A stretch of 64,000 nt of DNA from Basidiobolus meristosporus CBS 931.73. Its lineage: Eukaryota > Fungi > Basidiobolomycota. This document shows positions 1 through 64,000 of the stretch, one piece after another (position 1 is the stretch's first letter; each line of letters starts with the position of its first letter). Location: the NCBI GenBank assembly GCA_002104905.1, contig MCFE01000210.1, positions 62,001-126,000 on the forward strand. Direction: 5' to 3'. The notes beneath the pieces were generated by a model. It had not been told where the DNA came from and did not search any database. It saw nothing but the letters and a program-made list of their open reading frames with translations. The translations under genes were made by a program, and so were the position numbers.

Positions 1-1070
1 TAGCACAAAAAGCACAAATCACTTTAGCGAACACTATCTACCAGCATCAACAGCCAAATCGCAATTTTCTGTCAAACTTGGAGTCGTACATGGATTTCTG
101 GAAGCGTCCGCCACAGTTTTCCAGATTGCTTGTACGTTTAATGAGGAGCCAATCACTCCTGCGGTTTCTTATGGTTAACATACAACTAGTTGACTATTAT
201 CTATCTAACAATCTGGTTTCTCTTTCCTTGCCGATTGTGTGGATGAAATATTATATGATGGCAGGAATGCTATATTAAACGCTGGTTTGTTTGGTACGAA
301 GAGCAAAATACAACTCCTGGACACAGTTAATGCTGAAATGTGTAACCGTGGGTGGTAGTACTATTTGGGGATATTAGGAAACACACGAGGAGAGTTGCTG
401 ATAGATTGACTTAATAACCATTCGGTCTCACTATGTGGTTGTGGTATTAAAGTAACACCACGCATGAACTGGAACAAATAAGGTGGCTATATTCCAGTCT
501 CTGCACATCCATAATGTTTGTATTTGCAATTGGATTGATGAACCCTGAGAGCAAATCCCATCGCAGCATTGGGGAATCTATTGACCTTCACTCCCCCTCC
601 CTAGCTGAAGTTAGGCAAAAAATTAGATTGCTTGTTTAAATGTAATTCGCGTTTAAATCCCGCTTTCCATGGAAATGTTTGAACTTGCCACAATTATGTA
701 ACTTGTTTGTGAATAACAATCAACGACCAATCAACGCAATATTTGCTCTAAAATTGATAGCCTGATCTCTTTGTTCTGAAAGGGTGAATTGTGTCGTATT
801 CGACGTATCTATCTCAATTATCAAAATTTACAATGGAACCAGTCATATTCTATTTACATTACTCGATTCTAGTCAACTTTCCTTCCAAATGGATACATTT
901 CTTATATATACCCAAACGCCGTGACGAGGCCCGGTGTTTTTTTCTTCTTTAGAGCAAGAACCATAACTCGTTTAACCCAATCACTTGTGTGAGTCATTAA
1001 TTATCCCTAAAGCCATACTTAATCTACTTTAACCACAGCGTGTAAAACAGTGCTGCAAAGGCTTGAACTG

Positions 1071-3687
1071 ATGGAAGTTGATACTGATATTGCGTACAGC
1101 CAGAGACCCACCTACTGCGAAGGGTTCCCAAAGCAATTTTCTGCTCCCTCGGACAGTTCTTCAGAACCAGAGCTCATCTCCTGTTCATCCAGCTATCGCT
1201 TATCCAACAATTCGAGCCTGGGGCCCAGAACTCCAGATAGTGATAGGAGGCCTGACATATGGGGGTATGCGACTGAAGAAGAGTTTGCGCAAGCTATGCG
1301 CTTCTCCCCGCCAAAATTCGATAAAAACGGGGAACTAGGAATTGAACGAAGTTTTGACAAACTTTCCTTTTCTATCGGTCGTAACGCAACTCGCCCCTCT
1401 GATGGTGATGACATATTCTCTTGTCCTACCTCAGATAACATCGATCTATCTGATCCATTTGAAAGCGAGGAAGAAATCTTGGCTCAGACATGTCTAACTA
1501 GAGAACAAAAATGCCAAAAACTAACGCATATTTTAAGGCGAGCATCGTCTAACGGGGATTCGAAAAGAGTGAGCAAATTGCTAGAAATCGCCAAGGACTA
1601 CGTCGATATCAATGGTCAGGATGAGGATGGCACTACACCGCTCATCCATTCGGCGTGCTGGGGTTATCTAGAGGTAGCATATGCTCTTCTTGAAGCAGGC
1701 GCTGACCCTGATGCACAAGATAAGTGTATGTATACCAGCTCTAGTTGGACGCGGTCATAATAGATGTTAGTGCTAATCCCTCTTGAATGAATATAGCGGG
1801 TTGGACTGCGTTGATGTGGGCAACAAACAACCATCATGATGGTATTGTTGCTACGTTGGTAGACCATGGTGCTTCGACCGCCTCCAAATCGACCAAAGGG
1901 CGTACGGTTCTAGACTTCGCGAACCGCGGCTCAAATAGCGACACTTTCCAGAGTCAAAGGATCTTGGAAATTCTGACGGATCCTCGTGACGGCTCCAGTA
2001 GCTCAGGGAGCAATCGCGAGAGCGGCTACTACTCTAACCCTCGAGCAGACCTCGAGGACGTCATGTCCGAAAGCGACATCTTGTTTAGAATGGCACTGGA
2101 TCGAGCCAAAGAGAACGATGGCAATACGTCCGATTTTAAATTTAGCGATTATGGCGTATGGTTTCCCGTGCTCTCACATCGTTATCCGTTGACGAAGCAA
2201 ACTAACCTATCTTTTCTTGCAGGATTTCGAAGATGAAACCGAATTTTCGTGGGATAACATCCAGCCCGACCAGATGTTTGTTTTTACTCACGACAACCTA
2301 GACTTTTTGTTGGACAAAATCATCACCGATATGAAGCCGCATTATTCCCGTGAATACAAATTCCTCCCCGCGAACATCCTTTTCTTGGCCGCCCGCTATG
2401 GCGTCTGTTTAGGGGGATTGGATCTGCTAGAGGAGTTGATGAGCAAGTCATTTGAGAAAGTATTGGAGACAGTCAAGGTACACCATTGCATAGCGTGTCG
2501 AGCTGGGATAGCGTTGTATTAAAAGGACTTTCTAGCAATACTGTCAGGACATGTCGTATCTAGCATTTTGGTTATCCAACTGCACCCTGCTGCTGCATTA
2601 CTTAAAGAGAGATACTAATTTGGTTACCGCGACTGTCGAATTTCAGCTGGCACTTTCCGAACTAATCCACGAACTCTATCAAAGATTTGTTCGCAATGTT
2701 ACTCAGCGAATTGAAGAGCTGCTGGAGCCTGCTATGCTAGCCCATGATGCTTTGCCGGGGATGGACGACATCAAGTTTGTTGGTGAGAAAAGAAACTTCT
2801 TGTTCCAAGGAAAGAAAACCTTTACTCCACCACCTTCTCCTCGTACCAACAGGCTCACAATTCGTCGAAAAACCCGGTTTTCGTCTCCTCGCGGTACCCC
2901 ACCTCGTAGCAAGCCCACCACCCCCAAAACAATCACCTCCATACTTTCCTCCACGCTGATTGTACTGCAGTCATACGAAGTTCACCCGACAATCATCCAT
3001 TATGTGCTGAATCAAATATTCTACTACATGTCCGCCGAAATGTTTAATCGGATCATCATCACCAAAGAATATTGCTGCAGAGTGAAAGCGATGCAAATCC
3101 GTATGAACGTCTCCACGGTCGAGGAGTGGGTGCACACCAACCGCCTACCCCAGGTTTTAGTTCAGCATTTTCAGCCGATGACTCAGCTTCTTCAATTTCT
3201 CCAATGCCTCTCAGGCCTTTCGGAACTCACCGAGCTTCTGGTCACGATCAAGGAACTGCCTGCGTTGAACCTCCTTCAACTATATCGACTCGTCAGCAAC
3301 TACCGCTACGAAGTTGGAGAGAAGCAGCTTCCAGAGGAGATTAGCCAGTATTTGGAACAGGTGGCCAGAGATACTTGCGATCTGCAAGCACGCTCTTCCA
3401 TCGAGGCCGAACAAGATGGCCATCGAACACCAAAAGTTCGAGAAGAGGTGATCGATACTTTACCCACGCATGAGCCTGGACGCGCCGGATCGAGTCTATC
3501 GTCAGGAGATATGGAGGAGCTGATGGATCCAATGCATCTGCTTCCGTTCGCTATACCAACCAGCACCGAAATGCTGAGTGGCTGGGGCAAATGTGATAAA
3601 GAATACGTCCCCTATTTACCCGATGCATATCTCGAAGAGCTAGACAATGAATTACGAGTCAGATCTGAGCATTCCTTCTTCGACTAG
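1071..3687 (+). CDS. Ankyrin-repeat + DIL (dilute) domain protein, 4 exons
   Basis: ATG at 1071. Ankyrin repeats (DINGQDEDGTTPLIHSACWG; GWTALMWATNNH). C-terminal DIL-like domain (YLAFWLSN...IQMRMNVSTVEEW...LLQFLQ). GT-AG introns near 1726-1796, 2150-2222 and 2479-2538 join the ORFs. Confidence 0.85.
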
Positions 3688-4059
3688 ATTCTCCACTAGA
3701 TTATCCACCTGATAGCTCCTGGATCGCTATTCTCTTCCCACCCGCTAGATTCCATGTTACATTATGCCACATCCACATCTACCAATCACATTGGACCACT
3801 AATTGATCTAGAACCCACCTGCAAAACAATTAATAAATCTGAATCTCGAATCAATTACACGGGCCATCATTGTTTTATGGCACACAATATATATTCAGCA
3901 CGATTCAAGGGTTGAGGAAACGAGTGCATCAATCAATGCGCTAATGAATAAATTCAAATAGAGTACAGGGAAAACGGAATTTACATAAAATAATGGCTGA
4001 TTTTTGGGTTGGTAAATGGCGGTCAGGAAATACTGCTTATGCCCGTAGGATAAACCGCA

Positions 4060-6072
4060 TTAACTGTTAATAGTGCCGCTATGTGTAAAAGCCCGCTTTA
4101 AACCTGGGAACATCCAGCTGTCACCAGTGTCAACAAGCCCACTTCCGGTTACCTCCAAGTCAATTTTCAGGTATTTACGATCTTCGGGGCCTGCCAGCCA
4201 AGGTGGAGGGAAGACACCACCGAGAGGCGAAAGTAGCGATATACGAGGCCGTTGATTCGGTGCTTTTGGATTTGTTTCGTTGTGTTTGGTGAAGAAGTGC
4301 TGCATATTAGCACAGTACAGATAGGCGTGATCAAAGAAGGGTGGAAGAACATTCTGCCCCTGCTTCTTGAAGGATGTCACCTCCATAGACATTTGGTCTG
4401 TGGTTTCCATCACATCGGTCTCTGCCTCGGATTCTTTGTTGTCATAAGTCTGTCCACTGCTCAACCACGAATGCATTGCTCTTGTCGCCTCTTCGCCAGA
4501 GGCGCTTCTTGGAAGCTTGGTTTCATTCATATGACATTTCGGGTTAGCATTATCAATGTCAGATCGCTTGACAATTTTCGTGTCACGGTCACTTTCAACA
4601 CTAGCTACACGAGGGGCGGCGGCATTGACGTGCGGAGACGGTGTGAATAGATTGGCTCCCATAGTGGCACGGCCTCCGTAGCTGCCGCCAATAGTCGACT
4701 GGTAGTTTGTCAGAGGCAGCGAGAAAAGTGCGAAAGAGAAGAACATGATCATCAGGACAACTCCGGTAGTTTTCGGCTTTGACAACTTTTTATCCTCAGG
4801 CTTGATCACATCATCGGTTTCGGTTTCCGCTATAAAATTGCCTTCAAGGTCGATGTCCATGTTTTCAATCTCAATGGCAGTTTCGGTGGATGTACCCTTT
4901 GAAGATGCTTCTTGCCGCTTGTGTGCAGTAGCTTCCTCCAGCATTTTACGTAATCTTTGGCACTCCTCTTGGGCTTGGTCTCTCTCATGAGCTACTGCTT
5001 TCATTTGATCTTCCATCTCTTGAACCTTGATTTTCAGATCATCATTCTCTTGCACTAGCGTCTCATTGGTGGTTTCCAGGTTTGCCATGTGCTCTCTCTT
5101 CCGCTTACGAGATAACAGCGCAGCGGCTCTATTCTTGATCAGGCGTTCTTGACGTTTACTCAGTGCCGCCGCTGCTGCTGCCTCATTGTTGGGCGAACTG
5201 TTGGTGGATGCATAGGCTGGCCGGTTCTCAAGCTTGGGAGAGACCGCCGGTTTGGGACTATCTATTGGAAGATTTTGAAGAGTCGTCTCGGGGGTCTCCT
5301 TTTTAACGGTAACTTCAACATTCACTGGCTTTGGAATCTCTTTATTAGCTTCACTCAAGCCGTGCGGAGAGCTTGTTTGAGAGCCAACAGGTATGAGTGG
5401 CTTAAGTGGAACTAGATTAGCAGTGGATGGTGCAGGACACGGTTCTCTTTTCTTTCTGCCTCTTTTCTTCTTCGGTGGTTCAGGTGTAGGCTGTACAGCT
5501 GGCAGGACTGGTAGGGAAGTGGCGAACAAAGGAATTCCCGGAAAGCCTGGCAGTCCAGCAAGTCCGTGTGGATAAAAAAGCGGAGCTTGGCCGCCCAGTT
5601 TGGGGAGGGGTACACCTTGAAGGAAAGAGATGGGCTGTGGTTGTGTGTTTACCTTCAGGGGCATATCGTCCATGGACATTGCAGTGGTACCAGAGATCTT
5701 ACTTGAAGAGCCTGACGCTCCACTTTCCAAGACACAATCCTCATTTACATATTGCCAATAGTCAACGTCCGGCTCTTCGCGTTTCGGTGAGGTCAGTTCA
5801 GGAGAGTCGCCTTTGCAACTACGTGGTGAACTAGGTTCCTGCATACCGCCGTTATCATCGGAGGAAGAGCTTGACCAAGGAGGGGAGGCACCGCCAGCGA
5901 GGTGCTCTTTGTCCACGCTAGGAACGTTATTCAGAAAGTCCCACAGATTGTCTTCGTTTGCCAGGAGCTTTGGATCGGATAGTGAAGCGTCTGCATCGGC
6001 GAAACAATCTTGATTCAGGAAGGAGAGAACAAGGTCCTCATTCTCCTGGTTTTCTGCAGTAGTGGAGGACAT
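4060..6072 (-). CDS. Membrane-anchored bZIP transcription factor, ATF6/CREB3-like, intronless
   Basis: Basic region KRQERLIKNRAAALLSRKRKREH followed by a leucine zipper, then a hydrophobic segment GVVLMIMFFSFALFSLPL and a C-terminal tail with RPRISLLSP and YLKIDLEV. First ATG at 6072. Confidence 0.85.
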   Translation of the reverse strand: MSSTTAENQENEDLVLSFLNQDCFADADASLSDPKLLANEDNLWDFLNNVPSVDKEHLAGGASPPWSSSSSDDNGGMQEPSSPRSCKGDSPELTSPKREEPDVDYWQYVNEDCVLESGASGSSSKISGTTAMSMDDMPLKVNTQPQPISFLQGVPLPKLGGQAPLFYPHGLAGLPGFPGIPLFATSLPVLPAVQPTPEPPKKKRGRKKREPCPAPSTANLVPLKPLIPVGSQTSSPHGLSEANKEIPKPVNVEVTVKKETPETTLQNLPIDSPKPAVSPKLENRPAYASTNSSPNNEAAAAAALSKRQERLIKNRAAALLSRKRKREHMANLETTNETLVQENDDLKIKVQEMEDQMKAVAHERDQAQEECQRLRKMLEEATAHKRQEASSKGTSTETAIEIENMDIDLEGNFIAETETDDVIKPEDKKLSKPKTTGVVLMIMFFSFALFSLPLTNYQSTIGGSYGGRATMGANLFTPSPHVNAAAPRVASVESDRDTKIVKRSDIDNANPKCHMNETKLPRSASGEEATRAMHSWLSSGQTYDNKESEAETDVMETTDQMSMEVTSFKKQGQNVLPPFFDHAYLYCANMQHFFTKHNETNPKAPNQRPRISLLSPLGGVFPPPWLAGPEDRKYLKIDLEVTGSGLVDTGDSWMFPGLKRAFTHSGTINS

Positions 6073-7848
6073 CACGATAGTTGTTGTACTTACTTGAGCC
6101 AAACCACAATTCAAAAATGAAGTGTAAACTCAAACCACAGGTCTAACAGTGATGACAAGACAGATCAAGGACCTGATTTCCGTACCTTTTGGCCTACTTT
6201 AAATAGTCGTTTGTCACTCGGATTACAGAGTCAAACAGTTTTGTTATCAGGCAGATCCGCCTATAATACTGCTAAACTAAGAAGTATATAATTCTGATGG
6301 ACCAGATAGAATTCAGCATTGGGTTCAACAGATTCACCATTGACCCCTCCCTCAGCCCCCTACTGACCAATACTCACACTGAATGAATAGCTTGGGCCTT
6401 TGTGTGCATTATTCGCAAGTTCGCTCTGACTAGGCTTGTAGAACATGGCCAACTCAGAAACCAAATATAGCTCCCGGTAGCATTTGAGAATCATTGCGAC
6501 GTGCACAAATGCCTAATATTCTCACACACTCATTTGAGGGATCCTTTAATAGTTCATCCATTTTAAGTATAATTGGCTTGCTTTACTTGTTGTATCACAT
6601 GATGGAAATTGACATGTACCAACTTGCTACACATTCGATGGAAAATGCATGACCCGAGTATCTTGAGAGAGTCCATTGTTCTCTCGGATGATGAAAGAGC
6701 GGCTGGATAGAGAATGGGAAGGCGAAAGAGAGAATGGCTTGGAAGCGGCGCTTGTAGTAAGTGGCATGGAAACCGGTAGAAGAATCGGGTAACCATTCAC
6801 ATTGTGTTTCGATCCAATCGTGATTCTCACTGTCTTGGAACATTGATATTGCGATGATTAGGGGGTTAGGCTCGCCCCTACTCGGGTCCATCGCCCAATC
6901 TGCGTGGGCACGCTCGAATCTTCCATTTGCTCCAACATTCGGATTTTTTACGGGTTTTTTACAGTTATCAGGGATATTTTCGACTCGGTAGATCTAGTCC
7001 ATATATACCGGGTGATCATGGTTCAAAGGGGCATCGATTGTGGATGGTGGGTAGATTTGGGCCATATTGTAATCGGTTTGTATTATATTGAGGCTTTATG
7101 ATGCTAGAAATGGATCATATTGGGCACCCAATCAGCCTGTAGTTGGTAGAGTCTGGCGCCACCCATGAATTAGGCAATACCTCAGCAATGCCCTTAGAGG
7201 TGGAAATGATGCTGAACCGAGGGTTCTGTCCAAAATGATGGAAATCATCTGGAATCTGATCTAAGGGACATCTAAACATGAATCTATGTCAAGTTGATAT
7301 GAATCAGGATTTGATGTTGGTTAACACGTGAAGATTGGCATTTCTTCTCATCCTCTGTAAAGATAAGCATTCATTCTTGTTCTCTGCATATTTTAATGAC
7401 AATGGGCGAGCAGCCTATGAATGTTGCCTCGTGATTTTGCTGAATTCTACGTCAATTCTCGCTCAACGCCTGACATGAGATCACTCCATCTCGCATGTAA
7501 TGTATCATTATTCATTTTTTTTACTGATAATCTGAAAAGCTACGATAGTTGTTTATCTTGTCTAAGCTAATTTGGTCCATTTGTCAATTTCTACACCGAA
7601 TCCTCTGCTATTCAATTCACTTGCTGTTAAACAGTCTTGAGAACCTTCCAAAAGTTGCAACATTCCTGCCCTTTAATGCACAGTCTTTTATAACTCTGGC
7701 TAGCACTACCAACAACACATCGAAGCACTCCCTTACGTAAATATTGTCAAGTGGGCATTGATAAACGTCTCACTAAACCTACCGTTGTTATTCTCCTCCG
7801 CCACTCAGTCGGCCGTAAACTTAAGTAGTCAGTTGAGGTTTTCAAAAA

Positions 7849-10619
<2,771 letters not shown>

Positions 10620-11158
10620 CGTTGAGCTTTCCACCACATCGTCACAAACACCGCCCCGAGATAAAATGTGTTTGTTTTTGCATTTCTTTATTATCTTATC
10701 ACCGGCCACTCCACTCCTACCCCATCTACCAGTAGGCATCTCATTTTGACATCAGTTTCTCTATTAAACAAGTTGGCGTTACTCCCTCTATGCTTTAAGC
10801 AATTAAATGCAGATGATCAGTGCCAGGTCTGCAAGTCCCAGCAAATGTGTTGTCAAGGCATATATTAAATTTGCCACCAATAATGTAGGCCTGCAAAGAG
10901 TCTACCAATAAACACGTTCAGTCAAGGAAATCAACCAAGTTGATTTAATTTAATAATCCTTTTGTTCATCAATATTTCACTGAACTTGAGGAGTCACGTT
11001 GTATATTCCTCATATCTCCAGGTGGCTCTATTCACACCTTGGTTGTAGCCTGAGCTCAAACATTCTGTCACAAGCTTGTAAATACACGAACTTTGCTTCC
11101 ACCCCTTCCTAGCCTTACTGTACTTACTTTTCACAAGCCACTTAGTTCGTCCTTTGTC

Positions 11159-12004
11159 ATGGTACAGGATACTACGGCGCGAACCAGAACTGCAGGAAAG
11201 CGTTTGCCCCTTCCAGGGTTAAACCCCAACTCTTATATATATCTAGATTCCAGCTCGGACAGCGAAGATACCTATCTAGGTGAGGACACCGATTCAGAGG
11301 TGACCAGCCCAAGGGCCTACCTAGGAGGAAAGACAAAGTCCAAAGCCGTTTCTGGCGAAGTGCAAAGGCGCCTGTCCGTTATATCCCCATTCAGCTCTGA
11401 CTTGGAAGATAGTGAGGTAGCTCAACCAAGAAGACGCTCCGGAAAGAGTTTGAAGAATATCCTCAGCCTGAGGGAAAGAATGAATTTTGACGAATTGGAA
11501 GAGGAGTCAGACGACGAGGAGAGCCTGGGGATAGGCTGGGGATGTTTCTCAAATACACCGGCTACCACGCCGCAGGGACTCACCGAGTTGGAGAGGTTGC
11601 GAGAGACAGATATCACGATATTTCAAGACATGTTGGCAGACGCCTCAGAGGCAGAAAGCATCATGAACTCCTTGCTCGAGTTGACAGCTAGTCGATCCCC
11701 TTCTGGTCTATATGATGATTTACACATATCCCCCAATATTCAGTCGAACTCTATAACACAGATACCAGAGGAGATCCCATTTAACACTGATTCAATTGAG
11801 CATAGCGACACCGACCTGGCACCTCCCAATCCATCTTTGGAGGACCATTCGCGCAATGCATCTTGCCTGGAAGCTGACACATATTCAAATAGCGAGGTGG
11901 CAGACAGGGCCAAGTATTTCGGCCAACATGCACGCTATAGCCCCTACAGCCACAAGCTCTACATTAGACGAAAAGGCAGAAGTGCGAACTACGCATCTAT
12001 CTAA
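11159..12004 (+). CDS. Hypothetical acidic/Ser-rich protein, intronless
   Basis: Open frame of about 281 codons from ATG 11159. Low-complexity S/D/E composition, C-terminal RYSPY..RRK. No recognised domain. Confidence 0.55.
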   Translation: MVQDTTARTRTAGKRLPLPGLNPNSYIYLDSSSDSEDTYLGEDTDSEVTSPRAYLGGKTKSKAVSGEVQRRLSVISPFSSDLEDSEVAQPRRRSGKSLKNILSLRERMNFDELEEESDDEESLGIGWGCFSNTPATTPQGLTELERLRETDITIFQDMLADASEAESIMNSLLELTASRSPSGLYDDLHISPNIQSNSITQIPEEIPFNTDSIEHSDTDLAPPNPSLEDHSRNASCLEADTYSNSEVADRAKYFGQHARYSPYSHKLYIRRKGRSANYASI

Positions 12005-12305
12005 TTTTGCCTGCCTTGACCGGCATTGGGCTCGGATATATATATAGAGAGATTTGATGTTAGTGTACTATGAGGTTTAATTGTATTTGCATCGTTGCTA
12101 TTGCTATATTCGTTTAGATAAATAAACCGTAAATCCTGGAAATCATCGGCTATTCACCATGTGCTGATATTTAGATTTCATGAATTTCTCAGGACCGATT
12201 CGCAGAGAAGAAATTCCAAACCTCGCAATGGATAATTGGCACAAAGTGGTGTCTGCTCTCTACTAAGCTACTCTTGAGCATACAACTTGTACCGATAAAT
12301 TAACC

Positions 12306-13874
12306 ATGGCTTCATCTCCGGTCCAGACATTGCAGTACACACCGGTGGCCTCCATGATCCCTGAGATGGTGTATCCACCAGTCCCAGGGGAGACCCACGC
12401 TTTCTATGGAGACCATCATAACAAGGGAGTCAAGCTTCCTGACCGCTCCCATCTTAAGCTAAATGACTCTAACCTACCCAATAACAACAACATCGAACTT
12501 CCAAATCAGATACAGAAAGAGATTAACGAACGTCTATACATCGCAGCGGAAACCGGTGATGCTACCGTTATGTCTGAGTTGTTGGAGGCAATGGATGCCG
12601 CTACAAACGGCTCACCTTCAGGGTTGATTAATACCCCCTCCCCCTCCACTGGCCTCACGGCTTTACACTATGCTGCCTCGCGCGGACATCTTACTCTGGT
12701 TCAATTGCTTGTGGATTCTGGCTCTATTGTCGAGCTGCCAGATAGAGAAGGAGAGGTAAGCAGATTTATACTTGACGGCTTTTTTCGTGGCCCACTCATA
12801 AAACATCCGTCTTGAACCGATTCTTTCCAACAGACCGCCCTTCTTAAAGCGGCGTATAATGGCTATTTGAATGTTATCAAGTATCTAGTCGAGCACCAAG
12901 CCGATGTCAACCACAAAGATAACGACGGATGGACTTCTTTGCATAATGCCTGTTCGAGAGGTCAATTAGACGTGGTGCGTTGGCTCATCGAAATCAGTGG
13001 CGCCGATGTCAATATTAGAAGCAAGATGGGTCATACGCCGTTAAGTAAGTTGGGCCTGGTGAAATACGCCATGGGATGGAGATGCTGATGTCACTTTTCA
13101 CTAGTCAATGCCGCCTCCAAGGGGTATCTACACATTGTACGGTATTTGCTTAGAAAAGGCAAGGCGAATCCGCTCATCAAAAACAAGTTTGGTGAGACAG
13201 CATACGATGTGGCGGCGGTGAGTATGGAGGCGCAGGTATGCGAACTGCTGGAGAGAGCAGAGAAGGATTGGTGGAGAGCCCACAGGAAGCCTAGTGTTGG
13301 TAAGCAAGCGTGGGGATATCAAACCGTGTATGACGGCAACTGACGGCCAATTGTGTTAGGTGGACCACCCGTAGTGAAAGAGAAGTATGACATGATCGCC
13401 TCGCACAATACCATTCTTGTAATCCTCCACGAGAACCAGCGGTCCACCTCAAGCTTCCGACTTCGTTTCACGGCGCCCAAGTTCTCGGCAACTGCGCTTT
13501 CAAAATCGGACGTGCGAGGTCCTTGGTCGTTAACCAACGGTGAGCCCAAGACTAAAGAAGATGTTCAACTGCCTACTCCACCTGAATCTTCACAGTCAAC
13601 CTCTGATTCCTGGTTTTGGCTCACCGACTGGCAAGTTGATATCAAGCACCTGCAAGTCGATCCTGAGGAGGGATGGCAATATTCCAGATCGTTTGATTGT
13701 CTAGAAAAGGAGTGGACACCCACGGCGCCTGGTGCTAGTTCAGGCGGAAGCTGGGTCAGAAGAAGAAGGTGGTTCAGAGCAATGAAACGCCAAGTCGACG
13801 TTTCACAGCTAACCCTAAACGAGCCTGAGGACGATGCTTCGATTAACAGTCAGGAAGCCATTGCCACCGCATAG
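12306..13874 (+). CDS. Ankyrin-repeat + dysferlin (DysF/Pex24-like) domain protein, 4 exons
   Basis: Ankyrin repeats (GLTALHYAASRGH; TALLKAAYNG; GWTSLHNACSRG; GHTPL.NAASKG). DysF motifs WFWLTDWQVD, EGWQYSRSF and WVRRRRWFR. GT-AG introns join the ORFs. Confidence 0.85.
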
Positions 13875-14444
13875 ATATAATGACCAATCACCCCACCCTT
13901 CACCCTAGAGCCAGTCTTTAGGTTGATGACACCAAACTTATGCATCCTATTTAATATAAAGCCCATATTTTATCACATCTATGTCGGAAATCATCGCATT
14001 TGGAAATACCGATTACCAATAGGTCGCTCAACGTTATTTATGGGCATATTTTCTCAATACTCAACCATCAGCCTGGTCTCGGCTTTTCCACCGATTCATG
14101 CTGAGTTGTAAAAAAAACAGCTTCCCAATTTGTTCGTAGCTCTTACCATTCCCGCCTTCCCTCCCCACTCCATTTTTTATATTATACTGTTTATTACTGT
14201 GATTATATATCTCACCATACCTTGTGATAGAGCACCACAATCGTACTAGCATCCAATTCTTTACAATACAGAGTACCAAACAGTGTCCCGACGCACACAG
14301 TCTATACAGCATACAACCCCTCTGTACAGTGTGATAAACCCCTCCTCAAACCGCTGCCCTAATTTCTACCATTGCCTATTTTCCCCTTTACCCACCTCTG
14401 AGGCTCCTCTCTCGAACAGTTCCCAGCTTTAGAGAGCTAACATC

Positions 14445-17400
14445 ATGACGGTCAACAAGCTCTTTCACGGAAAGAGCTTTTTCATAGCGGGTTTTGATGA
14501 AATCCGATATCAACAGTTATGCGACAACATTGAGAGTCATGGTGGCACTGTTATTCTAGATGCTTTTATGCCAACAAAGGTAAGACAAAGGGCCTTTAGC
14601 GTCTCAGGATTTCTTTACACCGTCCGTGTTCTTTTGAATTGGTGTTTTATATATCTATTTCTGCTCCTGTTTCATTGACCGTGACATCTTTTTGGCTTCT
14701 GCTAGACATCGTATGTTTTGACTACACCCCATATACTAGAGGCCATGAAAGACATCCTCTCTGAGTTATTGGCTTTCAATATACCTATTGTGGATGAAGG
14801 GTTTGTGTGGAGTTCCATACAGCAGGGATATCTGATGAACCCCGCGATGTTTGATGTCACACGGTAAGAGCTCTCTGAACTGTTTCCGTTGCACCGTACT
14901 AAACCCAGGGAAATAGTGAAATATCACTCACCTCTACGAGCGAAGAGTTGCCTCTGCCAAACTTGAATTCCAACAGTAGTTGGTCTACCGCCAGTGATCT
15001 GCCGGTTCATGGCACGTACGGGTATGAAATTCAAAACACAGACAGCCAAGCGTCTGACAATCACTTCAAGAAAAACAACGATGCTGCCTATTTCAAGTCG
15101 GGAAAGTTCGACCGCATGAATCCCGGGGACTCCGACTCGGATGACGCGGAGCTTGATGACGAAGAAGAGAAATCGTTCATGGCTACACCTAGCATGGAGT
15201 ACGAGAATGCTGGCCTAGCTCATGACAACGAGTCCCAAGCGATCCATCGAGAGCGATTGGAGTGGCGGGGCATGCTGGCCTCCGTATTGACCGGAGAAGT
15301 CATCAAATCCGAAAAGATGCGCATTTCAGATTCACTAAAGTCCAAGCAACAGAAGGCCGCGTTGAGCTATCAAAATTGGCTGGGGATCCGTGCTTTACTG
15401 AGACAGACAAGTATCCCTCACGAGAAAAGGTTCTTGGAAGAAGCGCGTTCACAAGTTGATGGCGTTCTGCAAGAAGTCATCAACTTCAAGATCACAAATC
15501 GCGTCAACCCCGCTATCGAGCAGGTGGCGGAGATCTTGCAAAGAGTTGACCAAGTGGAGAATCTGTACCCCACCCGCAAAGCCATCATGGACGACAATCC
15601 TCTGTACGCATCCCAAGAATTCCAATACAACTTGGATGCCTTGACCTCATGGTGCACAGTTACCATGAGTATCCAGATGCAGTTGAAAATCCTTAAGGAC
15701 TGGACTGGTAGTGACAGTCTACAGGTGGCACGACCCAAGGATACGCCGGCGAATCCTGATGAACCCTCTTTCATCGAACGTATTCTCAAGGAGAACGGCC
15801 TGCAGCGTACGTTTGAGAAACGAACCCTTTCCACCCTCAACTCCCTTCTCTCCAAGGCCAAGCTGAACATGATAGAGAATGCGTCGGCGTATGCCAAGAT
15901 GAACTTGCCGTCATACACTGCCGAGCTTCGACAACTGGTCAGATTCCCCACAAGCCTGATGGAGGAATGTCTGAGGCTACGTCTTGAATATGCAGAGCGC
16001 GTGACTGATCCTACCACTTTGATGCTGGATCAGATGTCCGAGGATTTCCGTGTCTCCTTGTCTTTGGCATGCCGCATCAAGCACGAATACCAAGAGCTGA
16101 CCCAAGCGGCAGATGGCTGGGAGGTGCCGAATTGCATCGATGAGCAATATGATTCGGTGCTTTTCGACAGTTTGAAGTACTACCTGAAGTTGCTTCACTG
16201 GAAACTGAAGGGCGGCAGTAAAGCGGTCTATTTCAAGGAAGCGGAGATTCTGGAGAGCGAATGGAATTTCCTGACCGAGGTATCTCTGTACATTGAAGGC
16301 GGGGAGTGGGAGACGGCCGAGCAGCTTTGCTCCCTCACCAACCGACTGCTTTGCCGGGTTCTTCTCTATTTCGAGTCACAGATGCGAGTTCCACCGGAAA
16401 TGCCAGCAGCTGGTCTGATCAAATGGTATAATCGGGTGTTGGAGAATGTGCGTATGGGAGTCCGAAAGTTGCTGCGCTTCTCCAAGTTGCTAAGTAATCA
16501 GTACGAGAGTGCTGCCGAATACATATTTGAGCCGAGCAACCTGGATCTCGTCTTGGGGACTCTTAGTGCCACCGGACACGTGCTGGTCTACACCGGCTCT
16601 TTCGAGAGTGAAGGGCTCTATATCCTGGTGGACCCGAAGCTGTGCCAAAAGCCCGAACTTCTACGGAAACTGATGAGATCTTGTCTGTGCAAGGAAGCGG
16701 ACAACACGCTCGACAAGGAGAGCTACATGCTGATCATCAACCCTGGGAAATGCGAGCTTGTGTGGCACGGCCAGATCATTCAAATCGATATAGAGTACAT
16801 GAGTGTCAACCTCGGTATCAATCGCATTCGTCTGATATCGGAGAGCGCCGGAAGCCTTCCAGAGAGCAAAAGAGTATTTTCAAATAGAACAAAGGGGATT
16901 GGGATCAACGTGATCCACAGCCAGAAGTCTCACATCCCCAAGGTTCACAAGGAACAGAACAAAATCAAGAAAACCGTGTTCAAATTGGCCGAAACCATCC
17001 TATTCAATGTCAATGTCATCCGAGAGGCCACCAAGCACTCTCCCTCTGTGGACTTGATCGAGAACTGCTTCACTTTTGCTTCGGACTTTGGGCAACGAGC
17101 CTTGAAGTATATGGAGACTGGGGTTAGGTCTCAGCTGAACCTCCAAATGATGCGGTTGGCGATCGACTGGGTGACCTTTGTTGTATCCGACTGCGTCCCT
17201 ACCGAGAAGAAGACCTTCCGTTGGGCAGTGATTGCCTTGGAGTTTGCCATGCAAATGACTAGAGCCAACAACATCTTGCTGCTGAGTGACGGGGAGTTTG
17301 AGCTACTCCAAAGTAAGGTGGCGATCTGCATGACGCTGCTGGTGTCGCACGTCGACATTGCCGGGGCAAGAAGTGCCCATGAAGCGGTACACCAGGCCGA

Positions 17401-18697
17401 GCAAGAGAAGCAAAACAACATGGACGCTGCCATGGATGATCTTAGCAAGCGTCTCCAGATGACGGTATGTAGTGCCTTTGCCACCGACAGCTCATTGATT
17501 GCAGTTCGCGACGAGTGGATGCGCAAGCTCAAAGAAGTCGACGAATACCGCACCTCCAAAGAACAGGATGCAAGGCTTATTGGTAAGGTGTTGGACGACG
17601 ATCGTCCCGAAGACCGCAGTCTTGTATTCCTGGCCTCTTCTTCGAGCAATATCTCGTTACGCTGGCAGCAAGGCAAGTTCATTGGAGGTGGTACTTTTGG
17701 CTCAGTATATCTTGCAATCAACCTGGATAGCGGTGATCTCATGGCCGTGAAGGAGGTCCGATTCACCGATTCCTCATCGCTCACAGCCCTGCACAAGTCC
17801 ATCAAAGAAGAGATGTGTATCATGGAGAGGTTGGACCACCCCAACATCGTGAAATACTTTGGCCTGGAGGTGCATCGGGACAAGGTTTACATCTTCATGG
17901 AGTATTGCCAAGGCGGCTCTCTCACCAGTCTACTCGAGCACGGCCGTATAGAAGATGAGAACGTAGTCAAGGTGTACACCCTCCAGATGTTGCATGGGCT
18001 GGAATACCTCCACGAAAACAGCATCGTGCACAGGGATGTCAAGCCGGATAACATCCTATTGGATCACAACGGTCTCATCAAATTCGTGGACTTTGGCGCC
18101 GCCAAGGTGATTGCTAAAAACCAAAAGACCATGGGACGTGCCACAAACAACCAGCAGATGAAGGTCAATAGCTTGACCGGAACACCCATGTACATGGCCC
18201 CAGAAGTCATCACTGGTGGGGATCGTGGGCGTCAAGGCTCGCAGGATATCTGGTCGCTCGGATGCTGTATCCTTGAGATGACTACTGGGCGCCGACCATG
18301 GTCCAATTTAGACAACGAGTGGGCAGTGATGTATCATGTGGTAACGGGACATCCGCCGCTCCCTGATCCATCCCAACTGAGTGAGGTTGGAATGGATTTC
18401 TTAAAGAAATGCTTTACTCGATCCCCCTCAAAGCGCCCTACAGCACAAGAGCTCTTGCAGCACCCATGGGTCAAAGACATCAAGGATGTCAACATGGATC
18501 AGCGGTGGTCAGCTGCCTTGGCCACTGGCCTGGTGAATGGCTCGCCGACGAACTCACTTGCTGGCATGCCTTCGCTACCCAGCATGGGGGCTTCATCGAC
18601 CACTACCTCAACCGGATTGTCCACCATTCCGGAGGAGGGGATTGTGAACCCCTTTAGACAAATCGAGGCCGCTAACGGCTTATCATCCCAAAAATGA
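14445..18697 (+). CDS. SSK2: Ssk2/Wis4/MEKK4-type MAP kinase kinase kinase with predicted spliced N-terminal BRCT-like domain
   Basis: Ssk2 N-terminal ERLEWRGMLASVLTGEV. Kinase WQQGKFIGGGTFGSVY, HRDVKPDNIL, DFG, GTPMYMAPE. Exons 14445-14579 and 14706-14863 splice in frame to 14917 onward (fusion less certain than the kinase call). Confidence 0.9.
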
Positions 18698-19015
18698 ATC
18701 ACCTGATAAATACACGGCATTTACGTAATTAATCCTCCTTTCGACCTTACATTGGCTTTTCTTTACTACTCCTAGTATCTCCACATCTGTCCGTCTCCAC
18801 ACCTGCCTGCGTCTATTATTTTCTGAAATGAAGGATCACGGATCACCGATGTCTAACTGATACTATCAATGAATGTGATGATTAGTTTAATTTTGATGTT
18901 GATGAGATGGGCCCCTGTGTACATGGAGGCGTGACTGAATTTGACGCCATCGTCTTCTCCTTGAAAGCCCCATATATAGAAATTATTTTTCAAGTCACAT
19001 CCGTATCTTGACGTT

Positions 19016-20575
19016 ATGTGCCGCTTCCTATTGTACAAAGGCAAGTCGCCAGTATTGATCGCTGATGTAAGTGAGAGTTCTTGAGCTGAGCCGTTGGATT
19101 CATCTCCTCATGCTTGTTGTTGTCCTTTACAAGTTATTGACCCGTCCCGCGCACTCCATCATCAACCAGTCCTACGACTCTCGGCTCAGGATAGACACAA
19201 CAAGGCCCCTGAATGGTACAGTCTAGGCCTTCTCAGCTTCGAATCTGCTTACTTTCCTCTAATCAGTAAACATGCTTTAGGTGACGGTTTTGGTGTTGGT
19301 TTGTTCTTTTCAGCTGTGCTCGCAGAGATGGGGCGACTGTTAAAGCCACTTCGGTTTTAGGTTGGTACGAGTCAGAACGTGACGAAAGCCCGGGCATATT
19401 CACCTCGACCCTGCCTGCCTGGAACAACGTAAATCTGACCCGCCTGGCGGAGAAGATAAGAAGCCCCTTGGTGTTCGCCCACGTCAGAGCCACCACGACT
19501 GGCTTGGCCTCCGAAGCAAACTGTAGGCCCTCCATCGTCATGATCTTTCCTGCATGGAAACTCACCCATCTACCCTCAGGTCATCCTTGGCAATATGGGA
19601 ATCTCATGTGGATGCACAACGGAAATATTTCCGGATTCGATCAGGTAATCCCACTGTTACCAAATATTTGCTTCGCCTGAAACACTAAATTCTCGATTCT
19701 AGATCAGAAGAAGGCTATTATCCACACTTTCCGATGAATTATTCACTTTCGTACAAGGAACCACCGACTCGGAGTGCGCATTTGCATTATTTCTAAATCA
19801 GGTACCCATTCCTCCTGTTCTGTGGAGCAAACACCAAAACTTAGAGTTCACAGTTAGCACATCCCGAGAGCGCACACCACTCACCTGAGGAGCTGAAGGA
19901 AGCAATGCTTCAAATGATCTCTCTTCTGAACGAGTGGACCCATGATGTTGGGGTTACCGAAGTAACTTTCAATCAGAGCATGCGTGTTGTTTCGCCATTT
20001 TAATTCCCACCTTCTAGCCCTCACTGATGAATTTTGCCGTGACGGATGGCAAGACAGTCGTCTGCACTCGATACATCAGCTCGCCCACCCACGAAGCCGC
20101 GTCGTTGTACTTTTCATCAGGTGCGTCCACCACCTCCCCCATGTTCTCCACCGGCCGCGTTTGCTGACTTGCGTCTGCAGGAACTCGGTTTGAATCGTAC
20201 AAACCAGGGTTTTACCGAATGGTAGGCGAGCGTTGAATGCCATCTTGGGATTTTCTAACATTCGTTGATATCTAGATCAAGTCCGACAAGCGAGAGGACA
20301 TAGTTGTCGTGGCATCTGGTAGGAGATTACTTCCCCTCCCCCCCCCCACACACACACCACTACTCGTGGACTATCGAGGCTGAATCAACATTTTCTTCAT
20401 TACAGAACCCCTCACCTTTGAGCAGGCCGATTGGATTACCATCCCTACCAACACCTTGGTCGTCATCACACCCCGCTTCAACGTGCTCCTGTATCCTATC
20501 AAAGACGAGAACTACAATCCCTTCGGCCGACACACGCCGGTGGATCTCTCGTGTGTGTATGATTTCAAGCAATGA
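19016..20575 (+). CDS. DUG3: Class II glutamine amidotransferase, Dug3/EgtC-like, many short exons
   Basis: N-terminal MCRFLLYKG (Cys2 nucleophile), LLTRPAHSIINQS, NGDGFGVGWY, PAWNN.NL, FAHVRA, NCHP, MHNG, GTTDSE, EPLTF. Stop TGA at 20573-20575. Confidence 0.92.
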
Positions 20576-20791
20576 ACCGTCCCTGGTAGAACCCGATCCA
20601 GCCTCTAGTAGATGTCCACCATAATCTTTCTTAATTAAACACCAACCAGATTCAATATACACTCTTGCGGTTTAATGATGGAATAGGAATATATATAGTA
20701 GCAATGTGCAACTGAATATCCGAGGATATCCATTTTTACATGATGAATGACTATGCTAAATGTGACGGGTGGACAATCGGCTGAGATGCAC

Positions 20792-22705
20792 CTATTTCTT
20801 GAGAGTGCCGATGATGCACTCTGGCGAGTACTTCTCGACAACATTTGCTTCATGCAACATGTTGAACTCCTTGGTGGCATCCCGACCAGCGTAGAGTAGG
20901 ATGGACTTTTTACCTCCAGGATGGTCACTCAAGAAGTCAGTCACATCAAGAACTTGTCCATTGACCGCTACCCAGCAATCCTTCTCGGTGTTATGTTTAG
21001 CGACTTCCTCAAGGGAGTACTCCTTCATTTCGACCTTCTTAGGTTGTTCCTTTGCCTCCTCAACTGGCTGGCTAGAACCTCCGGGGGCCGATTGGAATCC
21101 ATTGCCTTCCAATTTGATATCGAACTGAACTCGGTTTTCTTCGGGCACCACGTTCAGGTTGATTTTGGCTCCAAGCTGGTTGGCTAGGTTGACCAGACGT
21201 CTAACGGCCACCTCAGATTCAGAGCCGACCGAGGTTGATGAGGCAAGGTTCTGGAACATGTAACGAGAGGCGCTGTTACCGGCAACCCTACCGAATACAA
21301 CACATCCGAGAAGAGAGCTGCCACCCAGACGATTGGCGCCATGGACGCCACCAGCCAATTCACCGCAGGCGAAAAGACCTTGGATTAAGCCGTCATTTCC
21401 TTTAACTCTTGATTCGGGATCGATCTGAACGCCACCCATGGTATAGTGAAGGACGGGCGTCATCAGGGCAACATGGAAGTGATCATCCATTTTGAATGGA
21501 ACGTTGTGGAAGAAACGCTTTCCGAATGGATCACTCTTCTTTTCAGCGAATCCATTGTATTGGTTGAATGTCTTCTCCAACACTTTAGGGTCGCAGCCGA
21601 TCTCCTTGGCCAACTCTTGACCGCTAGCGAATTGTCTCATCAGGCCACGGCCTACGTAGTGCTTGCAATGCCACTCGAGGCTGTCCGACGCCTTGCTGTT
21701 GAGAATCAGACGGATTGGTGCCTTGGTCTTCCACATCTCACCAGTTACGTAGTCACGATGACCCAACTCATCACAGAAACGCTCTCCTTCGGCGTTGACC
21801 AAGATACCGCCCACACCACGAAGTGCTTCTGCGGCCAGGAACTTGACCTTGGCATCAGGGTCCTTTGGATCGATCAAACCGGTTGGGTGCACCTGGATCT
21901 TGTCCATATGAATCATACTTCCGCCTACCGAGATGGCCATCTTATGCCCATCACCGGTGGAGAAGTCGCCGTTGGAGGTTGGGAGATCCACCCATTCTGG
22001 GCGGTACTGCTTGATCAACGAGTTATCGGTGAAATCTGCGGCGAACCCGCCAGTGGCTAGAATGACGGGTCCGTATTCGACGATCTTCTGTCCCTTCTTC
22101 TCGTACTCGATACCAATGACCGTGCCGCTGTCGTCACGGATAAGCTGGGTGGCTCTGGCTTTGGTGATGCATTGGACGCGGTGCGGCTCGCTCTTGGCCA
22201 ATTTCTCGAGTTTCTCCATGAGAGCGTAGGTGATGGTCATTCCCGGGAACTTCTCCTTACCACGATGGGTACGTTGGAAGGAATGACCGCCCAGACGGGA
22301 GAGGAGGGATAGATCCAGGCTGAATTTTTCCTGTAGCCACTCGATGGCAGATGCACTATCACCAGTCAACACCTTGACCAACTCCGGCTGGATCAAATCT
22401 CTGGCGGATTTGGCAGTGTCCTCATAGAAAGCCTCAACCGAGTCCTATCGATGTAGATCAGTCAGTATCTGGATGGGTGGATGGATGGATGAGCCGGATC
22501 AGAGACTAACCTTAATCCCCTGTTTGATCTGCGTACGTGTCAAGGCTCCGTTGATTCCAGAGGTGGCCTTGGTCGAGTTACCTCCGTAGAACGAACTTTT
22601 GTCCAGCAGGATAACGTTGCCGCCGCACTCATAAACCGTATGAGCAGCAGCCAAGCCGGACAGACCACCCCCGACGACGATTACCTTGTGATTTTGGGTC
22701 GACAT
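20792..22705 (-). CDS. OSM1: FAD-dependent fumarate reductase (Osm1/Frd1-like) with C-terminal cytochrome b5 domain
   Basis: VIVVGGGLSGL, GGNSTKATSGING, QVHPTG, LAAEALRGVGG, HYTMGG, HGANRLGGSSL, then the b5 motif EVAKHN..DCWV...VLDVT.FL..HPGG. One intron near 22446-22510. Confidence 0.93.
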
Positions 22706-24017
22706 CTCTGTGTGTGAAAAAGTCCCGGTTAGACGATGTGGTATGCGCAGCAGTGCAAGATGGTCAAGGTTACCTACGAAGCGAATGAACAGTAATGATT
22801 GGATTTGATCTTCCCTCCGAACGATCAGCACCGCTTTTATCTTGTCCACCACCCACGGTACAAACCAATCTTACCAAAATGGTCGGTGGGACGAAAGAGT
22901 TTGGAAATATTCTCCCCAGATGAGAGGCTTAAGGAATCCATCCAGAGCCTATCGTACCTTTGCCATTGCGAGCGGTTCGACGACTAGTAAATCGGGGCCT
23001 TAAAACCTGGGGTGTGAAACACTTCCGAAACATTGGATTAATTAATCGTCCCTGGTCCCTGTATTTGGATAAATACAGGCTCTCCACATATGCCAGTGGA
23101 CGTCAATTCATCTAGCAATTTGCAGCATTCCAGCCGGCCCATTGTCAGGGTCTAGAGCTGGGCGGGTGTCCAATCTGGCATCTGATATAACTCTTCGGAA
23201 GTCGGCTCGAGTCCAGACTGAGGCCGCGGTGCTTAGGCATAACAAAGCCCACAATCCACCTTGACCATTCGAAATCAAACTTAAAATCGTTGGTTAAGTA
23301 AAATCCCAAAAAGTCGCTACCTGTTTACTTCGTTGAGTATATTTGTTTGGTCTGGAGCTGCCACTCATACGACTACTTATGTGGATGGTGTTGGGCGGGG
23401 CCTGAGGTCGCCGCATTGTGTAAGGCTTGTATAGTGGAGGGTGCCATTGTAAACTTCCTCATCGCTTAAATAAACGGTGCTGGAATGGCCCGCTTGGCGC
23501 ATTTTTATCATCGGGGGATTGAATGATTCCATACCAGCCTTCCATTCTCGCATTCCCACATCCGTTCATCCTCTCATTGTAACAGCCATCACAGTGGGAA
23601 GATAAATTCCACCTTTTACTGATGTATGTATGCGTATCGATGTGTATCAATGCGTATCAATGCCAATTTCTAGTAATTCTCTTGTCAATCCATGGCATCA
23701 CATGATCGCAGAAGTGACGCATCGGTTACCCAGGTTGAGAGCATCAATCATAAGGTCTACAAAGTGGCACCCCACTCAATTATTACTGATTAGCAACAAG
23801 TCTGTATGTTCCACATCAAGATGAGTGAGGGAATTGTTGAGCACTGTGGCTTAGTCACAACTCACGTCAACACTACAGGTGTATAGAGTCCCACTGTGAT
23901 GGGAAGAAAAACGCAGTTGCGGTGTGAGATTTAGGGGGGTTCAGGTGGGTTCAGGGGGATCTATAAAAGAGGGCTTATTGCCGCACCTAACGAACTGAAC
24001 TCCTTTCCCATCTCACA

Positions 24018-24236
24018 ATGAACACAGTCATCGCTCGCAGTGCTATCCGGTCTCGCTCAACCATCCTTGGAAACCTCCGTAGAAGTGACTATCATTTTGA
24101 GAACGTCAAGGGAGAAAACATGCCATTCTCGTACAAGAGCCGTCGTGCCTTCGCCGTAAAGATGACCGCTTTCTGTGGCCTTGGCTTTGCTTTGCCTTTT
24201 ATTTCCTCCTACTGGCAGCTGTCCAAGAGCCAATGA
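24018..24236 (+). CDS. Cytochrome c oxidase subunit VIIc (yeast Cox8 family)
   Basis: 72 aa. Arg/Ser-rich presequence, HF....GENMPF, single transmembrane segment GFALPF...WQLSK. Confidence 0.88.
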   Translation: MNTVIARSAIRSRSTILGNLRRSDYHFENVKGENMPFSYKSRRAFAVKMTAFCGLGFALPFISSYWQLSKSQ

Positions 24237-24556
24237 TGGGATGGATTGTAAATGTACCCAAATAAATCCTTTTTATAACTCACTTCTATGTTGCTTTCGT
24301 CAATGGGCAGGGTACGCTACTTAAATACTTTGACTGTTTACTTGGCTTAGATTCCCGGAATATTTGTGGGAAAACCAAGCCAAGTCCCAACAGTGTTGCT
24401 GAACTAAGCCTACTCGCCTAATCAGAAGCCATTGACCAACCCCTCTATTGCCAAATATGGCAATCCCATTAGAACCACTTCGGCTTGGAGGAGCATACAA
24501 GGCTCTAGCTATGTATAAATATCATTCTTGCTACCTTGAGTTGACTAAGCGCACCC

Positions 24557-25051
24557 ATGACTACTGCAGTAAGAAACCCATTTCGTAAAGACGGGAATGA
24601 GCCCTTAGGTGTGATCTACTGCTCCCAAGTCACCCGATGGACAACCCTAAGCCTCTGCCGGATCTTTACCCAGGATGCGCCGCTGTTTACAAATCCGTTT
24701 CGCCGTATCATCAATTGGAACGAGGTAGAGTGTTTGTTGGAGCGCATTCAATTACCGTTGCCTACAGTGTTTCTAGGCATATATTACCTAAATGCATTCA
24801 AGCAACGATGTGGGAATATAAGTGGAGAGTTTAAACAGCTTTATCTGATCAAACATCTCTTGCCACTGGGATTGATGATTGCCATGAAATACCTGGATGA
24901 TTCCCCATATTCCACGCGCTATTGGGCTAGCATCATGGGACTGAACCTTGAGGCGGTGAAGGCCATGGAAAGAAGGTTCCTGCGCATCATTGACTATGAC
25001 CTATTCATCACCAAGGAGCAACTGGAAGGGTGGATGAAATGTTCAAGATGA
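24557..25051 (+). CDS. Pcl/Pho80-family cyclin-like protein
   Basis: TVFLGIYYL, LMIAMKYLDDSPYSTRYWA, AMERRFLRIIDYDLFI match the cyclin_N/PHO80 pattern. Confidence 0.82.
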   Translation: MTTAVRNPFRKDGNEPLGVIYCSQVTRWTTLSLCRIFTQDAPLFTNPFRRIINWNEVECLLERIQLPLPTVFLGIYYLNAFKQRCGNISGEFKQLYLIKHLLPLGLMIAMKYLDDSPYSTRYWASIMGLNLEAVKAMERRFLRIIDYDLFITKEQLEGWMKCSR

Positions 25052-25199
25052 TGCCCTGTGGAGGTTGACTAATCATTTTCATGTAAATTCTCATCAAATA
25101 AACTTATCAGTAGACTGCTTAATTGGAATGAAAAATTTTCCCTCTCCATCCTATTAGTGGGCTTGGTGGTTAGTGCTTGTCAGTAGCATCTATCCAAGA

Positions 25200-26659
25200 A
25201 TGCAGTCGCTTATACGTGCCCTGGCTATTCCTTCGCTGAGACAGTGTCCACTGCCATTTCGCGGCTTCTCAACGACCGCGGTGTCGTGGGATAGACGTGG
25301 CTCAAGGGTGGAGCTCGGAGTTGATGTTCACCAGGCCGAAGGTAAGATAGTGTACTCAAGAATATTATGACTTGGCTCACATACAAAAACACCAGTCTGG
25401 GTGGTGTAATGAAATGCCTCGGCTATTCAGCTCGAAATTATTGCCAGTGTTAAAGCCTTATCTGTGGTAGATTGGACCGCATACAAGCCCTCACCTGGGC
25501 TTACTTTCCAGGAGGGGGATTTGGTATTGCTACGGGATCGCTCCAAAGGCATGAAAACGTTGGTAGGACCTGTAACTGCCGAAGGTTCGTATTTTTCTAT
25601 GAATTGCAACGATCCCCCGTCTTTTGACACTCTGCTCACGTTTGGTTCAGGTGTTGTAGGAAGTCACCTTGGCCAGATCAAGCACTCCCAAATCATTGGC
25701 CAATTACCACGTACTGAGGTCAGAACACACAAAGGAAAGCCGTTTACTATTCACAAGCCCACGCTAGAAGAGTAAGTTCAGTGTAAAAAATCCCCACCTC
25801 GTACGTGGCCGATGCTAAGAGCCTGCATCTAGATTCGTTCTGTTAGCACCAAGACACGCCACCCCATCCTACCCCAAGGATGCAAATATGATGGTATATT
25901 TCCTCAAAAGCTCTCTCCATAATACACGGATTTCTGACCATCTTTCACACCAATAAGACCATGATGCTGGACGTATTTCCGGGGGCCAGGATCCTCGAAG
26001 CAGGCACAGGAAACGGCGGGTTAACTCTATTCTTGGCGCGTAGCGCATGCATCAACACTTTGGAGGGCAAACAGGGGAAGATTGATACCATAGATATTCG
26101 TGAAGAGCACTCGAGAAAGGCTCAGCAGCTCATTGCGAAATTCGAGCGGGGATATTACTCGCAGTTTATTCAGTTTAAAGTGGGCACGCTGAGCCAATCC
26201 CTGAATGACCACCCACCCACCGAACCCTACGATGGAATAGCTCTCGATATGCCCGAGCCTTGGGTAGAATTGCCCTCCGCCCTAAAGTGGCTGAAAAATG
26301 ACAGGTTCTTGGTTTGCTATATCCCCAATGTAACACAGGTGTTACAGCTGCTGAGCACCGTAAGAAAGTACAAATACCCTTTGGCACTAGAGAGTGTTCA
26401 AGAGTTGAACCTTAGAGAATGGGATATCAGGCCTACGTACTTGAAGGCCAAACGTCCGGTCGATCAAGAGATACCCGACGCACCAGAGTCTGGTGTGATC
26501 CAACCTATTGAGGAGATAGAGCCATGGGTGTGTAGACCTACCCATGATCCATCCGGACATACAGCATTTTTGGTCAAATTAAGAAAGTGTATCAATATCA
26601 GAGTAGAAGCAGAAGCAGAAGCAGAAACACAAGTAGAAGCAAATGAAGCATCATCATAG
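25200..26659 (+). CDS. tRNA (adenine-N1)-methyltransferase catalytic subunit, Trm61/TRMT61B-like, probably mitochondrial
   Basis: Presequence-like N-terminus, F.EGDLVLL, G.I.H..IIG, RHATPSYPKD, ILEAGTGNGGLT, LDMPEPW, HTAFLV. Multi-exon. Confidence 0.88.
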
Positions 26660-27013
26660 ACCTGTTCACCCCTATCACTTCATTCATACCGCATCCACCC
26701 AATAAACCAGTCACTTCAGGAAACGCTCTCTTTATTGATTGAACTACGGTTGTGTCTGGACAACCAATGAGGATTAAATTATTGCATGCCGAGGATGACA
26801 GGGTGGCAGTGATATAAACTACTTATCGGTCGCTTAGTTATACATGAAGTTGCTAAAAATCTGGATTTACAATTGGAATACTGGCTGGATTACGGGGGTT
26901 GTGAGGAAAGAGAGCCGACAAGGAAGTTGGAATGTCACTTTACAGAAATAAGAATAAAAAATATGGATTTCAGTAAGCCAGCACTAAAATTTCGTCAACC
27001 AACCGAGTTGGTT

Positions 27014-27598
27014 CTAACACGTCGTCTGGGAGGCTCTGGCCCAGACGGACAGTGTGGCGGGGATGGATGCCGGGGATTTCTTGGGAGACCTGGCTGGTTC
27101 ACGGTACCTCATGTACTGCTCGATGTAGAGTAGCCATTGGGAGAATTCCTCCTGGGTGACATGGACGTCGTATTGGAGCGTGGCTAGAAAGCTCCGCTCT
27201 AGCGAATTTAGCTCCTCGCAGGAAATCCCGGTGATCTGGGACCAGGTTTCGTTGGTGTAGGTGCAGTCCTCCAGCATCTTGTGGGAGAGGATCAATGCGA
27301 CCACGAATTGCTTCGCTTCCGAGAAGTCGCCCCCGTGAGGATGGCTGGCGCATTTGCCGAACTTCTGGAGATATTTCAAGGCCAGGAGTATGATGGCCGG
27401 GCTGGCGTCGCTATGAGAGATGACATTCCGGCAGAAGTTGCGAAACACCGGGTTTGGGGTGGGGGTCTGACTGCCAGTTAACCTCCAGCACCACATCTGG
27501 TTCACCATTTGCGTGACGAAGTCCGAAATAAGCGAGTGGCTACCAGTGAGGTGGGAGAGGTATGGGGAGGTTTTGAAGCTGAATTGGGTGGTGAACAT
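27014..27598 (-). CDS. Pcl/Clg1/Pho80-family cyclin-like protein
   Basis: IILLALKYLQK, VVALILSHKMLEDCTYTNETWS, LNSLERSFLATLQYDVHV. Confidence 0.85.
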   Translation of the reverse strand: MFTTQFSFKTSPYLSHLTGSHSLISDFVTQMVNQMWCWRLTGSQTPTPNPVFRNFCRNVISHSDASPAIILLALKYLQKFGKCASHPHGGDFSEAKQFVVALILSHKMLEDCTYTNETWSQITGISCEELNSLERSFLATLQYDVHVTQEEFSQWLLYIEQYMRYREPARSPKKSPASIPATLSVWARASQTTC

Positions 27599-28658
27599 GA
27601 TAATATATAATAAACAAGGCTAGTAATGTATGTTGAAATCTATGCAAAAACGTAACCACTAAAGCTGTGTTTGGCAATGGAGGGAAGGAACGCTGCTGCT
27701 TATATACCTAGATGGGTGTTGATCATTACTGAGCTGATTTGGAATCATTTTGTTTGGATCGGACAGTAGAGTAGAGTACAATCTAAGCATATGATCAGAA
27801 ATGACAGGTTTGATGGCAATAGGCGCAATCAATAGGGTTTCTTGACAGTAGAAATGAAGCGAGCATCTGTAGAGTTGACAATGCCTCCGGTTGTGCTTTC
27901 TAATAATTCTATTTTCTGAGGCAACAATCGAATGCATCGCGGAGCCTAAGATCTCCACCATCCGCTTGGGGACGCCTGCTTGGTGGGGGAATCTATGATC
28001 AGTGCAGCTTGCTAAATCCCCGGCCATCACATTCTCATCGCAGGATTCCACTGCAAGCAATAGTAAAATAGACTGGCTTATAGTGTTGACGCCGACATCT
28101 GCTCACCCACACTGGAGGGTGTGCTTGTGCTTACGCTATGACGCCAAACAAAGGGTAGCACACAATTTCTGACAGCCTGCCAATCGCTCCCTCTGGCAAA
28201 ACCCCATGGCTCCTCCAAAGCAGGAGCAGTAGATTCCTAGTTGCGTCCATAATTAGCACTTCTGATTAAGGGATGAGTGCTATCCGCCTACTTCACATCC
28301 CCCGCCCCCTGGTCACCAAACATACGGGATGCTTATGCATTTATTGGGGGTTGAGGCAGCTCTCCAGTGGGATCACCCAGTGTGCACATTGGGGAACAGC
28401 ATAAAATGATGAAAGAGGTGATGGATTCCAATTAGGAGATTTTCCTGCTTTAATTGTGGGGGGGGTGAGGGAAGCATCGCATCAAACATCGACGGCTACC
28501 CCAATGACGAGATGCTTCCTTTATGCAGCTGGCGCATACTTGATGAACTCTGCGCACTGCTCATCTCCCTACCAAGATGATTGACGATACACGCTCTTTT
28601 CGCTAAACTTTGTGATTGATTTTGTTTATTTTTATGTGTAGATTTACAGCAGTTGATT

Positions 28659-30323
28659 CTATGGAAGGTAATCCCCATGAACATCGATTCCTCTCATGTG
28701 GAGTTTTTTCATGGTACCCTCGTCACCACGAGTTTGTGGGGTGTTCTTCTTCAAACTAGCCGTAATCGAGTCCAAGTCCAAGCTTAGGTAGTTGCGTATG
28801 AACCTACCAATCTCGGTATTCTCATGATTGCCGGCCAACTGATGCGAGTCAGCACCATAGGCATACAGGTTTACATCGACTCCAGTATGTCCATGGGTAG
28901 TCCAGCCCAACTCCGCTCGAACGCTGACCATCTCAGAAAGATGATGGGCGTAGTCAGAGGCGCCGTGCTTGTTCCCCAGGAAATCAAGCTCCTCCTTCGT
29001 GGCATCCGTAATCCCTAGTTGCTCCTTAACCATGCCGCTGGCAAACTCCCTTCGGTCCTCTTTATCGTATGTAAAGAGCATCTGCCCCAATGCGAACGAT
29101 GATTTCTTGCATTTCGAGATTACTTCAGGATACCAGATATACTTGGGATAACTGGTTGTTACCTGGCGACCCACAGTGAACCCACCAGTTTCGTGGTCAC
29201 TCACCGAAATCATGACGGTTCCTGGATTGGCGTCAACATACTTCTTCACGGTAGCGACGGTGTCTTGATAAGCAAGGATTTCGTGAAGGTGGCCAACTGG
29301 GTCGTTTTCATGCGCCGCCATATCTATACGGCTGCCCTCGACCATTAGGAAGAACCCTTTGTCGCTCTTCTCAGTAGATTTGCTCAACAAATCCAGCGCT
29401 TTTTGGGTCATTTCACTGAGCGAAGGTTGTGCTACCGGATCGCGGTCGATGTCATAGTCCATATGATCGAGAGCAAAGAGTCCCAACAAGGGAAATGAGC
29501 TGTCTGTTCGGAGATTATCGAATTCCTTTCTAGACTGAATATATCCAAATCCGCCCTTCTGCGCCTGTTGGATCAGATCCTTCTCATCCGGTCGGCAACT
29601 CCCTTCGGTAGTATTGGGTAAGAAGAAGCACTTTCCACCCCCAAACATTACATCCACGGTAGGCCCCAATACGTAATCCCAATTTGTTGTTCGGCGATAA
29701 GGTGCTCCAAGTTACGGTGAACGACATGGGAGGAGAACGAGGCCGGTGTTGCATGTGTGATACGGCTCGTCACAACTAGTCCCGTAAGTAGCCCGTTGGC
29801 CTTGGCAGCCTCGAGAACAGTACCACAAGGTACCTCATCAGAATCTACCCCAATAGCGTTGTTGTAGGTTTTCATGATGCAAGAGATAGCAGTGGCTCCA
29901 GCCGCGGAATCAGTAATCATACTGGAGTTTGAACGGGTTCTGGATGCGCCAACTAGAATGCTGTCCAGTGGTGTTTCGTAATCGACCGGGAGATTTTTTG
30001 ACCACTGATAGTATAGACGAGAATAAGTCTCGGAAGCAGGGCCGAAGCCGTCGGATATCATCATAATCACATTCCGCTTGGGCTCAACTAAGTAAACCGA
30101 TATCAATATTTGTCATTGGTAACGATACGAGGAAGCCCGACTTACCATTGAAACTATAATGTAAAAGTATGATACAACCCACGAATAGGCTTATAATTAC
30201 AGTAAATGCCAAATAAAATAGAGGGTTCCTTCGAATTGGACGAGAGCGGTTGTTGATAAACTCCTCTCTCTCCTCATTCGAGGAGCTTGACAAAGTGTCG
30301 TAAATTACAGTTCCTTTCGCCAT
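28659..30323 (-). CDS. PHO8: Vacuolar-type alkaline phosphatase with an apparent 1-nt frameshift at 29678-29680
   Basis: N-terminal transmembrane anchor, KRNVIMMISDGFGP, TDSAAGATA, RITHATPASF, FFLMVEGSRIDMAAH, SDHETGG, GWTTHGHTGVDV. The frame breaks between QQIG and LGPTVDVMFGGG with no room for an intron. Confidence 0.93.
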
Positions 30324-30923
30324 GCTCTACAGCGATAATACTAGAAAGGTGTGAGGTGCACAATCGGCGAACACAGCGTCAAATTCGAAGGTCGGTGAGT
30401 CCAAAAATAATACCAAGACGGGAATTTAATAAAGTTATATGAAAGGAACGAAGCTGGAATTAGGAAGCGGGGACCCCCGGAATTTATAGCAATACGCCTT
30501 ATCTGTGATATTGAACCCTTAAATCGTTAGAATTAGTCATACTCACCAAAATCGTAATGCATCACAAAGTCATCTCCTAATATCGTAATCAACTCCCTTG
30601 CATGCAGTGCACCATTCTCCGCTAGTTGATCATTCGAATAAGAAATGACATGTGCGATAAGCTGATTTCCACTAGATCATGATGCAGATGTGACTTGATA
30701 TGCCACTGCTCCAGTGCCCTCGAAACCATATTAATTAATTTGCGTGATGATGTCGGTTAGCACCATTTAAATATTACCAATATCGTTTGACTCGCCCAGA
30801 TCCAGGTTGGGATTGGTCAATGCTACCCAATCACCACAAGGTACACATATCACGTCAGTCTATGATCCAGATTTTATTAACATTTACTCTAAATGCTTTA
30901 CAAAAACGTATTCACATATATCA

Positions 30924-32649
30924 TCAAAGGATGTTGCGGAAAGCTGGGTTCCCTGACACTTCTTTGATCAGGACCCCTTGTTGCTCCGCCAGATCGTAGC
31001 GCTTGTTTTCTTGCTTCATGCTAATCTTCATTGCAAACGCCAATAGGATGGCCATGGACAGGAAACAGACATTCAACCAATTGCTGCGTAGATACTGGGG
31101 CGCCTCGTCTGCTCTATAGAACTGGCTGGCAATCAATCCTAAAGTTTCGGCTGATGTCAGATCTGGAATTCAACAAGTGGACTCAGTCACCTTATACTAA
31201 CCTCCACAATTGCCGAAGGCAATCACCATGGCTGAGGTGGTCGCGGCTTTGGTAGCACCAATGACGTTGTTTGTGACCCAGGAAAGCAGTACCGGAACGC
31301 AGGAGAACACTCCCATCGCCGCCACACAGGCTGCGGCATAACGCGCCTTTAGCTCAGTCATGGTGGACATCAAAACAAGCCCCACGATGCCCACACCAGC
31401 CTGGAGTATCAGATGGTACCCGCGCTCCTTGGTCCGGTCGGAGTGGTATGAGGTAGCTAGGGTAAACAAGAAAGCCAGGAAATAAGGCGGACAGGTGAAA
31501 AGCTGTGCAGTCAAGCTTGAGAAGCCCAAGCCGCGAACGATAGTGGGCAAGAACAGAGAAATGGAGTACACCGGAGTGTTGACCCCGACGTACATGAACA
31601 TGTACATCCACGTTTTGTAGCTTTTCACGGCGTTCGTGAATTGGGATCTGTCAAATTTGGATTCGGATAGGTTGGTGAAATCCTGACTCAGCCGAGCTTC
31701 CGCCAGCTCTCTCTCGGATTCAGTGAGCCATTTTGCCTGATGAGGATAGTTTGGCAGGTAGAACCTTTACATCGAGCTGGGTTTCAGGATGATTGGGCAA
31801 CGTATATCAGTTGATGTTGGTGCACTTACCAGGTGATGATTCCCACCAGAATGGTCGCTAGTCCTTCGATGAGGAAGATCCATTGCCACCCCTTCAATTT
31901 GCTGACTCCGTTCATCCGTCCCATGCCATACGCCAGAGCACCTCCAAAAGCACCGGCCAAGGACGCCGAAGAGAAGAACAAGGCGAATCTTGTGCACTGT
32001 TCTCTCCTTGTGTACCAGAATGTGAGGTAGAAAATCAAGCCTGGGAAAAGACTTGAACACAGGGGGTTACACGACTGGAGCATTTTGGAACGGGGATTCT
32101 CTGCACTTACCCCGCCTCAGCAACACCCAAGAAGAAGCGAGCAGCCACAAGGCCCGCAAAGTTTGTAACACCGGCTGTGGCCATGGTTACTGCACCCCAG
32201 CTCACCATGATTCTTGCAATCCAACGCGAGGGGGAAAACCTCTTGATCACCAGGTTCGAGGGGATATCAAAGACAATGAATCCTGTAGGATCATGGATCA
32301 CGTATCATGGAACCTGTTCAATACATATGTGCCAAAGCTCATCAAGGTGGATCACTAACCAATGAAAAACACCGAGAGGACCCAGGCATATTGCGAAGAT
32401 GTCAGGTTCAAATCGTCCTCGATGTGAATCAACCGTGCATTTCCTAGTGGGCCAGTCAGTCAAACAAGATCAGAAGGGTTTTGTGGTGGATGGTGTACCT
32501 ATATTGACGCGGTCCAGGAAGGAAAAAAAGTAAAGGAGACTGAGGAAGGGCATCAGCCGGAGATCTAGTTTGTGCTTGAGGGCCAGCGTCCTCCGCTTCA
32601 ACTCTGCCTCCGGGTTGGACGTGGTCGAGCTACTTTCATTCATCGACAT
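30924..32649 (-). CDS. MFS transporter, anion:cation symporter (Dal5/Tna1-like), multi-exon
   Basis: KLDLRLMP...FLDRVNIG, FDIPSN, RFFLGVAEAG, FYLTFWYTRREQ..RFALFF, GWQWIFLIEG, SLFLPTIV..LG, SDRTKERG. Confidence 0.9.
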
Positions 32650-32815
32650 GATGGAAGTTTACAAAACGCTGTGGAGGAAGACAGTGACCTTATTTAAAGT
32701 CGGCCACTCCATCGGAAGCCACATCCTGTATGCACTCCTCACTAAGGCCAGTGTATGTATACCCTGATCGGTAAATAATTCCGGTAAGATTGGCCGAATA
32801 GGTTGCCAAGGGAAA

Positions 32816-32903
32816 TTCAATGGTGCTTATGGTCACAGGTGTTCAATGGTGCTGATGGTCACAGGTGTTCAATGGTGCTGATGGTCACAGGTGTTCAATG
32901 GTG
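32816..32903. repeat. 26-bp minisatellite, about 3.4 copies
   Basis: Unit TTCAATGGTGCT(T/G)ATGGTCACAGGTG at 32816, 32842 and 32868, plus a partial copy at 32894. Confidence 0.95.
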
Positions 32904-33119
32904 TCGCCAAATAGATCTGATATCAGAAATGGCCATTCCATAGGGTGGTATTTTAGTGAGAGCTGATGGAAATGCTTGCGTATGCCTGATTAATTGCCAA
33001 CCCTCGAGACTTTCAGCAACAAATAAAATTTCTACTGTTACAACAATCATTGGTTACAAGGAACAGGTGCGTCTGTTCTAGGGAAAGATAAGAAAATTTT
33101 CTCGATATATTCACCAATA

Positions 33120-34871
33120 ATGTCTTTCCTACGGATACCCAAGAACGTTACGGCTCTCTCAAAGTTTTCGAGAACCTACTTCTCTACCAGCTCAAGAATG
33201 TCCCAACAACCTGACGGCCTTATCCTTGGGGTCTACAAAGACCTCACCCTCGCTAACTCTGTTAAAGCATTGGACGAAAATGTAAAGACCCAGCTCACCG
33301 AGCAGCTGAAGAACTCCGGAGCAACCGGAAAACTTGGGGAATTGAGAGTCTTGTACGGTCTTGATTCTTGCCCCAAGCAAGTGGCCGTTGTCGGATTAGG
33401 CAAGGCTGCCGAGGCCTCTGTGCCTAAGAACATGGAGAATGCCCGTAAAGCTGTAGGTGCCTTTTCCTATGCTACCGAGACACCTCCGATCTTTTGCTGA
33501 TGGCTCGCTTTTCCCTTGTATTTTATAGGCTGCTATCGGTGCCAGAGCCCTTCGCGAACAAGGTGCCAAGGTTATCGCAGTCGATTCCTTGGGCAGTCTT
33601 CAAGGTTAGTTGCGTCAAGCTTTTCGGATACCATACTTAGCAAAGTGATAACCCACGTATCAACCTAGGTGCCGTCGAAGGTGCTAAGCTTGGCCTGTAT
33701 AGCTTCGACAGCCTCAAGGCCGAGAAATCTCGTAAGCCTTTGGTTGAAGTCACCCCCTACGATCAAACCGAGCAGGAATCTTCTGCCTGGAAGAACGGAC
33801 TTGCTTGCTCTGAGGCTCAGAATTTCGCTCGTATCCTTGCTGAAACTCCTGCCAACCATATGACCCCTCGCTTGTTTGCCGATCAAGTCGCAAGCAAGCT
33901 TTCACCATTGGAAAATGTTGAGGTTATTGTCAGAGATGGCGAGTGGGCTGAGGAGATGAAGATGGGTGCTTTCTTGTCCGTTACTCGTGGCAGTGCCGCT
34001 CCACCAAGATTTGTCGAGATTCATTACAGAGGTGGCAAAGAGAATGAGAAGCCACTTGCACTTGTCGGTAAAGGTGTGACCTTCGACAGTGGAGGTATCT
34101 CTATCAAGCCTTCCGCCAACATGCATCTCATGAAGGGTGATATGGGCGGTGCTGCTGCCGTTGCTGGTGCCATGTTCGGTATTGCCAGCCTTCAATTGCC
34201 CATCAATGTCGTTGCCTGCATTCCTCTTTGCGAAAATATGCCATCCGGTACCGCTACCAAGCCTGGAGATGTCATCACCGCAATGAACGGCAAGACCATT
34301 GAGGTATTTATTGATTGTACGCCCGCCGATCGCGACGAGAGGCATCCATTAACGTAGTTTTCTACAGGTCCTCAACACTGACGCCGAAGGAAGATTGATC
34401 TTGGCCGACGCCATTTACTATGCCAGCACCACCTTCAAGCCCCACACTTTGATTGACGTCGCTACTTTGACTGGCGCGATGGTTATCGCTTTGGGTGATG
34501 TCTTCTCCGGTGTCTTCACCAACTCCGACTCCCTCTGGAAGCAGCTTGATGACGCTGGCCACAACACCAGCGACATGTTCTGGAGAATGCCACTCCACCC
34601 ATCTTACAAGAAGCTCATCACCGAATCTCCAGTTGCTGACTTGATGAATGTCGGTAGTCGTGCCGGTGGCTCCTGCACCGCCGCCATCTTCTTGAAGGAG
34701 TTCGTTGCTGGCTTGGACGACGAAGAGGCCGACGAGGCCGAGCAAATTCGCTTCGCTCACATCGATATTGCCGGTAGTATGGATAGCGGCAGCACCAACG
34801 GCTACACCATCAAGGGAATGACTGGTCGTCCCACTCGCTCCTTGATTGAATTCGCCAGAACCTTCCAATAA
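33120..34871 (+). CDS. M17 leucine aminopeptidase (LAP3/PepA family), 4 exons
   Basis: LVGKGVTFDSGGISIK, MKGDMGGAA, ENMPSG.A.KPGDV, NTDAEGRL.LADA, DVATLTGA, AHIDIAG. Presequence-like N-terminus. Confidence 0.95.
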
Positions 34872-34957
34872 GTTAATGCCCACCTAGATGTCTAAATAAA
34901 ATCCATATTTATTATTATGCGAAGAATGTTATGTTGTCTAAACTATGTTACATCACA

Positions 34958-37030
34958 TCAATGATACAGCTTGATTAGGGTTGCCCATGTTCGTGGATGG
35001 TATTTCATCATGAAATTAATGATCTGCACCACGTCCTGAGGGGACCCTCGGTTTTTCAATTGAGTGATCAGAGTTTGGCACACTTTGATGTCCACCGCGA
35101 TGCCATACTGGATCATCTCCTCAAAGAAGACCTTCTTGGCCCTCTCCGTGTGCCCCAGCCTACACTGTGCTTCGATGAACGACGCGAAATGGTTGCTGTT
35201 CAGAGGGTAGCGAGGCTTGACGTAGTCCCAGAAGCTCTGCAGGAATGCCTCGTCGGATGCAAACCCGCACGAATCGATGATTGAGGAGATGAACGACAAC
35301 TGGGACTCCTTGGAGAAGCCCTGCACCTGGATGTTGTTCCAAAGCTTCATCACCTCGTCATGCTGACCTAGGCGGTTGTGGCTTTTGATCGCCAGGGCGT
35401 AAAGGTTGCTGTCCGGTTCGATATGCCATCTCTGCAGTTCGTCGAAGTAGTGCAAGGCTTGGCGGTAGTTTCGCGAGTGCAGGTGAAGCTCCATCAGCAT
35501 TCGAAACGTGTGTCTGTTGGGCCTGATCCCCTTGCCCTGCTTTGTCATTTGCAGATAGAGCGCGTCGGCTGAAGCGATTTTCTTTTGGGCTCGACAGGCC
35601 CCCAGCAGGTAGTAATAGATCCCCAGGTTAGGGCTGATCTGATTGCTCAGCATATCCTGGAAGATGTCCATCAGCGTGGCAAGCGGTAACTTTGTGTGCC
35701 CGGCGCCAATCAGCAGATTGTACGTTTTGAAGTTGGGTTGGACTTTGACTCGCTTCATCTGGCTGTACACCTCTAAGGCTAGGTCGATGTTCTCTCTAGA
35801 GCAGGCACGAATCAAGTTGTTGATCAACACGATGTCGGTCGCGTATCCTTTCTGCACTGCATCGTTGAACAAGCCTATCGCGGATGTCAGTTGGTCGTCG
35901 GCAATATAGGCCCCAGCAAGAATCGAGAGGGTGAAAGCGTTGGGCTGGATGTTGCGCTCCAGCATCTGGTTATACAGCTCCTTGGCTTCGTTCAACCCGG
36001 AATGCTTTGCCGCGGCGTGGATGAGGGAGGAATAAATCACGACGTTGGGCTCGACTCCACTTTCCTCCATGTTCTCAAACACCTGGTTCATCTTTGGAAG
36101 GTCCCCTATCTTGGAATATAGCGAGATCAGCGAGGAAAAGGTGACCACGTCGGGGACGATCTTCTGCTCCAGCATCGCATCATAGATTGCTGCCGCTTTC
36201 GAGGCCTCAAGGCCTCTGGTGTACAGGTTAATCATGGAGGTGAAGATGCTGGCATCGGGCGTGATGCCCTTCGTAAGCATCTCATCGTAGAGTGTGTGCG
36301 CTCTGGCGTAATCCGAGGTGTTGACATATGTGGAGATTAAGGTGGAGTAGGTGTACAGATCTTTCTCAATCGAGGCCGAGTCCATATCTGCGAGGATCCT
36401 GGGGAGATGCCTGGTGTTGTTGTGGATTTTGAAGGAGTGCAATAACAGATTATAGGTGTACACGTTGGGTAGGAGGGATTGCTTGACCATCTGCTCATAC
36501 ACCGCAAACGCTTTGGTGCTGCTGGCTTTCCCAACCAACTCGAGGTAGTTGTTGTATATAAAAGTGTTGAGCGGGAGCTCCCTTAGCTTCAGGGCGGAGA
36601 GGACCTCCTCGCACTCGCGGAGTAGCCCAAATCTGTTGAACGCCTTAAACAAGCCCCCGTAGTCTCGGAGGCCGTCAAGTTGAAAGTTGGCTTTTCGCAA
36701 CTCCTCGTGGAAAGAACTCAACTTGTCTCGCCAGAAAGGGGTAGGCTTTGACTGGGCAAAGAGCGATACAAGTTTCCCAGCTGCCAGCAGGGAGTTAGAC
36801 GTCTCTTTTGAAGATTTGTATTCGGAAAAGGCGTCCCTCCATTCTGCTACTAGGGTGGCATTTTCAGGGGAATGAACAGGCGTTTCTTTGGGAGCTATTG
36901 AAGAGATCTGCTGTACACTGAAGAGGTTCGCTCTGCCAAGCCGTAAAGACGAGCTGCCCGAGACGAAAAGGTGCTTCGGATACACTCGGGGGATGGCAGC
37001 TTGAGGGCGGAGAACCTTAAAAAGGAACAT
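34958..37030 (-). CDS. Pentatricopeptide-repeat (PPR) protein, likely mitochondrial, intronless
   Basis: Tandem 35-aa repeats (PNVYTYNLLLH, DLYTYSTLIS, PDASIFTSMI, PDVVTFSSLI, PNVVIYSSLI, PNAFTLSIL, PNFKTYNLLI). ATG at 37030. Confidence 0.93.
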   Translation of the reverse strand: MFLFKVLRPQAAIPRVYPKHLFVSGSSSLRLGRANLFSVQQISSIAPKETPVHSPENATLVAEWRDAFSEYKSSKETSNSLLAAGKLVSLFAQSKPTPFWRDKLSSFHEELRKANFQLDGLRDYGGLFKAFNRFGLLRECEEVLSALKLRELPLNTFIYNNYLELVGKASSTKAFAVYEQMVKQSLLPNVYTYNLLLHSFKIHNNTRHLPRILADMDSASIEKDLYTYSTLISTYVNTSDYARAHTLYDEMLTKGITPDASIFTSMINLYTRGLEASKAAAIYDAMLEQKIVPDVVTFSSLISLYSKIGDLPKMNQVFENMEESGVEPNVVIYSSLIHAAAKHSGLNEAKELYNQMLERNIQPNAFTLSILAGAYIADDQLTSAIGLFNDAVQKGYATDIVLINNLIRACSRENIDLALEVYSQMKRVKVQPNFKTYNLLIGAGHTKLPLATLMDIFQDMLSNQISPNLGIYYYLLGACRAQKKIASADALYLQMTKQGKGIRPNRHTFRMLMELHLHSRNYRQALHYFDELQRWHIEPDSNLYALAIKSHNRLGQHDEVMKLWNNIQVQGFSKESQLSFISSIIDSCGFASDEAFLQSFWDYVKPRYPLNSNHFASFIEAQCRLGHTERAKKVFFEEMIQYGIAVDIKVCQTLITQLKNRGSPQDVVQIINFMMKYHPRTWATLIKLYH

Positions 37031-37318
37031 CGCACTTGCGCACTGGTGTTTGAAAGGTCGTGGAGAGGTTGATACCAAATATCTCTGGGACTCCGGATTC
37101 TAAATGGAATTATAAAAATTTCCACCATGAGCCATGGATTTTCAAACAAGAACGATTAAATTGCCGAATTAATTAGTTGATCATTCAGTTGGCAGGAACA
37201 TTGGTGATTTTTGGTTTCATCAGTTTACTTCGCTTTACTAGTAAGACATACGACTAAAAATACCAAGCACAGGATATAATATGTGCGCCGTCGCTATATG
37301 TGACTGTATAAGATGGGT

Positions 37319-38192
37319 TCAGGCAACTTTGTCCAAAGGTCGGTTAAATCCTCCTCTTCTATTCATGTACTGACGGTACTGTCGCTGTTTCTTTATGTCT
37401 GCTGTTCCGACCTCATTACCAGCGACTTTCTTTCCCTAAAGTTAAGAGCGTTGTGAGTCGAGATTCACACTGTAACGATGGAGCAAATAGACTGACTTTG
37501 GTGCTGGTAAAGCCTCCAATTCCCATGAGTGCCATCATCTTCTGCTCCTCATCCATATCGGCATCTACAATGGGCTCTGTGACCTGAAGTTAGCAAAAAC
37601 GAAAAATCAACGCTTCACAAATACTCCACTATACCAGTCTCTGGCGGTTGCGTACTGGAAGGGGTAGACACAATAGGGAAAACATCGATTATTATCGGGG
37701 TGCTTTTGTTCAATTGCTTGGGAACTTACCTTGGTGCCTTAGATTTGCTTCCCCGAGAATCTTGAACATTCAAAAAATGTGAGTGGATGGGCTTTTTGTT
37801 GAACCAACTAGAAACTCACCTTGTTCGTTCGTGCGAGTTGTCCCTTCACTTCTCTTTCGCTCCGGGGATCTTTTTCTTTTACTTGGGGACCGCGAGGCTC
37901 GGCGTCTTCTATCCGAGGAACGTGATCTACGCCTTTTCTCGCGAGATCGAGAGCGATATCGTCGTGGGGGAGAACGGGATCTATACCGTCTACCCGGTGA
38001 GCGGGATCTGCCACGTCTTTCAGGAGACCGAGATTTACCCCGTCTAATAGGAGAGCGGGAGCCCCTGCGACGTGGAGATCTGGATCTGTACCTGCCTTCT
38101 TCAGGATGATCTCTATCCCGATATTCCCCTGTGCCTCTTGACCGTCTTGAGCGATACTCTACCGATGAACTACGACTTCGACTACGCCCCAT
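37319..38192 (-). CDS. SNRNP27: U4/U6.U5 tri-snRNP 27 kDa protein (DUF1777), multi-exon
   Basis: RS-rich N-terminus. Spliced C-terminus [14 protein letters not shown]|GKKV...[23 protein letters not shown]. Confidence 0.92.
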
Positions 38193-38869
38193 GGTGTGTG
38201 AAAGTAGGTGGATATCTGCTCATGATTTGATAAATCAAGGAATTGCTCAAGGCCTGCACGTGAATTCAAGCGAACATTTTTTGTTGCATAATTTCTGGCC
38301 ATCTTTGATTAACTTTCCCAACCCTAAACCTAACTCTGACATGACAATCACCTTCCCTCTCCCTTCCTTTCCTTCCCTTATTTAACCTAACCTAAACCCG
38401 ATGCGTAGCGGTTTACCAATGATGGACAATTATGGTCAGTTTTCTCCGGCTCTACAAACGGAGAAACATCGCTAGATTTGGCAGGCTTTCGACAACTCCA
38501 TGTGTTTCGTATGCAACGAGCCTTGCTTGGCTGATGTTGGCCTGAAGGCGATGCATCCATGAGGATTACGAAGCCATTCCTCAGTACCGGTGTTGTTTGG
38601 AGGCAGCTCAAGTGAGGTGAAGAGAGCAATGGTGGTGATTCAGGTTGCTTCATGAAACAGTATGCATGGTGGTCCAGGCAGTAATCTGTGATTAGTCCAG
38701 ATTCCCAGGAATGCTTGGTCACAAAATTTTCGTCAATTGGGAAATACTGGAAATAGCATGATGAGTACCCCGAAGCAATTCGACCAGCGGGTCTCCGGCC
38801 TAGCACTGAATCTAGGTGGCTGACTGGATATAAATATTCCTCCTCACCCCGACTACCTTTAACACCATC

Positions 38870-40486
38870 ATGAAACAAATCACAATCCTCGGTGGGGGTA
38901 TTTCCGGTCTTTCCGCTGCCTGGTATTTGGCCAAGGCCCTGCCTGCAACCACCCGCATCGTTCTTCTGGAGCGTTCAGCTCACCTTGGTGGCTGGCTCAA
39001 CTCCCATAGATCCAAGAGCGGTACCCTGTTTGAGACCGGCCCTCGTAGCTTACGTCCCAAGGGTTACACCGGTCTGCTCACCCTGAATCTGGTAAGTTCC
39101 ACCTGGCAGTTTGACTTGCCTACGAAACACTAATGGCTTGACCTCCTTAACCCCAGGCAAGCGAACTCGGTCTCACAGAAGAGCTTCTTGTTGCGACGAA
39201 ATCCTCCCCTGCTTCAAAGCACAGGCTGATCTATCGAGGTGACCAGCTCCACCTGCTGCCCTACGACTTGAACAGTTTACTGTTCAAGCAACCTGAGGTC
39301 TTGCGAGGCACCACCTTCGCTTTCATGAAAGAACCGTTCGTCCCTGCCAGAAGGGACGATGCCGATGAGTCCATCCACGACTTCATCGCTCGTCGACTCA
39401 GCCCGAAGTTCGCCGAGGATATCGTGGGGGCAGTGATTCATGGGATTTACGCCGGGGACGCGAAGAATCTTAGCTTGAAGGCGGTGATGCCATTCCTCCA
39501 TGAGGCCGAGAGGAAGTACGGCTCGATCATTCTCGGCGGGATTCTGGGCATGAAGTCTGACCCGCGAGTGAAGGAACTCCGGGAGAAGCTGCAGTCGGAG
39601 AACCCGGAGATGTGGGGGAAACTCCAGGACGCCTCCATCTATTCCTTCAAGGAGGGGATCCAGGCGCTTTCGGACGGGATCGTACGAAGCCTGAAGCGCT
39701 TCCCCAATGTGATACTGAAGACCGAGGTTGACTGTGATAGATTGGAGTTCGGCCAAGTCGCCAAGGTAAGAGTCTCTCTAATCAATCCTCCCCGACAATG
39801 CTGGCCTGCTCACCAGGTTCGTTGGTCACCAGGTTGTTCTGAAGAACGGAGAGTCGTACGAAAGTGATCATGTCATTAGTACCATCCCATCGACCCGTCT
39901 GGCCCCGATGCTACCCAAGCCCATCCCCACCCTGAGCCAGACCGTGGGCGCTGACGTCGGGGTGGTCAACCTAAGCTATGCTGGGAAAGGAGTTTTACCC
40001 ATCGATGGCTTCGGCTATCTGGTCTCTCCTGCCGAGAAGGAGGCGGTCCTGGGGGTTGTGTTCGATTCGTCGAACATTCCGGAGCAGGACGCCGGGAAGG
40101 ACATCACAAGGATGACCGCAATGATAGGTGGGCATAGGTTCAAGGAGCTCTTTGGCGAGCCGGAGTCCGTAGATCCGGAGCACCTTTTGCATGTGGCGAA
40201 ATCCACGATTGCCCGACACATTGGGGTCAGCAAAGAGCCGCTCGAGAGTCAGGTCTCGATCCAGGCCCAATGCATCCCACAGTACACCGTCGGCCATCGG
40301 GAGAGGCTGGGGGAAACCCACGCCCACCTGAAGAAGCTCTACCCTAACCAGCTTAGCGTCACCGGGGCATCCTACCTGGGGGTCTCGGTGAACGATTGCG
40401 TCGCCTCCTCATACGAGCTGGTGAACTCGCTGGTCGCCACCGAATTCCGGGGCGTCACTGGGTTGGAGAAGTCTGAAGAAGATTGA
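38870..40486 (+). CDS. HEM14: Protoporphyrinogen oxidase, 3 exons
   Basis: ITILGGGISGLSAAWYL, LGGWL.S, FETGPRSLR, HGIYAGD...LS, DGFGYLV, CIPQYTVGH, GVSVNDCV. Confidence 0.95.
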
Positions 40487-40950
40487 CGCCCCATACCCAA
40501 GGGGAGTCATTGATCACGTTCTTTGTACAGTCATCCTCATCCAATCGAAATAAACGCTTCATAGATATTGCTGCACCAGAAGAGCTGGTTGAAATCTACC
40601 TTTGACGGAGGGGTCCATATCTCTTTCCCACTATGAGTGTCCGGTAAGCGGGATGATACGGCCCCCTAGATTGCCGGGCTTGTGATGGGGGGGGGCTGAA
40701 CTAGGGAATTGGTCGTGTGCCTGCTGGGCACTATATGCTCTGCTGCGACATACCCAAGATGGGATCCTAGTACATGGGTGGCTAGAAATAAATAAATAAT
40801 GCCAGCAGCTGGCTGGCCACCCAATTACCCATTACACTCTATCCCACTTGGTTAGCCTTGTAGAGACCTATTTGTACTTCGCTTGTTTGAGCAGCCCTTT
40901 GTATTTGTGTAGATACTCATTTAAATCCTGGGCAACTGGGGGACAAGCGG

Positions 40951-42666
40951 TATTGTAAATTTTGTGATTACACCTAAACATTCACCTAACTTGGTCAGAA
41001 TTCTCTAAGTTTTGTAGGTGATGATCTAAGTGACTACGTTTCTTCTTGGGATTTACTTGGAATATTTTAACCAAAGTATTGGGTACCCAGAACATGAAAT
41101 TTCTCAAAGTTATCCAAACAGCCCTAAACCTTGCACACATGTTCTTGGGACCTTCCTAAGCATATTCTACATGTTTGTTTTGCCACAACCATGTAAAAGT
41201 ATAAATACTACTTTTACATTCAATAAATCATTAAGTGAAAACCACATAATCTACTTGTCCTCCCAATCACTTCCAATATCTCCAAGACTCTTACAACAGG
41301 TTATGAGCCCCAAGCTGTCACTCTCTGCAATGTCTACCACTGCTATTACTGGAATTTTTCCCTCTGCTGAAAAGTTGGATGGATCTAACTATTGTAAAAA
41401 TTTGCAATTCCACCTAAATATTCACCTAACTTAAATCATTACCCTCAAATTCTAGAGAATACTGACCAAATTCCTTGTCAGGATTTACTTGGAATATTTT
41501 CACCAAAGTACCAGGTACCCAAAACATGAAAATTCTCAAAGTTGTCCAAACAGCCCCAAACTTTGCACACATATTCTTGGGACCTTTCTTAACCTATTCT
41601 ACGTGCTTGTAATGCCAAGACCAGGTAAAAGTACAAATACTACTTTTACATTCAATAAATCATTAAGTGAAAACCATATAATCAACTTGTTTTCCCAATC
41701 ACTTCCAATATCTCCAAGACTCTTACAACACTAACTACTACATGTGGAAGGTGAAGATGAAGATGCTGCTACAAGAAAGAGGCCTTTGGGATATTGTTAT
41801 GGGAGAAAAATGCCCTCCTAGAGGTGTGGGAAAAGAAGTCTAAAGTCACAGAAGAAAGAACAAAGTGCCTTTGACTGCATTTGCCTTAATGTCAACAGCA
41901 GATTGCTAATTCAATGCTCAGGAGCAAAAATGGGAAAGAATGCCTGAAAGGCAATAGAAGACACCTACTGGTCATGTTCAGCTGCTAAGAAACTGTATTG
42001 TATACAAGAATCCCTCACTACTTAGAAGTTACTAGGAGGAGAAGCAAAAAATCTAATTAGCAGAATTACCCTTTTAGTAGATGAGATGGAATCTGTGGGC
42101 ATACAGGCTACTGATGCAGAGTCAGCAGAAAAAGCCTGAATATGGAAATGCTGCAACATCTGAAGACAGACTTTTGATATCTGCACTAAATATGACAACA
42201 AAGAAGGATTCTCAGATATGGTAGATTGCCTCTGGAGCATCTCAACACTTTAGATACCAAAGAGTACATTTAACCCATCATCAACAAATTCCAATCAAGT
42301 AGGTTCTCATGGGAGACAACAGAACACTTGATGCAGTTGGGGAAGGTACTATCCAAGTACACCTTAAAAGTATTGAAGGAAGCCATACATTTACCTTCAA
42401 AGAAGTATTATATGTACCAGAAATAGCCAAGAACCTACTATCTGTAAGCAAGGCCACAACTTAAGGACTCAGTTTCAGCTTTGACAATTCTGGAGGCAGG
42501 ATCACTGATCAAAATGGTGCCCATGTTGCTTCAGGTTTCAGAGATTAAAATCTATACAAGCTGACTTACATCCTATCATGTCTAGAAGTCAATATAAGTA
42601 ACTCAAATGAAGAAACACCAATGCTTTGGCACAGGAGATTTGGACACATCAACTTTGAATATTTGC
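40951..42666 (+). mobile_element. Copia copy A: 5' LTR (40951-41298), PBS, decayed and internally deleted gag-pol; 3'-truncated
   Basis: LTR followed by GGTTATGAGCCC at 41299. Frameshifted gag/protease/GAG-pre-integrase similar to copy F. Confidence 0.88.
41390..41730 (+). mobile_element. Copia solo LTR inserted in gag of copy A
   Basis: Flanked by a perfect 5-bp TSD CTAAC (41385-41389 and 41731-41735). No PBS follows and gag resumes afterwards. Confidence 0.92.
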
Positions 42667-43437
42667 ATTCTGTTAATTAAGATTCTCATTTCTTCTCCTG
42701 GCTGCATCTTTGCAGTAAAGAATTTTTGTCTCAGATACATTTTCTTGGCAGCTGAACATGACTGGTAGGTGTCTTCTAATGCTTTACAGGCATTCTTTGC
42801 TGTTTTTGCTCTTGAGCATTGAATTAGCAATTTGTCCTTAACATTAAGGCAAATGCAGTGTAAGGCACTTTGTTCTTTCTTCTGGTACTTTAAGGCTTCC
42901 TCTCCCATGTTTTTAGGAGGGCATTCTTCTCCCATGACAATATCCCAAAGGCCACTTTCTTGTAGCAGCATCTTCATCTTCACCTTCCACACTTGGTAGT
43001 TGGATCCATCCAACTTTTCAGCAGAGGGAAAGTTCCAGTAATAGCAGTGGTAGGCATTGCAGAGAATGACAGCTTGGGGCTCATAACCTGTTGTAAGAGT
43101 CTTGGAGATATTGGAAATGATTGGGGGGACAAGTAGATTATGTGGTTTTCACTTAATGATTTATTGAATGTAAAAGTAGTATTTATACTTTTACATGGTC
43201 TTGGCATAACAGACATGTATAGGGGGCATAGGAAGGTCCCAAGAACATGTGTGCAGAGTTTGGGGCTGTTTGGACAACTTATCAAATTTTCATGTTTTTG
43301 GTACCTGGTATTTTGGTGATAATATTCTAAGTAAATCCCAACAGGGAATTTAGTCAGTATTCTCCAGGATTTGAAGGTAATGATCTAAGTGACTAAGCTT
43401 GGTGAATATTTAGGTGGAATTACAAATTTTTTCAACA
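42667..43437 (-). mobile_element. Copia copy B: 5' LTR (43089-43437), PBS and 5' part of gag, tail-to-tail with copy A
   Basis: Reverse-complement PBS GGGCTCATAACC at 43077-43088. ORF 42603-43013 translates as gag. Confidence 0.88.
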
Positions 43438-43670
43438 ATACAAAATCTTGGTGATCTGCAATGACTGAGGAATATCAGGCTCTGGTGAAAAATCAAACTT
43501 AGGACTTAGTCAAATGCTGACTCAACCAAAAATCAATCGGATGAAGATGGGTCTCCAAGTCAAGATATAAGGCTGATGGTTCAATCAAAATATGTACAGC
43601 AAGACTTATATCCAAAGGATACTCTCAAGTAAAAGGACTGGACTAAACTGAGATCTTTGCACTGGTGCCA
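43438..43670 (+). mobile_element. Highly decayed copia RT N-terminal fragment
   Basis: Nucleotide similarity to D 53050-53280 (GATCTGCAATGACTGAGGAATATCAGGC...AAGGCTGATGGT). Confidence 0.75.
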
Positions 43671-43799
43671 AGTATAATTACATCATACCAATATTGGTTA
43701 CTGCATCCAACTTCCTATTGCAGTTATTGTGATGATATCATCAAAAGGCAATCACAAATTCTAAGTCCTGTGACTAAGAGGTACTGATTCCATCAGGAC

Positions 43800-45128
43800 A
43801 CTGTGCAAAGACTGTCAAAAAATAAATGCACCCCAGATTTCACAAAAAACTTGGTCAAATATTTTTATCACAACAATACAAAAGTGGCTTTTGATTGGTT
43901 CTCCGCCAATTTGCTCACTTTCTGGTCCTGGGCACTCTATCACCTCCTACATTTGTGTGCATTGATTGGCTATTGCCTCTTTCTCATACTTCCTGACTGA
44001 ATAATTTCTGGTACTTTTCATGCATACAAATTGACTTATTTCCACTTAAACTTCAGTAGTACCTCAGTTGCCAGTTGTATCAACCTATGCAAGTCTCTAT
44101 GCGCTACACTAACATTAAGCTCAACCCCACAATCAACAAGTAACTCTATTAAAATCTACTGCTCAATAAATATTTCTACTGTATTCTTCTGTTCTTATGA
44201 CTTTAACAGGAATCCTTTGGCTTTATACCACTGTTCATTCACTGGTTCCCATATATCCTAGTATTCAGCTAGCACTGCAAGGTCTAGTACCTCATCTGCC
44301 AGTCTTTGCAATAAGTTCTTGCAATATTCAAGTGTGTTTTCTTGAGCATTGATCTTGAAGAAGTGCTGTAACCTCTTGGTGTGCCTGTTAATGTTCCAAA
44401 ATTCCACTGAAGGCATTGAGATAACCTTTTGAGTTCTTGACATTGTTACTTTGTCTGTCAGTGGGATCTCCACTCTGTCGACAATGGAGGATGTGGAGGC
44501 TGTGGAGGCTGTGGTAGACAAATTGCCTTTTTCAGCAAACTCATCTACCTTGCTGGAGTGAAGCTTAACTGGCTGTGCTTCCAGCTCTTGTGAAAACAGC
44601 TGTTTGCTTGTTGGTAAATCTTCTTGGCTATGATGGGATCCAGTCTGTTCCAGGCTTACAGCATCAATTGGCAAGAACTGCAGCCTTTTTCTCATGCCTC
44701 CATGTCTCCTGCTTGCATAGACTTTTTTTCCTTTACCTTTTCCATTATCACTGCCAGGTGTTTCACTGCTACTTGTCTGAGTGCTACTTGTATTGAACTA
44801 CATTGTCTCCTTGATAGATGCTGCTCTGGTGCATCTGTTTTGGCCTGCTTGTCCCTTGCTAGCACTCTGCAGGCAACCTGACACTTCTTTTCCGCTTGTT
44901 TTGAGCTCTCAGCCCATGCTGTCATGGGCTCCTAAGGTAGCTGCTCCTTTTTATCACTGCCAGGATCTTCACTGCTACTTTGGCTGAATGCCTCTTGAGT
45001 AGAACTACACTTTTTCCTTGATAAATGTTATGCTGGTGCATCTGTGTCTGCCTGCTTTTCCCTTATGGCACTCTTCCAGCTGCCTGATATCTCTTTGACA
45101 CTTGTATGGAGCTTTTAGCCCTGCTTGT
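43800..45128 (-). mobile_element. Decayed unknown repeat, possibly a Ty3/gypsy gag-protease remnant
   Basis: Stop-interrupted frame continuing ORF 44258-44695 contains LLVDCGVELNV, which resembles a retropepsin D(S/T)G motif. CpG-depleted like its neighbours. Confidence 0.3.
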
Positions 45129-47303
45129 TGTTGTGAGAGTCTTGGAGATAGTGAAAGTGATTTGGGAGGACAAGTAGACTTTGTGGTTTTCATTTATTGA
45201 TATATTGAATGTAAAATTAGTATTTATACTTTTACATGGTCTTGGCACACCAGACATGCTAAATGGGCTTAGGAAGGTGTTTAGAACATGTGTGCAAGCT
45301 TTGGAGCTGTTTAGACAACTTTGAGAATTTTCATGTTCTGGATAACTGACATTTTGGTGAAAATATTTTGAGTAAATTACAATAAGGAATTTGGTCAGTA
45401 TTTTCTAAGACTTGAAGGTACAGATCTAAGTAACCATGTCAGGTGAATATTTAGGTGAAATTTCAAATTTACAACACTCCTACTCAGCTAAATATCAATA
45501 CTGACTAGTCCAAATTTTGACCTAAGGTACTTGAACTTGTCTCTAGCTAGTGGTTTGGTAATTATATCTACAATCATTTCATCCAAAGGACAGTAAAATA
45601 AGCTAACTAAGCTATTCCCTATAGCCTCATGTACAAAGTGATGTCTAATATCTATGTGCTTAGCTCTAGCATCAAAAGTTGGATTTTGTCCCCAACCGGC
45701 ATCAGAGTATCCCACAAGATCCTGTTCTGAGTCCTCATCAGTGTATCATAACTAGATATCAGCAGTTCCTTTTAGGTATCTAAAAATCCACCGGACTGCT
45801 GCAATATGATCAGGTCCATAGTTCTGATTATGCTGGCTGACAGCTCTCACTGAATACAAGATATCTGGACATGTTCCAAGCATGATATACGTCAGACTTC
45901 CAGCCATATACATCCAACTGACAGTCATAGAGTGATAAGGAAAGTCAGGGCTTTCAGATAGCAGCAGGCTCTCTTGATTAGGTTGAATTTGTTGTAAAAA
46001 TTTGTAACTCACGTAAATATTCACCTAACTTAGTCACTTAGATCATTACCTTCAAATCCTAGAGAATACTGACCAAATTCCTTGTCAGGATTTACTTGGA
46101 ATATTTTCACCAAAATACTAGGTACCTAGAGCATGAAAATTTGATAAGTTGCCCAAACAGCCCCAAACTTTGCACACATGCTGTTGGAACCTTCCTTAAC
46201 CTATTCCTTGTGTTTGTAATGCCAAGACCATGTAAAAGTATAAATACTACTTTTACATTCAGTAATTCATTAAGTGAAAGCCACATAATCTACTTGTCCT
46301 CCATATCACTTCCAATATCTCCAAGACTCTTACAAAAGGTTATGAGCCCCAAGCTGTCATTCTCTGCAATGTCTACCACTGCTATTATTGGAACTTTCCC
46401 CTCTGCTGAAAAGTTGGATGGATCTAACAACCAAGTGTAGAAGGTGAAGATGAAGATGCTGCTACAAGAAAGAGGCCTTTGGGATATTGTCATGAGAGAA
46501 GAATGCCCTCCTAAAGACATGGGAGAGGAAGCCTTAAAGTACCAGAAGATAAAACAAAGCGCCTTTAACTGCATTTGCCTTAATGTTAAATACAAATTGC
46601 TAATTCAATGCTCAAGTGCAAAAACAGCAAAGAATGCCAGGAAGGCATTAGAAGACACCTACCAGTCATATTCAGCTGCTAAGAAAATGTATCTGAGACA
46701 AAAATTCTTTGCTACAAAGATGCTGCCAGCAGAAGAAATGAAAAATCTAATTAACAGAATTACCCTGCTAGTAGATGAGATAAAATCTGTGGGCTCACCA
46801 ACTACTGATGAGGATGTGATAGTGACCATCCTGAATAGCCTGACAGACAAGTTTCAAGGCCTTGTATCAGCCCTAGAGTCCAGAACTGAAGACTTGACCT
46901 TAAATTATGTATATGGAAGGCTCCTGGATGAAGAATTAAGAAAATCAAGTGCAAATAAGAAGGAAGAAGAAAATGCTTTAATAAGCAATGATAACTAACA
47001 AAGGAGGTATCCAAGACTCTACATAGGCAACAGCAACCTGTTTTGCAACCACTGCAAAAGGAAAGGACACACATCAGACTGGTGTCTCAAAAAGAAGGAT
47101 AATCAGCAAAAGAAGCCGGAATATGGAAATGCTGCAACAACTGAAGATAGACTCTTCATATCTGCACTAAATATGACCACAAACAAGAATTCTCAGATGT
47201 GGTATATTGACTCTGGAGCATCCCAACAAATTACACACCAAAAAAAACTTTTTACCCAATATCAAGAAATTCCAATTAAGAAGGTTTTCATGGGTGACAA
47301 TAG

Positions 47304-50300
47304 TGTTGTAAGAGTCTTTGAGATATTGGAAGCAATTGGGAGAACAAGTAGATTATGTGGTTTTTCACTTAATGATTTATTGAATGTAAAAGTAGTATTT
47401 ATACTTTTACATGGTCTTGGCATAACAAGCACATAGAATAGATTAAGGAAGGTCCCAAGAACATGTGTGCAAAGTTTGGGGCTGTTTGGACAACTTTGAG
47501 AATTTTCATGTTCTGGGTAACTGGTATTTTGGTGAAAATATTCTAAGTAAATCCCGACAAGGAATTTGGTCAGTATTCTCTAGGATTTGAAGGTAATGAT
47601 GTAAGTAACTAAGGTAGGTAAATATTTAGGTGGAAATACAAATTTTTACAACACTCCCTCTCAGCTTAATGTTCACACTGACTAGTCCTAATTCTGACTT
47701 AAGATATTCAAACTTGTCTCTAACTAATGGTTTGGTAAATATATCTGCAATCATTTCATCTGTGGGACAGTAAGCTAAGCTAGCTAAGTTATTCTCTATA
47801 GCTTCACGTATGAAATGATTTCTAATATCTATGTCCTTGGTTCTAGCATGAAAAGTTGGATTTCTACCTGACTGTATACATACCTGATTATCTTAAAATA
47901 AAGTAATAGGCGTTTTTTAACATAGGCTTAAGTCTGTAACAAGCTTTCTTATCCACATTGCTTCTTTTGTAGCTTCACAGGCTGCCATGTACTCTGCCTC
48001 TGTGGTCAAAAGTACTACAGTTGGTTGCTTTCTTGAATTCCATGAAATTGCTCCTTTACAGTAAAGATAGGTGTATCCTGTGGTGGATCTTCTGTCTTCC
48101 AAATTTTGTCCCCAATCAGCATCTGAGTATCCCACAAGATCCTGTTCTGAATCCTCATAAGTGTATTTTAAGCAGATATCAGCAGTTCCTTTTAGGTATC
48201 TAAAAATCCACTTAACTGCTGCAACATGATCAGATCCATAGTTCTGATTATGTTGGCTGACAACTCCCACTGAATATGAGATATCTGGACATGTTCCTAG
48301 CATGATATACATCAGACTACCAACCATAGATGGATAAGGAAACTCAGGGCTTTTAGATGGCACCAAGCTCTCTTGATTTGGTTGAGTTTTGACCAAGTTA
48401 AGGTTTGTCTCCATTGGGGTAGCTGCTGATTTACAGTCTTCCATTTGGCACTTCTTTAGTATATCTTGAGTATACTTGGATTGGCTAAGGGTGATAGTCT
48501 GGGTACTTCTGTCTATGGAGAACTTAATCCCTAAGTAGTAACTAAGTTCTCCTAGATTGGATATCTTGAACTCCTTAGATAAGCTGGATTTACACTCTTC
48601 CAATGTTTCTAGGCTATTGGTGGCTATAATAAGATCATCCACATATAGAGCTAATAGAACTGGATTTGCTCTATCTGGCTTATGGTATATACTATAGTCA
48701 GCATTACTCCTTTTGAACCTCAAAGATTCCAGATAAAATCTATCTTGCAATTCCAGGCTCTTGGTGATTGTTTAAGACCATATAGTGACTTTTTAAGCTT
48801 GCAGACCAAATGAGGGTTATCTTAGTCAACAAACCCATCAGGCTTGTCCATATACACGTCCTCATCAAGTTCCCCATTCAAAAATGCAGTTTTCACCTCC
48901 ACTTGATGAATAAACAACTTATATTTGGCTGCAATAGCCAATATTAATCTGATGGAATTAAACTTGGCTACCGGTGCAAAGGTCTCAGTATAGTCAAGTC
49001 CTTTTGTTTGAGAGTATCCTTTGACTACACATATTGCTTTGTATCTTTTAACTGTACCATCAGCCTTGTATTTGTCTTGAAGACCCATCTGCATCCAATT
49101 GATTTCTGGTTGATTGGTAATTTGACTAAGTCCCAAGTTTGATTTTCCATCAGGGCCTGATATTCCTCAGTCATTGCAGATCTCCCAAACTTTGTCTGAG
49201 GGCTATTTAGGGCCTCTTTTACAGTCTGGGGCTCATCAATATGGACTGAATAGGCATAGGCTGAGTTTGAACCCTCATTGATATAGTAATTTGGGCTATT
49301 TCTTCTCCAACTGGATCTCCAGGCATTTGATACTGGAATGATCACTTCTGGGATATTCCTGGGCACTGATTCTGGCTGAACCATGGTTGCAGAGTCCTCT
49401 GGAGTGAAAAAGCTCTCATTGTTTTGCTCTCATTCAATCCTGACAATTGGTGGACTTGAGATCTAATTTTTGTCATCATCTAATGTCATTTTTTGTGAAA
49501 ATTTAGAATTTTCATCAAACAGCACATCCCTGGACTTGATCAGCTTCTTTGCTTTGGTATTGTAGAGTCTGTATGCTTTACTCTCATTGCAGTAGCCCAA
49601 AAATATACATTTTACACTTTTTGGCTCAAATATTGACTGATTTCCGGCCTGTTTTTTGACATTTGCTGTACACCCAAATATTCCTAGAAGTTCTGCACTT
49701 GGTCTGTATCCATACCATGCTTCAAATGGAGTAGAATCACAAAGTATTCTGTTATAACTCCTATTTTCAAGGTATACAGCAGTAGCAACTAATTTGGCCC
49801 AAAAATCATATGATAATTTTTGATTGTGGATCATAGATCTTACCATATCAATTATTGATCTGCTAGCATGTTCTGTTACTCCATTTTGCTGTGGGGAGTA
49901 TGGTACACTAGTCTCTTGCTTTATCCCATGAGTTTTGCCAAAGTGGATGAAGAGTTTTGAGGTATATTCTCCACCATTGTCAGAGCGTATTATCTTGATT
50001 TTTTCACCAGTTTCTCTCTCCATTATGGCTTTAAACTCCCTGAACTTAGACAGAGCTTCTTCCTTTCTCTCCATGAAGTAGACCCATGTGTATCTTGTAT
50101 AATCATCAATAAAAGTGATCAAATACTTCATCCCACCTAAGGATAAATTTTGCATAGGTCCACACAGATCTGAGTGAATTAGATCCAATTTTTTCTTAGT
50201 TTGGATTAACCCAGAGCTCTTGAACAGTTGTCTGGCTTGTTTCCCATATATGCAGGCTTCATGGTGCTCCAAATTAGCTTGGGGATCAATCTTTACTCCA

Positions 50301-51566
50301 GAAATTAGCTGATCTTTGATCATTTTGCGCAAATAATCAAAATTGATGTGTCCAAATCTCCTGTGCCAAAGCATTGGTGTTTCTTCATTTAAGTTACTTG
50401 TATTGGCTTCCAGATATGATGGAATATTAGTCAACTTGTAAAGATTCTGATCTCTGATGCCCAAAGCAATATGGGCACCATTTTCATCAGCGATCCTGCA
50501 TCCAGAATTGTCAAAACTGAAACTGAGTCCTTCTGCAGTGGCCTTGCTTACAGAGAGTAGGTTCTTGGCTATTTCTGGTACAGAGAGTATTTCTTTAAAG
50601 GTCAGTGTATGGCTTCCTTCACTGCTTCTAAGGTTTACTTGGATAGTTCCTCCTCCCACTGCATCAAGTGTTCTATTGTCACCCATGAAAACCTTCTTAA
50701 TTAGAATTTCTTGATATTGGGTAAAAAGTTCTTTTGGTGTGTAAAGTGTAGTTGGTGAGCCCACAGATTTCATTTCATCCACCAGCAGGGTAATTCTGTT
50801 AGTTAGATTTTTCATTTCTTCTCCTGGCAGCATCTTGGTAGTAAAGAATTTTTGTCTCAGATACATTTTTTTAGCAGCTGAATATGACTGGTAGGTGTCT
50901 TCTAATGATTTACAGGCATTCTTTGCTGTTTATGCTCTTGAGCATTGAATTAGCAATTTGTCTTTAACATTGAGGCAAATGCAGTTAAAGGCGCTTTGTT
51001 CTATCTTCTGGTACTTTAAGGCTTCCTCTCCCATGCTTTTAGGAGGGCATTCTTCTCCCGTGACAATATCCCAAAGGCCTCTCTCTTGTAGCAGCATCTT
51101 CATCTTTACCTTCCACACTTGGTAGTTAGATCCATTCAACTTTTCAGCAGAGGGAGAAATTCCAGTAATAGCAGTAGTAGGCATTGCAGAGAGTGAAAGC
51201 TTGGGGCTCATAATTCTGTTGTAAGAGTCTTGGAGATATTGGAAGTGACTGGGAGGACAAGTAGATTATGTAGTTTTTCACTTAATGAATTACTGAATGT
51301 AAAAGTAGCATTTATAATTTTACATGGTCTTGGCATAACAAACACAAAGAATAGGTTAAGGAAGGTCCCAAAAACATGGGTGCAGAGCTTGGGGCTGTAT
51401 GGACAATTTTGAGAATTTTCATGTTCTGGGTACCTGGTATTTTGGTGAAAATATTCTAAGTAAATCCCAACAAGGAATTAGGTCAGTATTTTCTAGGATA
51501 TTAAGGTAATGCTCTAAGTGACTAAATTAGGTGAATATTTAGGTGCAAATACATATTTTTACAACA
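47304..51566 (-). mobile_element. Copia copy E: two LTRs (47304-47653, 51217-51566), with an internal gag deletion of roughly 0.4 kb
   Basis: TSD AATAG (47299-47303) / GATAG (51567-51571). ORFs 49463-50866 (PR/IN) and 47917-48750 (RT/RH). Confidence 0.93.
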
Positions 51567-54500
51567 GATAGAACACTTGATGCAGTGGGAGAAGGAACTA
51601 TCCAAGTAAACCTAAGAGCAGTGAGGGAAGCCATACACTGACCTTTAAAGAAATACTCTCTGTACCAGAAATAGCCAAGAACCTACTATCTGTAAGCAAG
51701 GCCACTGCAGAAGGACTCAGTTTCAGCTTTGACAATTCTGGATGCAAGATCACTGATCAAAATGGTGCCCATATTGCTTTGGGCATCAGAGATCAGAATC
51801 TTTACAAGTTGACTAATATTCCATCATATCTGGAAGCCAATACAAGTAACTTAAATGAAGAAACACCAATGCTTTGGCACAGGAGATTTGGACACATCAA
51901 TTTTGATAATTTGCGCAAAATGACCAAAGATCAGCTAATTTCTGGAGTAAAGATAGATCCCCCAGCTAATTTGGAGCACTGTAAAGCCTGCATATATGAG
52001 GCCCAAGCCAGACAATTGTTCAAGAGCTCAGTGTTGAGAAAAACAAAGAAAAAATTAGATCTATTTCACTCAGATCTGTGTGGACCTATGCCAAACTTAT
52101 CCTAAAGCGGGATGAAGTATTTAGTCACTTTTAATGATGATTATACTAGATACACATGGTTCTACTTCATAGAGAGAAAGGAAGATACTCTGTCTAAGCT
52201 CAGGGAGTTCAAAGGCATGGTGGAGAGAGAAACTGGTGGAAAATCAAGAAAATATGCTCTGACAATGGTGGAAAATATACCTCAAAACTCTTCATCCACT
52301 TCTGCAAAATTCATGGGATAAAGCAAGAGACTAGTGTACCATACTCCCCACAGCAAAATGGAGTAGCAGAACATGTTGACAGATTAATAATTGATATGGC
52401 AAGATCTATGATCCATAACCAATGATTATCCTATGATTTTTGGATAGAATCAGTAGCCACTGCTGTATATCTTAAGAAAAGAAGTTTTGACAGAATACTT
52501 TGTAACTCTACTTCATTTGAAGCATGGTATAGATACAGACCAAGTGCAGAACATCTAAGAATATTTGGGTGTACAGCATATGCCAAAAAACTGCCTGGAA
52601 ATCAATCAAAATTTGAGTCAAAAAGTGTAAAATGCATATTTTTGGGCTACTGCAATGAGAGTAAAGCATACAGACTCTACAATACCAGAGTAAAGTAGCT
52701 GATCAAGTCCAGGGATGTGTTGTTTGATGAAGATTCAAAATTTTATAAAAAATGACATCAGATGATGACAAGAATCTGATCTCAAATCCACCAATTGTGA
52801 GAATTGAATCAGAGCAAAACAATGAAAGTTTTTTCACTCCAGAGGACTCTACAACCATGGGTCAGCTAGAATCAGTGCCCAGGAATATCCCAGAAGTGAT
52901 CATTTCAGTATCAAATGCCGAGAGATCCAATCAGACAAGAAATAGCCCAAATTACTATATCAATGAGGGTTCAAACTCAGCCTATGCCTATTCAGTCCAT
53001 ATTGATGAACCCCAGACTGTAAAAGAGACCCTAAATAGCCCTCAGACAAAGTTTTGGAGATCTGCAATGACTGAGGAATATCAGGCCCTGATGGAAAATC
53101 AAACTTGGGACTTAGTCAAATTACCAATCAACCACAAATCAATTGGATGCAGATTGGTCTTCAAGAAAATATACAAGGCTGATGGTACAATTGAAGGATA
53201 CAAAGCAAGACTTGTAGCCAAAGTATACTCACAAACCAAAGGACTTGGCTATACTAAGACCTTTGCACTGGTAGCCAAGTTTAATTCCATCAGATTAATA
53301 TTGGCCATTGCAGCCAAGTCTAGGTTTTTTATTCATCAAATGGATGTAAAACTGCAATTTTGAATGGAGAACTTGATGAGGGCATGTAAATGGACCAGCC
53401 TGATGGGTTTGTTGACCAAGATAACCCACATTTGGTCTGCAAGCTTAAAAAGTCACTATATGGTCTCAAACAATCACCAAGAGCCTGGAATTACAAGATA
53501 GATTCTTATTTGGAATCTTTGAGTTTCAAAAGGAGTAATGCTGACTATTGTGTACACTATAAGCCAGATAGAGCAAGTCCAGTTCTATTAGCTCTATATG
53601 TAGATGATCTTATTATAGCCACTAATAACCTAGAAACATTGGAAGAGTCTAAATCCAGCCTATCTAAGGAGTTCAAGATGTTGAATCTAGGAGAACTCAG
53701 TTACTACTTAAGATCAAAGTCCTCCATAGACAGAGGTACCCAGACTATCACTCTTAGCCAATCCAAGTATATTCAAGATATACTAAAGAAGTACCAAATG
53801 GAAGACTGTAAACCAGCAGTTACCCCAATTGAAACCAACCTTAACTTGGTTAAAACTCAACCAAATCAAGAGAGCTTAGTGCCATCTGAAAGCCCTGAGT
53901 TTCCTTATCCATCTATGGTTGGTAGTCTGATGTATATCATGCTAGGAACATGTCCAGATATCTCATATTCAGTGGGAGTTGTCAGCCAACATAATTAGAA
54001 CCATGAATCTGATCATATTGCAGCATTTAAGCGGATTTTTAGATACCTAAAAGGAACTGTGATGTCTGCTTAAAATACACTTATAAGAATTCAGAACAGG
54101 ATCTTGTGGGATACTCTGAAGCTGATTGGGGACAAAATTTAGAAGACAGAAGATCCACCACAGGATACACCTTTCTTTACTGTAAAGGAGCAATTTCATG
54201 GAATTCAAGAAAGCAACCAACCGTAGCACTTTTGACCACAGAGGCAGAGTACATGGCAGCCTGTGAAGCTACAAAAGAAGCAATGTGGTTAAGAAAACTT
54301 GTTACAGACTTAGGCCTATATCAAAACTCACCTATTACTCTATTTCAAGATAATCAAGGATGTATACAGTTAGGTAGAAATCCAACTTTTCATGCTAGAA
54401 CCATGCACATAGATTTTAGAAATCATTTCATACGTGAAGCTATAGAGAATAACTTAGCTAGCTTAGCTTACTGTCCTACAGATGAAATGATTGCAGATAT

Positions 54501-54573
54501 ATTTACAAACCGTTAGCTAGAGACAAGTTTGAATATCTTAGGTCAAAATTAGGACTAGTCAGTATGAGCATTT

Positions 54574-54586
54574 AGCTGAGTGGGAG
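54574..54586 (+). other. Polypurine tract of copy D
   Basis: AGCTGAGTGGGAG directly before the 3' LTR. Equivalent tracts abut the 3' LTRs of C and E. Confidence 0.8.
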
Positions 54587-57474
54587 TGTTGTAAAAATTT
54601 GTAATCCACCTAAATATTCACCTACCTTAGTCACTCAGATCATTACATTCAAATCCTAGAGAATACTGACCAAATTCCTTGTCAGGATTTACTTAGAATA
54701 TTTTCACCAAAATACCAGGTACCCAGAACATGAAAATTCTCAAAGTTGTCCAAACAGCCCCAAACTTTGCACACATGTTCTTGGGACCTTCCTTAACCTA
54801 TTCTACATGTTTGTAATGCCAAGACCTGGTAAAAGTATAAATACTACTTTTACATTCAATAAATCATTGAGTGAAAACCACATAATCTACTTGTTCTCCT
54901 AGTCACTTCCAATAACTCCAAGACTCTTAAAACAGAATTATGACCAAGTTAAGATTTGTCTCCATTGGGGTAGCTGCCATTTTACAGGACTCCATTTGGT
55001 ACTTCTTTAGTATATCTTGAATATACTTGGATTGGCTTAGGGTGATAGTCTGGGTACTTATGTCTATGGAGGACTTTGATTTTAAGTAGTAACTGAGTTC
55101 TCCTGGATTGTACATCTTGAACTTTGTAGATAGGCTGGATTTAGTCTCTTCCAATGTTTCTAGATTATTGGCAGCTATAATAAGAACATCCATTTATATA
55201 GCTAATAGAGCTTGATTTGCTTTGTATGGCTTAGAGTATATACTAACTTAATCCCTAAGTAGTAACTGAGCTCTCCTAGATTGGATATCTTGAACTCCTT
55301 GGATAGACTGGATTTAGACTCTTCCAATGTTTCTAGGCTATTGGTGGCTATAACAAGATCATCCACATATAGAGCTAATAGAACTGGATTTGCTCTATCA
55401 GGCTTATGGTATATATTATAGTCAGCATAACTCCTTTTGAAACTCAAAGATTCCAGATAAGAATCTATCTTGCAATTCCAGTTTCTTGGTGATTGTCTGA
55501 GACCATATAGAGATTTTTTAAGCTTGCAGAGCAAATAAGAGTTATCTTGGTAAACAAACACATCAGGCTGGCTTGTATACATGTCTTCAGCAAGTACTCA
55601 GTTCAAAAATGCAGGTTTTATACACATTTGATGTATAAAAAACTTTTATTTGGCTGCAATAGTCAATAATAATCTGAAGGAATTCAACTTGGCTACCAAT
55701 GCAAAGGTCTTAGTACAGTCAAGTCCTTTTGTTTGGTAGTATCTTTTAGCCACCAGTCTTGCTCTGTATATTTTAATAGTACTATAAGCCTTGCATTTTG
55801 TCTTGAAGACCCATCTTCATCCAATTGATTTTTGATTGATTGGGTATTTGACTAAGTCCCAAGTTTGATTTTGCATCAGGGTCTGATATTCCTTAGTCAT
55901 TGCAGTTCTCCAAGACTCTGTCTGAGGGGTATATGGGGCCACTTTCACAGTCTTTTGCTCATCCATATCAGCTATAAGCATTGGCTAAGTTTGTACCCTC
56001 ATTGATATGGTAATCTGGGCAATTTCTTGTCCGGTTGGAACTCCTGGCATTTGATACTGGAATGATCACTTCTGAATATTCCTGGGCACTACTTCAGGCT
56101 GATCCACAGTTGTAGAGTTCTCTGTTGCATTGCTCTGATTCAATTTTGACAATTGGTGGACTTGAGAACTGATTTTTGTCATCATCTGATGTCATTTTTT
56201 GTGAAAGTTTTGAATTTTCATCAAGCAACACATCCCTGGACTTGATCAGCTTCTTTGCTTTGGTATTGTAGAGTCTCTATGCCCTACTCTCATTGTGGTA
56301 GCCCAAAAATATGAATTTTTGACTTTTTGGCTCAAATTTTGACTGATATCTGGGCAGTTTCTTGGCATATGCTATGCACCCAAATATTCCTAGTTTTTCT
56401 GCAGTTGATTTGTGTCCATACTATGCTTCACATGGAATATAATTGCAAACTGTTTTATAATAACACCTATTTCTAAGTTATACAGCTGTGGCAACTTATT
56501 CTGCGTAAAAGTTATAGGATAATTTTTGATCATGGATAGCTGATCTTACCATATCTATTATTGATATATATGCATGTTTTGCTATTCCATTTTGCTGCGC
56601 AGAGTATGGTACAGCAGTGTCCTGCTTTATCCCATGAATTTTGCAGAAGTGGATGAAGAGTTTTGATGTATATTCTCCACCATTGTCAGAGCATATTTTC
56701 TTGATTTTTGCACCAGTTTCACTCTCCACCATGCCTTTGAACTCCCTGAGCTTAGACAGAGTTTCTTCCTTTCTCTCCATGAAGTAGACCCATGTGTATC
56801 TTGTATAATCATCATTAAAAGTGACTAAATACTTCATTGTTTCCCTTATATGCAGGTTCTACAGAGCTCCAAGCTAGATGGGAGATCAATTTTTATTCCA
56901 GAAATTAGCTGATGTGTGATTGTTTTGCTCAGATAATTAAAATTGATGTGTCCAAATCTCCTGTGCCAATGCAGGGGTGTTTTGTCATTTAACCTACCTA
57001 TATTGACTTCCTGATATGATGGAATATAAGCAAACCTGTATAGATTCTGATCTCTGATACCCAAAGCAATATGGGCACCATGCTGATCAGTGATCCTGCA
57101 TCCAGAATTGCCAAAGTTGAGACTAAGTCCTTCCGCTGTAGCTTTGCTTACAGATAGTAGTTTCTTGGCCATTTCTGGTACATAGAGTGCTTCTCTTAAG
57201 GCTAATGTAAGGCTTCCTTCACTGCTTCTAAGGTTTACTTGGATAGTTCCTTCTCCCACTGCATCAAGTGTTTTATTGTTACCCATGAATATATTCCTAA
57301 TTAGAATTTCTTGATCTTGGGTAAAAAGTATTCTTTGGTGTGTGTAAAATATCAAAATGCTTCAAAGTCAGTTTACCACATCTGAGAATCCTTGTTTGTG
57401 ATCTTATTTGGTGTGGATATCAATAATCTATCTTATATTGTTACAGCATTTCCAGATTCAAACTTTTGCTGATT

Positions 57475-58365
57475 ACATCTCATTATGAGAGCTGGTCTTA
57501 TGCAGTCTGACTAATTTTGCAAAGCTTACAGTACTGCATTCAGTATCAATGAAGCACAAACATATCCAATATATTTGATGGCAAACATTACAAACAGCTA
57601 AGATGCAAGGGCTACTTTGAAGGTGTGTATGACCATGCCTTTGCATTAGCACTTGATGGACTCTCATTAAACAAATACTCTGCCAGCAAATCCTGCTGGC
57701 CACTGATTCTCATCAGTCTGAATCTGCGGCCCATCTTACAGTATCAGAGCAATAATCTGATGGTAGTCTCACTGGTATCTGGGCCTAAATCACTGTCCAA
57801 CCTGGATAGATACCTGTATGCATTACAGAATAAATTTTGAATGCTCTCCAGCAGGATAACAGTAAATGACCATCATGGAAAAGCACATGTTATTAAATGG
57901 ATTGGAGATACCTCAGCCATCAGCAAGATAGCAGGTCTTTCCAGGCACAATGAATGGTATTACTGTCAAATGTGTGAGATCCAGGGGATTTACTCCATAA
58001 CTCACACACATTATTATTACCCAAACACCAGCACTAAGAACATCATCTTCCCACACAGAGAACATGCAGAAGTCAGCATGTAATTGCAGCAAAGTTGGCA
58101 AGCTATAAGTCATTGGCCAGAATATGGAATCATTCAAAAACTGGAGATACTTAAGATAGATGGTATCTGTTGGAGCAAAAGCTCTCCAGTGGGAGCAATG
58201 CATTTGCTTTTCAACAATATCCCTATACTGATGACCAAGTTGTACATGGGGCATATCATGCTAAATGAGCCCTTTGAGATACCAGAGAAATTTGTAAGAA
58301 TTGGCAAGATATTACAGAGTTTCCTCCACCCTAAGTACTTCTCACAGGCTCCAATTACCCTATGA
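57475..58365 (+). mobile_element. CACTA/En-Spm-like (Transposase_21-type) transposase remnant
   Basis: ALDG...WPLILISLNLRP....NNL....VSGPK..NLDRYLYAL, GDTSAISK..G....YYCQMC. In-frame stops at 57838 and 58081. Confidence 0.7.
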
Positions 58366-58899
58366 AAAATAATTTGGTTCCGCAGGTGGATCTGATCCGG
58401 ATCATCCGTCAAGATTCCGCTCAGAGACCAATATAATAGTAGCAGCTTGGAATTAGTGACCCTCCTGACGATCTTATAACAAGATCATGACGGTGTTTTG
58501 CAAATTTTACAGCCAAATAGAGGGATAATACTTGACAATTTTTGATTGGTGCTGTGACAATATTTGCATGTTATTGTTGCAGTCTTTCAGCACTCTATTA
58601 CTATTTTAAGTGGATCCAGTTGGCCAGGACTTCCAATTGCCTTATATGGCAAGAAACTTGACAGTATTTTGACGGCCTCACAGCAAGACTCTGATGGCTT
58701 TTTCTTAGCAGTATGATGGCCTGCCGCTGGTTCTGCATAATACAACCGTACCAATTTACCAAATGGTATTTCCTTTTTCTACCTCCCCTTGTGCAATTCA
58801 TATATTCCATTGTAGAATCACCTTTCTTTATTTGCTTACCCACTACTACCTTGGGTATTCCACATATAGTTTGAATCAAAAAAAACTATGGCCTCCTGC

Positions 58900-60150
58900 T
58901 TACTAACCTCTACAAACACCCACACCTGCTGCAATTGACATACTTCTATCATCTCAACTTTACGGCTTTTTAGTGTGATACTTGCAAAGTTGCCATATAC
59001 CTTGCACTACTGGTAGCATACACATCTTGCAAACATATGCTTGGTTGTTGCCACTTCTGCCATGAATGCCTCCTGAATATTGGCAAAGAACATCTTGGTA
59101 TTTAGCCAATATATTCCTTCTTCCTGCTGGATTATAGTGCCCCTTATAGGTGCGCGCTGGCTTTTGTTTGTGTGAATTCCGTATTGAATGGTGTAGAAGT
59201 TGGCTTGTGACCATGAGAAATCCGGCATATCTTGGTGGAGTTTTCCTGATAAAAATTAGTTGCTTGTTGCACCCAACCCAACTTTGCATAACTTAACTGA
59301 TTACCCATGCATTGGGGCTGCTTAGCTTCGTAATGCCATAGGCATAGGTGTCTCCATGTGCACATATGTCCTCAGTATTTTCCAACTCTTTCTGGTTATC
59401 CTCCATGTGCCAACTCATCACATCCATGACGGACTTGAAGGTAATATTCTTGATGAGATTGGGATATGGTAGTACCTGCAACTTGGCTTGTCTTCCTATC
59501 TCCCCACACATCCACTCCATAGGAAACTCCCAAAAGGTGAAGCAAGGCCCAATATTCTCCACAAACCATGCAAGATGGAGTAGAGAATGGATACAGTAGC
59601 AGCAGATATCTAGATGTTCAGCTTTATGTTTGTAGAATAGCCGCTCAAATCCCATCACAAACTCCTCACACAACAGCTGCAGATGTGTCAAGTTGGCATT
59701 GGTGATCCACTTCTGGATAAATATTCCTACAATGTCTACATATGACTCCCAATTCTTCCAATGTACTCTTGGTAGGAATGGCTTCAGAGCACCACCTGAA
59801 TAAATACATATCCAGTTCATCCAGTCTTTGCATTTGTATTGTTACATATGCATATGAATATTAGTTGGAGCCGGTGAGAGGTACTTAGGGTAGCAGATAC
59901 TCTGTAATATATAGCCAATTTTTTCAAATTTTTCTGGTATCTCAAAGGGCTCATTTAGCTTGAAATGCCCCATGTAGAACTTGGTCATCAGTATAGGGAT
60001 ATTGTTGAAAAGCAAATGCATTGCTCCCAGTGGAAAGCTTTTGGTCCAACAGATACCATCTATCTTAAGTATCTCTGGTTTCCAATTGATTCCGTATTCT
60101 GGCCAATGGCTTATAGCTTGCCAACTTTGCTGCAATTGCATGCTTGCTCC
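58900..60150 (-). mobile_element. Second CACTA-like transposase remnant, opposite orientation
   Basis: ORF 59293-59820 has IHSLLHL...IGPCFTFWEFPMEWMCG, matching the H.L.H....GP....W.FPMER pattern. ORF 59842-60174 is paralogous to 58084-58365. Confidence 0.7.
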
Positions 60151-60385
60151 TGTTGTAAAAATTTGTAATTCCACCTAAATATTCACCTACCTTAGTCACT
60201 CAGATCATTACATTCAAATCCTAGAGAATACTGACCAAATTCCTTGTCAGGATTTACTTAGAATATTTTCACCAAAATACCAGGTACCCAGAACATGAAA
60301 ATTCTCAAAGTTGTCCAAACAGCCCCAAACTTTGCACACATGTTCTTGGGACCTTCCTTAACCTATTCTACATGTTTGTAATGCC
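60151..60385 (+). mobile_element. 3'-truncated copia LTR inserted in the CACTA remnant and cut by copy F
   Basis: Starts TGTTGTAA and matches the LTR up to GTAATGCC, then a new LTR starts at 60386. Confidence 0.88.
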
Positions 60386-60735
60386 TGTTGTAAAAAATTC
60401 GTATTTCCACCTAAATATTCACCTAACTTAGTCACTTAGATCATTACCTTCAAATCCTAGAAAATACTGACCAAATTTCTTGTCGGGATTTACTTAGAAT
60501 ATTTTCACCAAAATACCAGGTACCCAGAACATGAAAATTCTCAAAGTTGTCCAAACAGCCCCAAACTTTGCACACATGTTCTTGGGACCTTCCTTAACCT
60601 ATTCTACGTGTTTGTAATGCCAAGACCAGGTAAAAGTATAAATACCACTTTTACATTCAATAAATCATTAAGTGAAAACCACATAATCTACTTGTTCTCC
60701 CAATCACTTCCAATATCTCCAAGACTCTTACAACA

Positions 60736-60747
60736 GGTTATGAGCCC
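60736..60747 (+). promoter_or_regulatory. Primer-binding site of the half-tRNAiMet (Ty5/Drosophila copia) type
   Basis: GGTTATGAGCCC immediately after the LTR terminal CA. It is the motif I recall for the Ty5 PBS, complementary to the tRNAiMet anticodon stem-loop. Also present in copies A, B and D, and degenerate in E. Confidence 0.85.
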
Positions 60748-62241
60748 CGAGCTGTCACTCTCTGCAATGTCTACTACTGCTATTACTGGAATTTTTCCCT
60801 CTGCTGAAAAGTTGGATGGATCTAACTACCAAGTGTGGAAGGTAAAGATGAAGATGCTGCTGCAAGAAAGAGGCCTTTGGGATATTGTCATGGGAGAAGA
60901 ATGCCCTCCTAAAAACGTGGGAGAGGAAGCCTTAAAGTACCAGAAGAAAGAACAAAGTGCCTTTAACTGCATTTGCCTTAATGTCAAGGACAAATTGCTA
61001 ATTCAATGCTCAAGAGCAAAAACGGCAAAGAATGCCTGGAAAGCATTAGAAGACACCTACCAGTCATGTTCAGCTGCCAAGAAAATGTATCTGAGAAGAA
61101 AATTCTTTACTACAAAGATGCTGCCAGGAGAAGAAATGAAAAATCTAATTAACAGAATTACCCTGCTGGTAGATGAGATGGAATCTGTGGGCGTACCAAC
61201 TACTGATGAGGATGTGATAGTTACCATCCTGAATAGCCTGACAGACGAGTTTCAGGGCCTTGTATCAGCCCTAGAGTCCAGAACTGAAGATTTGACCTTA
61301 AATTACGTATATGGAAGGCTCCTGGATGAAGAATTAAGAAAATCAAGCGCCAATAAGAAGGAAGAAGAAAATGCTTTAATAAGCAATGATAACCAACAAA
61401 GGAGGTACCCAAGACCCTACAAAGGCAACAGCAACCTATTTTGCAACTACTGCAAAAGGAAAGGACACACATCAGACCGGTGTTTCAAAAAGAGAGATTA
61501 TCAGCAAAAGAAGCCTGAATATGGAAATGCTGCAACAACTGAAGATAGACTATTCATATCTGCACTAAATATGACCACAAACAAGGATTCTCAGACGTGG
61601 TATATTGACTCTGGAGCTTCTCAACACTTTACACACCAAAAAGAACTTTTTACCCAATATCAAGAAATCCCAATTAAGAAGGTTTTCATGGGTGACGATA
61701 GAACACTTGATGCAGTGGGAGAAGGAACTATCCAAGTAAACCTTAGAAGCAGTGAAGGAAGCCATACACTGACCTTTAAAGAAGTACTCTATGTACCAGA
61801 AATAGCCAAGAACCTACTCTCTGTAAGCAAGGCCACAGCAGAAGGACTCAGTTTCAGTTTTGACAATTCTGGATGCAGGATCACTGATCAAAATGGTGCT
61901 CATATTGCTTCGGGCATCAGAGATCAGAACCTATACAAGTTGACTTATATTCCATCATATCTGGAAGCCAATATAAGTAACTTAAATGAAGAAACACCAA
62001 TGCTTTGGCACAGGAGATTTGGACACATCAATTTTGATTATTTGCGTAAAATGATCAAAGATCAGCTAATTTCTGGAGTAAAGATTGATCCCCAAGCTAA
62101 TTTGGAGCACCATGAAGCCTGCATATATGGGAAACAAGCCAGACAACCGTTCAAGAGCTCTGGGTTAATCAAAACTAAGAAAAAATTAGATCTAATTCAC
62201 TCAGATCTGTGTGGACCTATGCAAAATTTATCCTTAGGCGG

Positions 62242-63320
62242 TGTGGTGGTGTATAAGTCCAAAGGGCAAAATACGGCCAACACTTCTCAAGTGTGAATGT
62301 GTGTGGGGTGTTCACTGGGTGCGATAACCTCTGGCAAAAGCTTGCTAGGAATACTGGGTCTTTTATCTAATCTAATGTGATGGGGGATAAAGCCTCAAGC
62401 TTGTCAAGGGAAAACTATTGAACTACAATCCCCAACTTAGTTGGCGTCTTAACAAAAGTTTATAATGGCTTCGACATCCTTTGAGATGACAATGTACTAA
62501 AGCTTCCAAAGTCAAAACAACTGTAAACTCCACCAACAGGGACTTGATAAGAATGCAGCTTTGACCAATAGTTACAAAGACTGAAAAGTATCTTTGCCTG
62601 TACAAGAACAAACTTGGGAAAACAAACAATATAATAAAATATACCTACTCTGAGTATTCCTCACAAGTAGTGCCTCCAAGGTCAGTTGGCTGTCAGCGCG
62701 GTTTCCTGGGAGTATCGTCAGGTCTGAGTCAGAAAATAGTGGTAATAGGTAGCGGTGATCTCACTAATCAATAAGTTGGAATATTGGAAGAGGGATGATT
62801 TATTTTTAAGGGATAGCCTCCCTTATATACTTTTTTGCTGCTCAATTTCTTGCTAGAAAATACTTTCCGGAAGCTTCCAGAAGGTAGTAGACAACCAATC
62901 ATGTCTTTGTGTACTAAAAATAGCGCAAATTCTTGGCGGATTATTCCACGAGACATAGTAGCACCTAGCCAATCAGGTAGTGGTAACGTGAAACCTCTGT
63001 GTCATGTGGTTGCCTCTTATGGTAGTGAGATGGGGGATTATGAAACCAAGATGGTCACGTGACATGGGCACTGTTGGGGTACTTGCCTTATAAGGTAACT
63101 ATCTTATCTTGGCATCTCGGCAAGGAATAAGAATAGCTTGTGCAATGGGTTAATAGTGACAAATAGTTTGTCAGGTTGCATAGTAATAATCACATAGACA
63201 AAAATAGGAAATATTGCAAATTTGGGATGATAATAATATAGGCGGGGTAATCCTTTTTAGGGAAGTGAACGCATAAGAATGAGCACATCTGCCTGTGGGT
63301 GTCACTGTGACCCCACTACA
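62242..63320. mobile_element. 1079-bp insertion, probable solo LTR of an unrelated (Ty3/gypsy-like) family
   Basis: TG...CA ends, imperfect terminal inverted repeat TGTGGTGG / CCACTACA, 4-bp TSD GCGG (62238-62241 and 63321-63324). No coding similarity recognised. Confidence 0.75.
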
Positions 63321-64000
63321 GCGGGATGAAGTATTTAATCACTTTTATTGATGATTATACAAGATACACATGGGTCTACTTCATGGAGAGAAAGGAAGAA
63401 GCTCTGTCTAAGCTAAGGGAGTTTAAAGCCATGGTGGAGAGAGAAACTGGTGAAAAAATCAAGAAAATACGCTCTGACAATGGTGGAGAATATACCTCAA
63501 AACTCTTCATCCACTTCTGCAAAATTCATGGGATAAAGCAAGAGACTAGTGTACCATACTCCCCACAGCAAAATGGAGTAGCAGAACAAGCTAACAGATC
63601 AATGATTGATATGGCAAGATCTATGATCCATGATCAAAAATTATCCTATGATTTTTGGGCGGAATCAGTTGCCACTGCTGTATATCTTAAAAATAGGAGT
63701 TATAACAGAATACTTCGTGATTCTACTCCATTTGAAGCATGGTATGGACACAGACCAAGTGCAGAACATCTAAGAATATTTGGGTGTACAGCATATGCCA
63801 AAAAACTGGCCAGAAATCAGTCAAAATTTGAGCCAAAAAGTGTAAAATGCATATTTTTGGGCTACTGCAATGAGAGTACGGCATACAGACTCTACAATAC
63901 CAAAGCAAAGAAGCTGATCAAGTCCAGGGATGTGTTGTTTGATGAAAATTCAAAATTTTCACAAAAAATGACATCAGATGATGACGAAAATTTGATCTCA

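Follow-up and report, generated by a model that had tools for sequence, protein, structure and literature searches.

In the textbook account, the fungal UPR consists of Ire1-Hac1 only. Metazoan ATF6 alpha and beta have a type II layout, with an acidic N-terminus, a bZIP domain, one membrane segment 70-120 residues past the bZIP signature, and a luminal tail that carries sequons. Ye et al. 2000 reportedly found that site-2 cleavage of ATF6 requires Asn and Pro in the membrane segment. In human ATF6, Y567 is mutated in achromatopsia. Mutation of this residue blocks ER-to-Golgi transport, and the luminal cysteines C467 and C618 control dimerisation and transport (PMC13266193). A protein predicted to share this layout is encoded in the window analysed here, a 64,000-nucleotide stretch of Basidiobolus DNA. 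It was compared with a sole ATF6-type reference, P0197, whose identity comes from language-model features and resemblance to the human sequence; its nearest Atlas clusters are ATF-6 beta of Chordata (score 0.96, 212 of 256 features).

We know of no CREB3 tail that has the four ATF6-type blocks described below. The CREB3/OASIS factors (Luman, CREB-H, OASIS, and BBF2H7) resemble the window protein in their general architecture as membrane-tethered bZIPs, and are cleaved by S1P and S2P (PMC12732919). The OASIS signature, NKxSAxxSR together with an extended basic domain (PMC4736632), is absent from the window protein, whose basic region contains KNRAAALLSR; this comparison was made by published description only. 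Plant bZIP28 and bZIP17 are functional ATF6 analogues, being type II membrane bZIPs that undergo cleavage in the Golgi (PMC6025073). They belong to a different kingdom and were compared with the window protein by description only.

In fungi, the ER-stress effector Hac1 is activated by mRNA splicing and has no membrane segment or luminal tail, whereas the window protein has both. The basic region of Hac1 is of a similar NR.AA..SR type. Hac1 is a bZIP of the ATF6-HAC1 ancestral group (PMC4736632). As Mucorales have Ire1 and a separate Hac1 candidate of 149 aa (PMC10946435), the fungal membrane bZIP family described here is not Hac1. Sre1 (SREBP), with Stp1 (S2P), is likewise a membrane-bound fungal transcription factor freed by proteolysis, but it is a bHLH-zip hairpin with two membrane segments and is unrelated in sequence to the window protein. 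Homologues of S2P in basidiomycetes have Sre1-independent, DTT-related roles (PMC12732919). Mucor atf1 and atf2 (PMC6428757) were rejected as relatives, as they are Atf1-like and lack a membrane segment.

The Basidiobolus gene is a complete single-exon CDS on the minus strand (4060..6072) that encodes 670 aa plus stop and is colinear with its B. ranarum orthologue P0002 (70% identity, 100% coverage). The gene next to it shows synteny with B. meristosporus. The open frame extends uninterrupted over 4060-6114, the ATG at 6072 yields the 670-aa product, and the stop codon occupies 4060-4062. This ATG is supported as the start by the orthologues of B. ranarum and B. meristosporus, whose N-termini read MSS..ENQE.EDL. 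The original prediction, made from the letters of the window, had described one ORF with an acidic N-terminus, a bZIP, one hydrophobic segment, and a tail bearing several quoted motifs. Each of these was found, at positions that differ from the predicted ones by a few bases at most. Since the layout and motifs are shared by more than 100 homologues, they are not chance features. The sole RNA run covering the locus is of uncertain kind, with 90-99% identical contigs that probably come from a related strain, and is uninformative on expression. Its contigs contain no joints and a single in-frame insertion of 12 nt at 4576.

The predicted acidity of the N-terminus is evident in the first 120 aa, which contain 25 D/E against 6 K/R. 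This region includes an acidic-hydrophobic motif, EDLVLSFLNQDCF (6001..6039, minus strand; aa 12-24), which is probably an activation motif. N-terminal motifs of the type (D/E)-L-hydrophobic-x-S-(F/Y)-(L/I/V)-N-x-D are found in Basidiobolus, Endogone, Calcarisporiella, Mucorales, Umbelopsis, and chytrid proteins, while looser ones occur in Mortierellomycotina (ILSFLTSDF), Entomophthorales (AYVNQD), P0164 (ISSFLNPE), and the amoebozoan proteins (LLQFFSEDF). The N-terminal motif of P0197 differs from that of the window protein. Further along, a basic patch, KKKRGRKKR (5446..5472, minus strand; aa 201-209), is a candidate nuclear localisation signal that is also seen in Basidiobolus, Endogone, Mucorales, and Umbelopsis.

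The bZIP domain (4999..5160, minus strand; aa 305-358) is recognised by two Pfam models, bZIP_1 (PF00170; E 1.3e-9, scoring 38.4 bits where the cut-off is 27.6) and bZIP_2 (PF07716; E 1e-5). Its basic region, KRQERLIKNRAAALLSRKRKREH (aa 306-328, nt 5089-5157), falls where the bZIP had been placed, at about 5090-5165. A PDB sequence search gave weak matches to the bZIP chains of CREB, Pap1, and Jun. Within the basic region, KRQERLIKNRAAALLSRKRKRE is identical in six of seven lineages sampled across Zoopagomycota and Mucoromycota, Thamnocephalis having one substitution; residue 23 varies between H, Q, and Y in these phyla. The corresponding region of P0197 reads NREAASMSR, of the N-R-E-(S/A)-A type, compared to NRAAALLSR in the window protein.

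A single transmembrane segment, expected at about 4707-4763, is formed by TGVVLMIMFFSFALFSLPLT (4708..4767, minus strand; aa 436-455), the sole strongly hydrophobic 19-mer of the protein (Kyte-Doolittle mean 2.14). KKLSKPK precedes it and LTNY lies downstream. The distance from the bZIP signature to the segment is 122 residues, and 60-213 in relatives including P0197. A type II orientation is suggested by the basic residues that precede the segment and by two sequons beyond it, N516 and N598. Under this proposed topology, two further sequons, N291 and N336, lie on the cytosolic side. Near-invariant in fungi, the motif (L/F)FSF(A/G/S)(L/V)F..(L)P also occurs in amoebozoan-like proteins and P0164-type relatives. 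The segment of the window protein ends in FALFSLPLTNY; (S/T/N)-L-P at this position is found throughout the family, with FNLP in Mortierellomycotina.

On the luminal side, 14 residues past the membrane segment, R468-A-T-M471 (4660..4671, minus strand) is a candidate site-1-type cleavage site. It is non-canonical at P2 and P1, and differs in this way from the RxLL site of ATF6, whose site-1 protease motif (RxxL or RxLL) lies about 15-25 residues into the lumen. An R-x-hydrophobic motif some 14-20 residues past the membrane is a possible likeness to metazoan ATF6, represented in P0197 by RALL at 20 residues past its own segment. In fungi, the same alignment column contains RAIM (B. meristosporus), RPLI/RPLL (Endogone, Calcarisporiella), and RLLL/RLLI (Coemansia); in non-fungal relatives it contains RSIL/RSLQ/RTLQ (P0164-type), RTLL/RSIL (amoebozoan-like), and RALL (P0197). 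The prediction that no clear RxxL site lies near the segment is thus accurate for a canonical site, but overlooked that RATM at +14 aligns with RSIL, RSLQ, RTLL, and RALL of relatives. By motif scan, a post-membrane R-x-hydrophobic site was missing from the sampled Entomophthorales and from two of four Mucorales; it was also missing from Mortierellomycotina, where GRALD takes its place.

The 215-aa C-terminal tail has four conserved blocks in collinear order, along with two cysteines and two N-x-T sequons. Block 1 (4462..4536, minus strand; aa 513-537) comprises C513, the sequon N516-E-T, and then RAMHSWL (aa 531-537, nt 4462-4482). Its family pattern is N-x-T-(D/E)-L ... L-x-x-W-(I/L), with a nearly invariant W, and AF2 predicts a helix at about aa 526-538 (pLDDT ~74). 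Block 2, D581-H-A-Y584-L-Y-C587 (4312..4332, minus strand), has a nearly invariant L and Y, and its counterpart in P0164-type relatives is D-x-A-Y-(M/V)-F-C. We take Y584 to correspond to human ATF6 Y567. In P0197, D-N-F-Y-L-I-S-F was matched to block 2 by eye, though programs put that stretch elsewhere. The second luminal sequon, N598-E-T (4273..4281, minus strand), is a predicted N-glycosylation motif, as is the first, which is kept family-wide as N-x-T-D-L. Block 3, RPRISLLSP (4225..4251, minus strand; aa 608-616), is a predicted strand (AF2 pLDDT 77-84) of the pattern R-P-x-L-S-L-x-S-P, in which S and P are nearly invariant, and aligns with PPLLSVIIP of P0197. Block 4, YLKIDLEVTGSGLV (4132..4173, minus strand; aa 634-647), contains YLKIDLEV (aa 634-641, nt 4150-4173) and is predicted to form a beta strand paired with block 3. 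An alignment of 43 fungal sequences shows no variation at its L, D, V, and S, and the block aligns with MLQIDCEILNTNII of P0197 and LQIDCEVLGT of P0164. All three tail motifs that had been quoted, RAMHSWL, RPRISLLSP, and YLKIDLEV, are therefore present. The prediction had gone further in lining up its motifs with human ATF6; its four motifs indeed lie within the four blocks that the family conserves best, and the last two align with P0197.

The two-cysteine arrangement of ATF6 is not reproduced, as the tail has C513 and C587 while the position of the QIDC cysteine (human C618) is occupied by L639, within IDLEV. Most other fungi have IDVEV or IDVQV, so that this metazoan cysteine is replaced by L or V in fungi. 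C513 lies three residues before the N-x-T/W block, a position that presumably matches human C467; of the fungi examined, only Basidiobolus has it. C587 and QIDC belong to different blocks. S, T, and P are abundant in the tails of the family, most of whose length is predicted to be disordered. Two AF2 runs, with 43 and 79 sequences, reached a pLDDT of ~56, the confident parts being one helix and a two-strand hairpin; such low-confidence models provide no structural test of the tail.

More than 100 homologues were found in Basidiobolus, Entomophthorales, Kickxellomycotina, Zoopagomycotina, Mortierellomycotina, Mucorales, Umbelopsis, Endogonales, and chytrids. The family thereby covers Zoopagomycota, Mucoromycota, and Chytridiomycota, and is characterised by a near-invariant basic region and membrane motif (LFSFALFxLP) and by the four collinear luminal blocks. 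Among the homologues found, no Dikarya protein has such a tail. In Amoebozoa, an Echinamoeba protein has the same tail. What was predicted as a protein of a fungus is fungal, but its distribution is far wider, over three non-Dikarya phyla and Amoebozoa. The tail is confined to proteins with a bZIP and transmembrane segment ahead of it: 146 of the 150 luminal-profile matches of at least 400 aa have a bZIP signature. The other four (416-494 aa) have their best matches among Kickxellomycotina or Mucorales members and are probably incomplete models. A match of PF28159 on two homologues was rejected as a weak CEP89 coiled-coil match.

A rival to homology between the tail and the luminal domain of ATF6 is convergence, in which a fungal-lineage bZIP with a Hac1/ATF-type basic region (NRAAALLSR) independently gained an anchor and an unrelated tail, the shared motifs arising by chance or from composition. 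In keeping with such convergence, direct detection fails: the fungal tail profile reached no named metazoan ATF6 among 1.84 billion proteins at E <= 1e-3, HMMER gives no direct fungal-metazoan tail connection, and comparison of the P0197 tail with the fungal-only profile yields 0 bits in hmmsearch and P = 0.031 in hhalign. Word searches with P0164 (region 330-595) and with alignment A2 also found no named metazoan ATF6, P0197 being the only ATF6-type sequence. For the tail, Pfam returned nothing (bZIP and coiled-coil noise only), the PDB sequence search with tail profile A1 gave no match, and the best Atlas feature score was 0.78, with no identification. The S/T/P-rich, largely disordered composition of the tails also favours convergence, as do shuffled sequences that occasionally come near the best single-sequence phmmer value (minimum E 8.7e-4, against 5.9e-4 for real sequences).

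Significance against the ATF6-type tail arises only via intermediate sequences, and these argue against convergence. With the luminal-only fungal profile, the P0174 tail reaches 42.6 bits and the P0164 tail 35.4 bits; the latter is of the QIDCEV type and has E 2.1e-10 in the search of 1.84 billion proteins. Enlarging the profile with P0164/P0174-type relatives and chytrids raises the score of the P0197 tail to 10.8 bits (E 1.5e-5 for a single comparison), a value that none of 3000 shuffles reaches (maximum 7.6), and hhalign with the enlarged profile gives P = 2.7e-4. Fungal-only tails align with the combined non-fungal tail alignment at 95.8% probability and E 8e-9 in hhalign. Reciprocally, phmmer from the P0197 tail matches 18 of 146 tails at p <= 1e-3, while shuffles match 0.63 on average and 8 at most. 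Three of the four blocks (N-x-T...W, RPxLS, and IDxEV) align in the same order between fungal tails and P0197 in both hhalign and hmmsearch. Collinear blocks N-x-T...W, D..Y, RPxLS..P, and IDxEV link the fungal to the ATF6-type tail statistically, D..Y by eye. Conservation of the luminal domain, as originally predicted, is borne out for the tail itself and, through intermediates, probably for its connection to ATF6; it does not extend to direct profile comparison. The profile comparison that had been proposed for the tail thus gives support that is moderate and indirect. Taken as sequence evidence, these results make homology of the fungal tail to the ATF6 luminal domain likely, and independent acquisition quite improbable.

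The reading that we consider fairly probable is that the window protein is the Basidiobolus member of an ATF6-type, ER-membrane-tethered bZIP family that is conserved in non-Dikarya fungi and serves as a second ER-stress branch. The protein would insert in type II orientation with its bZIP in the cytosol and its tail in the ER lumen, where the tail would retain it; release would follow from folding stress or from the state of glycosylation or redox. After transport to the Golgi, a site-1-type subtilase may cut the luminal side near R468-A-T-M471, followed by a site-2-type metalloprotease within the conserved FSFALFSLP membrane segment. The resulting N-terminal fragment of ~440-450 aa would enter the nucleus and activate genes through the invariant basic region, in a pathway running alongside Ire1-Hac1. 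We infer stress-regulated proteolysis of the window protein from these features. A protein that is never cleaved, and acts stably membrane-bound at the inner nuclear membrane, as a decoy, or as a dimerisation partner, would be in keeping with the lack of a canonical RxxL or RxLL site in Basidiobolus. Against it stand the canonical sites of relatives, as well as a conserved luminal tail and a helix-breaking S/T/N-L-P at the luminal segment end, which fit a processed precursor, and we regard it as highly improbable. In animals, CREB3-family factors govern development, the lipid composition of membranes, or the capacity for secretion. A member of the same ATF6/CREB3-type family could do one of these jobs outside the UPR, with release upon lipid or Golgi cues acting through the membrane segment. 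LFSFALFxLP is conserved more than the tail, across fungal phyla and amoebozoan-like proteins, which suggests that the membrane segment has a function of its own. The absence of the redox cysteine of the QIDC block in fungi points the same way, as does the presence of Ire1 and a Hac1 candidate in Mucorales (PMC10946435). Conservation also extends to the tail blocks behind the link to the ATF6-type protein, among them the luminal sequons and the tyrosine block, and a job outside the UPR is on balance unlikely.

A second ER-stress branch of the ATF6 type in fungi would have mostly evolutionary and comparative consequences. The tail that faces the lumen is probably a relative of the animal ATF6 tail, and ER-stress sensors of the ATF6 type are therefore probably older than the divergence of animals and fungi, persisting in early-diverging fungi. 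It is possible, if somewhat doubtful, that the ancestor of animals, fungi, and Amoebozoa already had an ATF6 arm with luminal sensor and regulated intramembrane proteolysis, which still acts as a second branch in chytrids, Zoopagomycota, and Mucoromycota and was lost or degraded in Dikarya. If so, ATF6-type signalling would not be an animal invention but an ancient one in these three groups, lost in yeasts, Aspergillus, and Cryptococcus, and the textbook restriction of fungi to Ire1-Hac1 would reflect which species were adopted as models. Early-diverging fungi that are genetically tractable, Mucor for example, would offer simple systems for studying how the ATF6 luminal domain senses stress, and the N-x-T...W helix, D..Y block, RPxLS, and IDxEV would pinpoint residues kept for about a billion years. 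The family would also represent a candidate stress pathway in pathogens among Mucorales and Basidiobolus, agents of mucormycosis and basidiobolomycosis. A literature search found no publication on fungal ATF6, and the conserved luminal domain and cross-phylum distribution appear to be new in the searchable literature. The Mucor paralogue P0109 is already labelled ATF6-related by automated annotation, so similarity to ATF6 at the level of the bZIP is not new.

The amoebozoan-like proteins P0175 and P0194 share the tail blocks weakly and have a basic region that we take to be bZIP17/28-like. On the strength of these two features, it may be speculated that ATF6, CREB3, bZIP17/28, and the fungal family share one ancestral membrane bZIP.

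A gene on the minus strand of the Basidiobolus meristosporus window (window:4060-6072) encodes a protein that is likely, but not proven, to be a fungal representative of the ATF6-type family of membrane-tethered bZIPs; such a member would sit in a kingdom where the ATF6 arm is taught as absent. The open frame runs uninterrupted from 6114 to 4060, and the coding sequence, from the ATG at 6072 through 4060, yields 670 aa with no interruption. Residues 1-120 are acidic (25 D/E versus 6 K/R), and a basic patch, KKKRGRKKR, lies at aa 201-209. The bZIP domain (aa 305-358) matches Pfam bZIP_1 (E 1.3e-9, above the gathering score) and bZIP_2 (E 1e-5), and is weakly matched by the PDB bZIP chains CREB, Pap1 and Jun. 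The sole strongly hydrophobic segment, TGVVLMIMFFSFALFSLPLT (aa 436-455; Kyte-Doolittle mean 2.14), precedes a tail of 215 residues with sequons N516-E-T and N598-E-T, cysteines C513 and C587, and the motifs RAMHSWL, RPRISLLSP and YLKIDLEV. Open frame, Pfam and hydropathy thus bear out the anatomy originally predicted, namely an acidic N-terminus, a bZIP, a single transmembrane segment and these tail motifs, each where it had been placed.

The gene is real, conserved and uncharacterised. Its closest relatives, both hypothetical proteins, come from B. ranarum, 70% identical from end to end, and B. meristosporus, 55% identical. Region by region, the B. ranarum sequence is identical at 82% in the N-terminus, 85% in the bZIP, 90% in the membrane segment and 69% over the final 150 luminal residues, with 63-64% in the linkers. 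That it is conserved in three Basidiobolus genomes speaks for a functional gene. The gene is convergent with a plus-strand ankyrin and DIL gene (window:1050-3687), comprising ankyrin ORFs at 1050-1757 and 1787-2233 and a DIL ORF at 2551-3684 (E 3e-29). The B. meristosporus locus L002 has the identical convergent layout, its neighbour being an 811-aa Ank+DIL protein, and the two loci are therefore orthologous. The annotated protein from L002, P0003 (625 aa), departs from the window protein past about aa 565, and the final luminal blocks are apparently absent. However, tblastn shows that the equivalent of aa 565-670 is encoded there in a different frame, from 7731 just downstream (L002:7683-8045, MCFE01000086.1; 72% identity), so the public model is wrong, through a missed short intron or a frame error.

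No RNA run was found for the window organism. One public run of uncertain kind covers part of the stretch, and its contigs, 90-99% identical, probably come from another strain or a sister species; within the variable luminal linker, after window:4576, these contigs have 12 extra in-frame nucleotides. Further plus-strand ORF pieces at window:12306-12812 and 13353-13871 are probably exons of unannotated genes. One contains ankyrin repeats, and the other weakly matches the peroxin Pex24p C-terminus (E 1e-4, below the gathering score).

Beyond Basidiobolus, word searches recovered more than 100 relatives from Mortierellomycotina, Mucorales, Umbelopsis, Endogonales, Calcarisporiella, Kickxellomycotina, Zoopagomycotina and Entomophthorales. 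Between phyla the basic region, KRQERLIKNRAAALLSRKRKRE(H), hardly changes, and the membrane segment reads TGVVFMIILFSFALFxLP nearly everywhere. An N-terminal motif, (D/E)-L-hydrophobic-x-S-(F/Y)-L-N-x-D, is common to the family, if looser in some lineages. Four blocks recur along the tail in constant order: N-x-T-D-L...L-x-x-W-I, (D/h)-a-Y-L-Y-(C/S), R-P-x-L-S-L-x-S-P and Y-L-x-I-D-V-E-V-x-G-S-R-V-V; within them W, S, P, L, D and V vary little or not at all. When a profile of the fungal membrane segment and tail (A1) was scored against 1.84 billion representatives, 97 proteins matched at E <= 1e-3, nearly all of them, by direct look-up or best BLAST match, from Mucoromycota, Zoopagomycota and Chytridiomycota, the remainder being a few unnamed proteins. 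Chytrid members include Geranomyces and, through a search with a non-fungal group described below, Spizellomyces. Neither this profile search nor the word searches found an ascomycete or basidiomycete bearing the family tail. This tail goes together with the bZIP architecture: 146 of 150 luminal-profile matches of >= 400 aa carry a bZIP signature, and the other four (416-494 aa; best matches Kickxellomycotina or Mucorales family members) are probably incomplete models.

Some other proteins share only parts of this layout. Extra Mucorales paralogues (P0109, P0112, P0118, P0052 and P0085) have the invariant basic region with another membrane segment and a tail of just 45-80 aa. P0182 has the family motif LFSFALFGLP alongside a basidiomycete-type basic region, and P0203-P0205, from the Agaricomycetes Stereum, Artomyces and Laetiporus, were found only via the bZIP and have a different hydrophobic segment; all four are Dikarya-type bZIPs (REARLVKNRAAAFLSRQRKRE) that lack the conserved tail, perhaps degenerate family descendants and possible substrates of the basidiomycete site-2 protease (S2P) Stp1; basidiomycete S2P homologues have Sre1-independent, DTT-related roles (PMC12732919).

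The link to ATF6 runs through bridging sequences. The A1 profile reached P0164 (E 2.1e-10) and P0174 (E 4.4e-5), which with P0191, P0192 and P0193 form a non-fungal group with the layout of the fungal family, a canonical R-S-L-Q / R-S-I-L site past the membrane segment, and tails reading ...DLKYWLDQSL...DVAYMFC...KPKLSLLVP...LQIDCEVLGT (the ‘QIDCEV’ group). Searching with this group (A2) retrieved P0197, whose tail reads GRALL...NHTALRML...FKW...DNFYLISFKDHLLL...PPLLSVIIP...MLQIDCEILNTNIIH. In the Atlas protein-cluster resource it lies nearest to the Chordata clusters ‘ATF-6 beta’ (score 0.96; 212/256 features in common; 41/100 hits in that set), and on that evidence P0197 is taken as an ATF6-type animal protein. 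Human ATF6 alpha, which we take to read FYVVSFRRDHLLL...RPKMSIVLP...MMQIDCQVMDTRILH, agrees with P0197, a lead and not a test; the numbering we assume for it places C618 in QIDC and Y567 in FYVV, fitting the published residues. Both residues are described in PMC13266193. The A2 search also gave P0194 from the amoebozoan Echinamoeba exundans (EukProt EP01122) and its relatives P0195, P0175 and P0202, with tails of the form ...TYLMCNNVQQITP...LISFLIPP...LLEVTCKVVGV and a G-R-T-L-L site; P0194, a membrane-tethered bZIP, has the family membrane motif LFSFGLF and the tail block TYLMC.

Direct searches with the tail gave little: the A1 profile found no named metazoan ATF6 at E <= 1e-3 among the 1.84 billion representatives, no Pfam model or PDB relative was found for the tail, and the Atlas feature search was blank. 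For targeted comparisons the membrane segment was cut away and just the luminal parts were used. The fungal-only profile scored 42.6 bits against the P0174 tail and 35.4 against P0164, but 0 against P0197, so that the ATF6 luminal match of the original prediction holds through intermediates and not directly. Once the ‘QIDCEV’ group and chytrids were added, the enlarged profile scored 10.8 bits against P0197 (E 1.5e-5 for one comparison), a value reached by 0/3000 shuffles (maximum 7.6; reversed sequence -1.3), and 17-21 bits against amoebozoan-like tails, above all shuffles. Profile-profile comparison by hhalign followed the same course: fungal-only against P0197 gave P = 0.031, placing three of the four blocks in matching order, whereas the enlarged profile gave P = 2.7e-4; fungal-only gave P = 5e-4 against P0197 plus amoebozoan-like tails, and 95.8% probability (E 8e-9) against all non-fungal tails. 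Reciprocally, phmmer with the P0197 tail matched 18 of 146 tails at p <= 1e-3, Mucorales among them with E about 2e-3, against a mean of 0.63 and a maximum of 8 for 150 shuffles, the best single-sequence E being equalled by about 1 in 150 shuffles, and jackhmmer gathered 123 of the 146. The N-x-T...W, RPxLS and IDxEV blocks fall in the same order in both program alignments, and D..Y matches by eye. Each test is moderate, yet all agree, and the fungal tail is quite probably homologous to the ATF6 luminal domain. Family membership is likely but not proven, since P0197 is the single ATF6-type reference and is linked only through intermediates.

Two AlphaFold runs (43 and 79 sequences; mean pLDDT about 56) gave models too poor for fold comparison. 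Just three elements were confident (pLDDT 74-86), a helix over EEATRAMHSWLSS and strands RISLLSP and YLKIDLE, so the tail is predicted to be mostly flexible, with the conserved blocks its structured parts.

From this anatomy we infer, by analogy, an ATF6-type factor, with an ATF6-like release mechanism the most likely. The protein would insert as a type II ER membrane protein, its activation domain, basic patch and bZIP cytosolic and its glycosylated tail luminal. Stress would free it for transport to the Golgi, where a luminal cut followed by one inside the membrane would let an N-terminal fragment of about 440-450 aa enter the nucleus. The factor would work alongside Ire1-Hac1, not in its place; in Mucorales, Ire1 is present together with a separate 149-aa Hac1 candidate that has an unconventional intron (PMC10946435).

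The absence of RxxL near the transmembrane segment, as originally predicted, is strictly true, but R468-A-T-M471, 14 residues past the segment (R-A-I-M in the B. meristosporus relative), lies in the R-x-hydrophobic column of its relatives. There Endogone/Calcarisporiella have R-P-L-I or R-P-L-L, Coemansia R-L-L-L or R-L-L-I, the ‘QIDCEV’ group R-S-I-L, R-S-L-Q or R-T-L-Q, amoebozoan-like proteins R-T-L-L or R-S-I-L, and P0197 R-A-L-L. A motif scan found no such site in sampled Entomophthorales or in 2/4 Mucorales; in other Mucorales there is R-L-T-V at +6, with a conserved P-L-I as well, and in Mortierellomycotina GRALD. As the site is present in relatives yet not in all fungi, luminal clipping by a site-1 protease (S1P)-type enzyme is plausible, and a different protease is possible. 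For the second cut, site-2 proteases acting on ATF6 and SREBP need a helix-breaking end of the membrane segment of the (S/T/N)-L-P kind, and nearly all family members end in (S/T/N)-L-P. Unlike animal ATF6, fungi have a cysteine near the N-x-T/W block in Basidiobolus only, where human C467, the transport-promoting cysteine, would lie. The QIDC cysteine (human C618), which restrains ATF6 transport (PMC13266193), is absent from the fungal family. These cysteine differences may matter, and so may the membrane segment, which is so strongly conserved as to hint that something recognises the segment itself.

ATF6 and HAC1 have been placed in one ancestral opisthokont bZIP group, the ATF6-specific domain being present in unicellular holozoans and undetected in fungal orthologues (Jindrich and Degnan 2016, PMC4736632). 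A Dictyostelium review treats ATF6 as metazoan, with plant analogues and no amoebozoan orthologue identified (PMC6025073). Literature searches for ATF6 in early-diverging fungi, or for an ATF6 homologue or orthologue in fungi, found no report. Mucor atf1/atf2 were rejected as relatives, being unrelated soluble Atf1-type factors. The short-tailed Mucor circinelloides paralogue P0109 has been labelled automatically as ‘positive regulation of ATF6-mediated unfolded protein response’, so annotation pipelines have already noticed the bZIP-level likeness to ATF6.
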